Counted from the stretch's first letter, positions 1 to 64,000 are shown. The stretch: 64,000 bases of DNA from an uncultured bacterium (GCA_963729625.1 CAVSOU010000007.1:320001-384000), one strand, 5' to 3'. Notes: generated from the letters alone by a model not told the origin. Program-made: numbers and translations.

Positions 1-510
1 GGCGAAACCCCGGCGGTTGACAATCTCACTCCATTTCTCCGTGACCGACGGCGTAGCGGCACCGTCAACCATGTCTCCACAGATCAGCAGTGTCCCACCC
101 GGGCGAAGCACGCGAAAGGCTTCCTGAGCAGCACGCACAGGATCCGCCACAAGGTGAAAGACCTGAACGGCGATGACCGCATCGAATTCCGCGTCATGAA
201 ACGGCATGTCGTGTATGTCGGCTTCCTCAGCGCGAATTCGTATGGAACGGCCCGCGCGGGCGAGCGCGGTCACCTTCTCATGGAGCCGTGCAAGCATCTC
301 GCGAGAAATGTCGACACCTGTCACGTCGTATCCAAGCTCGGCCAGTGGAAGTGCAATTCGGCCTGTCCCGATGCCGATCTCGAGAAATCGCGTGTTCGGG
401 TTGGCGTCAACGGCCGCTGCCAGACTCCGGCCGATTGCCGAGGCGACCTCGCCGTCATAGCCGCGCGTCGCATCATAATAGTCCGCGGCGCGGTCGAAGT
501 TGATCGACAT
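1..510 (-). CDS. Class I SAM-dependent methyltransferase (3' end runs off window)
   Basis: Not in the ORF track. My translation from ATG 510 reads MSINFDRAADYYDATRGY...FLEIGIGTGRIALPLAELGYDVTGVDIS...ADIHDMPFHDAEFDAVIAVQVFHLV...RVLRPGG, with SAM motif I and later motifs. Confidence 0.9.
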   Translation of the reverse strand, partial: MSINFDRAADYYDATRGYDGEVASAIGRSLAAAVDANPNTRFLEIGIGTGRIALPLAELGYDVTGVDISREMLARLHEKVTALARAGRSIRIRAEEADIHDMPFHDAEFDAVIAVQVFHLVADPVRAAQEAFRVLRPGGTLLICGDMVDGAATPSVTEKWSEIVNRRGFA

Positions 511-983
511 GACACTTGCTTTCACTTGCGGAGGCGGCGAAGAGGCTGCACGGAACGGCATCCAGGTGCGGACTGCGATCGAGCGTCGTGCCCGCTGCAG
601 CAACTGATCTTCATCGTACCCGAATTCGCTTCGCGGCCGGATAGAGTTGGCAACCCACGAGGGGCCCGCTCGCTCGGCGATCGATGGTGCGGTCGCGTGC
701 TGACCTGCGCACCAGGGGACTTTGCGTTGCGAGCGGCGCAAATCAGCTCAGCAGACTCAGCCAGGCAGGGGACAAACAAGGGCCTGCCGCGCCGCCGCTC
801 GAACGAGTCGATCCATCCTGCAATCCAGGCAGTCAGGAGCGGGATGGCTTCAATCGAGCAGCTTCAAGCTTGGCGTCGAGCAGGGAGACGTGACTCCAGG
901 CCAACAGGCTGAGTCACCCGAAACGTCGAGATCGTGCGGAGGTGGATGCCACGCACGGCACGCTAAGAAAGCGTGGAGCAGAC

Positions 984-1428
984 CTACAGCCCGGTGCTGC
1001 CAAACCCACCGCGACTCGGTGCGTCCATAGTCTGGACTTCGTCCCACTCGGCTCGGTCGACGCGGACGAAGATGCCCTGGGCGACACGCTCGCCTCGGCG
1101 AACGCTTACAGGAGCCTGAGTAAAGTTGTAGACCTGACACAGAATCTCATCGCCATCACCGCAGTAATCCTGGTCGATAACACCGATTCCGTGCGGCACT
1201 GAGAGGCCTTTTCGGCGAGCCGTCGAGCTTCGGGCGGTCACCACGAGCATGTAGCCAACCGGCGTGGCTACAGCCACGCCCGTCGGGAGCAGAGCAACCT
1301 GTCCGGACCCGACAACCACATCCTCACGGCAATAAAGGTCGAAACCAACCGACCCTGGTGACGAGTATGCGGGCAGGGGCAGGTCAGGATCGAATCCGGC
1401 GGATGCGAACGACCAGGTTCTCAGCCAT
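984..1428 (-). pseudogene. dut: dUTP diphosphatase with a 1-nt frameshift near 1390-1397 (assembly error or pseudogene)
   Basis: ATG 1428 gives MAENLVVRIRR. The other frame continues DPDLPLPAYSSPGSVGFDL...ARSS...GVIDQDYCG...RVAQG...SRGGFGSTG (dUTPase motifs I-V). Confidence 0.88.
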
Positions 1429-2257
1429 GGGGCAGTATGATGCCACCGGAGCTAACGGGACCGCTGGATTGAGAGAGAGGACGGCCATAAGGATCGACGA
1501 GGCCGGATGGGCGCTGAACCGGCGGCGGCGGCGAATCTTCCGCTTGAGCACCAAGGCGCGTGGCGATCTCGATGAACCGCTCCGTAATTGCCTTCGCAGG
1601 GACGCCATACATTTCCGAAAGCTCATCGAGGTCCGGCTCAAGGCCGTCCAGAGCCAACACCGACATGTGCACGGCGGCGGCCCAGATCCGCACATCGCCT
1701 GCGAGGACCTGGTCTTCGCGAAGCGCTCTCCAGAAGCGGATACCTTGCTCGAGCATGTGCAAGCCAAGATGGTCGGACTGCAGACCACCGATGAGCAGCT
1801 TGTCCCCCGCTTCCAGCTGCTCAGGATGCAGGATATCGAGCTGAGCCTCGCCGTTATAGAACATCACTGTTGGCTCAAGAATGACGTCAACACTGAAATC
1901 GAGGTCCGCAGGCACGGGCCAGATATCGTCGATCTTCCAAGTGCCGCGCTCGGACGTCAAGACGACCGTGCTGACGGACACGTCGTCGCCATTCTCGTTA
2001 CGACCACGAACCTCGGCGACGGCCAAATCGTCCCCTATCTCCGCCATTGAGAGGCCAACTTGCTGGGGATTCGCAGCAAGGCCCAGGGGAATGCCGATAG
2101 CGCTCATGCCGAACAGCGAGAGCCCTTCACGTTTGAGGCTCTTCGCAGACAACAATTGGAGCACCGCGGGTACGTCGTCGTGCAGCACCGCGTCGATCAG
2201 GGCCGTAACCGGCGCAACGACCGGCGCGACTTGCGCCTCTTCCTGGCGTGAAGACAT
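1421..2257 (-). CDS. Hypothetical protein, 278 aa
   Basis: Long ORF with protein-like acidic composition; its stop overlaps the dut start. Confidence 0.75.
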   Translation of the reverse strand: MSSRQEEAQVAPVVAPVTALIDAVLHDDVPAVLQLLSAKSLKREGLSLFGMSAIGIPLGLAANPQQVGLSMAEIGDDLAVAEVRGRNENGDDVSVSTVVLTSERGTWKIDDIWPVPADLDFSVDVILEPTVMFYNGEAQLDILHPEQLEAGDKLLIGGLQSDHLGLHMLEQGIRFWRALREDQVLAGDVRIWAAAVHMSVLALDGLEPDLDELSEMYGVPAKAITERFIEIATRLGAQAEDSPPPPVQRPSGLVDPYGRPLSQSSGPVSSGGIILPHG

Positions 2258-2461
2258 TTCAGCTGGTCCCTTCGCTCACGTGCCAGGCGCTCAGCGGTGG
2301 TTGCAGGCAGGCACTCGACCGATCCTAGCATCCTTGGGCCGTAGCACACAAATTGCGGTCGGCTGTCACGACAGGTCGTGCCACGCCCATTCGCACAGTT
2401 CAGCCAGCTTCCCGGTCTGCGAGCGAAGCGGGCCACGGCAGCTCGCTTCGCTCGCGTGCGG

Positions 2462-3878
2462 CTACTTCGGACGGACCATCTTCTCCGGCCGCACCCAGCT
2501 GTCGAAGTCTTCAGGGCTAACCAGGGCAAGAGCGACGGCCGCTTCCTTCAACGTGCTGCCGTCATGATGTGCCTTCTTGGCAACCCGTGCGGCATTGTCG
2601 TATCCGATGTGCGGGTTCAGAGCAGTCACCAGCATCAGGCTGTCCGACACGTACGCAGCAATGCGCTTCGCGTCTGGCTCGATCCCCACAACACAGTGCA
2701 GGCGAAAACTCCTCGCCGAATCGGCCAGCAGTCGGACGGAATGCAAGAAGTTGTGAATGATCACTGTCTTGAATACATTCAGCTCGAAATTGCCGCTGGC
2801 TCCGCCTATATTGATCGCAACGTCGTTCCCGAGCACCTGCGCGCACACCATGGTCACGGCTTCACTCTGCGTGGGATTCACCTTCCCCGGCATGATCGAG
2901 CTTCCCGGCTCGTTCTCGGGAATGACCAGCTCTCCAATACCGCACCTCGGGCCACTGGCCAACCAGCGAATGTCGTTGGCAATCTTATTCATCGCGCATG
3001 CCAACGTCTTCAATGCGCCATGCGCTTCGACAATGGCATCATGGCTGGCCAGCGCCTCGAACTTGTTCTCGGCTGTGACAAAGGGGAGCCCGGTCAACTC
3101 GGCAATTCTGGCTGCGCTACGAGCGGCATACTCGCGGTGCGCGTTAAGGCCGGTGCCGACGGCCGTCCCTCCCAGCGCCAGCTCATAAAGATGCGGCAAG
3201 GAATGGTCGATGGCCCGAAGCGCGTGATCGAGCTGAGACGCGTATCCGGAGAATTCCTGGCCAAGGGTCAGCGGCGTCGCATCTTGCAGGTGCGTTCGAC
3301 CGATTTTCACCACGTCCTTGAACGCCTCGGCCTTATCACTCAACGCATCCCGCAACGCTGCGACCTCGGGCTTGAGCAGATGCTCAATCTGCTCGACGGC
3401 AGCAATGTGCATTGCCGTCGGAAACGTGTCGTTCGATGACTGGCTCTTGTTGACGTCGTCATTCGGATGGATGGGCTTCTTTGACCCGAGGACCCCGCCC
3501 GCGATCTCGATTGCTCGATTCGAGATCACTTCATTTGCGTTCATGTTCGTCTGGGTGCCGCTCCCCGTCTGCCACACGTGCAACGGAAAGTGTTCGTCCA
3601 GATTGCCCGCTATCACCTCGTCCGCCGCTCGTACGATCAGGTCCAGCTTCTCCTGTGACAAGAGCCCGAGATCGCCATTGGTGAGCGCTGCCGCCTTCTT
3701 GAGTATCCCCAGCGCCCAGATGACGGGGCGTGTAAATCGGTCCTCGCCAATGTCGAAATAGCGGAGGGAGCGCTGCGTTTGAGCACCCCAATATCGATCG
3801 GACTTGGACCTGGATCTCACCCATGCTGTCCGATTCAATGCGTGTCTTCTCCGCGCCAGTCTCCAAGGTCGTGGTCAT
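2462..3878 (-). pseudogene. fumC: Class II fumarate hydratase with a 1-nt frameshift near 3803-3808
   Basis: N-terminus MTTT...[13 protein letters not shown] lies in the 3531..3878 frame. [17 protein letters not shown] and [11 protein letters not shown] lie in the 2462..3838 frame. GGGAGGA RBS upstream. Confidence 0.92.
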
Positions 3879-4101
3879 CGCTTCCTCCCATTGGTGGTGA
3901 GTAGCGCCAGGTGCTATCTCCTCTGAGGTACACGAAGCGACACCGGCATGTTGGCAGCCGCCGAAGAGATAGCCTGAGCGTGAACAGGATCATGGTTCAG
4001 TATAGCTGGGCAGCTGCGCTTCTCGAATACCTCGCCGCGAAGCAGCGCCCCGCCCGTTTTGCCTCGCGGGCCGAACGATCGAAAGCCGCAGGGTGAAGAT
4101 C

Positions 4102-5088
4102 CTAGCAGCCTATCTCGATGTCTCGTAAGACCATCAGCAGGAAGGCATGTGAGGGAGCGAACTGGCGCCCGACAGTCACCCTGAGCTCGGCAATAGCTTC
4201 GTCGGGATCTCGAGGCTCACGGTAGGGGCGGCCCGATCGAATTGCTTCATACGCGTCGGCAAGGCCGATCAGTTGAGCATGCAGCGGGATAGCGCCGCCG
4301 GAAAGGCGGTCAGGATATCCCGTGCCGTCCCATCGCTCGTGATGATGGCGGATGGCCGGGGCGAGGTGGGCAAGGCTCGCTACCCGCCGAATTATGCGAT
4401 CTCCGGCGGCCGGATGGATCCGCATGGAAGTCCACTCTCCGTCGGACAGGGCCGCGCGTTTGCGAAGCAACTGGTTGGATACACCTATCTTGCCTATGTC
4501 ATGCAGCATTGCCGCCGTCTCGAGCGCAAGCAGAGCAGGGGGTTGAAGGTCCATGGCGCCGCCAAGACTCGTGACGAGCCGCCGTACAGTGTAGCTGTGT
4601 CTGGCTGTGGCCGGCTCGTGAATTTCGAGCATTTGCATCATCGCGTCAGCCGCTTGCTGGACGCTTTCGAGACGCCCGAATGAAGCGAGCAGCAGCGCGC
4701 GCACATGCGCAGCGTACGCTCTCGCCAGCGACACGTACTCGTGCTGGCTGGCCACGTATCCATGGTCATACAACAGAACCAGCGCTCCGCGAACACCGTA
4801 CACGGGTCCAATTGGTGACGCTGCCAACCCGGGCTGGCTCACGCACTCACCGCGCTCGAGCGCGTGCAAGGCATGCGCCCGCCAAGCGCTCAGGTGACCG
4901 CGCCCAGCAGTCAGATCCGCGAGATCGCCCTCCTGGGAAGCGATCAGGACGCGTGCTCCTATCCCGGCATCCGATGCGTCATCAAGGATCGCTTGGAGAG
5001 CAGGCCGCAGCAGCGGGTCGCACTCCCAGAGCGATCTGCTTTCGTGTGTCGCCCGTCTAGCCGGCGACAGCCTCGCGACATGTGGCAT
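4102..5088 (-). CDS. HD-GYP domain phosphodiesterase with degenerate GAF-like N-terminus
   Basis: MLHDIGK, HHHERWDGTGYP, ADAY and RPYR motifs. Start placed at ATG 5088 (MPHVAR), uncertain. Confidence 0.88.
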   Translation of the reverse strand: MPHVARLSPARRATHESRSLWECDPLLRPALQAILDDASDAGIGARVLIASQEGDLADLTAGRGHLSAWRAHALHALERGECVSQPGLAASPIGPVYGVRGALVLLYDHGYVASQHEYVSLARAYAAHVRALLLASFGRLESVQQAADAMMQMLEIHEPATARHSYTVRRLVTSLGGAMDLQPPALLALETAAMLHDIGKIGVSNQLLRKRAALSDGEWTSMRIHPAAGDRIIRRVASLAHLAPAIRHHHERWDGTGYPDRLSGGAIPLHAQLIGLADAYEAIRSGRPYREPRDPDEAIAELRVTVGRQFAPSHAFLLMVLRDIEIGC

Positions 5089-5311
5089 TGGTCGAAGCCC
5101 TCCCGTAAAGACGCGGCAACAAGATGGTTGCAAACGTGCGCAGATCGCGAGCCTGGATGTCAGCCACCATCGCTGCATCCTTGGGCGAGAGACCAAACTT
5201 CAGTGCCGTGGCACGGGGGTTGCCGAGCAGGTCTGCGCCAAAAGAATGATCGACCGCAGCGGTTCCAATGAGACGCTCAAACCCTGCGTGCAATGTTGGA
5301 TGAGGAGCCAT
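5057..5311 (-). CDS. NHLP-clan (Os1348/Franean1_4349-like) microprotein, 84 aa
   Basis: FERLIGTAAVDHSFGADLLGNPRATALKFGLSPKD matches the ExLIGxAxxDxxFxxxLLxxP...xLTxEE leader pattern. GAAAGGG RBS. Confidence 0.7.
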   Translation of the reverse strand: MAPHPTLHAGFERLIGTAAVDHSFGADLLGNPRATALKFGLSPKDAAMVADIQARDLRTFATILLPRLYGRASTNATCREAVAG

Positions 5312-5339
5312 GTGTCAATGCCCTTTCAGTTCTCGCCGA

Positions 5340-5657
5340 TTACTGGTGCGCCACGTGAAGAGGCCGGCCGGTGATGCCGCTGGCGCTGCTGAGTTTGGCG
5401 TGCAGAGGTCGCCCGGTGATGCCGCTGGCGCTGCTGAGCTTGGCGTGCAGTGGGCCGCCGGTGAGGCCGCTGGCGTTGTTGAGCTTGACGCGCAGTGGGC
5501 CGCTGGTGATGCCGCTGGCGCTGTTGAGCTTGACGTGCAGTGGGCCGCTGGTGATGCCGCTGGCGGTCGCGTGGACCTGCGAATCGGCGTTGACGGCAAC
5601 GGTACAGCCCGCGGCGAGAACGATCGCGACGGCAAGACCTCGCATTGCGCGAATCAT
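5340..5657 (-). CDS. Secreted tandem-repeat peptide precursor, 105 aa
   Basis: AGAGGAG RBS before ATG 5657. Signal peptide MIRAMRGLAVAIVLAAGCTVAVNA is followed by five ASG(I/L)T(S/G)(G/R)PL(H/R) units. Confidence 0.85.
   Translation of the reverse strand: MIRAMRGLAVAIVLAAGCTVAVNADSQVHATASGITSGPLHVKLNSASGITSGPLRVKLNNASGLTGGPLHAKLSSASGITGRPLHAKLSSASGITGRPLHVAHQ
5353..5564. repeat. Five tandem 45-bp coding repeats
   Basis: GGTGA(T/G)GCCGCTGGCG recurs at 5370, 5415, 5460, 5505 and 5550. Confidence 0.95.
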
Positions 5658-5868
5658 GGCAAGATACTCCTCTAGGACTAATGTTCCAAACCAAAGCAAA
5701 GTTCACTGCCTGAACATGGTCTGACAGACACGCCGTACCCACATCGGCTCACGTGTGACCGCCGCTAGCTGCAGCCACGGCCGGATAGCAAAACCAACCC
5801 GGAATGATACCAGGACACTACTCGTCTGTTCGCGCCCACAGACCCGCAATATCGGCGGCCAAGTGACA

Positions 5869-5874
5869 TATAAT
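5869..5874 (+). promoter_or_regulatory. Candidate sigma70 -10 element for the STAND regulator gene
   Basis: Perfect TATAAT in a GC-rich intergenic region about 110 bp upstream of 5987; no clear -35. Confidence 0.4.
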
Positions 5875-5986
5875 AGCTGTGGCCGTAACCGCGCCCTCGA
5901 AACCTGGTCTGGCCACTTGCCGCCGTAGGCAGGTTAGCACAGGGACCCTGAGCGCACCCTGAGACGGTTTCAGGAGAGAGTAGCCC

Positions 5987-8900
5987 GTGGCAGTCGGCGA
6001 CGTACCCGGCAATCCACCCTGGTCCACGGCAAAAACGCGCGTCCCCATGCCGCGAATCCTCGTGTCGCGGCCGCGGCTGATCCATCCGCTGAACCTCGCC
6101 GCGACGTCCGGACGCGTCACGCTGATCGTCGCCCCCGGCGGCTCCGGGAAGAGCTCCCTGGTGGCAGACTGGACGCGACAGGCGTCGATGCCGGTTGCAT
6201 GGTATACGGTGGATGCCGCGGACCGCGACATACGCCGGCTGGCCGCGGGACTCTGCGGCGCCATCGCCCGCGTGTTGCCGGGGGTCGCAGATGCCGCGTT
6301 TCGCGCGATCGACAGCGGAGCGACTGAAGTCGCCGCAATCGGCCTGCTTCTGGACCGGCTCGAAGATCACTCGATAACCCTCGTACTGGACGACTTCCAC
6401 CATCTTGACGGCTTACCAGAGGCCACGGCCCTGTGGGAACATTTCTTCCGCTTCAGGCCGCCGACCATGGCGCTCACCATTCTCTCGCGCACGGTGCCGA
6501 TCTTGGGCTTTGCCATGCTCGCCGCGATGGACGCCCTGCTGGGCTTGGGACGCACGGACCTGAGCTTCGCGCTTGACGAAGCAGCTGAGTTACTTGCTAA
6601 GCATGGATTGGATCCGGCGCCGGCCGCTCAGTTCGTGGCGCGCACCGACGGTTGGGCGACCGGTCTGCTCATGCTTGCGCGGTCCGCTCCGAGCGGGGTT
6701 CGCCAGCTCCACGTGAGTGTGGACACGCTCATGGATCAGCTCGGAGCCGAGCTCCTCAGCTCGTTGTCGCCCGACCTTCGCACGTTCCTGCTCGAAAGCG
6801 CGTCGCTGGGGCCTGTGACAGCCGATGAGGCAGACGAGATTATCCAACACACTCGCAGCCAGGCCCTGTTCGCGGACATATTGCAACGCGGGCTCTTCCT
6901 CACCAGGGACGGTACGACATATCGCTACCACGACCTCTTCGCCGATTACTTCATCGCAGTCCTGCGCGCCGAGGCGCCTACCAAGCTGCGTGCCATCCGC
7001 GAGCGCGCCTCCGCGTACTGGTGCGCTCAGGGAGACTTGCCTCGCGCGCTAGGCCTGCTGGCCGACGACGGCAACTGGCGGGCGCTTGCTTCCCTGCTCG
7101 AATCGCAGAGAGGTGCGCTGTGGGATCAGGCAATGTGGGGAACAGCCATAGACATGGTCGATCGCTTGCCGGAGAGCCAGCGAACGCCGCGCGTATTGGC
7201 GTTAAGTGCAGCGTGTCATGCCTCACGCGGTGAATATGCCCTCGCCCTGTCACGTGCCGACGCCGGAATGGCGGCCGCAAGAGACGAAAGCGAGTGGCTT
7301 AGCTGTGCCGTAACGCACGCAGATACGTTGCACGGCGAAGGCAGGCTCGAGGAATGTTCGCGGAGCGCCGAAGCCGCTCTTGCCGTCGCACGGCAGATTG
7401 GGCATGCTGCGGCGATAACCCGTCTCCTTAGCTTGCGGGGCCGCGCTCGGCTGGGTCTCGGTATGACGGAGGCAGGTATGGTTGACATGGCGGCGGCGCT
7501 GGACGCCCACGCTGCCGATCGAGACGTGGATGCGGAGGCCATCACGCTCTACAACCTGGCTTTGAGCCTAACCGAAGCCGGTCGCTGCACGGGATGCGAC
7601 GAGTATTTTGCACGTGCTGCGGCAATCTGGAGCCGGAAGGGTGACATGCAGCGGCTCGCGGCAGTGCTTAACCTTCGCGCAATCCATCAGTGGCAAACCG
7701 GCAACCTGCGGGCAGCCGAGGAGGATGCTCGCGCGGCGTTGTCGACACTCGGCGAGGCCGGTTCCCCACTCCGGGCCTGCGAGATCATGGCTACTTTGTG
7801 CATCGTCTGCGCCGAGAAGTCAGACATCACCGAGGCCGAGAATCTCGCTCCTAGAACCATCGAGCTGTGCGAGCGCGTCTATGCAGTTGCAGCCGCGAAT
7901 GAAGCGAGGCGGTCGCTCATTTGGTGCGCGCTGGTGCGACGCAATCGCTCCGGTACCAGGCAACTGATTGAGGACGCCCGACAACAACCCCTCACACCCA
8001 CGGACTCGGCGTTGCTTGACGTGCTCGAAGGTACGCTCGCGATCCGTGCGGGCGCTTATGCGCGAGCGGCCGACGTGCTTGGCGACGCCGCCCACAGACT
8101 CGAGGGGCTGCAGCGGCCTCAGTACGCGGCCCGTGCGCTGATACTTCGCGCCGAGGCGCTCTTGGCAGGTGGCTCGGTCAGTCGCGCCGAGGAGGCGTTG
8201 AATCACCTGGCGACGCTGGTCCTGCCATTGGGGTGCGACGGCTTCCTACGACCCGTAACGCGCATGACGCGCCAGGTCCTCGCCGAGCGGCAGATCTTGC
8301 GAAAGCTGCGGAGAGATACGCGGGATTTGCTGGAGCAGCTAGCCGCCGGGACACCAACGCTGACCGTTGTGACGCAGTCACGCAAGTCGGAAAGCGCGCC
8401 GCCGCTTCTACGTGTCTCACCATTTGGCCCGGGTAAGCTGTACTTCGACGGACGCACCATCGACGCAACCGCCTTGCCGCCGCGCGCACGTGAGGTACTA
8501 TGCTTTGTCACACACCAGAAGGGTTCGGCCGAGCGCAACACGCTCGTGGAGACCATCTGGGAGGGCGACGTGCGCGCGGCTCAGTCGCTCTGGGATGCGA
8601 GCCGGCACATTCGACGGCTGCTCGGGGAGCGGTACTGGACGACTCGCGGCGGGACGTATCGCTTGAACCTCGTGGTGAATGACGACGCGATCCAGGTTGA
8701 CGCAGACGTGGCTGCCATTCAGGGAACTGGTACCGACATCGAGAAGCTCGCCGCAGGCGAGCGTGTACTCGAGTTGATACAACCGGGCGCTTTCATGGAG
8801 TGGTGTGGAAGCCTCTGGGCAACGGCACTCCGCGCGCACTACGGTCAGCTTGCGCTATCGGCGGCCCTAGCGACCGCGGCGCTGTACGATCGGTTGGGGC

Positions 8901-9166
8901 GCGCGATGGAGGGTACCTCGACGCTGCGCCAGGCCATCGCTATCGACCCCCTTGACGAGCGTCCACGCGAAGCCCTGGTTCGCTGCCTGAGCGCCCAGGG
9001 GTTAGTGCAGCAGGCTGTCGATGAGTACCGTGCGTACCGCGCCCTGGTCCAGCAAGAGCTCGATGAAGAGCCTTCGCCGCAATTGCGGCGTTTGGTAGCG
9101 CGCCTGGGCAAGGCCATCGGGCAGGATGGCGACCCCGCGTCGGGCCCGCCTCGCCGGAGCCCATGA
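5987..9166 (+). CDS. MalT-like STAND ATPase / TPR / wHTH-BTAD (SARP-type) transcriptional regulator, 1059 aa
   Basis: SRPRL, Walker A APGGSGKS, Walker B LVLDDFH, TDGW, YRYHDLF, Ala-rich TPR-like helices, and C-terminal DPLDE...ELDEEPS BTAD signature. AGGAGAG RBS. Confidence 0.9.
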   Translation: MAVGDVPGNPPWSTAKTRVPMPRILVSRPRLIHPLNLAATSGRVTLIVAPGGSGKSSLVADWTRQASMPVAWYTVDAADRDIRRLAAGLCGAIARVLPGVADAAFRAIDSGATEVAAIGLLLDRLEDHSITLVLDDFHHLDGLPEATALWEHFFRFRPPTMALTILSRTVPILGFAMLAAMDALLGLGRTDLSFALDEAAELLAKHGLDPAPAAQFVARTDGWATGLLMLARSAPSGVRQLHVSVDTLMDQLGAELLSSLSPDLRTFLLESASLGPVTADEADEIIQHTRSQALFADILQRGLFLTRDGTTYRYHDLFADYFIAVLRAEAPTKLRAIRERASAYWCAQGDLPRALGLLADDGNWRALASLLESQRGALWDQAMWGTAIDMVDRLPESQRTPRVLALSAACHASRGEYALALSRADAGMAAARDESEWLSCAVTHADTLHGEGRLEECSRSAEAALAVARQIGHAAAITRLLSLRGRARLGLGMTEAGMVDMAAALDAHAADRDVDAEAITLYNLALSLTEAGRCTGCDEYFARAAAIWSRKGDMQRLAAVLNLRAIHQWQTGNLRAAEEDARAALSTLGEAGSPLRACEIMATLCIVCAEKSDITEAENLAPRTIELCERVYAVAAANEARRSLIWCALVRRNRSGTRQLIEDARQQPLTPTDSALLDVLEGTLAIRAGAYARAADVLGDAAHRLEGLQRPQYAARALILRAEALLAGGSVSRAEEALNHLATLVLPLGCDGFLRPVTRMTRQVLAERQILRKLRRDTRDLLEQLAAGTPTLTVVTQSRKSESAPPLLRVSPFGPGKLYFDGRTIDATALPPRAREVLCFVTHQKGSAERNTLVETIWEGDVRAAQSLWDASRHIRRLLGERYWTTRGGTYRLNLVVNDDAIQVDADVAAIQGTGTDIEKLAAGERVLELIQPGAFMEWCGSLWATALRAHYGQLALSAALATAALYDRLGRAMEGTSTLRQAIAIDPLDERPREALVRCLSAQGLVQQAVDEYRAYRALVQQELDEEPSPQLRRLVARLGKAIGQDGDPASGPPRRSP

Positions 9167-9354
9167 AGGGTGCAGGTCCACCCTTCCGAAAGTACTTTGG
9201 AGTGTGGGAGTACTGGGTGATTCCATGCAACGCGTAGGTCGAGTAACGTAGGTAGTAGAACGATGGCACGGCCGCGTCTTCGCACGTTTCGGCGAGCCGA
9301 ACATGAGGTATTGTGGTCGATTCAGGTTCAGGGTAGACTCGCGGGGGGCACACC

Positions 9355-9960
9355 ATGAAGCAGATCTCGGTATTGCTGGCGTTCTCCTCGCCTGCGCTTC
9401 ACGCGAGGATCCGATCGGAAGTGCTACTGCAGCCTGAGCTGGCCCTCCTGTACGATGCGAAAACCCCGGGAGAGGCTGTCGCCCAGACTGCGCACCACCA
9501 GCCCCAGGTCGTCTTGTGCGATCGCGGCATGCTTGCCGATGGCCAGATGAACGCGATCGCGCAACAGGCACGTGTCGTCTCGCTTCTTATTCTCGTGACC
9601 ATGGGTGTGGAAAGTGCTCCGGTGCGGGTACCTGTTCCGGTCGCAGGGGTCATCCCGTCGAATCATCAACCCGGTTCCCTGGCAGAGAAGCTCCAGGCAA
9701 TCATGGACGCGCCATCGTCGTTCATCGAACCGTCTGTTCGCCTATCCAAGCACCTTGCACCGCCATCCGAGCGCATCAAGCTTGAGCCAATGAGTTACGA
9801 TCCCGGTCGAATCCCCAGTCTGCCGCGCTCGGGCCGGCTTACGTGGCTCAGCGACCAGCAGCGTGCTTCGTCGCCTCCAGGGCCGACAGATGCTCAGGAG
9901 CTTGCGAAGAAGCCGTTCATGAAGTCCATCTTCGATCCGCCGACCGGCTCCCAAGATTAG
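9355..9960 (+). CDS. Atypical receiver-domain protein with Pro/Ser-rich tail
   Basis: GEAVAQTAHHQPQVVLCD resembles receiver alpha2-beta3; acidic pocket and conserved Lys are absent. Confidence 0.65.
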   Translation: MKQISVLLAFSSPALHARIRSEVLLQPELALLYDAKTPGEAVAQTAHHQPQVVLCDRGMLADGQMNAIAQQARVVSLLILVTMGVESAPVRVPVPVAGVIPSNHQPGSLAEKLQAIMDAPSSFIEPSVRLSKHLAPPSERIKLEPMSYDPGRIPSLPRSGRLTWLSDQQRASSPPGPTDAQELAKKPFMKSIFDPPTGSQD

Positions 9961-10135
9961 GGGAGTGCATCCTCAACCTCAACGCGGAACCAAGTCGCGC
10001 CCCACTGTGTGGCCGTCGATACGGCCGCTCCTGTATGTTGTCCCTTGAGGCACGTCGGCCGCGACTCACCTGTCGCAAGGCACCGCCACCAGGAGTTGGG
10101 AATACTTGCGCGGTCGCAGACCACGCTCGGGCGAA

Positions 10136-10699
10136 ATGGCAGCGTCTATGGTTCTGGGACACCCTGACAAGCCGGCCGAACCTGCAGCAAGTCGACCCAG
10201 CGAGATTCGGGTGGTGCGCAGCGAACGACGGCGACGCACGGCCACGGTTCGCGAGAAGGACGGTTACTACGAGGTATTGGCACCGGCGCACTGGCCGGAT
10301 GATGTCTTGCAGCCGATTATCGTCCGACTGGTTCGCCGCCTTGAGAGACGGCGAACGAAAGACGCGCTTGACGATAGTGCTCTGCAGCGACGGGCGGCAA
10401 CCCTGCATGAGCGTTACTTCGAGGGACGGCCTCGATTGAGCTCTATTATCTGGGTCTCCAACCAGGATCAGCGATGGGGAAGCTGCTCACCGCGCGAAGG
10501 CGCGGTCCGTGTGTCGCACCGTTTGGCCGGCTTCCCTTCGTGGGTGCTCGATTATGTCATCGTCCATGAATTGGCGCACCTCGTGGTCGCAGCGCACAAC
10601 AGACGCTTCTGGAACCTTGTCGCGAGGTATCCGCTCGCGGAGAGGGCACGGGGCTATCTCATAGCAAAGGCCAGCGAAAGCCTGGAAGACGAGATGTGA
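10136..10699 (+). CDS. YgjP/DUF45-like metal-dependent hydrolase (M48-like)
   Basis: VVRSERRRRT, RWGSCS, DYVIVHELAHL and HNRRFW motifs. Confidence 0.88.
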   Translation: MAASMVLGHPDKPAEPAASRPSEIRVVRSERRRRTATVREKDGYYEVLAPAHWPDDVLQPIIVRLVRRLERRRTKDALDDSALQRRAATLHERYFEGRPRLSSIIWVSNQDQRWGSCSPREGAVRVSHRLAGFPSWVLDYVIVHELAHLVVAAHNRRFWNLVARYPLAERARGYLIAKASESLEDEM

Positions 10700-10777
10700 A
10701 ACCCTGGAAGGAGCGGCCCGCCGCCTCACTTCGTCATGAGACAGCGGGCCATGGCCAGACCAGGCCAGCGCCGCCGG

Positions 10778-13435
10778 CTATCCTTCGCGGCTAAGGCGGA
10801 TGCGTGCGTCGATGGCGACGACACCACTTCCGGCCGCGCGAACGACCACCGGATTCAGATCCAACTCAACAATCTCGGGTACATCTTCCACTAGGTGCGA
10901 AATACGCAGAAGCAAGTCTCTGACAGCCGGTATGTCGGATGGCGGGGCGCCGCGGTAACCCTTGAGCAGCGTTGCGACCTTGCGGTGCGCAATCAGCTCG
11001 TCAGCGTCGACGTCCGTGAGCGGATGGATGCGGAACGACACGTCGCCGAGCACCTCGGCAGTGACTCCACCGGAGCCAAAGGCGATGAGCGGGCCGAAGA
11101 TCGGGTCGCGCACGACGCCGACCAGGCATTCTATGCCACCGGTCAGCATGGGTTGCACAAGCGCACCTTCCATCCCCTTTTCCAACCCGCGCTCGGCCAG
11201 AGCCGTGGCGATGGCGGCATACGCCTCTGATGCCGCCTCAGGCGACTCTATGTTCAGGCGCACGCCACCCACGTCGGACTTGTGGAGAATCGTGCTGGAG
11301 ACTAGCTTCACCACGACCGGCGCGCCGATCTCCCGGCAAGCGTCGGCCGCCTCCGCGGCTGATCGCACGATCTTGCCGGTTGGCAGCGAGATGCCATAGT
11401 TGGTGAGCAGCTTCTCGATCTCTACCGCCGTCAGCCAGGGCCGCTCTTCCCGCGACAGCGCTCCAGCGACGATGCTTTGCGCGACACCGCGGTCGATCTC
11501 GGCGTACTCCGGAATCGTGCCGGCAGGCCTGCGCAGCCAGGTCGCCCTGGCGGCGGCCTGGCCGAGCGCGCGGGCTGCGGACTCGGGGAATGGGTACGCA
11601 GGTATCATGGTCTTGCTCTTGCTCAGCGCCTCGGGTACCGGGCAACCGACGAAACAGGCCAGGACCGGCTTGTCCGGCTGCGGATCGCAGACCTTCACGA
11701 GCTCTGCCGCGATATCTTCCGGGCTCGTGACCATCACCGGAATGTAGAGCGCGATCACCGAGTCGATTCCAGGGTCGTCCAGCAGCGTCTTGACTACCGC
11801 GGCGTATGTAGGAGCGGGAATGGACGCGATCATATCAATTGGATTGTTGACCGACGCCTCCGGAGGCAGCATGGAACGAAGCGTCGCCTTCGTTTCGTCG
11901 CGCAGCTGCGGGACTTCAAGTCCATTTGCTTCGCAAGCGTCGGCGCAGAGGATGCCCAGACCACCGGCGTTCGTCAGAACCGCGACACGCTTGCCCTTCG
12001 GGAGCGGCTGGTTCGCGAACAGCGTCGAGATCTCGAACAACTCCTCGAGCGTCTCGGCGCGAATGACGCCGGCCTGCTTGAACAACGCGTCGACCGCGAC
12101 GTCCGATCCAGCGAGAGCGGCTGTGTGGGAGGCGGCGGCGCGGCGTCCAGAGGTGGTGCGTCCACCCTTCACGGCCAAAATCGGTTTGCGCGCGCCAACA
12201 CGTCGAGCGATGCGGGCGAATCGGCGCGGATTACCGAACGACTCGAGGTAGAGCACGATCACCTTGGTCGCCGGATCCTCCTCCCAGTATTCGATCAAGT
12301 CATTGGAAGACAGGTCAGCCTTGTTGCCGATCGAGACAAACGTTGAGACTCCCAGGCCCAGCGAGCGTGCAGTCTGCAGGATCGCGATACCGAGAGCGCC
12401 GGATTGCGATGAGATCGCGATGGAGCCACTGGGCGGCAACGTGGGGGTAAAGGTCGCGTTGATCGCCCCATGCTCGCTGCTGACCAGAACGCCAAGGCAG
12501 TTTGGTCCCACCATGCGAGCTCCGTACGTGCGGCAAAGATACAGCAATTCGTCTTGGTGCGCACGCCCTTCGGCGCCAACCTCGGCGAACCCTGCTGAAA
12601 TCACTACGAGAGCCTTCACGCCTGCTTCGAGACAATCGCGCGCTGCGTCGAGGACTCGGGATGAGGGCACGACGATAATCGCCAGATCCACAGTGTCCGT
12701 AATCGACTTGACGTTCGGAAACGCCTTGACTGAAGAGACGGAAGTGGCCAACGGGTTGACTGGATACACAGCGCCTTCATAACCGCCCTGGAGCAGGTTG
12801 CTGAACACGGCCTGGCCAATCGATCCTGGCCGTCGGGAAGCGCCGACAACCGCGATCGCCCGCGGGTGGAAGAGTGGATCGAGGGACTTGACGGCTGCCA
12901 CGTGCCTGCGTTCATCTGCGCGAGCATAATACCCTTGGTCCGTGTGCAGATCGACTTCTACCTGCACGGTGCCTTGCTCGTATACGCGCTTCTGCTTGAA
13001 GCCCAGGTCACCTAGCAAGGTGAGCATCTCGCTGTTTTGGGCGCTCACCTCGGCAATAATCCGGGTGATGCCCGCGTGGCGCGCGTCGTTCGAAAGATAC
13101 TCGAACATCACCGTACCAATACCGTTGCCCTGCTCGGGATCGTCGACTACAATCGCCATTTCAGCCGCGGTCGGGTCGACGAGGCGGTTGAACGATGCAA
13201 CTGCAATCACGCGGTTCTCGCGTTCGGCGACCAGAGCGTGCCCTGCGACGACGCTCTGAACTAGATCGTCACTGATGCGAACGCCGGCGGAGTGAAATCG
13301 TTGAGCTCGGCTCTCTGGGGACATACGATTGAGCAGGGCGGCGACGGCAGCATTGTCAGCCGGCAGGAACTCGCGAATCAGCGCCTGACTCCCGTCGCGG
13401 AGCAGGGCGAATTCGCCGGCGGGCATGGTTATCAT
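10778..13435 (-). CDS. GNAT N-acetyltransferase fused to ADP-forming acyl-CoA synthetase (Pat-like)
   Basis: N-terminal GNAT (RFHS, QGNGIG), CoA-binding IAVVGAS, GPNCLG, SQSG, ASHT, and C-terminal ATP-grasp HKSDVGGV and ELDLNP. Confidence 0.92.
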   Translation of the reverse strand: MITMPAGEFALLRDGSQALIREFLPADNAAVAALLNRMSPESRAQRFHSAGVRISDDLVQSVVAGHALVAERENRVIAVASFNRLVDPTAAEMAIVVDDPEQGNGIGTVMFEYLSNDARHAGITRIIAEVSAQNSEMLTLLGDLGFKQKRVYEQGTVQVEVDLHTDQGYYARADERRHVAAVKSLDPLFHPRAIAVVGASRRPGSIGQAVFSNLLQGGYEGAVYPVNPLATSVSSVKAFPNVKSITDTVDLAIIVVPSSRVLDAARDCLEAGVKALVVISAGFAEVGAEGRAHQDELLYLCRTYGARMVGPNCLGVLVSSEHGAINATFTPTLPPSGSIAISSQSGALGIAILQTARSLGLGVSTFVSIGNKADLSSNDLIEYWEEDPATKVIVLYLESFGNPRRFARIARRVGARKPILAVKGGRTTSGRRAAASHTAALAGSDVAVDALFKQAGVIRAETLEELFEISTLFANQPLPKGKRVAVLTNAGGLGILCADACEANGLEVPQLRDETKATLRSMLPPEASVNNPIDMIASIPAPTYAAVVKTLLDDPGIDSVIALYIPVMVTSPEDIAAELVKVCDPQPDKPVLACFVGCPVPEALSKSKTMIPAYPFPESAARALGQAAARATWLRRPAGTIPEYAEIDRGVAQSIVAGALSREERPWLTAVEIEKLLTNYGISLPTGKIVRSAAEAADACREIGAPVVVKLVSSTILHKSDVGGVRLNIESPEAASEAYAAIATALAERGLEKGMEGALVQPMLTGGIECLVGVVRDPIFGPLIAFGSGGVTAEVLGDVSFRIHPLTDVDADELIAHRKVATLLKGYRGAPPSDIPAVRDLLLRISHLVEDVPEIVELDLNPVVVRAAGSGVVAIDARIRLSREG

Positions 13436-13643
13436 GGTTGAACTTACCTCCTGGTATCAGACTACGGTACGGGTCGCACGCCGGGGGAGAGTCATCTCAC
13501 CCATGGGGCCTCACCAAACGGCCCAGATCGGGCGGGACTAGCCGGCCATGAAAAGAGCTTCAACCGCATAGAGGTCATGCATGCACGCACCACGTGAGAA
13601 GTGTGGCGCCTGGCCCGGCCCGGATCGCATCGCAACTGGGTCC

Positions 13644-14888
13644 TCAGGGCAGATAGGACCTACCCGTGCGCAGCTTCCAGAGCACATAGTGATTCAGCCA
13701 GCTCTTCAGCCAATGAGCAAAGCGACCGCGAAGGTGGAACGCGAAACGGCGCAGATGCGCGCGCCCAACGCCAACAAGCAAGAGTCCGAAATCGCCCCCG
13801 TCAACCAAGCGCATGTCCATCAGGCGAGGCACTTCAGGCGTCCGAGGCTCGCGTCGATTGAACGCTGCCACGATACTTCGGGCTGCCGCTTTCGCCATTA
13901 ACGTGGCGACGTAGCCCGTCTTTGGCACAGCCGCCTGCGCCGAACTGGAAGATTCGAGATCCGCGGCCATGCCCGCGGCGAAGATCTCAGGATACCCGCG
14001 GTGGCGGTAGCGTTCATCGACCGGCACGTACCCACGATCATCGGCAAGCCCGGATGTCTTCCAAATACCGGCAGTCCCGCGGAACCCAGGAACGATCACG
14101 GTCAAGCGTGACGGATAGCGCGTTCCGCCTTGCAGTTCCACATAGTCACCGCCCACCCGAGCTATCTCGGCACCGGCATGCACGCCGATGCGTCTGGCAC
14201 GAAAGGCGGCTTCGAGTATCTCTCGCGCGCGTGCCGTTCCAGCGTCCAACTCACCGAGATACGGTTCGGGTGTGACGAAGAGCAGCGTTGCTCGTTCACG
14301 GCTGCCGCGCTTCCGGAGCGCACAATCGAGCTGCAAAACGAACTCATATGCTGGGCTCAGATAGCTGGCCCCTGGGGCCAGGCCTACGACGGCGGGGCCC
14401 GGATCGCCAAGATATCGCTCGACTGCTTCCGACATTTCCAGCGCGCCGACCTCCGTGTGGAGGAGGTGCGCGGCACTGAACTCCCCGCCAAGCCCGGGTA
14501 CGGTCGTGTCGATATCTGGGCCAGTGGCAATCAGCAGGAAGTCATACGGCACTTCATCACCCTGCGCGATCACAACCTGCCGAACCGGATCGACAAGGTC
14601 GACACGACCGACCCTGAAACCGATGCCCTTCCGCGTAAGCGTGGGACCGATGGTGAAACCGATTTCGTCAGGCCGCCTGCTGAATGGAACCGAAAGCAGA
14701 CCCATAGGCAGCACGAACTGCCCGCGGTCGGAAAGCACCAGTACGTCCGCTCGTCGGCCGAGATGCCTTCGAAGCTCATGCGCCGCCGTAAGGCCTACAA
14801 CACCTCCGCCGATGACGACGATGCGACGAGGCGCGCTGTCACCGGATCCCATAGCCGCATCCGCCGTATTCGTCGTACCGTTCCCCAC
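13644..14888 (-). CDS. Sulfide:quinone oxidoreductase-family flavoprotein lacking catalytic cysteines
   Basis: GGGVVG, YDFLLIATG, GASYLSPAYEF, VTPEPYLG and PKTGY motifs. Confidence 0.8.
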   Translation of the reverse strand: MGNGTTNTADAAMGSGDSAPRRIVVIGGGVVGLTAAHELRRHLGRRADVLVLSDRGQFVLPMGLLSVPFSRRPDEIGFTIGPTLTRKGIGFRVGRVDLVDPVRQVVIAQGDEVPYDFLLIATGPDIDTTVPGLGGEFSAAHLLHTEVGALEMSEAVERYLGDPGPAVVGLAPGASYLSPAYEFVLQLDCALRKRGSRERATLLFVTPEPYLGELDAGTARAREILEAAFRARRIGVHAGAEIARVGGDYVELQGGTRYPSRLTVIVPGFRGTAGIWKTSGLADDRGYVPVDERYRHRGYPEIFAAGMAADLESSSSAQAAVPKTGYVATLMAKAAARSIVAAFNRREPRTPEVPRLMDMRLVDGGDFGLLLVGVGRAHLRRFAFHLRGRFAHWLKSWLNHYVLWKLRTGRSYLP

Positions 14889-14965
14889 TGCCTGTTGCCT
14901 GCATCACGTACAGGGCACCCAAAGCGCGCTGAGTCGCCGCGCACGAGTTGTAGTCAGCCTCGGAT

Positions 14966-15619
14966 TCACTCGTGACCAAGGGCGCGTTGCTCCGCCAGGA
15001 ACGCAGCCGCCTGAGCACGCCGCTCCATACCCAGCTTGCTGAGAATGGTGCTCACGTAGTTCTTCACCGTCTTCTCGGACAAGTAGACGATAGTGGCGAT
15101 CTCACGATTCGTTTTCCCCTCCGCGATCAAGCCAAGAATGCGCCTCTCTTGTTCGGAGAGCTCAGACAGCTTGTCCTTGTGTCCACCACTTGCCATCTCG
15201 CGCATCCTCGTGAGCACCTTACCCATCACGCTCGGGTCTAGAAGAGATTCACCGCGCGCGACTGCCTCGATGGCACTTACAAGCTCGCGCCCTCGCGTCT
15301 GCTTGAGCAGATAGCCGGCCGCACCCGCGATGATCGCGGCGTAGACGGCCTCGTCGTCTGCGTAGCTCGTGAGCATGAGGACCTGGATCTCGGGATGGTC
15401 GGCCCGAATTTCCCTGCATGCCTCGATGCCCGTCCCGTCCGGCAAGCGCACGTCCATGACGATAACGTTTGGCAGTTCGCGCCCCGCTGCCTCGACGGCC
15501 TCCGCGACCGTCGCTGCCTCGGCAACCACGCGAATGTTCTCTCTCCGCTCCAGCAGCGACTTCAACCCTTGCCGCACGACCTCGTGATCGTCGACAAGCA
15601 TCACACGGATGTCAGCCAC
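14966..15619 (-). CDS. NarL/LuxR response regulator, DosR/DevR-like
   Basis: VMLVDDHEVVRQGL, DVRLPDG, MLTSYADDEA and LSEKTVKNYVS. GTG start after GGAGG overlaps the kinase stop. Confidence 0.92.
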   Translation of the reverse strand: MADIRVMLVDDHEVVRQGLKSLLERRENIRVVAEAATVAEAVEAAGRELPNVIVMDVRLPDGTGIEACREIRADHPEIQVLMLTSYADDEAVYAAIIAGAAGYLLKQTRGRELVSAIEAVARGESLLDPSVMGKVLTRMREMASGGHKDKLSELSEQERRILGLIAEGKTNREIATIVYLSEKTVKNYVSTILSKLGMERRAQAAAFLAEQRALGHE

Positions 15620-17027
15620 GGCCCTCCTCCAGTCCACCCACGGCCACGGGCACGCGTGCGCTTACCGTGGCGCCTCCGCCCGGCTCTGACTGGATCGTCA
15701 GGCAACCGCCAAGAGCGAGCGCGCGGTCGCTCATGTTGCGTAACCCCTGATGCTCAGGGGCATGCGCTGCGTTTGTGTCGAAGCCTGCACCGTTGTCCGT
15801 GATCTTCAGCTCAACGAATCCAGCCGCTCCTTGTAGTGTAATCCAGATGCACCCAGCGCGCGCGTGGCGCACAACGTTTGTCACTGCCTCGCGCGCGATC
15901 TGGAGCAGCTCATCCGCTGCTGCCTGGGGAAGACGGGCCATGGCCGGTCCACGAACGTCGAGCTCAGTCTCGAGCAGAGAATGAGCGTGCGTCCGTGCAA
16001 GCAGCGCAGCTAATGCCTCCGGAAGTGAATCGGCGTCATCCTCCGCCTTGAGGCCGAGCACATAGCTGCGCAACTCCTTGATGACCTGTTCGAGCCGCTC
16101 AATCGCGCCGGAAATGCGCGCTCGAGCATCGCCTGGTTTCGCCTCCAGATCGTCGTGCGCACATTCCAGCTCAAGGTTGACACCGAAGATCGCCTGGATC
16201 ACGCTGTCGTGCAAGTCCATGCGAATGCGTTCGCGTTCTGACGCCACCGCCAGCATACGGATACGCTCGGACATGCGCGCGTGCTCGATTACCACGGCCG
16301 CATAGCTTGCCAGCATGCTCAGCAGGCCCTCATCGTCTTCCGCGAACTCCGCCGCCCCAACTTTGTCTGCAAGATAGAGGTTGCCGACAATGTTGCCACC
16401 CTGAGAAACCGGCACGCCCAGCAACGTGCGCATTTCCGGATGGCCGGCGGGGAAACCGGAACGTCGCGGGTCAGTCGACAAATCGGCGATTCGGACCGGC
16501 GCACCTTGATGCAGCATGACGCCCAGGACACCATGGCCCGACGGGGGAGCCCCTATGCTTGTCCGATCCTCCCGAGAGATGCCGGAGGTGTAGAAGGCGT
16601 CGATCTCGCTGCCGATGCCCACTACCCCAAGCGCGGCGTACTTGGCGCCAATAAGGTCGCGTGCCAGATCGACCAGACGCTGCAATGTCTCATCCGTGTT
16701 TCGGGCAGCAGCGATTGCCAGCGAGGCCTGATGCAGTGCCTCCATCTGCGCGCGCAGCCGTCGCTCGGTGGCAAGACGCTGCTCGAGCTCAGCATACTGG
16801 CTCGCCAGATTTCGATCCTGACGGGCGATGATCCGGAACATGCCGGTCGAAAAACTCACCACGCCTACAGCGGTCACCCCGATCGCGAGAGCGCCCGTGG
16901 CGTAGCTTGGCCAATCCGAAAGCAGCCTGGTGATGAAGAGGTAGAAAAGACAAAGCAAGATGAGCGGCACGACAATGCTGAACAAGCGCAGACCTCTGCG
17001 CCGACTGCGCAATTCATTCCCATGCAT
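15612..17027 (-). CDS. Membrane-anchored GAF sensor histidine kinase (HisKA_3), DosS-like
   Basis: Two N-terminal TM segments, GFPAGHPEMRTLLGVP, ERERIRMDLHD, EAVTNVVRH and DNGAGF. Confidence 0.9.
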   Translation of the reverse strand: MHGNELRSRRRGLRLFSIVVPLILLCLFYLFITRLLSDWPSYATGALAIGVTAVGVVSFSTGMFRIIARQDRNLASQYAELEQRLATERRLRAQMEALHQASLAIAAARNTDETLQRLVDLARDLIGAKYAALGVVGIGSEIDAFYTSGISREDRTSIGAPPSGHGVLGVMLHQGAPVRIADLSTDPRRSGFPAGHPEMRTLLGVPVSQGGNIVGNLYLADKVGAAEFAEDDEGLLSMLASYAAVVIEHARMSERIRMLAVASERERIRMDLHDSVIQAIFGVNLELECAHDDLEAKPGDARARISGAIERLEQVIKELRSYVLGLKAEDDADSLPEALAALLARTHAHSLLETELDVRGPAMARLPQAAADELLQIAREAVTNVVRHARAGCIWITLQGAAGFVELKITDNGAGFDTNAAHAPEHQGLRNMSDRALALGGCLTIQSEPGGGATVSARVPVAVGGLEEGRG

Positions 17028-17249
17028 TGCAGCGTAGTGCCCTCGTTGCCGCACACCCACCAACTCGTGATCTTACGCTAGCAACGAGTGAGCGTAATGC
17101 CGTAGGGCCATGGGTCATAACATATGCGGCACTTTGGCCCTGACAGACATACGAGACGCCGGGAAACGGCAATGCCCTGACGTTTCGGCATCACTCAGGC
17201 GCAGTTGGTGCTGCACCGGGGTCCCCTGAATGCAAGGTTCGGGCGAACG

Positions 17250-18893
17250 CTACTCACCGAACGGCACAAACGCCGTGACGGTCGTACCGGCGTCGATCTT
17301 GCTCTGTAACGAAAGCGTTCCGCCTACCTCGTCGGTGCGCACCCGCATATTGCGGATGCCACGGTGCTCGTAGCCCCGAGCGGCCCTTGGATCGAAGCCT
17401 CGGCCGTCGTCCTGCACCACGAGCGTCGCGCCCGCTCCCTCATAGGTCAAGCGGACTTCGACGGTCGACGCGGCCGCGTACTTCACTACATTGGAGAGCG
17501 CCTCACGTGCTATCAGCATCAGGGTGTTGGCCTGGTCGTCGGGAAACTCATATGGCTGCCCTTCCAGGATGAAGCGCGCTCGAAGACCGCATTGTCCATC
17601 GCTGTCGCGAGTGATAGCCGAGATACCGTCGGCCAAGAGGTGGCCGTCGAGAGGGCGCGCGCGGAGGCCCTGAATGTAGGTCCGAATATCGGTAATCGTG
17701 CCTGAAAGCCTGTCCGTCACTCCAGTCAACCGATCGCGAAGCGGTTGCACCTCAACGTCCTCGGAAATGTCTTCGAGTTGCAGAGTTGCCGCGTAGATGT
17801 CCTGAATGATACCGTCATGCAGATCTCGACCGATACGCTCTCGCTCGTGCAGCAATGTCAGCTCACCCAGCTGTGTGTACAGCCGCGCGTTTTCTATCGC
17901 GATACCCGCGTGAGCTGCCAGCAGCTCGATCTGCCGTTGATCCTCTTCCAGGAATTCTGGGCCGCCGATCTTGTCGGTCAAGTAGAGATCGCCGACGACC
18001 TGGCCGTGTACGCGGATCGGGACACCCAACAAGCTTGTCATGTTTGGGTGTTGCGGTGGAAAGCCCACGCGACGGGGATCCTTGCTAATGTTGGCAACGC
18101 GTAATGAACGGCCGAGGCGAATCAGCACGCCCAGAAGTCCGTGGCCGCGGGGAACGCTGCCGATCTTCTCGCGTTCATCCTGCGTTATGCCGGTGGTGAT
18201 GAACTCGCTCAGGTAGCCGTCAGACCCGACGACTCCCAGGGCTCCATACTGCGCACCCGCAATACTGGCGGCAGCCGACACGATGCGCTGCAAAACCTGA
18301 TCGAGTGAGAGTTCCGAGGCCAGGCCCTTGCTGGCGTCGTCGAGCGCGAGCATGCGCTCACGCATAGCCTTGTCCTGTTGATGCACGAGCGCATTCGCCA
18401 GCCCCTGACCGGCGAGCTTGCCGAGCGCGCGAAGTGACTCGGTCTCCGAGGAAGATGGTCGATTCGCATAAAGCAGCACCAACGCCGCGACCAGCATGTC
18501 GTCGCCGTAGAGCGCGAGGACGCGAATCGTGCCTGGACGTCGCTTTCCTCTTAGCAACGGCGGGTCCAGGTCGGGATTCGAACCAGTATCAAATTCCAGG
18601 AGATCCGCAGTCTCCGCAGCCCTCTTCGCTACTGCTTGAATGCTCTCGTAGCCTTGGCGCTGCAGCCATCGCTCGTCGAGATCTCCGCTTGTGCCGGCGC
18701 CCGCTGGCAAAAAGTCACCTGCGTCGCGCTCGTACAGGAGGACCAGAGAGGCGTCTGCACCGCCAATCACCATCGCATGGGATGCAAGCCGGCCAACGAG
18801 GGTTGTTACATCGCGTGTCGCACACAGATCCTCCGCGATGTGCCACGCGTGAAACGTCATGCCAGCCCGGCTGTCAATATCTTGTGTCCGCAC
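17250..18893 (-). CDS. Cytoplasmic dual-GAF sensor histidine kinase (HisKA_3), DosS/DosT-like
   Basis: GFPPQHPNMTSLLGVP, ERERIGRDLHD, EALSNVVKY and DDGRGF; start uncertain. Confidence 0.9.
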   Translation of the reverse strand: MRTQDIDSRAGMTFHAWHIAEDLCATRDVTTLVGRLASHAMVIGGADASLVLLYERDAGDFLPAGAGTSGDLDERWLQRQGYESIQAVAKRAAETADLLEFDTGSNPDLDPPLLRGKRRPGTIRVLALYGDDMLVAALVLLYANRPSSSETESLRALGKLAGQGLANALVHQQDKAMRERMLALDDASKGLASELSLDQVLQRIVSAAASIAGAQYGALGVVGSDGYLSEFITTGITQDEREKIGSVPRGHGLLGVLIRLGRSLRVANISKDPRRVGFPPQHPNMTSLLGVPIRVHGQVVGDLYLTDKIGGPEFLEEDQRQIELLAAHAGIAIENARLYTQLGELTLLHERERIGRDLHDGIIQDIYAATLQLEDISEDVEVQPLRDRLTGVTDRLSGTITDIRTYIQGLRARPLDGHLLADGISAITRDSDGQCGLRARFILEGQPYEFPDDQANTLMLIAREALSNVVKYAAASTVEVRLTYEGAGATLVVQDDGRGFDPRAARGYEHRGIRNMRVRTDEVGGTLSLQSKIDAGTTVTAFVPFGE

Positions 18894-19083
18894 GTGCGTA
18901 TACGGCCCGCCTGCCCAACGATTGTCGCATCACTCCGGTGTCTCAAGCTAGCTGCCCGAGGGCAAGCGTAGAGCGAAGACCTCGACTTCAGCATACAGGG
19001 CCTTGGCGTGCCGATCAACGCTTGCCGTCCGGGTTGCCGGGGGCGTTGCGGATCCCGTTGCGCGCCTCCTGTAAGATGGAGTA

Positions 19084-20178
19084 ATGCAGACAGGTTATGC
19101 CGCCATCTACCCGCCATTGCGCCTCGATCACCTTGAACGGCTCACCGACGACACGGGAATCATGCAGCACGCCATATACGCAGTGCCCGATCGCCGGCAT
19201 GGCTACTCGATCGACGATCAGGCACGCGCGCTGATCGTCGTTCTCGCTCATGCGAACCTGGCCGGCTGCAAGCGCGCTCCAGAGCGTGCGTACGTTTACG
19301 CAGCCTATCTTCAACACGCGGCGAGTCCTTCCGGCGGATTTCACAATTTTCTCTCGTTCGGTCGCACCTGGCTTGACGAGCGTGGATCGGATGACTGCTA
19401 TGGACGTGCTATCTGGGCGCTCGGCTACGCCCAACGATTCGGGATGGATCGAGGGCTTACCGAACTTGCCGCGGAACTGTTCGCTTCCCAGGCAGACCAG
19501 CTCGAGGGGCTGTCGTATCCGAGATCGCAAGCATTCGCCCTGTTTGGACTCTACCACAGGCTCAAAGTCGAGCCGAATAGGTTCCTCCTGGCGACGGCAC
19601 GCCGGCTAGCGGACCGGATCGTACAACGATTCAATGCGACATCGTCACCCGACTGGCTATGGTTTGAAGACTCGCTCACCTACTGCAACGCAAAGCTCCC
19701 GGCAGCCCTGCTCCTGGCCTTTGAGCTTACTGGATATGCGGGCTATTTGAGCATCGCCACGACGGCTCTTCGCTGGCTCTTCAGCGTCGTGTTCAATGGT
19801 GATGGCGAACTGCGACTGGTCGGACAAGACGGATGGTATCCGCGCAATGGAGTGAAGGCTGCATTTGACGAGCAGTGCGTCGATGCGCAAGGAATCGTGG
19901 AGGCGGCGACCATAGCTGAGCGAATCACGGGAGAGGCTCATTGGCGGCGAGATGCCATGGCTGCCTTTGGCTGGTTCCTCGGCCGAAACGTGCGCCGCAT
20001 TCCCCTGGTCGACACTATCACCTGGGGTTGCTACGACGGGATTATGTCGGACCGCCTCAACGATAATATGGGCGCTGAGTCGACAGTGTGCTATCTCCTG
20101 GCCTACCTGTCACTTGTCGAAGCGGGCGCTCTCACGCTTGAGGGCACGATGCCACACGACGCGCCCTCGCCCACGTGA
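19084..20178 (+). CDS. Six-hairpin glycosidase-like protein (domain usually linked to GT4 glycosyltransferases)
   Basis: DHLERLTDDTGIMQHA, GYSIDDQARAL, WLWFEDSLTYCNA, FDEQ and NMGAEST motifs. Confidence 0.75.
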   Translation: MQTGYAAIYPPLRLDHLERLTDDTGIMQHAIYAVPDRRHGYSIDDQARALIVVLAHANLAGCKRAPERAYVYAAYLQHAASPSGGFHNFLSFGRTWLDERGSDDCYGRAIWALGYAQRFGMDRGLTELAAELFASQADQLEGLSYPRSQAFALFGLYHRLKVEPNRFLLATARRLADRIVQRFNATSSPDWLWFEDSLTYCNAKLPAALLLAFELTGYAGYLSIATTALRWLFSVVFNGDGELRLVGQDGWYPRNGVKAAFDEQCVDAQGIVEAATIAERITGEAHWRRDAMAAFGWFLGRNVRRIPLVDTITWGCYDGIMSDRLNDNMGAESTVCYLLAYLSLVEAGALTLEGTMPHDAPSPT

Positions 20179-20221
20179 CGCGAGGCAAATGTCAGCGTGC
20201 CCAACCTGGAAATGCAAGCGA

Positions 20222-21364
20222 CTACAGGACTGTGGGCACCCATGCGATCTGGCGGTTGGTGCTTGGGTCGCCAAGGCTGCCGTTCAGGTCGATCCGTGCT
20301 GCTCCAATGCACGTATCGGCCATGCCGTAATACACGTCGAGGCAGTTGTCGCGCCGATCCAGCGCGGTTGGGAACACCACGTCACGAACAACGCCGGAAA
20401 TCTCCTCCGGGAGGTCAGGGACGAGCGTCGGCTCGGGAGAGCGATAGACGATGCGCCGCGGGTCGGCCGCATCGAGAACGAGCGCGGCCGACACGTATCG
20501 GAACCCGGGATGCAAACCCACTCGCGAGCCGGGACCAATACCATGATAGATGGTGAACCATCCCTCGGGCAGCCTGACCGGGGGCGTCCCACCGCCAATG
20601 CGGATTGACTCCCACGGTTGTTCCGGCAGCAGCAGTTCATGATGATGTGAAAATGTCGGCGCGTGAACCGCGCCGTTCGCCGATGGCGAAGCCCAGTCGG
20701 CCTCATCCAGCGGACAATACGAGAGCCACACCGTCCAGAAATCCCGAACGACGTATGGAGGCAGCGGCGCCGGCTGCGGACGCTCGAGCGTATTGCCGAC
20801 CCAGACCTCGAACATCGGTCGGTGCATCAGCACGAGTGAAAGGCGCCCGTCCGGCCCGGTTATTGGCTCCGGAAAAAGCATCGCGTCCTTGTTGCCGTAC
20901 TGAGTCATGTCGGAATCGTGATGTGGCGTCAACTTGATCAGCCCAACGCGCTTCCACTCATAGAGGTCTTTCGAGATTGCCAGGGCCGCGCGTGGCCCGG
21001 ATGAGCTGTATGCGACGTAGACCATGACGTAGATGCCCAGCGCTGCTATGTAGGTGACCCGTGCATCCTCACAGCCACCACCCGACCGCAAGTTCTTCTC
21101 GTATGGCTCGGTCGGCGCCAGGGCGATTCCCTGGCGCTCGACTCCAACGGGAATGCCGCTCCGATCGTACTGGACCTGCGCGATGCCAATGCGCGAGTAA
21201 TTGCCGGGCGCAACTAGCCGCGGAAACAACAGGAAATCGCCGTTCTTCGACCGCGCGCCCCCTGGGTTCAGGACGCCGCCTGCCTCGAGCGCGTTGCCTG
21301 GCTCCGCGCGCATCACGATAGCTAACCGCCGGAGCACATAGGCTTGGCTGGCGGACAAATGCAT
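20222..21364 (-). CDS. GH130-family glycosidase/phosphorylase
   Basis: GVLNPG, GCEDARVT, NKDAMLFPE, HRP, YHG and YYGMAD. GGAAGG RBS before ATG 21364. Confidence 0.88.
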   Translation of the reverse strand: MHLSASQAYVLRRLAIVMRAEPGNALEAGGVLNPGGARSKNGDFLLFPRLVAPGNYSRIGIAQVQYDRSGIPVGVERQGIALAPTEPYEKNLRSGGGCEDARVTYIAALGIYVMVYVAYSSSGPRAALAISKDLYEWKRVGLIKLTPHHDSDMTQYGNKDAMLFPEPITGPDGRLSLVLMHRPMFEVWVGNTLERPQPAPLPPYVVRDFWTVWLSYCPLDEADWASPSANGAVHAPTFSHHHELLLPEQPWESIRIGGGTPPVRLPEGWFTIYHGIGPGSRVGLHPGFRYVSAALVLDAADPRRIVYRSPEPTLVPDLPEEISGVVRDVVFPTALDRRDNCLDVYYGMADTCIGAARIDLNGSLGDPSTNRQIAWVPTVL

Positions 21365-21858
21365 GACGATACCTTCCGTCGCTTGCTGCATGGGTCTGAC
21401 TGTTTCTGCTGATCGACCGAGAGTCGCGTTCGCTGCACTACCCATGGTACGGGCAAATCGCTCACAGCAACACCCCCCAAATATGCGCCCTGCGGCTCCG
21501 GCAAGGTACCGGCGATGCAGGGCGAACGACAGCCAGGAACGCGCTCGCAATCATGCGAGGGGCCGCGCGGCGCCTGCAAATGGCTTGGGCGTGCCGAACG
21601 CGCTCCATGCCCGTAGCTAGCTCCGCGCCCCGCTGCGCACGACGACGAAGTGGCGCACGATTCGCAGGCAGGGCCCCGAAGGACCGGGGCACGCTGGCCC
21701 GTCCGGGTGAGCCGGCTAGAGTGAAGCCCCGAAGGGATCTCCATCGAGCCGCACGATTCTGGGGGAGCGGACGTCCTCGCCCGCTGTGGCGCGCCGGCTA
21801 TTCACTCCATCGCCAAGACGTGACCACCCTGCGGGTTCCGGAGTGGCATCACTGTAGC

Positions 21859-23502
21859 TCACGACGGAGAGCCTTTCTGATCCCGGTAGCGGCGAATAAG
21901 CGCGTTCGTGGAGCCGTCGTGCCCGAGAGCTGTCGAGCCAGAAGCCTCCAGCTCGGGCGCGATGCGAAGCGCAAGCGCCTTGCCCAGCTCGACACCCCAT
22001 TGGTCGAAGGAATTGATATGCCATATAGCGCCCTGAACAAAGATCTTGTGCTCGTAGAGCGCGATGAGAGAACCGAGAATGCCAGGTGTGAGCTGTTCCG
22101 CCAGAATCGTGTTGGTGGGCCGGTTGCCCTGGAACACGCGGTGAGGCACCTGGTACTCCGGAACACCGGCTGCTTCGACCTCCTCACGGTTCTTCCCGAA
22201 GGCAAGTGCTTCGGTCTGCGCGAGGAAGTTTGCCATAAGCAAATCGTGGTGCGTGCCGATCGGGTTCAGAGACCGAGTAAAAGCTATGAAGTCGCACGGA
22301 ATAAGCTTCGTTCCCTGGTGGATAAGCTGGTAGTATGCGTGCTGGCCGTTGGTGCCGGGCGTGCCCCAGAGTATCGGTCCCGTCTGGAAATCAACAGGTC
22401 TGCCCGAGAGGTCGACATGCTTCCCATTGCTCTCCATGTCGAGTTGCTGCAAATATGCGCTGAACGAGCCGAGGTAGTGGTCATACGGAAGTACGGCAAT
22501 TGATTCGGCGCCGAAGAAATCGACGTACCAGATGCCGATCAACGCCAGGAGCACCGGCAGATTGCGCTCGAACGGCGTGGTACGGAAGTGCACGTCCATT
22601 GCGCGAAAGCCGGCCAGAAACTCGCGGAAACGCTCGGGGCCAATCGCCACCATGAGCGAAAGACCGATTGCCGAATCCACCGAGTAGCGGCCGCCAATCC
22701 AATCCCAGAATCCAAACATGTTTTGCGTGTCGATGCCGAAACTTGCCACCTCCGTCGCATTCGTGGAGACTGCCACGAAGTGTCTGGCGATGGAAGATTC
22801 GTCCTTGAGCCCACGCAGGAGCCATTCACGCGCCGAACGCGCATTGGTGAGCGTTTCCAAGGTCGTGAACGTCTTAGAACAAACGATGAACAGCGTCTCG
22901 GCGGGATCCAGATCTCGCAGGGCCTCGGCAAGATCTGTTGCATCGATATTTGACACGAAGCGCAGCACCAGACGCCTATCGCTATAGAAGCGCAACGCCT
23001 GGTAGCACATAGCAGGGCCGAGGTCGGAACCCCCAATGCCGATGTTCACGACATTGCGTATACGCTTTCCCGTGTGACCGGTCCATTCGCCGGACCGAAC
23101 TTGCGCCGCGAACCGCGCCATCTTGTCGAGCACAGCGTGCACGCCCGGCACGATGTCCACTCCGTCGACCACGATTCTCGCGTCGCGAGGCGCGCGAAGC
23201 GCTGTATGCAGGACCGCGCGTCTTTCCGTCACGTTGATCTTCTCGCCGCTGAACATTGCCTCGATGCGCTCTCGCACACCGGCGTGTTCTGCTAAACGCA
23301 GCAGCAGTTCGAGCGTCTCATCCACGACTCGATTCTTCGAGTAGTCCAGGAACAGGCCGGCGCCCTCGGCTGTATACCGCATGCCGCGCTCAAGGTCACC
23401 AGCAAATATGGAACGCAAATGCAGATCGCGGACAGCTTCATAGTGCGCGGCTAGCGCCCGCCAGGCGTCGGTCTCCGAACGTGGAGTTGCATCGGCGGCC
23501 AT
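21859..23502 (-). CDS. pgi: Glucose-6-phosphate isomerase
   Basis: [33 protein letters not shown] and [10 protein letters not shown]. Confidence 0.98.
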
Positions 23503-23655
23503 AGGTGTCGTCTCCCTCTCTTAACCGTGCGAAACGATGACAACACGCGTGGTTGTCCCCAGCACGATCAAGCATAGCGCCATAGGTACTGTGGATGTCA
23601 CGGCTTGAGGGCATCGGCACGCGACGCCGTCCTCAGCGCCGAATCTCAGACCTAC

Positions 23656-24324
23656 CTATCGACGACGTAAGGCGCCTAGGGCCATCAACCGCCGTACTTC
23701 GTCGTCGTCAACCTGCTCGAAATCCACGTACCAATCGCCCACGGCGACGAACGGATCCGGAGTGTAGGCGCATATCACTTCGTCGGCATATTGCTCCATT
23801 TGTTTGCACCCGGTCGGCGAGCCAACCGGGGCCGCCACTACGACGCGCGCCGGGTGCCGTGCTCGTAGCGCAACAGCCGCGGCACGCATCGAGGCCCCGG
23901 TGGCAAGGCCATCGTCCACCAGAATAGCGATATGCCGGCTCACCAGCATGGCCGGACCGCCACGCCGATATGCCTCTTCTTTCCGCGCAAGCTCCGCACG
24001 CGCGCGACCGACGGCTGCCGAGAGCTTTTCCTGGGACACGTGAAGGTCTTCCAGGAGCAGGTCGTTCCACACGACAACCCCACCAGAGGCAATCGCGCCA
24101 AGAGCGAGCTCAGGGTTCCAGGGAGCTCCGATCTTGCGGACGAGGCAAATATCGAGCGGCGCAGCAAGCTCGCGAGCCACCGTTGCGGCCACCGGCACGC
24201 CTCCGCGCGGCAGTCCGAGAATAACAACGTCAGGGCGACGGGCATAATGCCCAAGCTTCTCTGAGAGAGCCCTACCAGCGGCCTCCCGATTGGCAAACGG
24301 CAGCGAATCGCCTCTGTGCGCCAT
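23656..24324 (-). CDS. Phosphoribosyltransferase-family protein (Rv0571c-like)
   Basis: LGLPRGGVPVA, RKIGAP and VDDGLATG PRPP-binding motif. Confidence 0.9.
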   Translation of the reverse strand: MAHRGDSLPFANREAAGRALSEKLGHYARRPDVVILGLPRGGVPVAATVARELAAPLDICLVRKIGAPWNPELALGAIASGGVVVWNDLLLEDLHVSQEKLSAAVGRARAELARKEEAYRRGGPAMLVSRHIAILVDDGLATGASMRAAAVALRARHPARVVVAAPVGSPTGCKQMEQYADEVICAYTPDPFVAVGDWYVDFEQVDDDEVRRLMALGALRRR

Positions 24325-24633
24325 CCATCAACCCCGCCTGGCGCCGTTGTCGCCGTGCAAGCCGTCAGTCGCCGCCCGGAAACCCTCTGCTGGCCGGCGC
24401 CAGCGTCAGTCCTTCCTTCAAAATAGCATCGATCCAACTCGTCCTGGCAGCGATCGACAGCGGTGCTGCAGGCTTGCCGCATGGGCGGGCCCGTGGATGC
24501 CGAGACGCGCACGCCGTATGTCGAGCGAGGCGCGTGACGGCGGGGCCGAAGCTCGAAATCGTGGGCGTCCTCAGGCCATGGGCGCTAAGGGGTGCCTGGA
24601 GCCCGCAACGCTGGTCCGCCCGTACGTGGCGAT

Positions 24634-25095
24634 CTAGTTGAGGTTCCTGGACTTCCGGACCACGAGATGCGCCCACTCGTCTGCCTTCAGCTCTTCGCCA
24701 ACGTCGATCGGACCTTCTGGGCTCGAGACGACGAAGCTCATGGGACCGGCGACGAGAACCGCGCCCAAGCCTCGCACACGGCGTGCGACGCGATGCGCGG
24801 CCGAGCCGGTTCCCAGCCACGATCCGTGTTCGCGCGTGTCGAACACGGCTACGTGTTTCCCCAGCAGGCCGCTGGGCGGCACGTTGTCGAGGAATTCCCT
24901 GATTGCCGGCGTTAGGCCATGATCGTCTGGGGGCGCCCCAAGTACGAGCAGATCCGCTCTGGCTATGTCGCCGAGGGTGAGTGAACGGATAGGGATCATC
25001 TCGGCGTCCCCATGCTCCTTCAGCTTTTCCACAATCTCCTTTGCCAGATGTTCAGTCTGGCTATAATGCGCGTCGAACAGAACCAGCGTGTTCAT
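24634..25095 (-). CDS. Flavodoxin-family protein
   Basis: LVLFDAHYSQTEHLA (degenerate FMN loop), LLVLGAP and AVFDTR. GGAGG RBS. Confidence 0.8.
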   Translation of the reverse strand: MNTLVLFDAHYSQTEHLAKEIVEKLKEHGDAEMIPIRSLTLGDIARADLLVLGAPPDDHGLTPAIREFLDNVPPSGLLGKHVAVFDTREHGSWLGTGSAAHRVARRVRGLGAVLVAGPMSFVVSSPEGPIDVGEELKADEWAHLVVRKSRNLN

Positions 25096-25339
25096 CGTTG
25101 AACCTCCAAGGCGGTGGCGACATCATTGTCCCGCCTATCACATCCGCAGCTGACCTCGGGCAACTGCCTTCGCTACTATTCTCCTCCGAGCTAAGAATGC
25201 TAGCAAGAGCCAAATGTACGCTCATCCCACCCAAATGTCTGCCCGATCTGGCTAGCCGAGCAAAGCGCGCGCACAGTGCAATCGTGACTGGACGCGAGCC
25301 AGCTGCCATGGCACACTGTCCACGAATACGCTAGAGACC

Positions 25340-25355
25340 TGCAACAGTTGTTGCA
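25340..25355. promoter_or_regulatory. Inverted repeat, candidate MarR operator
   Basis: TGCAACA-GT-TGTTGCA just upstream of the MarR start. Confidence 0.55.
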
Positions 25356-25369
25356 ATCAAGGATTTGCC

Positions 25370-25828
25370 ATGGGTGGCCCGATTCCTGTATCGGTCGAGG
25401 TGGATGCGCTGCGATTGGCCGGCGGTCTACTGCAGTTTGTGCGGATCCTGGACCAGCAGGTTCGTCTTGCCAGGCCTGAAGACGGCCTGAATCTCGCGGA
25501 GCTCAGCGTCCTGGGTGCAGTTGAGCGCGGCGCTGACACGCCGTCGGCGGTCGCGCGCGCAGTGCACCTCGACCCGGCAAGAATAACGCACATTACCGAC
25601 CACCTGGTGTTGCTCGGTTACCTTTGCCGAGAGCTCGATCAGATCGACCGTCGCCGGTGGCGGATTCAATTGACTCCCTCGGGCACAGTGCGAGTCGAGA
25701 GCGGGCGTCTCGACATCGACCGCTGCATGCATCACCTGCTCGCGGGGCTCACGCCAGACGAAATGGACGGCATGTTGCGGGCTCTTGAGGGCATCCGCAG
25801 GGTGGTAGCCGCGCGCGAATCAACCTAA
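25370..25828 (+). CDS. MarR family transcriptional regulator
   Basis: LNLAELSVL, wHTH, and DRRRWRIQLTPSG. Confidence 0.88.
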   Translation: MGGPIPVSVEVDALRLAGGLLQFVRILDQQVRLARPEDGLNLAELSVLGAVERGADTPSAVARAVHLDPARITHITDHLVLLGYLCRELDQIDRRRWRIQLTPSGTVRVESGRLDIDRCMHHLLAGLTPDEMDGMLRALEGIRRVVAAREST

Positions 25829-25977
25829 ACGTGGCCCGGTCCGCGTCCGCGGCTATCCGGCCGTGAGCGGGCCGCGGCATTGCTACAATGCTTACTGCGG
25901 TGGCAACGTGTCGACCGGACGCGGCCCTGATCTGCCCATCGATACGCAGGGCGGACAACATGGTAGGAGAGTAGAGA

Positions 25978-26457
25978 ATGGCAGCGCCTGGGATGGACCT
26001 CACGGCGTACTCTTGGCTCAAAGACCTGACTCCGGCGCAGCAACGGCTGCTATCGGTGGGAAGCGCACTGGTAGAATTCCCGGCTGGACACACGATCACG
26101 CGCGCAGGCGAGCCGGCAACACGTTTCTTCCTCATCAATCAGGGTGCCGTGAAACTTGAAGTGTTCGTCTCGGAACGCGGTCCTGTGGCCATTGCCGTCG
26201 TGTCCACCGGTGAGCCGCTTGGTTGGTCGTCACTTGTGCCGCCGTTCCGTTCGCACTACGATGCCACCGCTCTTGATCCCGTGAAAGCAGTCGCGTTCGA
26301 AGCGTCGCGAATCCGTGAGTTATGCAACGCGGACCACGATCTCGGTTTCAAGCTTTTCGACAGACTGGCCGTACTGATCACGGAGAGGCTGAATGCAACG
26401 CGCCTGCAGCTGACAGGGTTATTCGTCGGCAATCAAGAAGGCACAGGCTGGGTATAG
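25978..26457 (+). CDS. Stand-alone cyclic nucleotide-binding (Crp-like) domain protein
   Basis: FPAGHTITRAGEPATRFFLINQG, GEPLGWSSL and RLNATRLQL; no HTH. Confidence 0.85.
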   Translation: MAAPGMDLTAYSWLKDLTPAQQRLLSVGSALVEFPAGHTITRAGEPATRFFLINQGAVKLEVFVSERGPVAIAVVSTGEPLGWSSLVPPFRSHYDATALDPVKAVAFEASRIRELCNADHDLGFKLFDRLAVLITERLNATRLQLTGLFVGNQEGTGWV

Positions 26458-26496
26458 AGGGTCGAGACGACCTCAGTGCGCGGCGGCGCGCCAGAT

Positions 26497-27828
26497 TCAC
26501 GATGCTGGGAGAGTCACTGTGAATACGGCGCCATGCGGCGCAGCATTCGCGACTTTGATCTGGCCGCCGTGAGCCTGGGCAATCCATCGTCCAATTGCCA
26601 GACCCAGACCACCCCCCTCGACCTTCCTGTCCCGTGCGCCGCGGTAGAATCGGTCGAACACCTGAGGCAGATCCTTTGCGTCGATTCCCGGACCAGAATC
26701 CTCGACCTGAAGTGTCACGCGGTTGCCATGGCGGGCCAAGCGCACGACGATCGTGCCACGTGGAGGTGTGTGCTTCAGGGCATTGTCGAGCAGTATGAGG
26801 AGCAGCTGGCGCAAACGGATCCAGTCGCCTGCAAGCCACAGCGTCTCCGGCGCGTCGACGGTGAGCCGCACGTCGCGTTCATCAGCCAGCAATTCGATTG
26901 CCGACACCGCGGCTCGGGCGAGCTCCGCCACGTCCAGAGGCTGCGTCTCGAGGCTCATGACACCGCTATCTGCGTGTGCCAGCAGAGCAAGATCGTCGAC
27001 CAATCTCGCCAGATGCACACTTTCGGCCAGGGCCTGCTCGAGCGAGGACTGCTGCTCGGCGCTGTCCGCGCTTTCGAGGCCAAGCTCTGCCGCTGTGCGC
27101 AAAATGGCGACAGGTGTACGCAGCTCATGCGCCGCATCGGCTACGAAATCGCGCTGGCGGCGAATGGCGCGCCGTATCGGTTGCATTGCCCTCCTGACCA
27201 CGATGAGTGTGATCGCCGCCGAGGCGAGAAGGCCCGCGGCACTGGCGATCAGTAGTTGGCGCAGAACGTCATTCACACTCTCGTCGTATTGTCGCATCGA
27301 GACGCCGAACTCCGCGACCCCAACCGTCGATCGCTCATCCACGAGCGGCTCGGTGAGGATAAGGAAATGGTCACCGCCTGGGCCCAGGCGGGTCGTGAAG
27401 CGGTCCCTATGGCTGGCAAGCACCGATCGCGCAGCCTCCGCGTCCGGTAATTTTCCGCCGAACACCGTGATCGCGCCGCCCCGTACGTGAAGATTGGTAT
27501 CGGCCACTGTGATGATCACGCCGCCGAGCGTCAGCTCGCTCTCCGTCGTATCCCTGATGCGCTCGTGCGTATCGATATCAGGCCTGATGGCTTCGACCAG
27601 TTGTGGCAGATTGATCGCCGCCCGGGCCGTCAACGTGTCTCGAAGCGACTGCTCCATCGCCGAGCGTGTGGTGATGAACACGACGGTCAGCATCGCCACG
27701 ACCAGCAGAACCAGAGAACCGACGGTCAGGAGAGCCAAGCGCCGGCTGACGCCACCAACTATGGCCCGATCTGGATCGGCGACAAGGTGACCCGACGGTG
27801 GCCGCTGAGGATCGGCGCGCTTTCCCAC
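26497..27828 (-). CDS. Membrane sensor histidine kinase (HisKA)
   Basis: Two TMs, FVADAAHELRTP, LLDNALKH, DSGPGI and GLGL. Confidence 0.92.
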   Translation of the reverse strand: MGKRADPQRPPSGHLVADPDRAIVGGVSRRLALLTVGSLVLLVVAMLTVVFITTRSAMEQSLRDTLTARAAINLPQLVEAIRPDIDTHERIRDTTESELTLGGVIITVADTNLHVRGGAITVFGGKLPDAEAARSVLASHRDRFTTRLGPGGDHFLILTEPLVDERSTVGVAEFGVSMRQYDESVNDVLRQLLIASAAGLLASAAITLIVVRRAMQPIRRAIRRQRDFVADAAHELRTPVAILRTAAELGLESADSAEQQSSLEQALAESVHLARLVDDLALLAHADSGVMSLETQPLDVAELARAAVSAIELLADERDVRLTVDAPETLWLAGDWIRLRQLLLILLDNALKHTPPRGTIVVRLARHGNRVTLQVEDSGPGIDAKDLPQVFDRFYRGARDRKVEGGGLGLAIGRWIAQAHGGQIKVANAAPHGAVFTVTLPAS

Positions 27829-27835
27829 CCTTCCG

Positions 27836-28504
27836 TCATCCCTTGATCATATAACCAACGCCGCGGACCGTGTGGATGAGCTGCTGCTCGAATCCCTGGT
27901 CAACTTCCTTGCGCAGCCGCAATATCGCGGCATCAACGACGTTCGTGAACGCTTCATAGCCGTAGTCCCAGACGCGCTCGAGAATCATCGTCCTGCTACG
28001 CACGCGGCCAGGGTTTCGCATGAGGTACTCGAGAAGAGCGTACTCGCGAGGTGCAAGCGTCAGCTCTCGGCCGCCGCGAGCAACCTGATGCGATACTCGA
28101 TCGAGCACCAGGTCGGCAACCACAAGTTTGTCCTCTTCCAGCAGAGCTCCGCGGCGAGTGATGGCTCGAAGACGCGCAAGCAGTTCTGCGAACGCGAAGG
28201 GCTTCGCTAGGAAATCGTCTGCCCCGGCGTTGAAGCCCTCCAGACGCTGGTGAAGTGCGTTCCTTGCAGTAAGCATAAGCACGGGGATCGTGGAGCCGTG
28301 CTCGCGCAGCCTCCGAGAGATTTCCAAACCATCCAGGCCCGGCAACGTGAGGTCCAGGATTATTGCGTCGTAGGCGTCGCCTTCCGCGTACTCCAGCCCT
28401 TGCACGCCATCTGCCACGTGGTCGACTACGTGGCCCTCCCCCTTCAAGCCCTTACGCAGCAGACCCGCCAAACGTTCGTCGTCTTCGACTATCAAGAGGT
28501 GCAA
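27836..28504 (-). CDS. OmpR-family response regulator
   Basis: LLIVEDD, ILDLTLPGLDG, GADDFLAKPF and HTVRGVGY. Probable TTG start after GGAGAGG. Confidence 0.92.
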   Translation of the reverse strand: MHLLIVEDDERLAGLLRKGLKGEGHVVDHVADGVQGLEYAEGDAYDAIILDLTLPGLDGLEISRRLREHGSTIPVLMLTARNALHQRLEGFNAGADDFLAKPFAFAELLARLRAITRRGALLEEDKLVVADLVLDRVSHQVARGGRELTLAPREYALLEYLMRNPGRVRSRTMILERVWDYGYEAFTNVVDAAILRLRKEVDQGFEQQLIHTVRGVGYMIKG

Positions 28505-28605
28505 CGGATGCCATCCTCTCCCTGGCTCATAGGCGCAGGTATTCATTGACTTGATACAAAGCCTTCGAATACACCCGGATGGTAACGGCGATTGGGGGAT
28601 CGACG

Positions 28606-29664
28606 CTAGCAGATACGCGGGAGTTGCTCGCCGATCTGCATGGTCACCACTCGTGTAGCACCGATACCGGTCGTAGCGACCACCATCCCGGGATGGCGAT
28701 CAACAACCGTGCCTATCGCCACGGCGCGCGCGCCGAGCGGATGCGCGCGCATGCGCGCCAGCACTCTATCGGCGTCGGCAGGCGCTACGAAGGCCAGCAG
28801 TTTTCCCTCGTTCGCTACGTGAAGAGGATCCATTCCTAGTAACTCGCAGGCTGAGGCGACCGGCGGATTGACGGGAATGTCTTGCTCCCGAATGACGATA
28901 CCGACGTGCGAGGCCGACGCGATTTCGTTTAGCACCGCGGATACTCCGCCTCGTGTGGCATCACGAAGCACATGCACGGAAGGGCTCTCCGACAGCATCT
29001 CAGCCACCAGTCCGTTCAGCGGCGCGCAGTCCGATACGATGCGCGATTCGAACTCCAGCCCCTCGCGCACACTCATGATCGCCATCCCGTGGTCGCCGAT
29101 GGTACCGCTGACCATCACTACGTCTCCTGGTCGCGCGCGGCTGGGGCCGATCGTCACGCCATCGGGCACGATGCCGATTCCACTCGTGTTGATGAAGATC
29201 CCGTCGCCGTGGCCTCGTTCCACTACCTTGGTATCGCCCGTCACAAGACGCACTCCGGCAGCCAAGGCGGCAGCTGCCATCCGATCGATCACCTTTCCAA
29301 GGACCGAGATCGGGAGACCCTCTTCGAGAATGAACCCAACGCTCAAGTAGAGCGGCTGCGCGCCGCTCATTGCAATGTCGTTAACCGTGCCGTTGACGGC
29401 AAGCTCGCCTATGCTGCCCCCAGGGAAGAAGAGCGGCCGCACGACGAACGAGTCCGTGGAAAAGGCAAGTCGCCCTCCCAGCGCAGGCAGCACCGCCGTG
29501 TCGCCGAGATCCTCGAGGATCTCGTTGCGAAACGCAGGCAAGAACAGGTGCTCGATCAACTCCGCCGTGAGCTTCCCACCGCCGCCGTGGCCCAGAATGA
29601 TATTCGGGTGGTCACGCAACGGCAGGGGGCAAGTCCAGCCCTCGACGTTCAACGGCTCAGTCAT
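28606..29664 (-). CDS. hypE: Hydrogenase maturation protein HypE
   Basis: GHGGGG, STDSFVV, GDTKVV and C-terminal LPRIC. Confidence 0.97.
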
Positions 29665-30770
29665 GCCCCGGCATTCTCCTGTTCCACGAAGCGCCCGTAT
29701 TGATAGTACGCGGCGCACGCACCTTCGCTCGATACCATCGTGGCGCCAAGCGGTCTGCGCGGCGTGCACTCTTTACCAAACGCGGCACACTGGTTGGGCT
29801 TGATGAGGCCCTGCAGAACTTCGCCGCTCCGGCACAGGCCCGATTCCTTGGTGGCGATAGCCGCGACGCCATAGCGCTGCTCCGCGTCGAAGGTCGCGAA
29901 TTCGGGGCGCAGCCGCCAGCCGCTGCGCGGAATCACACCGATGCCGCGCCATGCGCGGTCGGTGACCTCGAACACCTGCCGCAGGATCCGCTGAGCTGGA
30001 ATGTTCCCCTCCTCCGTCACCGCGCGCTGATATGCATTCTCCACTTCGCCGCGGCTCTGCTCGAGCTGCAGCACGGCTCGACGAATGCCTTCCAGCACAT
30101 CGAGCGGCTCAAAGCCGGTCACGACAATGGGAACCTTATGGCGCTCCGCGATGCCGATGTACTCCCTGTATCCCATAACCGCGCACACATGCCCGGCGGC
30201 AAGGAATCCTTGAACCCTGTGAGCCGGCGAAGCAAGTATAGCTTCGATCGCCGGTGGCACGAGCACATGCGACACCAGCATCGAAAAGTTCGAAAGGCTT
30301 TGCTGGCGTGCTTGCAAAACAGCCATCGCATTTGCAGGAGCGGTCGTCTCGAAGCCAATTCCGAAGAACACGACACCTTTCGTGGGATTGTCGCGAGCGA
30401 TCTTGAGTGCATCGAGCGGTGAGTAGACAATGCGAACGTCTCCGCCCTCGCTCTTCACAGAAAAGAGATCCTTACCACTACCGGGAACGCGCAACATGTC
30501 GCCAAACGAACAGAAGATAACGCCAGGCATCGCGGCAATCGCCAAGGCCTTGTCGATCACATCCAGCGGAGTGACGCAGACCGGGCAGCCGGGACCGTGG
30601 ATAAGCTCAATCCTGGAAGGCAGCAACTGGTCGATCCCGTTTCGGATGATCGAGTGTGTCTGCCCTCCGCACACTTCCATGAGCGCCCAATCCCTGGTCG
30701 TCACACGGGCGATGTCGTCCAGAAGCGTCTTCGCCAGCTTGCCGTCGCGGAACTCAGCAAGGTACTTCAT
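29661..30770 (-). CDS. hypD: Hydrogenase maturation protein HypD
   Basis: [21 protein letters not shown] and [10 protein letters not shown]. Confidence 0.97.
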
Positions 30771-30794
30771 GCTCGTGACCCCTCAGACCGCGTG

Positions 30795-31049
30795 CTACGC
30801 CGATTCAGCCGCAAGATTCTCTTCGAGCACGCCCATCTCCCGGAACAGGGCAAGCGTTTCCTGAGCGGACTGTTCGTCGAGCCTCGTGATGGCGAAGCCA
30901 ACATGAACGATCGTGTAGTCACCGATCTCGGCCTCTGGCACGTAGGCCAAACATATGTCCTTCACAATGCCGCCAAAGTCGGCGCGTCCCATGCGCACGC
31001 CATTTTCCTCATGAATCTCAATGATCTGTCCCGGAATCCCAAGGCACAT
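30795..31049 (-). CDS. hypC: Hydrogenase chaperone HypC
   Basis: MCLGIPG and VHVGFAI. Confidence 0.97.
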   Translation of the reverse strand: MCLGIPGQIIEIHEENGVRMGRADFGGIVKDICLAYVPEAEIGDYTIVHVGFAITRLDEQSAQETLALFREMGVLEENLAAESA

Positions 31050-31124
31050 GCCGGCCGCCTCTCGTATCTGTGGTCATACCAAAAGTCTGAGTTTCCCAAC
31101 CCTTCGGGGCTGCACGCCTCCCTG

Positions 31125-33506
31125 CTAGTCTACTGCACGACGGCTTCCGACAATTGCCTGGCCCAGCGCGAGCCCGCCGTCGTTAGGCGGCACGACTCGA
31201 TGCGTCAACACGGTGAACCCGCTGGTCGTGCACGCCTGCACGGCATCGGACAGCAAATGGACGTTCTGAAACACGCCGCCGCTGAGCGCAACCGTACTCA
31301 GGCCTTCGTTGTCGCGGATTTGCTGGCAGATGGCAAGCACTACAGTGGCAACAGCCCGGTGGAACCCTGCCGCGATTACCGCGGGCGGGGTGCGGCGGCG
31401 CAGGTCCGCGACAATTGCCGCAAGCACCGGAGCCGGATCGATCAGGGCCGGCGCGGATGAATGCGGCGCGGCCAGAAGACCGAACGCGTAGGCTCCCGCT
31501 GGCCCGTCCGAGGCCTGCCCGCTTCGGTGCTCATCGTCGTACGCGTGCGGACCAGAAGAAAGCAGTGCCTCCATCTCGATCGCCGCCTGAGCCTCGTACG
31601 AGACAGAGTGCTTGATTCCGATCAGGGAAGCCACCGCGTCGAACAAGCGGCCCATACTGCTGCAGGGAACGCAGTTCAAGCCGTTCTCCAGCTGGCGACG
31701 GAGGACCTGGCGCTCCCATGGCCTGGCGGCTTGCACCGGCGCCAGGTCATCATCCCAGGGAATGCCAGCGGACCACAGGTGCGCGAATGCCGCACGATAG
31801 GGGTGCTTCACCGCTCCATCACCGCCCGGCATGGGAACGTACTTCAGGTGCGCAGCGCGACGGAAGTTATCGTAGTCGGCGATCAATACTTCGCCCCCCC
31901 AAATGGCGCCGTCCAGCCCATAGCCGGTGCCATCGAAGCTACAGCCGATCACGGGCCGGCCGCCATCGTGCTGGTGCTCGGCCATCACCGCGGCTATGTG
32001 CGCGTGATGGTGCTGCACACTGACCAGCGGAATGCCTCGCTTCGCCGCTTCGCGTATCGACCACTCGCGCGAGAAGTAACCTGGGTGCATGTCGCAGACA
32101 ATGCGGCCGGGCGCCACGCGAAACAGCAATTGGAGATGTTCGGTGATTTTGCCGAACGCATCAAGCGTCTCCAGGTTCTCCATGTCGCCGATATGCTGGC
32201 TCAAGATCGCGTGCGTGCCTTCAGCCACACACACCGTGCTCTTCAGCTCGCCTCCCACTGCCAGCAACGGAGGCACCTTGAATGGCAGTCGCACGGGAAA
32301 CGGCGCATAACCCCGCGATCGACGAAATGGCAGCTCGGCGCCCTGGAACACGCGCACGACACTGTCATCGCACGGCACGTGGATGCCACGGTCGTGGAGG
32401 AGCATGGCATCCGCAAGTGGACCCAGCCGCGCCCGGGCGCCTTCGTTGTCGATCTCGATCGGGGTGCCGCTCAGATTGCCGGACGTCATCACCAGGGGAG
32501 TTTCGCCGACCAGCAAGTAGTGCAGAGGCGTGTACGGCAGCATAATCCCGACGGTGTCGTTGCCTGGGGACACTGAGGCCGCCAACCTGTGACCCAATTT
32601 CGAGACGATGACGACTGGGCGTTCTGGGCTCTCCAGCCGGGCGGCCTCGCAGCCATCTATCGCAGCGATCGTGCGAGCATGGTCCAGATCGCGCGCCATA
32701 ATTGCGAACGGTTTGCCCTCGCGGCCTTTTCGCAGTCGAAGGCGCGCCACGACGTCCTCATTGGTTGCGTCGCACGCCAGGTGAAAACCACCCAAGCCCT
32801 TGACGGCAACGATCGATCCCGCCGCCAGCGCTAGCCTGGCCGCAGCCAGGACTGTGTCGGCTTCACCGATCGTCGTGTCTCCGCTGCGCCACTCCAACCA
32901 CACCCGCGGGCCGCAGCGTGGGCAAGCGATCGGCTGGGCGTGATAGCGGCGATTGGTGGGATCACGATACTCTCGCGCGCAATCGACGCACATGGAAAAG
33001 CTGGACATCGTGGTGCGCGGCCGATCGTAGGGGATGTCCCGGATGATTGTGAATCGCGGACCACAATTCGTGCAGTTGATGAAGGGATAGTGGTAGCGAC
33101 GATCCGCGGGGTCGAAGAGCTCTCGAAGGCAATCGCCACACGTGAACAGATCGGCGGAGATCAGCGTCCGCGCGTTCTCTTGCTCTTCTGAGGCTACGAT
33201 CACGAAATCGCCGCTGCCCTGCACGGGCATCGTGCGAGTCTCCACGCCTTCAATGTGCGCCAGGGGCGGTGTATCGGCGACGAGACCAGCCAGAAAGGCA
33301 TCCAGGTTGGCTGCGGATCCCTCGACTTCGACGAATACGCCGTCGCTGTCGTTGCCCACGAATCCGGCAAGCGAAAATCGATGCGCCAGCCCATAGACAA
33401 ACGGCCTGAAGCCGACGCCTTGCACAATGCCGCGCACCCTCAGCCGTCGACGGGTAGTCGGGGCCGTGATCGCATGGCCATCAGGTCGGTTTGTCTCAGG
33501 GATCAT
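31125..33506 (-). CDS. hypF: Carbamoyltransferase HypF
   Basis: GIVQGVGFRP, zinc fingers CTNCGPR and ACPRCGP, QHHHAH and PNDGG. Confidence 0.97.
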   Translation of the reverse strand: MIPETNRPDGHAITAPTTRRRLRVRGIVQGVGFRPFVYGLAHRFSLAGFVGNDSDGVFVEVEGSAANLDAFLAGLVADTPPLAHIEGVETRTMPVQGSGDFVIVASEEQENARTLISADLFTCGDCLRELFDPADRRYHYPFINCTNCGPRFTIIRDIPYDRPRTTMSSFSMCVDCAREYRDPTNRRYHAQPIACPRCGPRVWLEWRSGDTTIGEADTVLAAARLALAAGSIVAVKGLGGFHLACDATNEDVVARLRLRKGREGKPFAIMARDLDHARTIAAIDGCEAARLESPERPVVIVSKLGHRLAASVSPGNDTVGIMLPYTPLHYLLVGETPLVMTSGNLSGTPIEIDNEGARARLGPLADAMLLHDRGIHVPCDDSVVRVFQGAELPFRRSRGYAPFPVRLPFKVPPLLAVGGELKSTVCVAEGTHAILSQHIGDMENLETLDAFGKITEHLQLLFRVAPGRIVCDMHPGYFSREWSIREAAKRGIPLVSVQHHHAHIAAVMAEHQHDGGRPVIGCSFDGTGYGLDGAIWGGEVLIADYDNFRRAAHLKYVPMPGGDGAVKHPYRAAFAHLWSAGIPWDDDLAPVQAARPWERQVLRRQLENGLNCVPCSSMGRLFDAVASLIGIKHSVSYEAQAAIEMEALLSSGPHAYDDEHRSGQASDGPAGAYAFGLLAAPHSSAPALIDPAPVLAAIVADLRRRTPPAVIAAGFHRAVATVVLAICQQIRDNEGLSTVALSGGVFQNVHLLSDAVQACTTSGFTVLTHRVVPPNDGGLALGQAIVGSRRAVD

Positions 33507-33605
33507 GGAGGCTGGAAGGCCGCAACTCTCTAGGTACCGGAAGCGCGGATCACGTGATTTAGTGTCCGAGTGGACCGAACCTGGGGAGGCACGGCCTTCT
33601 CTTTC

Positions 33606-33624
33606 AGGTCATTCGGCCCTACCC
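33606..33624. promoter_or_regulatory. DosR-box-like site upstream of hypF
   Basis: AGGTC-ATTC-GGCCC-TACCC; its 15-mer CATTCGGCCCTACCC is identical to the site at 34450. Confidence 0.5.
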
Positions 33625-34043
33625 GCTGGCTTCGCTTTCTCCGCGGGTGGCACAGCTCCCGGGTACTCCGTGCCTGCGAGACCTTGCGGGTAGGGCGCCC
33701 AGTTGGGTGAGAACACGAGCGTGGGCTTGCCCGCCCGCACTGCCTCGCGGATGGTATACATGGTTCGCGGTGAACCGCCGGAACGAAAAACGACAACGCG
33801 ATCGGCACGCTCAACCATCTCGCAGCTTCGGGAGTAGTACGCGCGCGTCCCGCTGGTCCAGTCCGGTGGTGTGCGTTCAACCTGGAGGCCGCGTCGCTCG
33901 GCTGCTCGGCCGGCGCGCTGGTCTACGCCACGCGCATCGCACCCAATCAGAATAGTGTCAGCCGGTAACGAGGCCACATACTCTTCCACATGGTCCATGT
34001 TCGGATAATCGCCAGTCCCGCAAATCAAGATACGTTCGGCCAT
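33609..34043 (-). CDS. SLOG/YspA-like (DUF2493-type) protein
   Basis: ILICGTGDY, DARGVD, PPDW, RSCEMV and SPRTMYTI follow the cpYpsA-like pattern GxRxF..GxAxGAD..PADW..RNxxM..SxGTxxxI. Confidence 0.7.
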   Translation of the reverse strand: MAERILICGTGDYPNMDHVEEYVASLPADTILIGCDARGVDQRAGRAAERRGLQVERTPPDWTSGTRAYYSRSCEMVERADRVVVFRSGGSPRTMYTIREAVRAGKPTLVFSPNWAPYPQGLAGTEYPGAVPPAEKAKPAGRAE

Positions 34044-34445
34044 GCTGTTCTGCTCTCCTAAATCTTCTCCACATGATTGGCTCGCAACTACGTCTGGCGC
34101 CGCGGTGCGAATGAAGAGTCACGCGGCCCTCTCGTAAACTGCGTGACCTCCGGTCCTGCCGGCACGCCAAGGAGATCGGCTTCCTGCCACCGAGATGATA
34201 CCAGGTCCCTGAAGGGAGCACGTCGGCTGGGGCACCAAGTGTGGAGTGTGCCATCGCCTCCAAGTTGACGGCTGAACAGTCCGCCCGGATTCCGCGATCC
34301 AGCGGCAGCCCTCGCTCCTGCCGCCGTGGCGATGCCCGGGCTGCTTCGCGTGAACGGCAGGTGACAAGTCCGCGCAATCGGTCGATGGGCTTGTCGCAAC
34401 CGCCAATCGGTGAACACGCTGGGTGACGTGGACCAGCTATTTTTC

Positions 34446-34464
34446 GGGCCATTCGGCCCTACCC
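34446..34464. promoter_or_regulatory. DosR-box-like palindrome upstream of hdrC
   Basis: GGGCC-ATTC-GGCCC-TACCC. Confidence 0.55.
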
Positions 34465-34679
34465 CAGGATCGCGGTGTGGTGTATTCCGATGCCAGAGGT
34501 ACTGTGTCCTGAGCGCAAGGGCACGGTCAGTCCGGCTAAGGCTGCCCGGCGCAAAGCGCGGCTACCGGTTAGCAACTGGAGGGGAGGACTTCTGTTTTAG
34601 CCGGTTTCGCGGCTATGGAATCACCTGGGTTCTGGGTAGACCATATCGTTGAGCTCTCCTTTTCCGAGGAAGCAGAGTC

Positions 34680-35300
34680 ATGAACTATTCGCACGTAGCC
34701 AAGCATCAGGAAGATCTCGATCTGGATTTTGGACGACAGATAGATTCCCAGATAGGCGGTGAAGACCTCTACCGTTGCATTCAGTGCGGCACCTGCAGCG
34801 GTATCTGTCCGCTCAGCATCTTCATGGACCACACACCACGACAGATCATGGCCATGACGCGCGCGGGCTTCAAGGACGATGTCTTGTCCAGCAACACGCC
34901 CTGGCTATGCGCGTCGTGCTATGCGTGCACGGTCGAGTGCCCAAAAGAGATCAAGATCACTGACGTGATGTACGCAATAAAACGCGAGGCAATCCGTCGG
35001 AAGGTCTACCCCAAGCGCTTTCCGGTTCCCGTGCTGGCAAAGGAATTCTTTCAGTCCGTGCGAGACACCGGCCGCAGCAATGAGGGGCTTATCGTCACCA
35101 AGATGTTCTTGAAGACCGACCCCCGTAAGCTCGTTGGCAATGCCTTCCTCGGCCTTCGCCTGCTGAGGCACGGGCGGATGGCGCTGCGTAAAGAATCGAT
35201 GGCCAAAGAGGGAATTCGGGAGCTCCAAGCCATTCTGGCGGCTGTCGAGCCCGTGGATGTCGAGGCTGGTGAGACCCAGCCCACAGCAGCAGGACACTGA
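34680..35300 (+). CDS. hdrC: Heterodisulfide reductase subunit C
   Basis: CIQCGTCSGICP and WLCASCYACTVECP. Confidence 0.93.
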   Translation: MNYSHVAKHQEDLDLDFGRQIDSQIGGEDLYRCIQCGTCSGICPLSIFMDHTPRQIMAMTRAGFKDDVLSSNTPWLCASCYACTVECPKEIKITDVMYAIKREAIRRKVYPKRFPVPVLAKEFFQSVRDTGRSNEGLIVTKMFLKTDPRKLVGNAFLGLRLLRHGRMALRKESMAKEGIRELQAILAAVEPVDVEAGETQPTAAGH

Positions 35301-35302
35301 CT

Positions 35303-36178
35303 ATGAAATACCTCTACTTCCCCGGCTGCTCGCTCAAGAGTTCCGGCAAACCGTACGAGGAATCCGTATTGGCGGTCTTTGCCAGGCTTGGTGTGGAAAT
35401 GCCTGAATTGCCTGGTTGGAACTGCTGCGGCGCCACGTACTACATGGGCGTGGATGAGGTCAAGGGCCTGGCGTTGGCGGCACGCAACTTGTGCCTGGCT
35501 GAACAGATCGATGGCCAGGAGGGAGCGCATCTGGTCACGCCGTGCAGCGCCTGTTACCTGGCACATACCAAGGCACAGCACTACATGCAGACCTATGGCA
35601 AGGTGGGACAAACGATCCAGCAGGGGCTCGCCGCCGTGGGCATGAAGTATGGCGGGCGGGTCGAAGTGCGTCATCCGCTCGATGTCCTGGTCAATGACAT
35701 TGGTCTCGATCGGATCAGGGAGAAGGTTACCCAGCCGCTCAAGGGTTTGAAGGTCGCCTGCTATTACGGCTGTCAGGTCGTGCGTCCCTACGCTACGTTC
35801 GATGACAGGCGCGATCCGGTGACGATGGACCAGATCCTCCGTACGGCGGGTGCCGACACGGTCGACTGGCCGCTCAAGGTCCGCTGTTGCGGCGCTTCTC
35901 TGACCGGTACCGTCGAAGCGGCAGGTCAGTCGCTTGCGCAGGTACTGCTCAGCGAGGCTCTGAAGCAAGGCGCCAACGCAATCGCCACCGCTTGTCCCCT
36001 GTGCCAGTTCAATCTCGAATGCTACCAGGACCAGATCAAACGTCGCTTTGGCAAGCCCGTCGAAATCCCTGTGGCCTACTTCACGCAGATCCTCGGCCGC
36101 GCCTTGGGGATTTCCGACAAGCAACTAGGCCTTCAACGCTTGTTCGTCCCTATGCTGCCGCAGGCTGCCAGCGTGTAA
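35303..36178 (+). CDS. hdrB: Heterodisulfide reductase subunit B
   Basis: Two CCG domains: FPGC/NCCG/CSAC and YYGC/RCCG/CPLC. Confidence 0.94.
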   Translation: MKYLYFPGCSLKSSGKPYEESVLAVFARLGVEMPELPGWNCCGATYYMGVDEVKGLALAARNLCLAEQIDGQEGAHLVTPCSACYLAHTKAQHYMQTYGKVGQTIQQGLAAVGMKYGGRVEVRHPLDVLVNDIGLDRIREKVTQPLKGLKVACYYGCQVVRPYATFDDRRDPVTMDQILRTAGADTVDWPLKVRCCGASLTGTVEAAGQSLAQVLLSEALKQGANAIATACPLCQFNLECYQDQIKRRFGKPVEIPVAYFTQILGRALGISDKQLGLQRLFVPMLPQAASV

Positions 36179-36190
36179 GGAGCCGCCTCA

Positions 36191-38185
36191 ATGATCAGGC
36201 TAGTGAACCAAGAGCCCCGCATCGGCGTCTACGTCTGCCACTGCGGTATGAACATCGCTTCCAAGGTGGACGTAGCGGCTGTTGCGGAGTCTGCCGGATC
36301 CCTTCGCCATGTCGTCATCTCGCGGACCAATAAGTTCATGTGCTCTGACCCCGGCCAGGAGGTGATCGAGAAGGACATCAAGGAGCTCAAGCTCACCGGT
36401 GTGGTGGTGGCCTCGTGCTCGCCGCTGCTCCATGAGCCCACCTTTCGGCGCGCCTGCACCAAGGCCGGTCTCAACCCATTTCAGCTGCAGATGGCGAACA
36501 TTCGTGAGCACGTGAGCTGGGTTACCGCCGATCGTGGCGCGGCGACCGCCAAAGCGCGTGCGCTGGTCAGCGCGGCCGTGCGGCGCGTGGCGCATCACGT
36601 TCCGCTGGAAAAGCAGCGCATGTCCGTCCATCCCGACATCCTCGTTGTGGGAGGTGGCATCGCAGGTATCCACGCCGCTCTGCTGCTGGCCAATGCCGGA
36701 AAGAAGGTATACCTGGTAGAGCGGGAGCCCACTATCGGCGGGCACATGGCTCAATTCGACAAGACATTCCCCACCCTCGATTGCGCCGCGTGCATTCTCA
36801 CTCCCAAGATGTCTGAGGTGAAGAACCACCCCAACATCACGCTCTGGACGTACTCGGAAGTGGAAGAAGTGTCGGGATTTGCCGGCAACTTCAAGGCGAA
36901 GGTCCTCCGCCGGCCCCGCTACGTCAATGAAGAGCTCTGCGTCGGCTGCAACGAGTGCATTACTGCGTGCGTGTTCAAGCGCGGCCGCGTCGACGATGAG
37001 TTCAACGTTGGTCTTTCCAAACGAAAGCCCGTCTACTCACCATTCGCCCAGGGTGTCCCGAACTGTGTGGTCATTGACCCGGAGTCCTGCCTGAAGCTCA
37101 AGAACGGCAAGTGCGCCCTGACGTGCGTGGATGTGTGCGAGCGCAAGGCCATCGACTTCGACCAGAAACCAGAGCACATCGAGATCGATGTGGGAGCGAT
37201 CATTTTGGCCACCGGGTACAAGCCCTTTGACCCAAGCAGAGTGCTCGAGTATGGCTACGGCAAGTACCCTAACGTGTACACGACGCTGGAGGTCGAGCGG
37301 CTGGTCAATGCCTCAGGTCCCACGTCAGGCGAAGTCGTTCTCCGCGACGGCACCACGCCCAAGAGCGTGGCCATCATCCACTGCGTGGGCTCACGTGACA
37401 GGCGATACCACCTCTACTGCTCCAATGTCTGCTGCATGTCGGCCCTCAAGATGGCCCACTTGATGAAGGAGCGCACTGGGTCCGAGGTCTTCAATTTCTA
37501 CGTGGACATGCGCACCGCCTTCAAGGGCTATGAGGAGTTCTACGACCAGGTACAAACGGAGGGAGTCCAGTTCGTACGTGGGCGCGTCGCCGAAGTCACC
37601 GACTGGGCGACCAGTCCTGGAGAGGAAGGGAAGCTCGTCGTCTGCTGCGAGGACACGCTCATCGGCGTGGCCCGGCGCATCCCGGTCGACATGGTGATTC
37701 TGGCGGTAGGCTTGGAGCCGCAGATTGACACCCAAGAGGTGCAGCGCACGTTCAACATCTCATGTTCGAGGGAAGGGTTCTTCTTGGAGCGCCATCCCAA
37801 GTTGGGTCCGGTCACGACGTTCTCCGATGGGATCTTCCTTGCCGGCGCCTGCCAGGGACCCAAAGACATCCCTGAGTCGGTCGCCCAGGCCGGCGCGGCC
37901 GCGGCCGAGGCTCTGTGCCTTACCGACAAGGGCTATATCGAGCTCGAGCCGAATACCGCCTGGATTGACGAGTCTTTCTGCAGCGGTTGCCGAACGTGCA
38001 TCCCCCTGTGTCCATTCCAGGCTATCGTGCGCGACAACGCAAAAGGTGTCGCCGTCATTAACCAGGCCCTGTGCAAGGGCTGTGGAACGTGCGTGGCGGC
38101 CTGTCCCTCTGGCGCTGCCCAGCAGAACCTATTTACGGACGAGCAGATCTACGAGGAGATCGAAGGGGTGCTGGCGTATGTCTGA
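36191..38185 (+). CDS. hdrA: Heterodisulfide reductase subunit A
   Basis: VYVCHCG, GGGIAG, DKTFPTLDC, CVGSRD..YCSNVCC, and inserted plus C-terminal ferredoxin motifs. Confidence 0.95.
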   Translation: MIRLVNQEPRIGVYVCHCGMNIASKVDVAAVAESAGSLRHVVISRTNKFMCSDPGQEVIEKDIKELKLTGVVVASCSPLLHEPTFRRACTKAGLNPFQLQMANIREHVSWVTADRGAATAKARALVSAAVRRVAHHVPLEKQRMSVHPDILVVGGGIAGIHAALLLANAGKKVYLVEREPTIGGHMAQFDKTFPTLDCAACILTPKMSEVKNHPNITLWTYSEVEEVSGFAGNFKAKVLRRPRYVNEELCVGCNECITACVFKRGRVDDEFNVGLSKRKPVYSPFAQGVPNCVVIDPESCLKLKNGKCALTCVDVCERKAIDFDQKPEHIEIDVGAIILATGYKPFDPSRVLEYGYGKYPNVYTTLEVERLVNASGPTSGEVVLRDGTTPKSVAIIHCVGSRDRRYHLYCSNVCCMSALKMAHLMKERTGSEVFNFYVDMRTAFKGYEEFYDQVQTEGVQFVRGRVAEVTDWATSPGEEGKLVVCCEDTLIGVARRIPVDMVILAVGLEPQIDTQEVQRTFNISCSREGFFLERHPKLGPVTTFSDGIFLAGACQGPKDIPESVAQAGAAAAEALCLTDKGYIELEPNTAWIDESFCSGCRTCIPLCPFQAIVRDNAKGVAVINQALCKGCGTCVAACPSGAAQQNLFTDEQIYEEIEGVLAYV

Positions 38186-38696
38186 GCGTATTGACCTTCC
38201 TGTCGTGCAGACCTTCGAGCCGAACATCGTGGCCTTCTTCTGCAACTGGTGCACGTACACCGCCAGCGACCTCGCGGGGACGTCACGCCTCACGTATGCG
38301 CCGAACACGTACGTGATTCGCATGATGTGCTGCGGTCGCCTGGATCCGGAATTCGTCTTTGCCGCCCTGCGCCAGGGAGCCGATGGCGTGCTCATCGGCG
38401 GCTGCCATCCCGGTGACTGCCATTACCGCGAGGGGAACTACAAATGCCTCCGGCGCTTCAGGCTGATCCGCCGCTATCTGGCCCAGATGGGCATCGAAGA
38501 TGAGCGTGTCAGGCTTGCCTGGATCGCGGCATCCGAGGGCGACCGCGTGCAGAAGGTGACCAACGAGATGGTCGCCCAGATTAAGCGGCTCGGCCCGCTG
38601 AAGCTGACGAGAATGCCAAAGGTACAAGACTGCGCGCAACCTCAGGTGTCCGAGCAAGCAGTTGCAGATGCCGAAGCTGTAGGAGTCAGCACATGA
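38178..38696 (+). CDS. mvhD: MvhD [2Fe-2S] subunit
   Basis: FCNWCTY, CCGR and GCHPGDCHY. ATG 38178 overlaps the hdrA end. Confidence 0.93.
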   Translation: MSERIDLPVVQTFEPNIVAFFCNWCTYTASDLAGTSRLTYAPNTYVIRMMCCGRLDPEFVFAALRQGADGVLIGGCHPGDCHYREGNYKCLRRFRLIRRYLAQMGIEDERVRLAWIAASEGDRVQKVTNEMVAQIKRLGPLKLTRMPKVQDCAQPQVSEQAVADAEAVGVST

Positions 38697-39670
38697 GCAA
38701 ACCTAAAGTCGGTTTCTACTGGTGCGCTTCGTGCGGCGGCTGCGAGGAGTCAGTTGTCGACCTCGCAGAGGGACTGCTCGACGTCGTCGCAGCAGTGGAT
38801 TTCGTGTTCTTTCCCGTGGCCATGGATTTCAAACGCTCCGATGTCGACGCCATGGCCGACGGAGAGATGGCAGTGTGCTTTGTCAACGGCGCCGTCCGCA
38901 CCTCGGAGCAGCGCGAAATGGCGCACCTGCTGCGCCAGAAGTCCCAGATTCTGATCGCCTATGGCGCCTGCTCCTACCAGGGTGGGGTCCCCGGTCTGTC
39001 GAACCAATTTGACCCCGAGTCCCTCTTTCAGTATGTCTACCAGGATTCTCCCAGTACGGTGAACGCCGAAGGCACCCGCCCGATGGCGCTCGCGGTGTGC
39101 CCAGAAGGGGATCTGGAACTGCCGACAATCGATGACCAAGTCAAAGCGCTGGATCAGGTGGTCCTCGTCGACTACTACGTTCCCGGTTGCGCTCCGCCCG
39201 TCAAATTGCTCAAGGGTGCTCTCACCGCTATTCTGGAGGGCAATCTGCCGCCAAAGGGTTCGGTGCTCGCTCCCGACACAGCCCTGTGTGATGGGTGCCC
39301 TCGGAGTGCCAGCAAGCCTGACAAGCCGCTCGTCGATCGGTTCCGGCGACCACAATCGAGCCTCATCGATCCTGAGAAATGTCTCCTGGCGCAGGGTTTC
39401 CTATGTCTCGGGGTCGCTACGCGTGCCGGCTGCGACTGGGCCTGCATCAACGCCAACATGCCGTGCACCGGCTGCCTCGGCCCGGTCTCTCGTACGCACG
39501 ACTTTGGCGCCGCCGCCATGTCGGCCCTGGCTTCGCTCGTCAACTCGAACGAGGAGGCCTCGATCGAATCGGCCCTTGACGCCATCCCCGACCCCGTTGG
39601 CACGTTCTATCGTTATGGCCTGCCGGCTTCCATGCTTTTTGCCAAGGCCGGCACCAGCGCTCGGACCTGA
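38693..39670 (+). CDS. mvhG: Group 3c [NiFe] hydrogenase small subunit
   Basis: CASCGGC, YGAC, PGCAP, CLG..TRAGC and PCTGCLG. Confidence 0.92.
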   Translation: MSKPKVGFYWCASCGGCEESVVDLAEGLLDVVAAVDFVFFPVAMDFKRSDVDAMADGEMAVCFVNGAVRTSEQREMAHLLRQKSQILIAYGACSYQGGVPGLSNQFDPESLFQYVYQDSPSTVNAEGTRPMALAVCPEGDLELPTIDDQVKALDQVVLVDYYVPGCAPPVKLLKGALTAILEGNLPPKGSVLAPDTALCDGCPRSASKPDKPLVDRFRRPQSSLIDPEKCLLAQGFLCLGVATRAGCDWACINANMPCTGCLGPVSRTHDFGAAAMSALASLVNSNEEASIESALDAIPDPVGTFYRYGLPASMLFAKAGTSART

Positions 39671-39679
39671 GGTTTAGCG

Positions 39680-41140
39680 ATGATGCGACAGATCACCATC
39701 GATCCGATTACCCGCCTGGAAGGGCACGGTCGGATTGACGTTATGCTCGATGAGCAGGGCGAGGTCCAGAGGGCCTACCTGCGGATTCCAGAACTGCGCG
39801 GCTTCGAGAAATTCGCCCAGGGCCGGCCTGCGGAAGAGATGCCGCAGATTACCTCTCGCATCTGTGGTGTTTGTCCGATGGCGCACCATATGGCGGCTAC
39901 GAAAGCGCTCGACGATCTCTATCACGTCGAGCCCACGCCAGCCGCTCGCACGATCCGAGAATTGGCCTATAACTCCTTCGTTTTCGAGGATCACGCGCTG
40001 CACTTCTACCTGCTGGGCGGGCCCGATTTTATCGTCGGCCCGGACGCTCCCAAGGCCGACCGCAACATACTGGGCGTAATAGCCAAGGTTGGGGTCGAAG
40101 TCGGCAAGCAGGTCATCGCCATGCGCCGAGAGGTCCGCGACCTCATCTCGCTCCTCAGCGGCAAAGTGATCCACCCCGTGTTCGGTCTGCCAGGCGGTGT
40201 GTCTCGAGCAGTGTCAGCCGACGAGCAACAGCAGGCGATCGCTGTCGCTCGCAAGGCCGTCGAGTTCGGCGAGTTCACGCTCGGCATCTTCAACGACGTG
40301 GTGCTCAAGAACAAGCAATACGTAGATATGATCGCCTCCGCCGGCTACACACACAAGACGTACTACATGGGCCTGGTCGACGAGAACAACAAGGTGAACT
40401 TTTACGACGGCATGCTCCGCGTCGTGACACCCGAAGGTAAGGAGTTCCTCAAGTTCCACACTCGCGACTACCTCAAGCACATCGCCGAGCACGTGGAGCC
40501 GTGGAGCTACGTCAAGTTTTGCTACCTCAAGGACGTCGGCTGGCACGGGTTCGAAGAGGGCGCCGACAGCGGCGTCTATGCCGTGGCTCCCCTGGCCCGG
40601 CTCAATGCCTCAGACGGCATGTCCACGCCCAAGGCGCAGGCGGCCTACGAGCAGTTCTTCGAGACGCTTGGCGGCAAGCCTGTCCACTACACGCTTGCCA
40701 ATCACTGGGCGCGCGTCATCGAGCTGCTCAGCGCCGCGGAAATGATGGTCGAGTCTGCCAAGTCTCCGCTGCTGATTGACCCTAACATCCGCAACATACC
40801 GACGGCAACACCAACCGAAGGCATCGGCGTCGTCGAAGCCCCGCGCGGCACGCTATTCCACCACTTCACTACCGACGAGCGAGGCATAATCCGGACCGCC
40901 AACCTGATCGTCGCTACCCAGAACAATGCCGCGCGCATCGGCATGTCCGTCGACCGCGCCGCCAAGACCCTTATTCATAAAGGCAAGGCGGATGATGGTC
41001 TGCTGAACATGATCGAAATGGCCTTCCGCGCTTACGATCCCTGCAACGGCTGCGCCACGCATTCGTTACCCGGCGAAATGCCGCTGCTCGTCTCGATCTA
41101 TGATAGCCGGCATCAGCTGGTCGAAGAGGTTCGTCGCTGA
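39680..41140 (+). CDS. mvhA: Group 3c [NiFe] hydrogenase large subunit
   Basis: TRLEGH, L1 RICGVC, EAPRG, L2 DPCNGCATH plus a cleavable tail; hdr/mvhD context. Confidence 0.93.
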   Translation: MMRQITIDPITRLEGHGRIDVMLDEQGEVQRAYLRIPELRGFEKFAQGRPAEEMPQITSRICGVCPMAHHMAATKALDDLYHVEPTPAARTIRELAYNSFVFEDHALHFYLLGGPDFIVGPDAPKADRNILGVIAKVGVEVGKQVIAMRREVRDLISLLSGKVIHPVFGLPGGVSRAVSADEQQQAIAVARKAVEFGEFTLGIFNDVVLKNKQYVDMIASAGYTHKTYYMGLVDENNKVNFYDGMLRVVTPEGKEFLKFHTRDYLKHIAEHVEPWSYVKFCYLKDVGWHGFEEGADSGVYAVAPLARLNASDGMSTPKAQAAYEQFFETLGGKPVHYTLANHWARVIELLSAAEMMVESAKSPLLIDPNIRNIPTATPTEGIGVVEAPRGTLFHHFTTDERGIIRTANLIVATQNNAARIGMSVDRAAKTLIHKGKADDGLLNMIEMAFRAYDPCNGCATHSLPGEMPLLVSIYDSRHQLVEEVRR

Positions 41141-41147
41141 CAGTTTT

Positions 41148-41180
41148 CACGGCCAGGAGCGCTCGCCGTTCCTGGCCGTG
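41148..41180 (+). other. Stem-loop after mvhA (mRNA stability or attenuation)
   Basis: CACGGCCAGGA...TCCTGGCCGTG 11-bp perfect stem with no U-tract. Confidence 0.4.
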
Positions 41181-41209
41181 TCGCGCGCTATGACAAGGAA
41201 TGGTTCTAG

Positions 41210-41683
41210 GTGACCGCTCGCCAGGCCGCTGGGAAGGTCCTGGTTCTCGGCCTCGGAAACGACCTGATGGCCGACGACGCGGTGGGCCTGCTCGCTTCCC
41301 GGAGGCTTCGCACCATGCTGGACGGCCGAGCGGACGTCCGCGAGTCGTCACTGCACGGTTTGGCGCTACTCGAATCGTTTCTGGATTACGATTGCGCCGT
41401 GATCATCGACGCGATGCAGACCGGCCGCTATCCCCCGGGCACGATCGTGGAGCTTGGTCCTGATGACTTGCGCCCTATCGACGTGCCATCTCCACATTTC
41501 GCCGGGCTGCCGGAGCTCATGGAGCTAGCCCGCGCCCTGGAGTTGTCGTTCCCCTCGCGGATACGGATCCTGGCTGTGGAAGTGCTCGACACCATCGGCG
41601 TCGGTGGGCCAATGACCGCGGCCGTGCGAGAAGCGATCGCCGAGGTTTGCGAACGAGCATGCGGAATCGTTGACTCATTTTGA
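41210..41683 (+). CDS. Hydrogenase maturation protease (for MvhA)
   Basis: LGLGNDLMADDAVG, IIDA and SPH. Confidence 0.9.
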   Translation: MTARQAAGKVLVLGLGNDLMADDAVGLLASRRLRTMLDGRADVRESSLHGLALLESFLDYDCAVIIDAMQTGRYPPGTIVELGPDDLRPIDVPSPHFAGLPELMELARALELSFPSRIRILAVEVLDTIGVGGPMTAAVREAIAEVCERACGIVDSF

Positions 41684-41852
41684 CTTGGCGCACGGTTTGC
41701 CCAGGCCCGACCCATAAGGACCGCGGCGGGTGCGACGAACGACACAGTCGAGGCGCCGGATCGCCCCTATCCGCGATCTATCGTGGCGCACATGGCCCCC
41801 GGAGCAGCCGGCCGCGCCCGGTGTGCTGTACACCCCATACGAGTAGGGAGGC

Positions 41853-42359
41853 CTACTCTCCCGCCGCTGCTGGAGGTCTACCATTTCCCTGGGTCGGCGA
41901 TGACTGCCGGAGCTCGTCAACTACGGCCGCGACCACGAGAGGCAGTGCAGTTTCTACTCTCGGCGATAGTCCCTGGCCGAACGTGAAGGCGCTTCCCTCG
42001 ACTCCATGGATGATCAAGCGCGCCGGGAGCCGGCCGAGCAATCGCGACAGTTCCACCGCTTCCGCCAGGCCAAATGCGTGGCTCGAACAACGGAAACGCC
42101 CGGGCGGAATCGCCGTCGCGGTTGCGTCCAGCCGCACGAGGGTTCCTGGCTCGCCGTTGCTCCGAATCGCGTCGATCACCACGACGAAGTGCCTGCCGGC
42201 CCAGAGCTCCATCAAGTCGGCGCCCTCTCCGTCCATTTCACACGCGGTGCACAGACCCGCTGCAGCCTCGACTACGAGGCGCGCTGCCAGCGGGCCGAGC
42301 GCGTCGTCGCGACGAAAGACGTTGCCTATGCCGATGACGAGCGGAAGCGTAGAACTCAT
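41853..42359 (-). CDS. Hydrogenase maturation protease
   Basis: IGIGNVFRRDDALG, VIDA and SSH. Confidence 0.9.
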   Translation of the reverse strand: MSSTLPLVIGIGNVFRRDDALGPLAARLVVEAAAGLCTACEMDGEGADLMELWAGRHFVVVIDAIRSNGEPGTLVRLDATATAIPPGRFRCSSHAFGLAEAVELSRLLGRLPARLIIHGVEGSAFTFGQGLSPRVETALPLVVAAVVDELRQSSPTQGNGRPPAAAGE

Positions 42360-42434
42360 AGTTGTGGCAATCGTATCACCCCACGCGCCCATCTCCAGAT
42401 CCTGACGGAACTGCGTTCGCGGGACCGATCACAT

Positions 42435-42878
42435 CTACTCGCGCAACCGATGGAGAATCCAGGCGACAACCTGTGGCACCGCATCGGAGACAACGGGGGA
42501 AAGCGACTCGCCGAGCGCGAATGATTCGGCCCCGACAGCGCACAGCCACGCGGGTGGGGCGTGCCCGAACAGCGAACGCGCGGATTGCATCAACACCTGT
42601 GGTGTGCAGTGGTGCGTGAAAGCCGGCAACTCCCCGGCGAAAGGTGAGCAGTCGAGCATCGCGCACTGCACGGATCCGGCGGGAAGCTCGGCGCTTGCGT
42701 CGACGAAGATAACGCCGGTAGCACGGCTGATCGGGTCGGCTAGCTCTGGTGTGAGCTGGTTTGTCGCGAGGACATCGACCGTACCCTCATCCGTGTGCTC
42801 GAGCACCTGGTCAACCACTTCCTGGCCGAACCGGTCGTCGGAATGGAGCAGGCTGCCGTATCCGATCACCAACCACAT
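42435..42878 (-). CDS. hoxW: Hydrogenase maturation protease, HoxW-like
   Basis: IGYGSLLHSDDRFG, QLTPELA, IFVDA and THH; directly downstream of hoxH. Confidence 0.82.
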   Translation of the reverse strand: MWLVIGYGSLLHSDDRFGQEVVDQVLEHTDEGTVDVLATNQLTPELADPISRATGVIFVDASAELPAGSVQCAMLDCSPFAGELPAFTHHCTPQVLMQSARSLFGHAPPAWLCAVGAESFALGESLSPVVSDAVPQVVAWILHRLRE

Positions 42879-43013
42879 ATCTGCCCCCGGAACACATGTA
42901 TCGCATGTCAGAGCGCGCCTCCGGATACAGGCGCGGCCGGGTACGGGCGTGTGCCCGATCACCCGGCCGCGACCGTCAGTGACGCTCCGTGGCGATGCAC
43001 GGTGAATGCAACG

Positions 43014-44426
43014 TCAGCGTCTTAGTTCCTGCACCACCACGCCGTCCGGCGCCACGAGCTGCACCTGCATCGGCATGTGGCCGACGGCATGAGTTGAGCA
43101 GCTCAAGCACGGGTCATACGCTCGAATCACCGCCTCGACACGGTTCAGTATGCCTTCGCTCGCGTGGCCCCCCTTGATATAGTGTTGGGCGACTTGCTTC
43201 ACGCCCGCGTTCATCGCCAGGTTGTTGTGGCCCGTGGCTATGACCAGGTCGACGTAGGTGATCAGGCCGTTATCGTCGATCTTGTAGTGGTGCATGAGCG
43301 TGCCGCGCGGGGCCTCCGACACGCCGATCCCCTCGAGCGAGTTTGGCGCGGCGTAGGCGCGGATATGCTTGCTGAGAATGTCAGGATCTTCCAAGAGCTG
43401 CTGAATCTTCTCGTATGCGTAGAGCAGTTCGATCAGACGCGCGTAATGATAGTTGAACGACGCGCGATGATCGAGCTGCTTGAATATCGCATGCCACTTG
43501 TCGGCACGAGGCGTACCGCACCGGGTAGCAATGTGCAGGCGAGCCAGCGGGCCCACCCGATACATGCCGTCGGGAAAGCCGAGCGGCTTGTAGTACGGCG
43601 ACTTCAGGTAGCTGTGCGGCGTATCGACCTCGCCGATGATGGTCTTGAACTTATGGGGGTCGAGCCGCTCGACCACTGCAACGTTGCGATCGTCGACCAC
43701 TCGGAGCCAGCCGTCATAGGTCTCGAGCTCACCCTCGTCCCCGACCAGAGCAAGATACAGGCCGGGAAAATGGGCGAAGACGGAGATCTCCTCGCGGAAG
43801 CGTTCAAGCTCCGGCGTGAACCATTCCAGTGTGGCCTCGGCCCTGGCGATGGCATCCGGCATCATGGCAAGAATCCTGTCTCGATCCGTGATCGAGAGCT
43901 GCTTGTTGACGCCTCCGGCAACGCACCACCCGGGGTGGATGCGCTTGCCGCCCAAGATCTCGATGATCGTCTGCCCGATCTGCCGCAGCCGAATACCGTC
44001 CTTGGCCAGGTTCGGATGCTTCTGGGCAACACCGACGATGTTTCGAATGGTCGGATCCGCGTCCATGCCCAGAAGCAAGTCGGGCGATGACAGGTAGAAG
44101 AAGCTGAGGGCATGCGACTGGGCAATCTGCGCCAGATTCATGACCCTGCGCAGGTTCGCCGCGGTGGTCGGGATGCTCACGGACAGCAGGTGGTCGCAGG
44201 CCTTTGCCGATGCCATAAGATGGCTCACGGGGCAGATGCCGCAAATACGAGCCATGAGCGACGGCATTTCGTGGAAGGGCCGGCCCTCCGCGAACTTCTC
44301 GAAGCCGCGCAGCTGAGTAACGTGGAACAAGGCGTCCGTCACGTCGCCCGCATCGTCAAGTTGAATCGTGATTTTTGAGTGACCCTCGATTCGCGTTACG
44401 GGGTCGATTACAATCTCTCTGCTCAT
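43014..44426 (-). CDS. hoxH: Group 3d bidirectional [NiFe] hydrogenase large subunit
   Basis: [16 protein letters not shown] and DPCLSCSTH. Confidence 0.95.
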
Positions 44427-44436
44427 CGGTCCCTCC

Positions 44437-44952
44437 TCAGGCCCCGAACCAGGAAAGCGCATTGACGTCTGGCTGGCGGCCTGCCAGGAGGTCCTGAAGG
44501 ACCGCGAAGATGGTGTCGGCGGACGGCGGGCAACCAGGCACGAACACGTCCACCTTCACCGCGGTGTGGACGGGCTGGGCGAACGGCAGCAGCAAGGGAA
44601 CGTGAGTCGGCTGGAAGCCCTTGCTGACACGTTCCATGATGTTCTTCACGCCTACCGGGTTGCGCATCGACGGCACGTTCGCTGTTACCGCGCAGTCGCC
44701 CAGCGAGACCAGCACCTTCGTGCGCTCACGGATCATGCGAATCTTGTGCAGATCCTCCACGCTGCTCACCGCGCCTTCGACGAAGGTAATGTCCACGTCG
44801 TTCGGGAATACTTTGGGATCCACTAGCGGGCTGTACACGATATCGACAAGGCCGACAATGTCGAGCAACCGCTCGTCCATGTCGAGGAACGACATGTGAC
44901 ATCCCGAACATCCGTCGAGCCAGACCGTTGCGAACTTCTTCCGGTCGCTCAT
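44437..44952 (-). CDS. hoxY: Group 3d hydrogenase small subunit
   Basis: WLDGCSGCHMS, GDCA and PGCPP. Confidence 0.95.
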   Translation of the reverse strand: MSDRKKFATVWLDGCSGCHMSFLDMDERLLDIVGLVDIVYSPLVDPKVFPNDVDITFVEGAVSSVEDLHKIRMIRERTKVLVSLGDCAVTANVPSMRNPVGVKNIMERVSKGFQPTHVPLLLPFAQPVHTAVKVDVFVPGCPPSADTIFAVLQDLLAGRQPDVNALSWFGA

Positions 44953-45656
44953 TCTCTCACCCCTCGCATCTCGGCCAGGTACACGAGGAAGTCAGCTTGC
45001 TTGACCTGCTCGCCCGCGGCCATGCCCTTGTGGAACAGTGCCCCTGTTGGACACGCCTGCACGCACTTGCCGCAGCTGGTGCAGGTGGGGGACTCGCCCC
45101 ATGGCTGGCCGAGGTCGGCCATGACCACCGACTCGATACCGCGACCCATCACTTCCCAGGTGCGCGCGCCTTCGACTTCCTCGCATGTGCGAACACAGCG
45201 TGTACAGAGAATGCAGCGATTGGCATCGAAGGCAAACCGCTCATGAGAGGCATCAACGGGGCGCTTGGGGAAGCGATATGGAAGCGTGATGTGGTCGATT
45301 CCCAGTCTGTTCGCCATCGACTGCAGGCTGCAATGGCCGTTTGAGACACACACCGAACAGACGTGGTTCCCTTCCGAGTACAGCATCTCCACGATCACGC
45401 GCCGGTAGTTACTGAGCCGTTCCGACTCGGTCACCACCACCATGCCTTCGTGAACCAGCGTGACGCAGGCCGGCAAGAGCTTGGTCGTGCCTTGAACCTC
45501 GGTTACGCAGAGACGGCAGGCCCCGATATTGGCGATGCCGTTCTTGTGACAGAGCGTGGGTATGTACATGTGGTGAGCGCGAGCGACCTGAAGAATTGTC
45601 TCGTCATCGCGGCCACTCACTTCCTGTCCGTCAATTGTTAGGGTAACGACGCGCAT
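44949..45656 (-). CDS. hoxU: Diaphorase Fe-S subunit
   Basis: IPTLC, GACRLC, HVCSVC, CILCTRC and CTSCGKC. Confidence 0.95.
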   Translation of the reverse strand: MRVVTLTIDGQEVSGRDDETILQVARAHHMYIPTLCHKNGIANIGACRLCVTEVQGTTKLLPACVTLVHEGMVVVTESERLSNYRRVIVEMLYSEGNHVCSVCVSNGHCSLQSMANRLGIDHITLPYRFPKRPVDASHERFAFDANRCILCTRCVRTCEEVEGARTWEVMGRGIESVVMADLGQPWGESPTCTSCGKCVQACPTGALFHKGMAAGEQVKQADFLVYLAEMRGVRE

Positions 45657-45662
45657 CAGGGC

Positions 45663-47363
45663 CTACCTTCCGGTCTTTTGGTCGCCGATGGTGCAAACGC
45701 CCGCCGGGCAAGTCTTGTCGACAATGTGCGCCATGTATTCGTCGCGGAAGAAGCGCAGCGTGCTGAGAATCGGGTTCGGGGCGCCCTGGCCCAGGCCGCA
45801 CAGGCTCGTGTTCTTGACCATGTCGGACAGATCCTCGAGCAAGGCGAGATCGTCGAGCGTCGCCTCGAACCTCGAGATCTTCTCCAGCAGCCCGTAGAGT
45901 TGAGCAGTGCCGACGCGGCAAGGAATGCACTTGCCGCATGACTCGCTCATACAGAATTCCATGAAGTACCTGGCGATATCGACCATGCACGAGGTATCGT
46001 CCATGACGATCATGCCACCTGATCCCATGAAGGAGCCAAGCTTGACCAGCGACTCGTAGTCGACAGCCATGTCGAGGTGCTCGGCGGGAATACAGCCGCC
46101 GGCTGGTCCGCCCGTCTGCACCGCCTTGAATTCGTGCCCCTCGGGCACACCGCCCCCGATCTCGAAGATGATTTGGCGGAGGGTCGTGCCCAGTGGCACC
46201 TCTATGAGGCCCGTGTTCTTAATGCGCCCGCTCAATGCGAAGGTCTTTGTGCCTTTGCTCTTCTGCGTGCCGATGGCAGAGAACCAACCCGCTCCCTCGC
46301 GCATGATCGGCACGATGTTCGTATAGGTCTCGACGTTGTTGATCAGCGTCGGAAAGCCCCAGAGACCGGACGCCGCCGGGAAAGGCGGGCGCGGACGAGG
46401 TTGCCCCCGCTTGCCCTCGATGGAAGCGATGAGGGCCGTTTCCTCGCCGCACACAAACGCTCCGGCGCCGAGGCGCACCTCGACTTTGAGGTCGAACTGG
46501 GTGCCGCCGATACCGGACCCAAGCAGGCCGTATCGCTCTGCCAGGCGAATGGCATTCTGGACGCGCTTCACCGCCAGCGGGTATTCAGCGCGCACGTACA
46601 CGTAGCCCTGATCGGCCCCCACCGCGTAGGCGGCAATTGTCATGCCTTCAAGGACCCTGAACGGATAATCCTCCAGCACGCTGCGGTTCATGAACGCGCC
46701 AGGGTCGCCCTCATCGGCGTTGCAGACCACGTACTTGTGTTGGCCCTCCGCCTTCGCGACCGTGCCCCACTTCAAGCCGGTGGGGTAGCCCGCGCCGCCG
46801 CGCCCGCGCAGGCCGCTCTTCATGATCCTCTCGACGACGTCCTCTGGCTGCAACTGCATCAGCGTGTTGAGCAGCGCTGAGTAACCTCCCACGGCAATGT
46901 AGTCTTCGATGCGCTCTGGGTTGAGCAAACCCCGCAACTCCGTTACCACGCGCTTCTGGCCTGTGAAGAACGAAGATTGTGCGTCGCAACGGAGTCTCTC
47001 GACGGGTTTGTCGGACAGACTGTCCACGACGGCTGCGGCATCCTCCGGTGCAACGAGACGGTACATCTCGCCGTCAGGCTGGATGGTTACCAGCGGTGCT
47101 TCGGCGCAGTTACCCTGGCAGCCGCCGGCCGTGACGACGTATTCCTGTCCTAGCCCGCGAGCCTTGACTTCCGCGCTCAAGGCCGCGAGGACCTTGTCGC
47201 TCTGGCATGACTGGCAGGCCGTGCCCATGCACACGAAGACCCGCTTCTTTGCCTCGGCTTGCTTCGCTAGCTCCTGCTCCGCCAGATCCTGCAGTTCCTC
47301 GGTGCTGGTGACAGGTCCGGGCCTTGCCCCTATTCCGCCACCGGCGCGTCTTTCAGTTACCAT
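45663..47363 (-). CDS. hoxF: Diaphorase flavin subunit (NuoF-like)
   Basis: GRGGAGYP, NADEGDPG, CGEETAL and ESCGKCIPCR. Confidence 0.95.
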   Translation of the reverse strand: MVTERRAGGGIGARPGPVTSTEELQDLAEQELAKQAEAKKRVFVCMGTACQSCQSDKVLAALSAEVKARGLGQEYVVTAGGCQGNCAEAPLVTIQPDGEMYRLVAPEDAAAVVDSLSDKPVERLRCDAQSSFFTGQKRVVTELRGLLNPERIEDYIAVGGYSALLNTLMQLQPEDVVERIMKSGLRGRGGAGYPTGLKWGTVAKAEGQHKYVVCNADEGDPGAFMNRSVLEDYPFRVLEGMTIAAYAVGADQGYVYVRAEYPLAVKRVQNAIRLAERYGLLGSGIGGTQFDLKVEVRLGAGAFVCGEETALIASIEGKRGQPRPRPPFPAASGLWGFPTLINNVETYTNIVPIMREGAGWFSAIGTQKSKGTKTFALSGRIKNTGLIEVPLGTTLRQIIFEIGGGVPEGHEFKAVQTGGPAGGCIPAEHLDMAVDYESLVKLGSFMGSGGMIVMDDTSCMVDIARYFMEFCMSESCGKCIPCRVGTAQLYGLLEKISRFEATLDDLALLEDLSDMVKNTSLCGLGQGAPNPILSTLRFFRDEYMAHIVDKTCPAGVCTIGDQKTGR

Positions 47364-47877
47364 CGCCCGTCCATTCCGCTAGACGTGCCTTGGCCTGATC
47401 GGGACTCACATTGCCGGACACCTGGCCATCGAAAATCACCGCCGGAGCGATGCCGCAGGCGCCCAGGCAACGCGCCGTGAGCACCGACACCTTCTTGTCC
47501 TCGGTGGTCTCGCCCGGGCTGGCCCCGGTGGCATCCTTGACGGCTGAAATGAGCTTCGGCGCGCCCTTGATGTAGCATGCAGTTCCCATACACACGATGC
47601 AGGTGTGCTCGCCTTCAGGTTTCATCCGGAAGAGGCTGTAGAACGTCGCCACACCGTAGGCTTTGCTCAGGGGGATTCTCAGGCTCCGAGCGACGTAGCG
47701 CAATGTCGGTTCATCCAAATAGCCGAAGGCTTCCTGCGCGCTGTGCAGGGTCTCGATCAGCGCGCTCGCCGCAAACCCGTGGCGCCGCATCGTGGTGCCC
47801 ACGATTCGCCACCTCTTGTCGTCCGATGGAGCCGGAATGAACTTCGGCTCTGCGGGCAGTGCTATCAAACCAGGCAT
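47353..47877 (-). CDS. hoxE: Diaphorase [2Fe-2S] subunit (NuoE-like)
   Basis: GVATFY, CMGTAC and CLGAC. AAGGA RBS before ATG 47877. Confidence 0.93.
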   Translation of the reverse strand: MPGLIALPAEPKFIPAPSDDKRWRIVGTTMRRHGFAASALIETLHSAQEAFGYLDEPTLRYVARSLRIPLSKAYGVATFYSLFRMKPEGEHTCIVCMGTACYIKGAPKLISAVKDATGASPGETTEDKKVSVLTARCLGACGIAPAVIFDGQVSGNVSPDQAKARLAEWTGDGN

Positions 47878-48564
47878 TTCCTTTGTCAACCATCCATTTC
47901 CGCACAAACTCAGCCAATAATCCGTGCGAGGGTAATCTGGAGAGGCAAACTGCTGGAATCATTCCAATTCGGAGGCTGCAGGCGTGCGACGACTGCGCTC
48001 CACGGGGTTTACGAGCCGCGTTCCGATGCCGGCTTGTCTTGTCTCTTGCGTCTTACCCTCTGTCGTGCCGTTCGGTCTTCTCCGTCCGACGTCTGGCGCT
48101 TGTCAGTTGCGTGCCATATCCATGGCTCCCCTGTCGGGCCGAGAACCCAATCATGAGTGTAGCCCGGCCGAATGCCCCACGGAATAGGGTCCTTCGGTGA
48201 ACGACGCTGCGCCGAACGTCACTAAGAGAAGATACAACCGGCGTGATGATAGCACGACTAGCGCCTGTCACGCCGGACTCGCCTGACTGGCTCTATAACG
48301 GTTCCCATTCGGACGGCGTTAAGGCGTCGACGAGTCTCAGGGACTCACCTCCAAGGGCCCCCTCTATTTCTCGACGTACGCCCAGGGCAGGTATGATTGA
48401 ATTGAAGCGAGCGGATGCCGACGCCGCGGAGACTGCCCTGAAGTGTAGCCACTGTTCTGGCAGTACGTGACCGCGTGGTTATCCGAGTCCTGGCCCGTTA
48501 CAATGGCTAGTCAGTCACGCGTGGCCTCCGGAGAGTTGCCGCACGCGCACATGTGGAGTCGAAT

Positions 48565-49941
48565 ATGTCAACCGCGCATGACCGAGCGCACTCGCTGCGT
48601 ATTGCGATAATCGGTTCCGGTCCGTCCGGCCTTTACGCTGCCGAAGCGCTTACCCGGCAGCAGGACATCCCGGTGAGCATAGATGTCATCGATCGGCTGC
48701 CCACGCCGTATGGTCTCGTCCGCTATGGAGTTGCTCCCGATCACCAGAAGATAAAGGATGTGACGAAGGCTCTGCAACGTATCCTCGAGCACCCAAGCGT
48801 GCGCTTTCTCGGGAACGTGATGTGTGGGCGTGACCTCACGCACGGCGATCTTCGCCGGTTTTACGACGCGGTGATTTATGCGGTGGGAGCCTCCACGGAT
48901 CGTGCGCTAAACATACCGGGCGAGCATCTGGACGGAAGCGTGTCCGCCACGAAGTTCGTTTCCTGGTACAACAGTCACCCGGACTGGTCGGCGATCTCCA
49001 TGGAAGTGAATGCCAGGGGCGTCGCGGTGATCGGGGTCGGCAACGTTGCGGTTGACGTGGCTCGCGTGCTGGCCAAGACATACGATGAGCTCAGGGCGAC
49101 TGATATTGCACCGTACGCGCTCGACGTGCTCAAAGATAGCCCCGTAACCGACATCTATCTGCTCGGCCGGCGCGGCCCCGTCCAGGCAAAGTTCACTACC
49201 AAGGAGCTAAAAGACCTTGGCCAGCTGGAGGCAGCGGACATCGTGGTACGGCCCGAGGAAGTTGATGTGTCTCCCGACGAACTGGCGGCACTAGCGGACG
49301 GCACCGTGCGGCGCAACATTGAAGTCCTTCGCGAATTCGCATGCCGGCCGCTCAGCGGAAAACCTCGACGCATCCACCTGCGTTTCTTTGTATCACCGAT
49401 CGAGATCGTTGGAGAGGGCAGTGTCGAGGCGCTGCGCATAGAACGAAACCGTCTCGATGAACGGAAACGGGCGATTGGTACCGGAGTCTTCGAGACGTTG
49501 CCGGTGCAGATGGTTCTGCGCTCGGTCGGCTATAAGGGCGAACCTCTATCCGGGGTCCCGTTCGACCACCGATTGGGCGTAATTCCGAACGACGGCAGCC
49601 ATGTGCTTCGACACGGCGAGATCGTTCCGGGAGAATATGTGACCGGTTGGATCAAGAGCGGGCCTGTCGGCGTCATCGGAACGAATAAGCCATTCTCGGC
49701 CGAGACAGTCCGGCAGTTGTTGCTGGACGCTCCGACTCTTCCACGCGCTCCCATGCCCGACCCTGAAGCAGTGACCACGTTGCTGGACGAGCACCACGTG
49801 GCGTACGTCACGATGGAACAGTGGCTCACCCTCGACCGGCACGAGCGGGAGCTCGGTGTAGCCCAGGGACGCGCACGTGTCAAAGTCCACAATGTGGGCT
49901 CGATGCTGGACGTCTCACGCCGCGATGCCGTCACGACCTGA
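48565..49941 (+). CDS. Ferredoxin--NADP+ reductase, FprA/adrenodoxin reductase family
   Basis: GSGPSG, GLVRYGVAPDH, GVGNVAVDVAR, GRRG and GWIKSGPVGVIGTN. Confidence 0.9.
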   Translation: MSTAHDRAHSLRIAIIGSGPSGLYAAEALTRQQDIPVSIDVIDRLPTPYGLVRYGVAPDHQKIKDVTKALQRILEHPSVRFLGNVMCGRDLTHGDLRRFYDAVIYAVGASTDRALNIPGEHLDGSVSATKFVSWYNSHPDWSAISMEVNARGVAVIGVGNVAVDVARVLAKTYDELRATDIAPYALDVLKDSPVTDIYLLGRRGPVQAKFTTKELKDLGQLEAADIVVRPEEVDVSPDELAALADGTVRRNIEVLREFACRPLSGKPRRIHLRFFVSPIEIVGEGSVEALRIERNRLDERKRAIGTGVFETLPVQMVLRSVGYKGEPLSGVPFDHRLGVIPNDGSHVLRHGEIVPGEYVTGWIKSGPVGVIGTNKPFSAETVRQLLLDAPTLPRAPMPDPEAVTTLLDEHHVAYVTMEQWLTLDRHERELGVAQGRARVKVHNVGSMLDVSRRDAVTT

Positions 49942-50150
49942 CCGTTGTGCCACGCCCGCCGCACGGTCTGCGAATAGTCGCGGAGCCTCCGCCTGAAGAG
50001 GGTGGGAGGGTGCTCGATGGATGACTGCGGATGCGGTGATGGCCGCCCCGTCCACGTGCATCCGCAGGCTGCGCGGGACTATTCGCAGACAGCGTAGCGC
50101 TGCGTTCCGCGGTGCTCTCGCACGGTAGGGGGACAAAGTATCGCAGGGTA

Positions 50151-50164
50151 GTGACGTTTGGCCC
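50151..50164. promoter_or_regulatory. DosR-box-like site upstream of PFOR
   Basis: GTGAC-GTTT-GGCCC. Confidence 0.35.
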
Positions 50165-50357
50165 ATGTTGACGACCCTTTCTCCCCTGCCTGTGGGGTCC
50201 CCTGCATTTGTACCCTCAATCATGGAGACACCGCGGTTGCAGAGGTCTGGCAGTCGCGGCCGATGATATATCGTCTCTCGGCTTGTTCGCCTGTGTTGAG
50301 CCCCCATTCGAGGCCGGGCATGAAGACGGATGAGGAGAGGCACCACGGGCCAGCGAA

Positions 50358-53300
50358 GTGACGGAGAAGGAACTAATGAAGGGGCACGTCGTACCTCTTG
50401 ACGGAAATGAAGCGGTCGCCGCAGTCGCGTACCAGCTCAGTGACGTTATCGCCATCTACCCGATCACGCCATCGTCGAACATGGGTGAATGGGCGGACGA
50501 GTGGGCGGCAAAGGGCAAGAAGAATCTCTGGGGGACGGTTCCTACGGTTGTCGAGATGCAGAGCGAAGGCGGCGCAGCAGGCGCGATCCACGGCGCCCTG
50601 CAGACCGGGGCCCTAGCCACCACCTTCACGGCCTCGCAGGGGCTGCTCCTGATGATTCCAAACATGTACAAGATTGCCGGTGAGCTGACCCCGGCGGCGT
50701 TCCATGTTTCTGCACGTTCTCTGGCCGCCCAGGCACTTTCGATCTTCGGCGATCACAGCGACGTGATGGCAACACGGCAAACCGGTTGGGCCCTTCTCGC
50801 GTCTGCCTCAGTGCAGGAAGCCCATGATCTTGCGTTGATTGCCCACCGCTCGACCCTAGAATCGCGCATCCCGTTCCTCCATTTCTTCGACGGCTTCCGC
50901 ACGTCCCATGAGGTGGCAACAATCACGCTGCTCGAAAACGAGCAGATTCGCGCGCTCATCGACGACAAGCTTGTGCTGTCTCACCGCGCCCGCGGACTCT
51001 CACCGGATCATCCCGTGCTGCGGGGTTCGGCCCAGAATCCAGACGTCTATTTCCAGGCTCGCGAGACTGTGAACTCGTATTATGCCGAGTGCCCGGACAT
51101 CGTCGCGCACGCCATGGACAAGTTCGCACGCGTTACCGGACGCCGGTATAACCTGTTCGACTACGAAGGTGCTCCCGACGCCGAGCGCGTCATCGTGCTC
51201 ATGGGCTCCGGCGCCGAAGCGGCGCACGAGGCTGTAGACTACCTGGCCGAGCGGGGAGAGAAAGTCGGCGTCGTCAAAGTCCGACTGTACCGCCCCTTCG
51301 ACGTCAAGCGCTTCGCAGAGGCGCTACCGGCCACGACCAAGGTGTTGGGCATTCTTGACCGCACAAAGGAGCCTGGATCCGCGGGTGAGCCGCTGTACAT
51401 GGATGTCATCACCGCCCTGCATGAGGCGCAGGAGCTTGGCTGGGGCAAGCTTACGGCCGTGCCGGTGATCGTTGGAGGTCGCTACGGTCTCTCCTCCAAG
51501 GACTTCAACCCGGCGATGATCAAGGGCGTGTTCGATAACCTGGCACAGGCTAAACCTAAGAATCATTTTACCATCGGCATCGTCGACGACGTGACCCATA
51601 CAAGCCTGCCCTACGATCCCAACTTCTCGGTCGAGCCCGACAGCGTCGTTCGCGCGCTCTTCTACGGCCTCGGTTCGGACGGCACGGTGGGGGCGAACAA
51701 GAACTCCATCAAGATTATCGGCGAAGACACCGACAACTATGCGCAGGGCTACTTTGTCTACGATTCCAAGAAATCCGGCACGCTCACCGTCTCGCACATG
51801 CGATTCGGGAAGAATCCGATCAGGTCGACATATCTTGTCGACAAAGCACAGTTCGTGGCCTGCCACCAGCCGGTGTTCCTCGAGCGCTATGAAGTGCTCC
51901 GCTACATCACCGAGGGCGGCACGTTTCTCCTGAACACCTCCTATCCCGCGGACGAGGTCTGGCCGCATCTTCCACGCTCCATCCAGCAGGCAATCGTCGA
52001 GAAGAAGCTGTCTTTCTACGTGATCGACGGCACGACGGTTGCGCATGCCGCCGGCATGGCGGGTCGCGTGAACACGATCATGCAGACCTGCTTCTTTGCA
52101 ATCTCCAACGTCATGCCGCGCGAGGAGGCAATCGACGCCATCAAGAAATCTGTCGTGAAGACATACGGCAGAAAGGGCGAAAACATCGTCCAGATGAACA
52201 TGCGCGCTATCGACAGCACGCTGGAGAATCTGCACAAAGTGACTGTTCCCGCCCAGGCAGATAGCACGTTCGACCTTATACCCCCGGTCCCGGCCAATGC
52301 GCCGCGTTTTGTACGCGACGTTCTTGGCACCATGATCGCCTACCGCGGGGACGATGTGCCTGTAAGCAAGATGCCGGTGGACGGAACCTTCCCAACCGGC
52401 ACGACCAGGTATGAGAAGCGCAACCTCGCGCTGGAAATCCCTGTTTGGGAGACCGACATCTGCATCCAGTGCGGTAAATGCGCTATAGTCTGCCCGCACG
52501 CCGTGATCCGTATCAAGACATTTCCTGTGGAATGTCTGCAGGGTGCTCCCGAGACGTTCAAAGCCGTCAACACTCGCGACAAGGAGTTCGCCGGGCAGAA
52601 ATACTCTATTCAGGTGGCTCCCGAGGACTGCACCGGCTGCGCTCTCTGCGTCGACGTCTGCCCGGCCAAGAGCAAGACCGAAACGAAGCTGAAGGCGCTG
52701 AACATGCGACCCCAGCCGCCGCTTCGGGAGCAAGAAAACAAGAACTGGGAGTTCTTTGAAGCCATCCCGGAGGTGGACCGCCGCCTGATCAAGGTCTCTA
52801 ACATCCGTCAGCAGCAGTTCCAGCAACCATTGTTTGAGTTCTCCGGCGCCTGCTCGGGCTGCGGGGAGACACCGTACCTGAAACTGATTTCGCAGTTGTT
52901 CGGCGACAGGATGGTCGTCGCCAACGCTACCGGGTGCTCCTCCATCTATGGCGGCAACCTTCCTACGACGCCGTGGGCGGCAAATAAGGAGGGCCGCGGC
53001 CCGGCCTGGTCGAACTCACTGTTCGAGGACAATGCCGAGTTCGGCATGGGATACCGGCTCTCGATCGACAAGCAGCATGATTTCGCAAAAGAACTACTCG
53101 CCAAAATGGCTGACATCGTCGGTCGGGATCTCGCAGCTGGACTCCTCGATGCCAGGCAGACCGATGAAGCCGAGATCTACGCACAACGCGAGCGAGTGGC
53201 GCTCCTCAAGCAGCGCCTCACCGGCCTGGAGGACCCAGAAGCCCGGCATCTCCTGCAGCTCTCGGACATGCTCGTTCGCCGGAGCGTCTGGATCATCGGC

Positions 53301-53972
53301 GGCGACGGCTGGGCGTATGATATCGGCTATGGCGGCCTGGACCACGTACTTGCCAGCGGCGCGAATGTGAATGTCCTGGTTCTGGACACCGAGGTGTACT
53401 CCAATACGGGTGGCCAACGCTCGAAAGCTACTCCGCGCGGCGCCGTGGCGAAGTTCGCTGCCGGCGGCAAGCCGGGTGTCAAGAAGGACCTCGGCATGAT
53501 CGCGATGACGTACGGCAATATCTACGTTGCCAGCGTGGCACTTGGCGCCAAGGACGAGCACACTCTCAAGGCATTCATTGAAGCCGAGGCCTATGACGGC
53601 CCGTCGCTGATCATCGCCTATTCGCACTGCATCCAGCAGGGCATCCTCGACATGTCGGAGGGCTTGCAGCACCAGAAGGCAGCCGTGGATTCCGGCCAGT
53701 GGCTTCTTTACCGTTTCAACCCCGATCTTGCCAAGGCCGGCCAGAATCCGCTCATTCTGGACTCTCGAACGCCAAAGCTGCCGCTCGAACAGTACATGTA
53801 CTCGGAAAACCGCTTCAAGATGCTGACGACAATAGACCCCGACATGGCCAAGAAGCTGCTCGGCGAGGCACAGCAGGACGTAAAGACTCGCTTTGCCTAT
53901 TACCAGTTCCTTGCCTCTCGGCCAGGCAGTAACGGCAACGGCGTCAAAAGCGCAATGGAATCCGGAGTGTGA
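50358..53972 (+). CDS. nifJ: Pyruvate:ferredoxin (flavodoxin) oxidoreductase, homodimeric
   Basis: YPITPS, MQSEGGA, two ferredoxin motifs, GACSGCGE and GGDGWAYDIG. Confidence 0.97.
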   Translation: MTEKELMKGHVVPLDGNEAVAAVAYQLSDVIAIYPITPSSNMGEWADEWAAKGKKNLWGTVPTVVEMQSEGGAAGAIHGALQTGALATTFTASQGLLLMIPNMYKIAGELTPAAFHVSARSLAAQALSIFGDHSDVMATRQTGWALLASASVQEAHDLALIAHRSTLESRIPFLHFFDGFRTSHEVATITLLENEQIRALIDDKLVLSHRARGLSPDHPVLRGSAQNPDVYFQARETVNSYYAECPDIVAHAMDKFARVTGRRYNLFDYEGAPDAERVIVLMGSGAEAAHEAVDYLAERGEKVGVVKVRLYRPFDVKRFAEALPATTKVLGILDRTKEPGSAGEPLYMDVITALHEAQELGWGKLTAVPVIVGGRYGLSSKDFNPAMIKGVFDNLAQAKPKNHFTIGIVDDVTHTSLPYDPNFSVEPDSVVRALFYGLGSDGTVGANKNSIKIIGEDTDNYAQGYFVYDSKKSGTLTVSHMRFGKNPIRSTYLVDKAQFVACHQPVFLERYEVLRYITEGGTFLLNTSYPADEVWPHLPRSIQQAIVEKKLSFYVIDGTTVAHAAGMAGRVNTIMQTCFFAISNVMPREEAIDAIKKSVVKTYGRKGENIVQMNMRAIDSTLENLHKVTVPAQADSTFDLIPPVPANAPRFVRDVLGTMIAYRGDDVPVSKMPVDGTFPTGTTRYEKRNLALEIPVWETDICIQCGKCAIVCPHAVIRIKTFPVECLQGAPETFKAVNTRDKEFAGQKYSIQVAPEDCTGCALCVDVCPAKSKTETKLKALNMRPQPPLREQENKNWEFFEAIPEVDRRLIKVSNIRQQQFQQPLFEFSGACSGCGETPYLKLISQLFGDRMVVANATGCSSIYGGNLPTTPWAANKEGRGPAWSNSLFEDNAEFGMGYRLSIDKQHDFAKELLAKMADIVGRDLAAGLLDARQTDEAEIYAQRERVALLKQRLTGLEDPEARHLLQLSDMLVRRSVWIIGGDGWAYDIGYGGLDHVLASGANVNVLVLDTEVYSNTGGQRSKATPRGAVAKFAAGGKPGVKKDLGMIAMTYGNIYVASVALGAKDEHTLKAFIEAEAYDGPSLIIAYSHCIQQGILDMSEGLQHQKAAVDSGQWLLYRFNPDLAKAGQNPLILDSRTPKLPLEQYMYSENRFKMLTTIDPDMAKKLLGEAQQDVKTRFAYYQFLASRPGSNGNGVKSAMESGV

Positions 53973-54174
53973 CGAGGTAGGCCGGGTTGCCGGCGGAACG
54001 GCTTGCAGCGTACCAACCTGCCAACCTTACGCCGGCATCTCGGAATGCGGCTCGACGACAATGACACCACGCGGCGGGCGCTTGGAGCCGAGTCGTAGAG
54101 AGCCAGGACACGGGGTTGTTCACTGGGGTTTGGGCGATGTCCAGGCCAACTGACGAAGAGCAAGGGGGTCAAGA

Positions 54175-55179
54175 ATGGACCTGTCCACGGAGTATCTCGG
54201 GCTGAATCTACGCACGCCGCTCGTGCCGTCCGCATCACCGCTGTCTGAGGATGTCTCCACGATCAAGCGCCTCGAGGACGCTGGCGCCTCCGCGGTAGTG
54301 CTGTTCTCGCTATTTGAAGAAGAGTTGCTTCGCGACCAGCTTTCAATTGATGCCACGCTGGCCATGACCGAGAATGTCTCGGCCGAGGCCGTGACGGGCT
54401 TCGCGGGACTGGAGAAGATCTATCTGGTTGGCCCCGAACGGTATCTGAATCATATTCGGAAGGCAAAGGAGTCGGTCGGCATCCCGATCATCGCCAGCCT
54501 AAACGGCCGATCGGTGGGAGGCTGGACCGAGTATGCCAAGCAAATCCAGCAAGCCGGCGCCGATGCGCTCGAGCTGAATATCTACAATATTCCGACCGAT
54601 CCGTCTGTTTCGAGTGAAGCAGTTGAGCAGACGTACCTCAATATCTTGAAGGCAGTCAAGAGCGCGGTGAGCATTCCCGTCGCTGTGAAGCTCAGCCCGT
54701 TCTTCAGCAACATGGCTTCCATGGCAAAGATCCTGGACGATGCAGGCGCAAACTCGCTGGTGCTGTTCAACCGATTCTATCAGCCCGACATCGATCTGGA
54801 AGAGCTCGAAGTGAAGCCGAATCTGCTGCTCAGCACGCCGCAGGCAATGCGCCTACCGCTTACTTGGGTTGGTATCCTGTACGGGCGAATAAGGGCAGAT
54901 CTGGCTGCCACGGGCGGCATCCATACTGCCCATGATGTGCTCAAGATGCTCATGGCCGGCTCCAAGGTCACAATGATGTGCTCCGCGCTTCTCCAGAACG
55001 GCATCAACTATCTCAGCACGGTCGAGAAGGGCGTGGTCTTGTGGATGGAAGAGCATGAGTACGAGTCAGTCAAGCAGATGCAGGGCAGCATAAGCCAGCT
55101 CAAGGCCGCGGATCCCTCGGCGTTCGAGCGTGCTCAGTACATCAAGACTATCAAGGGATTCAAGAACTTCGCACTCTAG
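54175..55179 (+). CDS. Dihydroorotate dehydrogenase-like flavoprotein (PFOR-associated)
   Basis: SLFEE, ADALELN, VKLSPFF, LFNRFYQPDID and FERAQY. Confidence 0.88.
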   Translation: MDLSTEYLGLNLRTPLVPSASPLSEDVSTIKRLEDAGASAVVLFSLFEEELLRDQLSIDATLAMTENVSAEAVTGFAGLEKIYLVGPERYLNHIRKAKESVGIPIIASLNGRSVGGWTEYAKQIQQAGADALELNIYNIPTDPSVSSEAVEQTYLNILKAVKSAVSIPVAVKLSPFFSNMASMAKILDDAGANSLVLFNRFYQPDIDLEELEVKPNLLLSTPQAMRLPLTWVGILYGRIRADLAATGGIHTAHDVLKMLMAGSKVTMMCSALLQNGINYLSTVEKGVVLWMEEHEYESVKQMQGSISQLKAADPSAFERAQYIKTIKGFKNFAL

Positions 55180-55253
55180 GTCGCACACTGAACGCCGAGG
55201 ATTTGCACCCCACTCGCTCAGCTTCGTCCGCAGTTTGTAGATTGCTTCTGGAA

Positions 55254-55283
55254 GTGTCCGGCCGGTCGGCGTCGGCCGGGCAC
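55254..55283. terminator. GC-rich hairpin between convergent genes
   Basis: GTGTCCGGCCG...CGGCCGGGCAC stem; weak U-tract. Confidence 0.35.
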
Positions 55284-55311
55284 TCCTGTGCCCGGTGGCC
55301 TGACGAGAAGT

Positions 55312-55830
55312 CTACTTGAGCGACCTGGCGAGACCGAGCGCAAGCTCCTGCTTCTCAGCCGTGCTGAGCGCAGCGTCCTGGTGCATCCACACGTAGTACG
55401 AGGGGGGCATGTCGCCGCCGAGTACTGCCTGAGGAATCTCCCCCACGGCAGTGCCCGCCGCGAGAGAACTGCTCGTCCAGGCGTCGAAATTCAGCCTGTT
55501 GCGCGCGGCAACGACGTCGTAGGTGGCAAGCCAGGACGGCGGCGCAATCCGGCTGTACCACGGCCACACCGTGGCATTGCTATGGCAATCGAAACATGCT
55601 CGATGCACCAGCGTCTGGGTCAGGGCGCTGTCCCAATGAGGTTCCGACCGCGCCGCCGGATTGGTCTGCAAAAGCCACACTGGGATAAGCTGTATGGCCA
55701 ACACGAGGCCAATGAGCCCCAACGCCATGTGCTTGGGCTTGAGCCACCAGTGAAACCATGGAACTTCGTCGTCACGATCATCCTCGACGCCACGCGAAGA
55801 AGCTCGCGGCGCCGGCGCCTCATCCATCAT
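55312..55830 (-). CDS. Membrane-anchored heme-binding (Haem_bd) c-type cytochrome
   Basis: TM helix, RACFDCHSN, WPWYS, LNF and MPP. Confidence 0.88.
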   Translation of the reverse strand: MMDEAPAPRASSRGVEDDRDDEVPWFHWWLKPKHMALGLIGLVLAIQLIPVWLLQTNPAARSEPHWDSALTQTLVHRACFDCHSNATVWPWYSRIAPPSWLATYDVVAARNRLNFDAWTSSSLAAGTAVGEIPQAVLGGDMPPSYYVWMHQDAALSTAEKQELALGLARSLK

Positions 55831-56351
55831 GCCTTCCCTCGGTTATGCCAAGCCTACCGGTGGGGCCGCACCGGCGGCCACTGCTATTGGTCCCAAGATC
55901 AGCCCACGAACGGCCCTGCTTGCCGCCGGGCCCGCGGCATCCGCCATAATAAGGCTCGCGTGTCTGGGCGGGCGGTGGATCTGGGAGGCCACGGGATGTG
56001 TTCGGGCGTGGCTCACGGTGGGCTCGCGTGCAGATCATCCCGTGGGACGCTCAGAATCGGCGCAAGCAGGATGGAGGGCTAATGACCGCGCTTGGCGGTA
56101 TAATGAGAATCCCTGGGCTGAAGCCGGGGCATCACGGCCGGGCCCGACGCCGCATGACCGGCCTTTGGGTCGCATAGCCGGGCTCAGGACGTTACGAGTG
56201 GGCCGAGGCATCGCGGCCAGGCCCGGGTTGGTAGCGCGTATCACGTCGCTCGGTGAACGCTCGGCAGGGATCGCGGCGCGAGGCAAATGGCCGCGCGTCT
56301 GATGGGCTAGCGGCACTGCCCGCCAAGCGGGACGCCAAAGGAGGAAGGTCG

Positions 56352-56834
56352 ATGACAGTCGGGTACCTTACTCATGTGCTAGTCGCAACCGACGGATCAG
56401 ACCAATCAGGGGAGGCTGCGCGTTTTCTGCACACGCTTGTACCGCCTCGATCGCTTGGGCGGATCACGGTCCTCGCCGTCATCCGTTCCCTCGAGAGCAC
56501 GCCGTTCTTCGCCGAGGCAGGGGCGTCCGGCGTCTTTCCAATACCCGGTGAAGCGCTGGAGGATATCGAGGAGTTGGCCACGAAGGCGGCTCAACTTGCG
56601 GCCCAGCGTGTCCTGGACGAGATCGCCGACCTCGCGCACGAGTCTCAAATCATGATTCGCCGGGGCTCCGCGGCCGAGGAAATAGTGCATGCGGCCGAGG
56701 AGTTGCGCGCTAACCTCATCGTCATGGGCAGCCGAGGTTGGGGCGCCATGCGCTCCGTGTTTCTCGGCAGCGTCTCCGAGCGCGTGCTGCACTCAGCACG
56801 TTGTGCAGTCCTGGTAGTGCGTCCGGCACACTGA
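56352..56834 (+). CDS. Universal stress protein
   Basis: VLVATDGS and LIVMGSRGWG...LGSVSERV...VLVVR. GGAGG RBS. Confidence 0.93.
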   Translation: MTVGYLTHVLVATDGSDQSGEAARFLHTLVPPRSLGRITVLAVIRSLESTPFFAEAGASGVFPIPGEALEDIEELATKAAQLAAQRVLDEIADLAHESQIMIRRGSAAEEIVHAAEELRANLIVMGSRGWGAMRSVFLGSVSERVLHSARCAVLVVRPAH

Positions 56835-57428
56835 GAACTGTCCACGTGAGTCGTCACAATGCGTCGTTGCGATGATCCGCGTCGCGCCGAGCCGGCCCTG
56901 CGACCGGTACCATGACAGTCGCGGACTGCCGTTGGTGAAGGCAATTGCACGCGCGGTCGTCCAATGTCGAGGCACATCCGAGCCTTTGCATCGCTGGCCT
57001 AACTGGGGATGCCGCAACCCGTCGAGGCCGCCTTTCAGGCATGGCCATGGGCCCAGCCAATATGACCAAGCCATCGTCGATTGAGGTACATTGAGTCCAT
57101 GTGACGTTCGGCACGCCCCGAGCGCTTGCCCAGCCGGATGGTGTCGACGGCGCGGCCGGTGTGGCGCGGCGAGCATGGCGGTAGGTGGCGCGGCCGGCGA
57201 TGGGCCGAGCCCGTGCCCTGTACGCGCGCTGTAGCCAAACCAGGCTAGATGCTCGCGCCGCGGCGTGGAGGCACTTGGCTTTCCACTCGACCTCTGAGCC
57301 TGCGCGGATCCGAGGCGACCAGGCGCCAATTGAGCTGTAATCAGCTGCAAGGGGCGGTGCAGGCGAGGGAGCGGATGGGACGCGCAAGAGAGCAGGAGGC
57401 CGCTCGACTGGCAAGGTATGCGGCAGCG

Positions 57429-59210
57429 ATGCACGTGTACGCGCGTATCCTGGGATTGCTGCGCCCATACAGAGTCAAGACCTGGGTGATGATAGCCTGC
57501 GTTGTGCTGTCTACCGGTTTTGCACTCGTGCTCCCGTGGCTTCTCGCATGGGTCGTCGACGTGGGCGTGCGCCACGGCAACGGCGGAGAGCTCGCGCTCG
57601 CGGCCGGGACAATTCTCGTGACCAGCTCGCTGCGAGGTCTGTTCGCATACGGCCAGGGCTACTACTCCCAGGCGGTGTCTCAGCTCATGTCGTACGACCT
57701 GCGCAATCGCATATACGATCACCTGCAGCAGCTCAGCTTCTCGTTCCACGACGAGTCCGAAACGGGCCAGCTGATGTCGCGTATGACGGTCGATATCGAG
57801 GCGGTGCGCAATTTCGTCGTGCTGGGCCTGACGCGGGCGGTGCTGGCGATAGTGACCTTCTGTACGGTCACGGTTATTCTTCTACGCCTGGACTGGAGAT
57901 TGGCGCTCGTCACTTTGGGCTGCGTGCCGATCCTCGCCTTTCTCTCGATAAGCGTGGCGCGGCGACTCCATCCTCTCTGGACGTCCGTGCAGCAGGAAAC
58001 GGGCGCGCTTGGAACCGTCATGCAGGAAAGCTTGTCCGGCGTGCGCGTGGTGAAGGCATTCGCGCGCGAGCAGTTCGAAATCGAGAGATTCGACGCAAAG
58101 AATCGAGAGGTGCGCGCGCTGAGCCTTGAGGCAATGCGAGTGTCCGCCTGGAACCAGCCGCTCATGGTGTTCGTGCTGAATGTGATCACCGTCGCCGTGG
58201 TGTGGCTCGGCGGAGCAGGCGTCATCGGACATCGTCTGAGCCTTGGCACGCTCGTAGCCGTCACGCAATACGTGCTATTGCTCGGCGGGCCGGTACGCAC
58301 GTTCGGTTTCATGATGAACTGGTTCGCGCGAGGGCTCTCAAGCGGCGAGCGGCTCTTTGAGGTCCTCGACACCGTGCCTGCCATCGCCGATGCATCACGC
58401 GCTGTCGCACTGCGGAGCGTTCGAGGACACGTGCGGTTTGAGAACGTCACATTCGCATATGGCGACAGAGGGCCGGTGCTTCAGAATGTGACTATCGACG
58501 CGCCTCCCGGTTCGATGGTCGCCTTGCTCGGAGCGACCGGCAGCGGGAAGACCACCATTCTTCATCTCTTGCCGCGCTTTTACGACGTGACGTCAGGCCG
58601 CATCACCATCGACGGCCATGATGTGAGGGACGTGACGCTGGCTTCACTCAGAGGAATGGTCGGTCTGGTCCTCCAGGACGTGTTTCTGTTCAACGCCACG
58701 CTATGGGAGAACATCGCGTACGGAGTCGCGCACGCGACCGACGAACAAGTCCAGGCAGCCGCGCGCGCGGCGCGTGTTGACGAATTCGTGCAGACTCTGC
58801 CGGAGGGCTATGACACGATTGTAGGGGAGCGCGGCGTCACGCTCTCCGGTGGCCAGAAACAACGCGTGGCAATCGCACGCACACTGGTGCGCGATCCTCG
58901 TATCCTGGTGCTCGACGACGCGACCTCCAGCGTGGACATGGAGACCGAATACCTGATCCAGCAAGCTCTGGAAGTGCTTATGCGTGGACGCACGACATTC
59001 GTCGTTGCATCCCGCCTGCGCACGGTGAAGAGCGCCGATCAGATCATTGTGCTCGACGGGGGGCACATTGAAGAACGCGGCACACACGAAAGCTTGCTGC
59101 AGCATGGCGGTCTCTATTCTCGGCTCTACGATGTGCAGTTGCGCGAGCAGGAGGACTTCGAGGTCAAGGCCTTGACAGGCAATGGCAGGGCGCGGGAGAA
59201 GACCGGATGA
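57429..59210 (+). CDS. ABC exporter TMD-NBD subunit 1 (degenerate Walker B and H-loop)
   Basis: GATGSGKT, LSGGQ, LVLDDAT and VASRL; start uncertain (57375 or 57429). Confidence 0.9.
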   Translation: MHVYARILGLLRPYRVKTWVMIACVVLSTGFALVLPWLLAWVVDVGVRHGNGGELALAAGTILVTSSLRGLFAYGQGYYSQAVSQLMSYDLRNRIYDHLQQLSFSFHDESETGQLMSRMTVDIEAVRNFVVLGLTRAVLAIVTFCTVTVILLRLDWRLALVTLGCVPILAFLSISVARRLHPLWTSVQQETGALGTVMQESLSGVRVVKAFAREQFEIERFDAKNREVRALSLEAMRVSAWNQPLMVFVLNVITVAVVWLGGAGVIGHRLSLGTLVAVTQYVLLLGGPVRTFGFMMNWFARGLSSGERLFEVLDTVPAIADASRAVALRSVRGHVRFENVTFAYGDRGPVLQNVTIDAPPGSMVALLGATGSGKTTILHLLPRFYDVTSGRITIDGHDVRDVTLASLRGMVGLVLQDVFLFNATLWENIAYGVAHATDEQVQAAARAARVDEFVQTLPEGYDTIVGERGVTLSGGQKQRVAIARTLVRDPRILVLDDATSSVDMETEYLIQQALEVLMRGRTTFVVASRLRTVKSADQIIVLDGGHIEERGTHESLLQHGGLYSRLYDVQLREQEDFEVKALTGNGRAREKTG

Positions 59211-61033
59211 GCGTCGAGGGCGCCCTGGATCGCCGTCGTGCAATCGGTCGCTACAATCTGCTTGCACACCTCGACGAAGAGGAATCCGGTCGGCTCAGCT
59301 GGAGCCTGGTGCGGAACTTCGGCAAGTATGCCATGCCGTACCGGGCCGCCGCCATCGGCAGCGCGCTCCTCATGCTCCTGTTCACCGCCGCTAACCTGGC
59401 AAACCCGTATCTCATCGGCCTTGCTATCGATCGCTATATCGATCGTGGCGACCTTGGCGGCCTCAGCGTCATATGCATCTGCCTGCTTGTTGTCAGTGTC
59501 GTGCAGTGGCTGGCCCAGTATTGGCAGGTGTGGACAATGTCCTGGGCCGGCCAGGGCATGCTGTACAGCCTCAGCGCCGAAATGTTCGCGCACCTGCAAC
59601 GGCTATCGCTGAGCTTCTATGATCGGACCGAAGTCGGTCGCGTCATGTCGAGGCTGCAGAGCGATATCGCCGTCCTTGAGACGATGCTGAGCTCGGGGCT
59701 GCTCTCCATTCTGGGATCTTTGGTCGCGCTCGTCGGGATCGTCGGCATCATGATCAGCATGAGCCCTCTGTTGGCGCTCCTCAGCTTCGCGGTTCTCCCA
59801 GTCATGTTTGCAATCGCCGCGTTCTGGCAGCGTTTCGCCCAGCGATCATTCCGGCGGACACGTGCGGCGATCTCGCTAGTCAACTCTACTTTGCAGGAAA
59901 ACATCTCCGGCATGCGCGTGATCCAGAGTCTGGCGCGTGAGGAGCGGAATAGGGCCGAATTCGACGACCTCAACAGGTACAATCTGGACACAAACCTTGA
60001 GGCCAGCCGCGTGTCCGCGTTGATCCTTCCCCTCGTGGAAGTGGTCGCTGCGGTGGCGATCGCCTTGGTGGTCGTCTATGGTGGCATCCTGGTCTCGGAC
60101 GGGCGGCTGGAAGTGGGTGTCCTGGTAGCGTTCACGCTCTATATCAATCGCTTCTTCGATCCGATCCGCGATCTGAGCCAGCAGTACACGCAGCTTCAGC
60201 GCTCCGGCGTGGCACTGGAGCGCATTAATCAGATCCTGGACATGAAAGTCGAGGTGACCGATAAGCCGGGCGCCCTCGACCTGCCAAGCGTCGCGGGCAT
60301 GGTCGAGTTCCGGCACGTAGCGTTCGGGTACGAGCCGGACGTTCCGGTCCTGCGCGACTTCGACCTGCGCATCGAGGCAGGTCGAACGGTGGCGATCGTG
60401 GGTCCTACCGGCGCCGGCAAGAGCACCATCGCCGGTCTGCTGCAGCGCTTCTATGACATTCAGGGCGGTCAGATCACGATCGATGGAATCGATGTGCGCG
60501 ATGTCACGCAGCATTCGTTGCGCAGCCAGATCGGCATGGTGCTGCAAGAGCCGTTTCTGTTCTTCGGCAGCATACGCGACAATATCCGCTATGGGAGACT
60601 CGAGGCGACCGACGTCGAGGTCGAGGAAGCGGCGCGCGCGGTGGGCGCGCATGAGCTGATACTGCATCTTCCCGCGGGCTATGACACGCCAATCCGCGAG
60701 CGCGGGCAGAACCTCAGCGTGGGGCAGCGGCAACTGATCTCATTCGCTCGAGCGCTCCTTGCCGACCCGCGTGTGCTGATACTCGACGAAGCTACCGCCA
60801 GCATCGACACGCTCACAGAGCTTCTGGTCCAGCAAGGACTGCGGCGCCTGCTGCATGGCCGCACGGCATTGGTCATCGCGCACCGCCTCTCCACGATCAA
60901 GAACGCCGACGTGATCGTCGTGCTGCAGGCCGGGAGAATCGTGGAGATGGGTACCCACGCGGAGTTGCTCGCGCGCGGCGGCGCCTATGCCTCGCTGTAC
61001 GCGATGGGTTTCCGCCACGCCTCCCTGGTATGA
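59207..61033 (+). CDS. ABC exporter TMD-NBD subunit 2
   Basis: GPTGAGKS, LSVGQ, ILDEAT and IAHRL; ATGA overlap with subunit 1. Confidence 0.92.
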   Translation: MSVEGALDRRRAIGRYNLLAHLDEEESGRLSWSLVRNFGKYAMPYRAAAIGSALLMLLFTAANLANPYLIGLAIDRYIDRGDLGGLSVICICLLVVSVVQWLAQYWQVWTMSWAGQGMLYSLSAEMFAHLQRLSLSFYDRTEVGRVMSRLQSDIAVLETMLSSGLLSILGSLVALVGIVGIMISMSPLLALLSFAVLPVMFAIAAFWQRFAQRSFRRTRAAISLVNSTLQENISGMRVIQSLAREERNRAEFDDLNRYNLDTNLEASRVSALILPLVEVVAAVAIALVVVYGGILVSDGRLEVGVLVAFTLYINRFFDPIRDLSQQYTQLQRSGVALERINQILDMKVEVTDKPGALDLPSVAGMVEFRHVAFGYEPDVPVLRDFDLRIEAGRTVAIVGPTGAGKSTIAGLLQRFYDIQGGQITIDGIDVRDVTQHSLRSQIGMVLQEPFLFFGSIRDNIRYGRLEATDVEVEEAARAVGAHELILHLPAGYDTPIRERGQNLSVGQRQLISFARALLADPRVLILDEATASIDTLTELLVQQGLRRLLHGRTALVIAHRLSTIKNADVIVVLQAGRIVEMGTHAELLARGGAYASLYAMGFRHASLV

Positions 61034-61228
61034 GGCTACGTGCCGTTGTCACCAACCGTGAAGCACGAATCCGCCACGACGCTCGAACAGGTGCACGTCG
61101 GTTCAACGTGAGGAACGCCCAGCCGATCCACGCACTTTGTAACATTTGTTGTTCACAAGTATACTGGAGGTGTTTGGCGTTTCCCCTTCCTCACCTACCT
61201 GGAGACCCGTGTTTCGCGAGACGACACG

Positions 61229-63043
61229 TTGAGACCTATTGCACCTTCGTCACCACACGACGCCGGGGCGCGTGCGGCAGGGCCGACCGTGCATGCAAGC
61301 GGCCGCGCGCAGAGTGCGACGGCTCCGGCTGGTACGCATCCAGACCGCTACAAGTGGGTGGTGCTGTCCAACACAACGGTTGGGACACTTGTTGCCACGA
61401 TCAATAGCAGCATCCTGCTGATATCGCTTCCGGCGATATTCCGCGGCATTAAGATCGATCCGCTGTCTCCAGGGAATTCGGGCTTCTTGCTTTGGATCCT
61501 GATGGGCTACATGGTGGTCACCGCCACTTTGTTGGTTACTTTTGGCCGCATATCGGACATGTTCGGCCGGGTGCGGATGTACAATCTCGGCTTCGCCATC
61601 TTCACTGTCGGTTCCATGCTGCTGGTAATTACGCCCGGAAGCGGCGCCCAGGCCGCGATGGAGATATTGATCTTCCGATTCATTCAAGGCGTTGGTGGAG
61701 CATTCCTTTTCGCCAACAGCGCGGCACTGCTTACCGATGCGTTCCCCCCGCACGAGCGGGGCCTGGCCATGGGCATCAATCAGATTGCCGCGATCGCCGG
61801 CTCCCTGGGAGGGCTATTGCTCGGCGGCTGGCTCTCGGCGGTGGACTGGCATCTCGTCTTCTTCGTCAACGTGCCATTTGGGTTGCTTGGCACTGCCTGG
61901 GCCGTTCTCAAGCTTCACGAGACGGCCACGCCGCGACGAGGCCAAAAGCTCGACGTTGCCGGCAATCTCACATTTGGGGTCGGTCTCACGGTCCTGCTGA
62001 TCGGCCTCACGTACGGGATCGAGCCATACGGCAGCAACGCGATGGGCTGGGCAAATCCATTCGTGATTGTCTGCATTGCATCGGGGATTGTCCTGCTCGC
62101 GGCTTTTGTTGGCGCCGAACTCCGCGCGCAAGATCCGCTGTTCGACCTGGACCTCTTCAAGATCCGCATGTTCTCCGCCGGCAACCTCAGTGGGTTCCTC
62201 AGCGCTCTGGCACGCGGGGGACTACAGTTCATGCTGATCATCTGGCTTCAAGGCATCTGGCTTCCGCTGCACGGCTATTCATTCGAGGTTACGCCTTTGT
62301 GGGCGGGAATCTACACGATGCCGTTGCTCATCGGGTTTGTCGTGTGCGGCCCTGTCTCCGGATGGCTGTCGGATCGTTATGGATCCCGCGCGTTCGCGAC
62401 TGGCGGCATGGCAATCTCGGCGATAGGCTTCGTCCTGATGACGTTCCTGCCGGGCGACTTCGATCCCTGGATTTTCTTCACGCTACTGCTGTTCATGGGC
62501 GCGGGGATGGGGCTGTTCGCCGCGCCTAACACCACCAGCATCATGAATTCGGTGCCACCGGAGTCGCGAGGCGTGGCTTCCGGCATGCGGGGCACATTCC
62601 TCAACGCCGGCAATATGGTGAGCATGGCCTTCTTCTTTTCGATTCTGACGGCTGGTCTGGCCTCGTCGCTACCCAGCGTCATGTATAACGGGCTCGCGCA
62701 GAACGGCCTTCCGTCCGGGCTCGCACATCGAATTGCCGGCCTTCCACCAATCAGCGTACTGTTCGCGGCATTTCTTGGCGTTAACCCGATGCGCTCGCTC
62801 ATTCCGCACGCGACCGTGGCGCACTTGAGCACGCATACGCAGACCATGCTATTTGGAAATGCATTCTTCCCCCACCTGATTCTGCCCGCGTTCATGGACG
62901 GCCTGCGCATCGCCTTCTATGTCTCGGCCGTGCTCTCGGTCATCGCGGCGGTTGCCTCGCTGCTACGCGGCAAGCACTATGTGCACGGCATTCACAACAT
63001 AAGCGATCCTGCACAAGATCCTGCCGCGTCCCGCGCCTCCTGA
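61229..63043 (+). CDS. MFS transporter, DHA2 (EmrB/QacA-like)
   Basis: About 14 hydrophobic segments, [17 protein letters not shown] and GWLSDRYG. Confidence 0.9.
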
Positions 63044-63079
63044 CGGTCGGCGGACGGCGCTGGAGCAGGCAGATTCCTC

Positions 63080-64000
63080 TCACGCAGCCGGTGTACCCGC
63101 AGCTGCGCGAGTGCTGGTCGCCGTCGGCGTCATCGTGACCGTGTAGATGCTTGTGGGCGTCCTGGTTGCGGTCGCGGTGGCCGTGCTTGTGCGCGTCGGC
63201 GTGCTGGTTGGCGTGCTCGTTGCGGTGCGAGTGCTGGTCGCCGTCGGCGTCGTCGTGACCGTGTAGGTGCTTGTGGGCGTCCTGGTTGCGGTCGCGGTGG
63301 CCGTGCTTGTGCGCGTCGGCGTGCTGGTTGGCGTGCTCGTTGCGGTGCGAGTACTGGTCGCCGTCGGCGTCTTCGTCAACGTGTAGGTGCTTGTGGGCGT
63401 CCTGGTTGCGGTCGCGGTGGCCGTGCTTGTGCGCGTCGGCGTGCTGGTTGGTGTGCTCGTTGCGGTGCGAGTACTGGTCGCCGTCGGCGTCTTCGTGACC
63501 GTGTAGGTACTTGTCGGCGTCCTGGTTGCGGTCGCGGTGGCCGTGCTTGTGCGCGTCGGCGTGCCGGTTGGCGTGCTCGTGGAGGTGGCTGTCGGGGACG
63601 CAACAGGCCCGCTCGAGCCAACGTTCATCGTGTACGCTTCATCAGAGGCGTTGGCGACGTAATTCCAGGAGAGCTCGGCCCAGCCGTTCAGTCCCCACCA
63701 TGTATCCCACGAGTTCTCGATCCACACGCCTGCGGCGTCGTACTTGGCGGCAAAGATGCCGTGGTAGCCGTATAATGGGCCGCTCGTAGAATCGACCAGG
63801 TGATTGGTCGCGCTCGCATAGTAGAAGCTATTGTAGACGGCGATGCCCAGGACGACGGGGAAGCCGGCGGCCATGGCTGCCTCTATCGCCTGCTGGTCGG
63901 AAGCAAGACTGCCGGTTCCGACGTAAAGCACGTTGTAGCCGAGAATCTTGTTCTGGGCCGCGTTGGCCTTCTCCGACGCAGTTGGTTGGTCCAGGTAGTC
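63080..64000 (-). CDS. Papain-like (C1) cysteine peptidase with Thr-rich C-terminal tail (5' end outside window)
   Basis: Frame is open to 64000. YGYHGIFA and [14 protein letters not shown] supply the catalytic His and Asn motifs. Confidence 0.85.
63105..63581. repeat. About four tandem 120-bp repeats encoding 40-aa Thr/Pro/Ser-rich units
   Basis: Near-identical blocks at 63121, 63241, 63361 and 63481. Confidence 0.95.

Follow-up and report, generated by a model that had tools for sequence, protein, structure and literature searches.

A putative multi-core peptide pheromone precursor encoded divergently from a MalT-like STAND regulator in a Chloroflexota lineage

The window, the whole stretch of 64,000 nucleotides from an uncultured bacterium that was analysed here (GCA_963729625.1 CAVSOU010000007.1:320001-384000), carries a compact gene cassette that is bounded by fumarase and unrelated genes. 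The cassette includes a divergently transcribed MalT-like STAND/TPR/SARP regulator, a small peptide gene, an Os1348-like protein and an HD-GYP protein, the peptide gene being the first gene of a tight minus-strand operon. No protease, modifying enzyme or transporter/exporter was found in or beside the cassette. The peptide gene, P0001 (5340..5657, minus strand), is a 105-codon ORF starting from ATG and encodes a precursor of 105 aa, consisting of a signal peptide and five modules of 15 aa. A Shine-Dalgarno-like sequence, AGAGGAG (5667..5673, minus strand), is located 9 nt 5' of the ATG; the same motif is found in the orthologous cassette of G001, another genome of the genus, and GGAG-type motifs precede the start in the precursor ORFs of other loci. 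The regulator gene and the peptide operon diverge from an intergenic region (5658..5986, assigned to neither strand) that presumably contains the promoters for both directions. A search of this region for a conserved operator or for SARP-type direct repeats gave nothing usable and no conserved repeat. A consensus promoter-like site was noted at 4026-3999, outside the intergenic region.

The signal peptide of P0001 (5568..5657, minus strand; aa 1-30) begins with MIRAMR, continues into a hydrophobic stretch and ends in SQVHA, the whole N-terminus being basic and hydrophobic (MIRAMRGLAVAIVLAAGCTVAVNADSQVHA). It is followed by five tandem 45-nt units (5343..5564, minus strand; aa 32-105), as defined by the Tandem Repeats Finder array and the unit table, with unit boundaries at 5564-5520, 5519-5475, 5474-5430, 5429-5385 and 5384-5343 on the minus strand. 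The units read ASGITSGPLHVKLNS / ASGITSGPLRVKLNN / ASGLTGGPLHAKLSS / ASGITGRPLHAKLSS / ASGITGRPLHVAHQ. Each module is composed of an 8-aa core and a 7-aa spacer, H[VA]KL[NS][SN]A, and the cores are SGITSGPL (twice), SGLTGGPL (once) and SGITGRPL (twice). Tandem Repeats Finder reported the array at 5362-5565 with a 45-bp period, 4.5 copies, 88% matches, no indels and a score of 301, and a tandem array of this quality is far beyond chance. The five repeat units described in the preliminary description are thus present, with the translation exactly as quoted there, and the mature protein of 75 aa is indeed nearly all repeat, as had been claimed. The proposed small-X-Ala site in front of each core is borne out only in part: Ala is present at position -1 in all five cases, but a small residue at -3 in only three (ATA, SSA and SSA versus NSA and NNA).

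Downstream of P0001, the Os1348-like small protein of the NHLP clan, P0002 (5057..5311, minus strand; 84 aa, ending in AVAG), starts 28 nt past the precursor stop. P0002 scored 36.1 bits (E 4.9e-9) against NF038399, below the cut-off of 40 bits, and 20.8 bits against PF14407 (Frankia_peptide), for which the cut-off is 48. A profile built from cassette members, A2, matched PDB 6lk7 (E 6e-5), an 85-aa protein annotated as 'nitrile hydratase alpha chain', which we take to be the Os1348 entry; it also matched the N-terminal part of the nitrile hydratase alpha subunit and one NHLP leader. These matches indicate that P0002 is related to the Os1348 family, while it is no member of the curated NF038399. 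The next gene (4102..5196, minus strand) encodes the HD-GYP protein; the ORF extends from TTG at 5196, and translation probably begins at the ATG at 5088, which overlaps the end of the P0002 gene. The HD_5 domain was detected with 113.6 bits against a cut-off of 27.2, and the motifs HDIGK and HHERWDGTGYP are present in the translation, while the N-terminal region of about 150 aa gave no family match. On the basis of the HD_5 domain and of both the HD and the GYP motif, this neighbour is classified as a putative HD-GYP phosphodiesterase.

The divergent regulator (5987..9166, plus strand; 1059 aa) starts 330 nt from the precursor start and is composed of a MalT-like NOD (aa 26-376), a TPR-type sensor (about 380-800) and a SARP output with wHTH and BTAD (805-1041). 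The NOD matched MalT (PDB 8bob, E 1e-30) and contains the P-loop GGSGKS, and the SARP domain matched AfsR (PDB 8hvr, E 0.002), with the BTAD scoring 49.9 bits against a cut-off of 22.1. With these domain matches the protein is assigned to the MalT-like STAND regulators with a SARP output. Pfam TPR_12 stayed below the threshold (28.2 versus a cut-off of 30.1). A model of the sensor (aa 380-800; AF2, alignment of 22 rows) was obtained with pLDDT 87.1 and pTM 0.80, showing about 20 helices arranged in hairpin repeats. Foldseek comparison of this model returned peptide-binding TPR superhelices (LGN, E 5e-9), domain III of MalT (1hz4, TM 0.61/0.68) and the Bacillus quorum sensor NprR (5dbk, TM 0.60/0.69). 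TPR folds being generic, the predicted fold speaks for the plausibility of such a sensor and not for its identity.

Several lines of evidence indicate that P0001 is a real coding gene and part of a real family. GC3 reaches 0.83 in the precursor frame, compared with 0.65 and 0.57 in the two alternative frames. For the signal-peptide codons of ten related variants, pN was 0.032 and pS was 0.271 (pN/pS 0.12), and since pN is far below pS the precursor frame is translated and under constraint. The differences between the units of P0001 amount to 10, 14 and 12 at codon positions 1, 2 and 3, and because of this even distribution the units show no obvious purifying selection relative to each other. 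A single-sequence AF2 model of P0001 reached pLDDT 55.5, with no residue attaining 70, and displayed weak periodic strands, one short strand per unit; this confidence is too low for an argument in either direction. Sequencing runs yielded nothing on expression or copy-number variation: their contigs were fragmentary, with no more than 0.21 of the sampled words recovered, and a single metatranscriptome contig spans just 5036-5189, outside the peptide gene.

Direct searches for relatives of the precursor returned few sequences. No family for P0001 was found in Pfam and NCBIfam (best E 0.05), nothing was detected by a word-based search of 5.8 billion proteins or by a pattern scan of genome contigs, the genome of the window contains no paralogue, and a collection of 15 billion proteins does not include the exact 105-aa sequence. 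When 1.84 billion representatives were searched exhaustively by HMMER with a profile, 19 matches at E<=0.001 were obtained, ten of which were inspected, the remaining nine being the longest (472-1651 aa). Three of the ten inspected were true relatives, none of them named, and seven were unrelated repeat proteins. The relatives are P0004 with five units of ASASGxSSGPLHVVL, P0005 with three units of ADGASGAPYGPLKVT and P0017 with four units of AGGTNGGPIFKKST. Relatives of the cassette were recovered by synteny, with P0002 instead of the precursor as the query. All four other genomes of the genus (G001 to G004) contain the cassette, and each of them encodes, at the position of the precursor, a small secreted protein made of repeats: the orthologue of G001 contains seven units, SAGGANGGPLAIRLS, i.e. 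SAGGANGGPL(AIRLS/AHSLN), that of G002 two units of GGVPA(I/T)(S/G)GPL, that of G003 three units of SGNTSGGPL with 2-residue spacers, and that of G004 four units of SVNTGSGPL. Second and third cassettes in the same four genomes encode other peptides (three copies of ADGSGTQPF, three copies of ADGLGAQPF, or single-copy forms), and the cassette of a genome from another family encodes three copies of SASGGPGTV. A scan of metagenome contigs added 38 loci. In 36 of these, the Os1348-like gene is directly preceded by a small ORF with a signal peptide, the exceptions being L072, whose contig starts too late, and L088, without a convincing ORF; the STAND regulator was found, in the same divergent arrangement, in 35 (the three misses are contig ends), and the HD-GYP gene in 37. 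The metagenome precursors represent 26 distinct sequences, of which 19 have 2-5 core copies and the other 7 have one core each, close to the C-terminus. The precursor belongs to a so far unnamed family of a Chloroflexota lineage.

The organization of the precursor was compared among ten close but distinct metagenome loci (L051-L057, L060, L065 and L066), after removal of the exact duplicates L058, L059 and L067. The signal peptide is 0.95 identical among them, and all cores are preceded by the retained motifs RQAG and THxT(V/I)QAG, while identity falls to 0.1-0.4 over the 4-6 residues that follow these motifs. Nine core types occur in the ten loci: GGLYQD, GIIYQD, GGILE, GGITEY, GTIVEL, GTIYEF, GNIFEL, GGHYEFG and GGVIDFGKV. 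Across the whole family the core is 6-9 aa long, present in 1-7 copies and hypervariable, and the signal peptide and the spacers are conserved. Arrays free of spacers also exist (three copies of GGLYQD in L053 and three copies of TVVGPGPL in L077), and five distinct precursors (L053, L054, L056, L060 and L066) end exactly at the last core residue, so that the core is recognized as the repeated entity of the precursor. Units of 6 to 16 residues occur across the family, and this variation together with the absence of spacers is hard to reconcile with a fixed structural repeat. When the family register is applied to the window, the unit is divided as SA/SGITSGPL/HVKLNSA, and the predicted peptides released from P0001 are SGITSGPL (two copies), SGLTGGPL and SGITGRPL (two copies).

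The preliminary description had proposed a comparison of copy number and core sequence across related genomes, and it had named better conservation of the linker than of the core as an argument against its own reading. The comparison gave hypervariable cores in 1-7 copies behind a conserved signal peptide and between conserved spacers; the linker is indeed the better conserved part in the homologs, but the interpretation is not refuted, because diversifying pheromones and multi-core precursors both show conserved flanks around a hypervariable core. The central proposal, an exported precursor of several variants of a signalling peptide, gained comparative support from the conserved flanks, the 1-7 hypervariable cores, the spacer-free arrays, the core-terminated precursors and the co-varying sensor described below.

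Along the ten aligned cassettes, DNA identity is 0.85-0.96 almost throughout, hypervariability being confined to the peptide core (0.44-0.51) and to the STAND codons from about 400 to 600 (0.65-0.79). Other dips in identity occur at the locus ends and at a length difference inside the HD-GYP gene, the latter being a short insertion in L051 and L054 that is accompanied by a broken frame in L054. The Os1348-like and HD-GYP proteins are nearly invariant among the ten variants and do not track the core. In the regulator, residues of about 400-600 (window numbering) show an aa identity of 0.68-0.81 with pN 0.10-0.20 and pS 0.48-0.65, as against 0.93-1.00, 0.00-0.03 and 0.13-0.25 for residues 120-319 and 600-719. 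The raised pS in this sensor segment (7184..7786, plus strand; aa 400-599 in the window) indicates that allelic lineages of old age have been maintained while the sequence around them recombined. Given the TPR-type superhelix of the model, the hypervariable segment corresponds to the N-terminal half of the TPR-type sensor.

The sensor segment co-varies with the core. The two loci with GGLYQD are 96% identical in the segment versus only 92% in the rest of the regulator, and the GIIYQD locus is 92% identical to both of them in the segment; conversely, L053 and L055 share 98% identity in the rest of the regulator versus 68% in the segment, and L051 and L056 share 99% versus 77%. In Mantel tests on the ten variants, the core distance was correlated with the segment distance (r 0.58, p 0.0005) and not with the distance in the rest of the regulator (r -0.10, p 0.74). 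The segment tree contained the clades GGLYQD, GGLYQD and GIIYQD (support 1.0), GNIFEL, GTIVEL, GTIYEF and GGHYEFG (support 0.92), and GGITEY and GGVIDFGKV (support 1.0), whereas the tree of the rest of the regulator paired the loci differently and not by core type. This sharp co-variation was obtained in a single clade of ten variants, with core limits set by the analyst, and the contigs, which carry similar names, probably come from related samples, so that the variants are not independent. Among 11 other locus pairs, nine had a segment that exceeded the rest of the regulator in divergence by 0-7 points; in the remaining two it was 2-4 points less divergent, including L081 and L082, whose cores differ. 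In four full-length sequences of the genus the dip was broad (residues 480-640), and the SARP region showed a dip as well. Outside the ten-variant clade, sequence comparison was uninformative or neutral with respect to co-variation. Taken together, the assignment of the STAND regulator as the receptor of the peptides is a well-motivated hypothesis.

The signal peptide of P0001 offers two candidate processing sites, Cys18 in a lipobox-like LAAGC and VHA at residues 28-30, both conserved in the subfamily. The lipobox-like Cys is kept in all subfamily members examined (G000-G004, P0004, P0005 and L074), in the contexts LAAGC, FSASC, TTGC, VVSC, AVSC and GTGC, and the xHA site, about 11 residues past this Cys, is equally conserved. 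A lipobox follows the pattern [LVI][ASTVI][GAS]C and closes a short hydrophobic region. P0001 has A-A-G-C with Leu at -4, and the canonical residue at -3 is found only in G003 and L074; the residues following the subfamily Cys remain hydrophobic. The wider precursor family is without a lipobox-type Cys, as exemplified by MRLTARRIVAIAALALTTFAATHA and P0017, and in L021 and L085-L087 a Cys is present but preceded by Leu at -1, giving no fit to the lipobox. Since the hydrophobic residues after the Cys and the conserved xHA about 11 residues further on suit a long SPase I signal, we lean towards processing of P0001 by SPase I. The product of the window's subfamily might nevertheless stay lipid-anchored via the lipobox-like Cys.

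We propose the following model for the function of the cassette. The pro-peptide would be exported by the Sec pathway and its signal peptide removed, whereupon extracellular or membrane proteases would cut after the Ala preceding each core, and cutting or trimming behind the core would release several short peptides. The released peptides would accumulate and then re-enter the cell; the genome of the window contains 22 matches to SBP_bac_5 (Opp/Dpp-type), making oligopeptide uptake feasible and nothing beyond that. Once imported, the peptides would bind the product of the divergent gene, the MalT-like STAND/SARP regulator, at its TPR sensor, and the peptide-bound regulator would activate transcription, probably of its own operon encoding the peptide, the Os1348-like protein and the HD-GYP protein. 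Activation of this operon would couple cell-cell signalling to c-di-GMP turnover. Within this scheme, we infer the cleavage sites, the re-import, the direct binding, the autoinduction and the c-di-GMP output. As a whole, the model of a multi-core pheromone precursor with peptides sensed by the STAND regulator is, in our judgement, probably correct, though by no wide measure. The preliminary description had also suggested that the three core variants of the window were caught during a specificity switch, and such a switch would be compatible with the duplication-divergence model cited in PMC11343458.

Other explanations of the locus were weighed against this model. It is very improbable that the gene has no functional product and is only a hypervariable, promoter-proximal DNA tandem repeat that stays open in several frames by chance. 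All six frames are in fact open across the repeat, the differences between units show no third-position bias, and the exact protein is absent from the large collection searched; against this, the signal peptide is under purifying selection, the start, the SD and the frame are kept across genomes with differing repeat units, the units are always whole codons, and GC3 is high in the frame. An intact surface protein, either a lipoprotein anchored at Cys18 or a secreted structural repeat such as a small beta-solenoid or fibre with repeats evolving in concert, would account for the lipobox-like Cys in all examined members of the subfamily and for the short strand in each unit of the AF2 model. We consider this unlikely, given that a lipobox-type Cys is missing from the wider family, that the unit length is variable and spacers are sometimes absent, and that 7 of the 26 distinct metagenome precursors carry a single core near the C-terminus; furthermore, the region around the Cys and xHA suits a long SPase I signal, and the confidence of the AF2 model is low.

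Somewhat less unlikely, but still improbable, is an exported RiPP-like or bacteriocin-like multi-core product, serving antagonism or kin discrimination rather than being a signal read by the STAND protein, with the variable segment of the regulator as a case of linked diversification, for instance for specificity of immunity or of regulation. Conserved flanks with hypervariable multi-copy cores are the pattern of cyanobactins too, and the next gene belongs to the NHLP/nitrile-hydratase-like clan, which is used by RiPP leaders. In Pseudomonas sp. Os17, antibiotic activity is influenced by the namesake Os1348 (PMC7726476). The cassette, however, has no modifying enzyme, dedicated protease or exporter in or next to it, the precursor begins with a Sec-type signal peptide and not with a cytoplasmic leader, and the Os1348-like protein is invariant with respect to the core, while recognition is the simplest explanation for a cytoplasmic TPR sensor whose sequence follows that of the core.

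The pheromone model, if true, extends the logic of pheromones with cytoplasmic receptors to Chloroflexota, an abundant and mostly uncultured phylum of soil and sediment. To our knowledge, such receptors for peptide pheromones have hardly been described outside Bacillota and their phages, and the ligands so far reported for STAND regulators are small metabolites or phage proteins; MalT and GutR, for their part, are induced by small sugars or polyols. It would also follow that STAND regulators can read encoded peptides, that a natural series of receptors and peptides, with at least nine core types on a near-identical background, is available for studies on the evolution of specificity, and that the cassette gives a regulatory context to Os1348-like and NHLP-clan proteins. 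The literature outside subscription journals yielded neither a STAND regulator reading an encoded peptide nor peptide quorum sensing in Chloroflexota, and the accessible part of the RRNPP_Detector paper does not mention Chloroflexi. We would give about even chances to the broader proposition that the cassette represents a class of peptide quorum sensing that is new and lies outside Bacillota, in which a Chloroflexota STAND NTPase composed of MalT-like NOD, TPR sensor and SARP output acts as the cytoplasmic receptor of encoded, Sec-exported peptides, with many pherotypes, up to seven cores per precursor, and an operon output including a c-di-GMP phosphodiesterase and a coreless, leader-like NHLP-clan protein. 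The model is testable at each step with synthetic peptides and one purified domain.

Among the closest known parallels to the proposed system are the RRNPPA systems (Rap-Phr, NprR-NprX, PlcR-PapR and AimR-AimP), in which the gene for a Sec-exported propeptide adjoins that for a TPR receptor located in the cytoplasm; a signal of 5-10 aa is matured, often from the C-terminus, and propeptides can carry 1-4 identical or diverged copies (PMC11343458 and PMC9765709). The mature RRNPPA peptide is re-imported by Opp and bound by the TPR domain; for a comparable route in the window, indirect support comes from the core length of 6-9 aa, the 22 SBP_bac_5 matches and the co-variation of sensor and core. 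As in these systems, the small ORF of the window with its Sec signal is encoded beside a candidate TPR receptor, and the fold of the sensor matches NprR. The RRNPPA receptors, however, consist of an HTH or the Rap three-helix bundle plus TPR in about 300-450 aa, whereas the candidate receptor here is a 1059-aa STAND NTPase with a C-terminal SARP; furthermore, the host belongs to Chloroflexota and not to Bacillota, up to seven copies are found, and the operon adds an Os1348-like and an HD-GYP protein. The system of the window is therefore no member of RRNPPA, and the receptor shares only the TPR fold with that group.

With respect to Os1348, an all-helical homodimer linked to antibiotic activity in Pseudomonas sp. 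Os17, P0002 is a protein of the NHLP clan with the same size of 84-85 aa, and profile A2 matches 6lk7; unlike Os1348, it scores below the family cut-off and is without neighbours of the GNAT, HEXXH-peptidase and SagB types (Os1348 data from PMC7726476). The co-variation has a further precedent among systems with membrane receptors, as the two islands recall comQXP and agrBDC but, unlike the variable parts of those loci, have about 1.2 kb of conserved DNA for the NOD between them. The Bacillus comQXP and staphylococcal agrBDC loci show co-variation of the pheromone with a receptor segment, both of them hypervariable, the flanks being conserved and recombining and pS being raised in the variable part; the receptors are membrane histidine kinases, and the peptides are modified post-translationally. 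The cyanobactin precursor PatE has conserved recognition flanks around hypervariable multi-copy cores, and the family of the window likewise shows conserved flanks with repeated hypervariable cores, but it carries a Sec signal instead of a leader peptide and has no maturation enzymes or proteases in the cassette. The regulator itself is like MalT and AfsR, with a NOD that matches MalT, a SARP domain that matches AfsR and a sensor that resembles MalT domain III, while the order of its domains is NOD-TPR-SARP, unlike the order SARP-NOD-TPR of AfsR.

In some genomes of the genus the cassette occurs two or three times, and the peptide differs from one cassette to another. The loci concerned are L004, L020 and L022 in G001, L021 in G002, L019 in G003 and L018 in G004. 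Across the cassettes of G001, the peptides comprise seven copies of AGGANGGPL, one single-copy form and three copies of ADGLGAQPF. The genome of the window carries a single cassette only. Multiple cassettes within one genome would represent parallel signalling channels.

The composition of the cassette also varies. In one paralogous type, the place of HD-GYP is taken by a gene whose product, judged by eye from the translations, resembles a response-regulator receiver domain (L018, 1734..2276, plus strand; L019, 941..1480, minus strand). A simpler layout was observed at L028-L031, in genomes of another Chloroflexota family, with a regulator consisting of SARP/BTAD only, followed on the same strand by a small secreted peptide, which ends C-terminally in one GGxGGPxxx motif, and then by the Os1348-like gene. 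This arrangement may be the unamplified ancestral form. In the metagenome variant L054, the HD-GYP reading frame is broken at about 3000-3100 while the remaining cassette is intact; an extra GAR lies just upstream of the break, and the same GAR is present in the related locus L051, of which the HD-GYP frame is intact.

Elsewhere in the window, a tandem pair of GAF-HisKA_3 histidine kinases precedes a LuxR-type response regulator (14966..18893, minus strand). An 885-residue protein (10778..13435, minus strand), in which a GNAT acetyltransferase is fused to CoA-binding, succinyl-CoA-ligase-like and ATP-grasp_5 domains, resembles a Pat-like protein acetyltransferase.

The junction between the Os1348-like and HD-GYP genes (5036-5189) matched a 154-nt bioreactor metatranscriptome contig with one mismatch, a match too slight to claim transcription. 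The Os1348-like proteins of the window (5057..5311, minus strand) and of all cassette orthologues in the alignment terminate in AVAG, RLAG or VAGS. Since these C-termini fall at about the cleavage position of an NHLP leader, the Os1348-like proteins look, from their sequences, like leader peptides devoid of a core.
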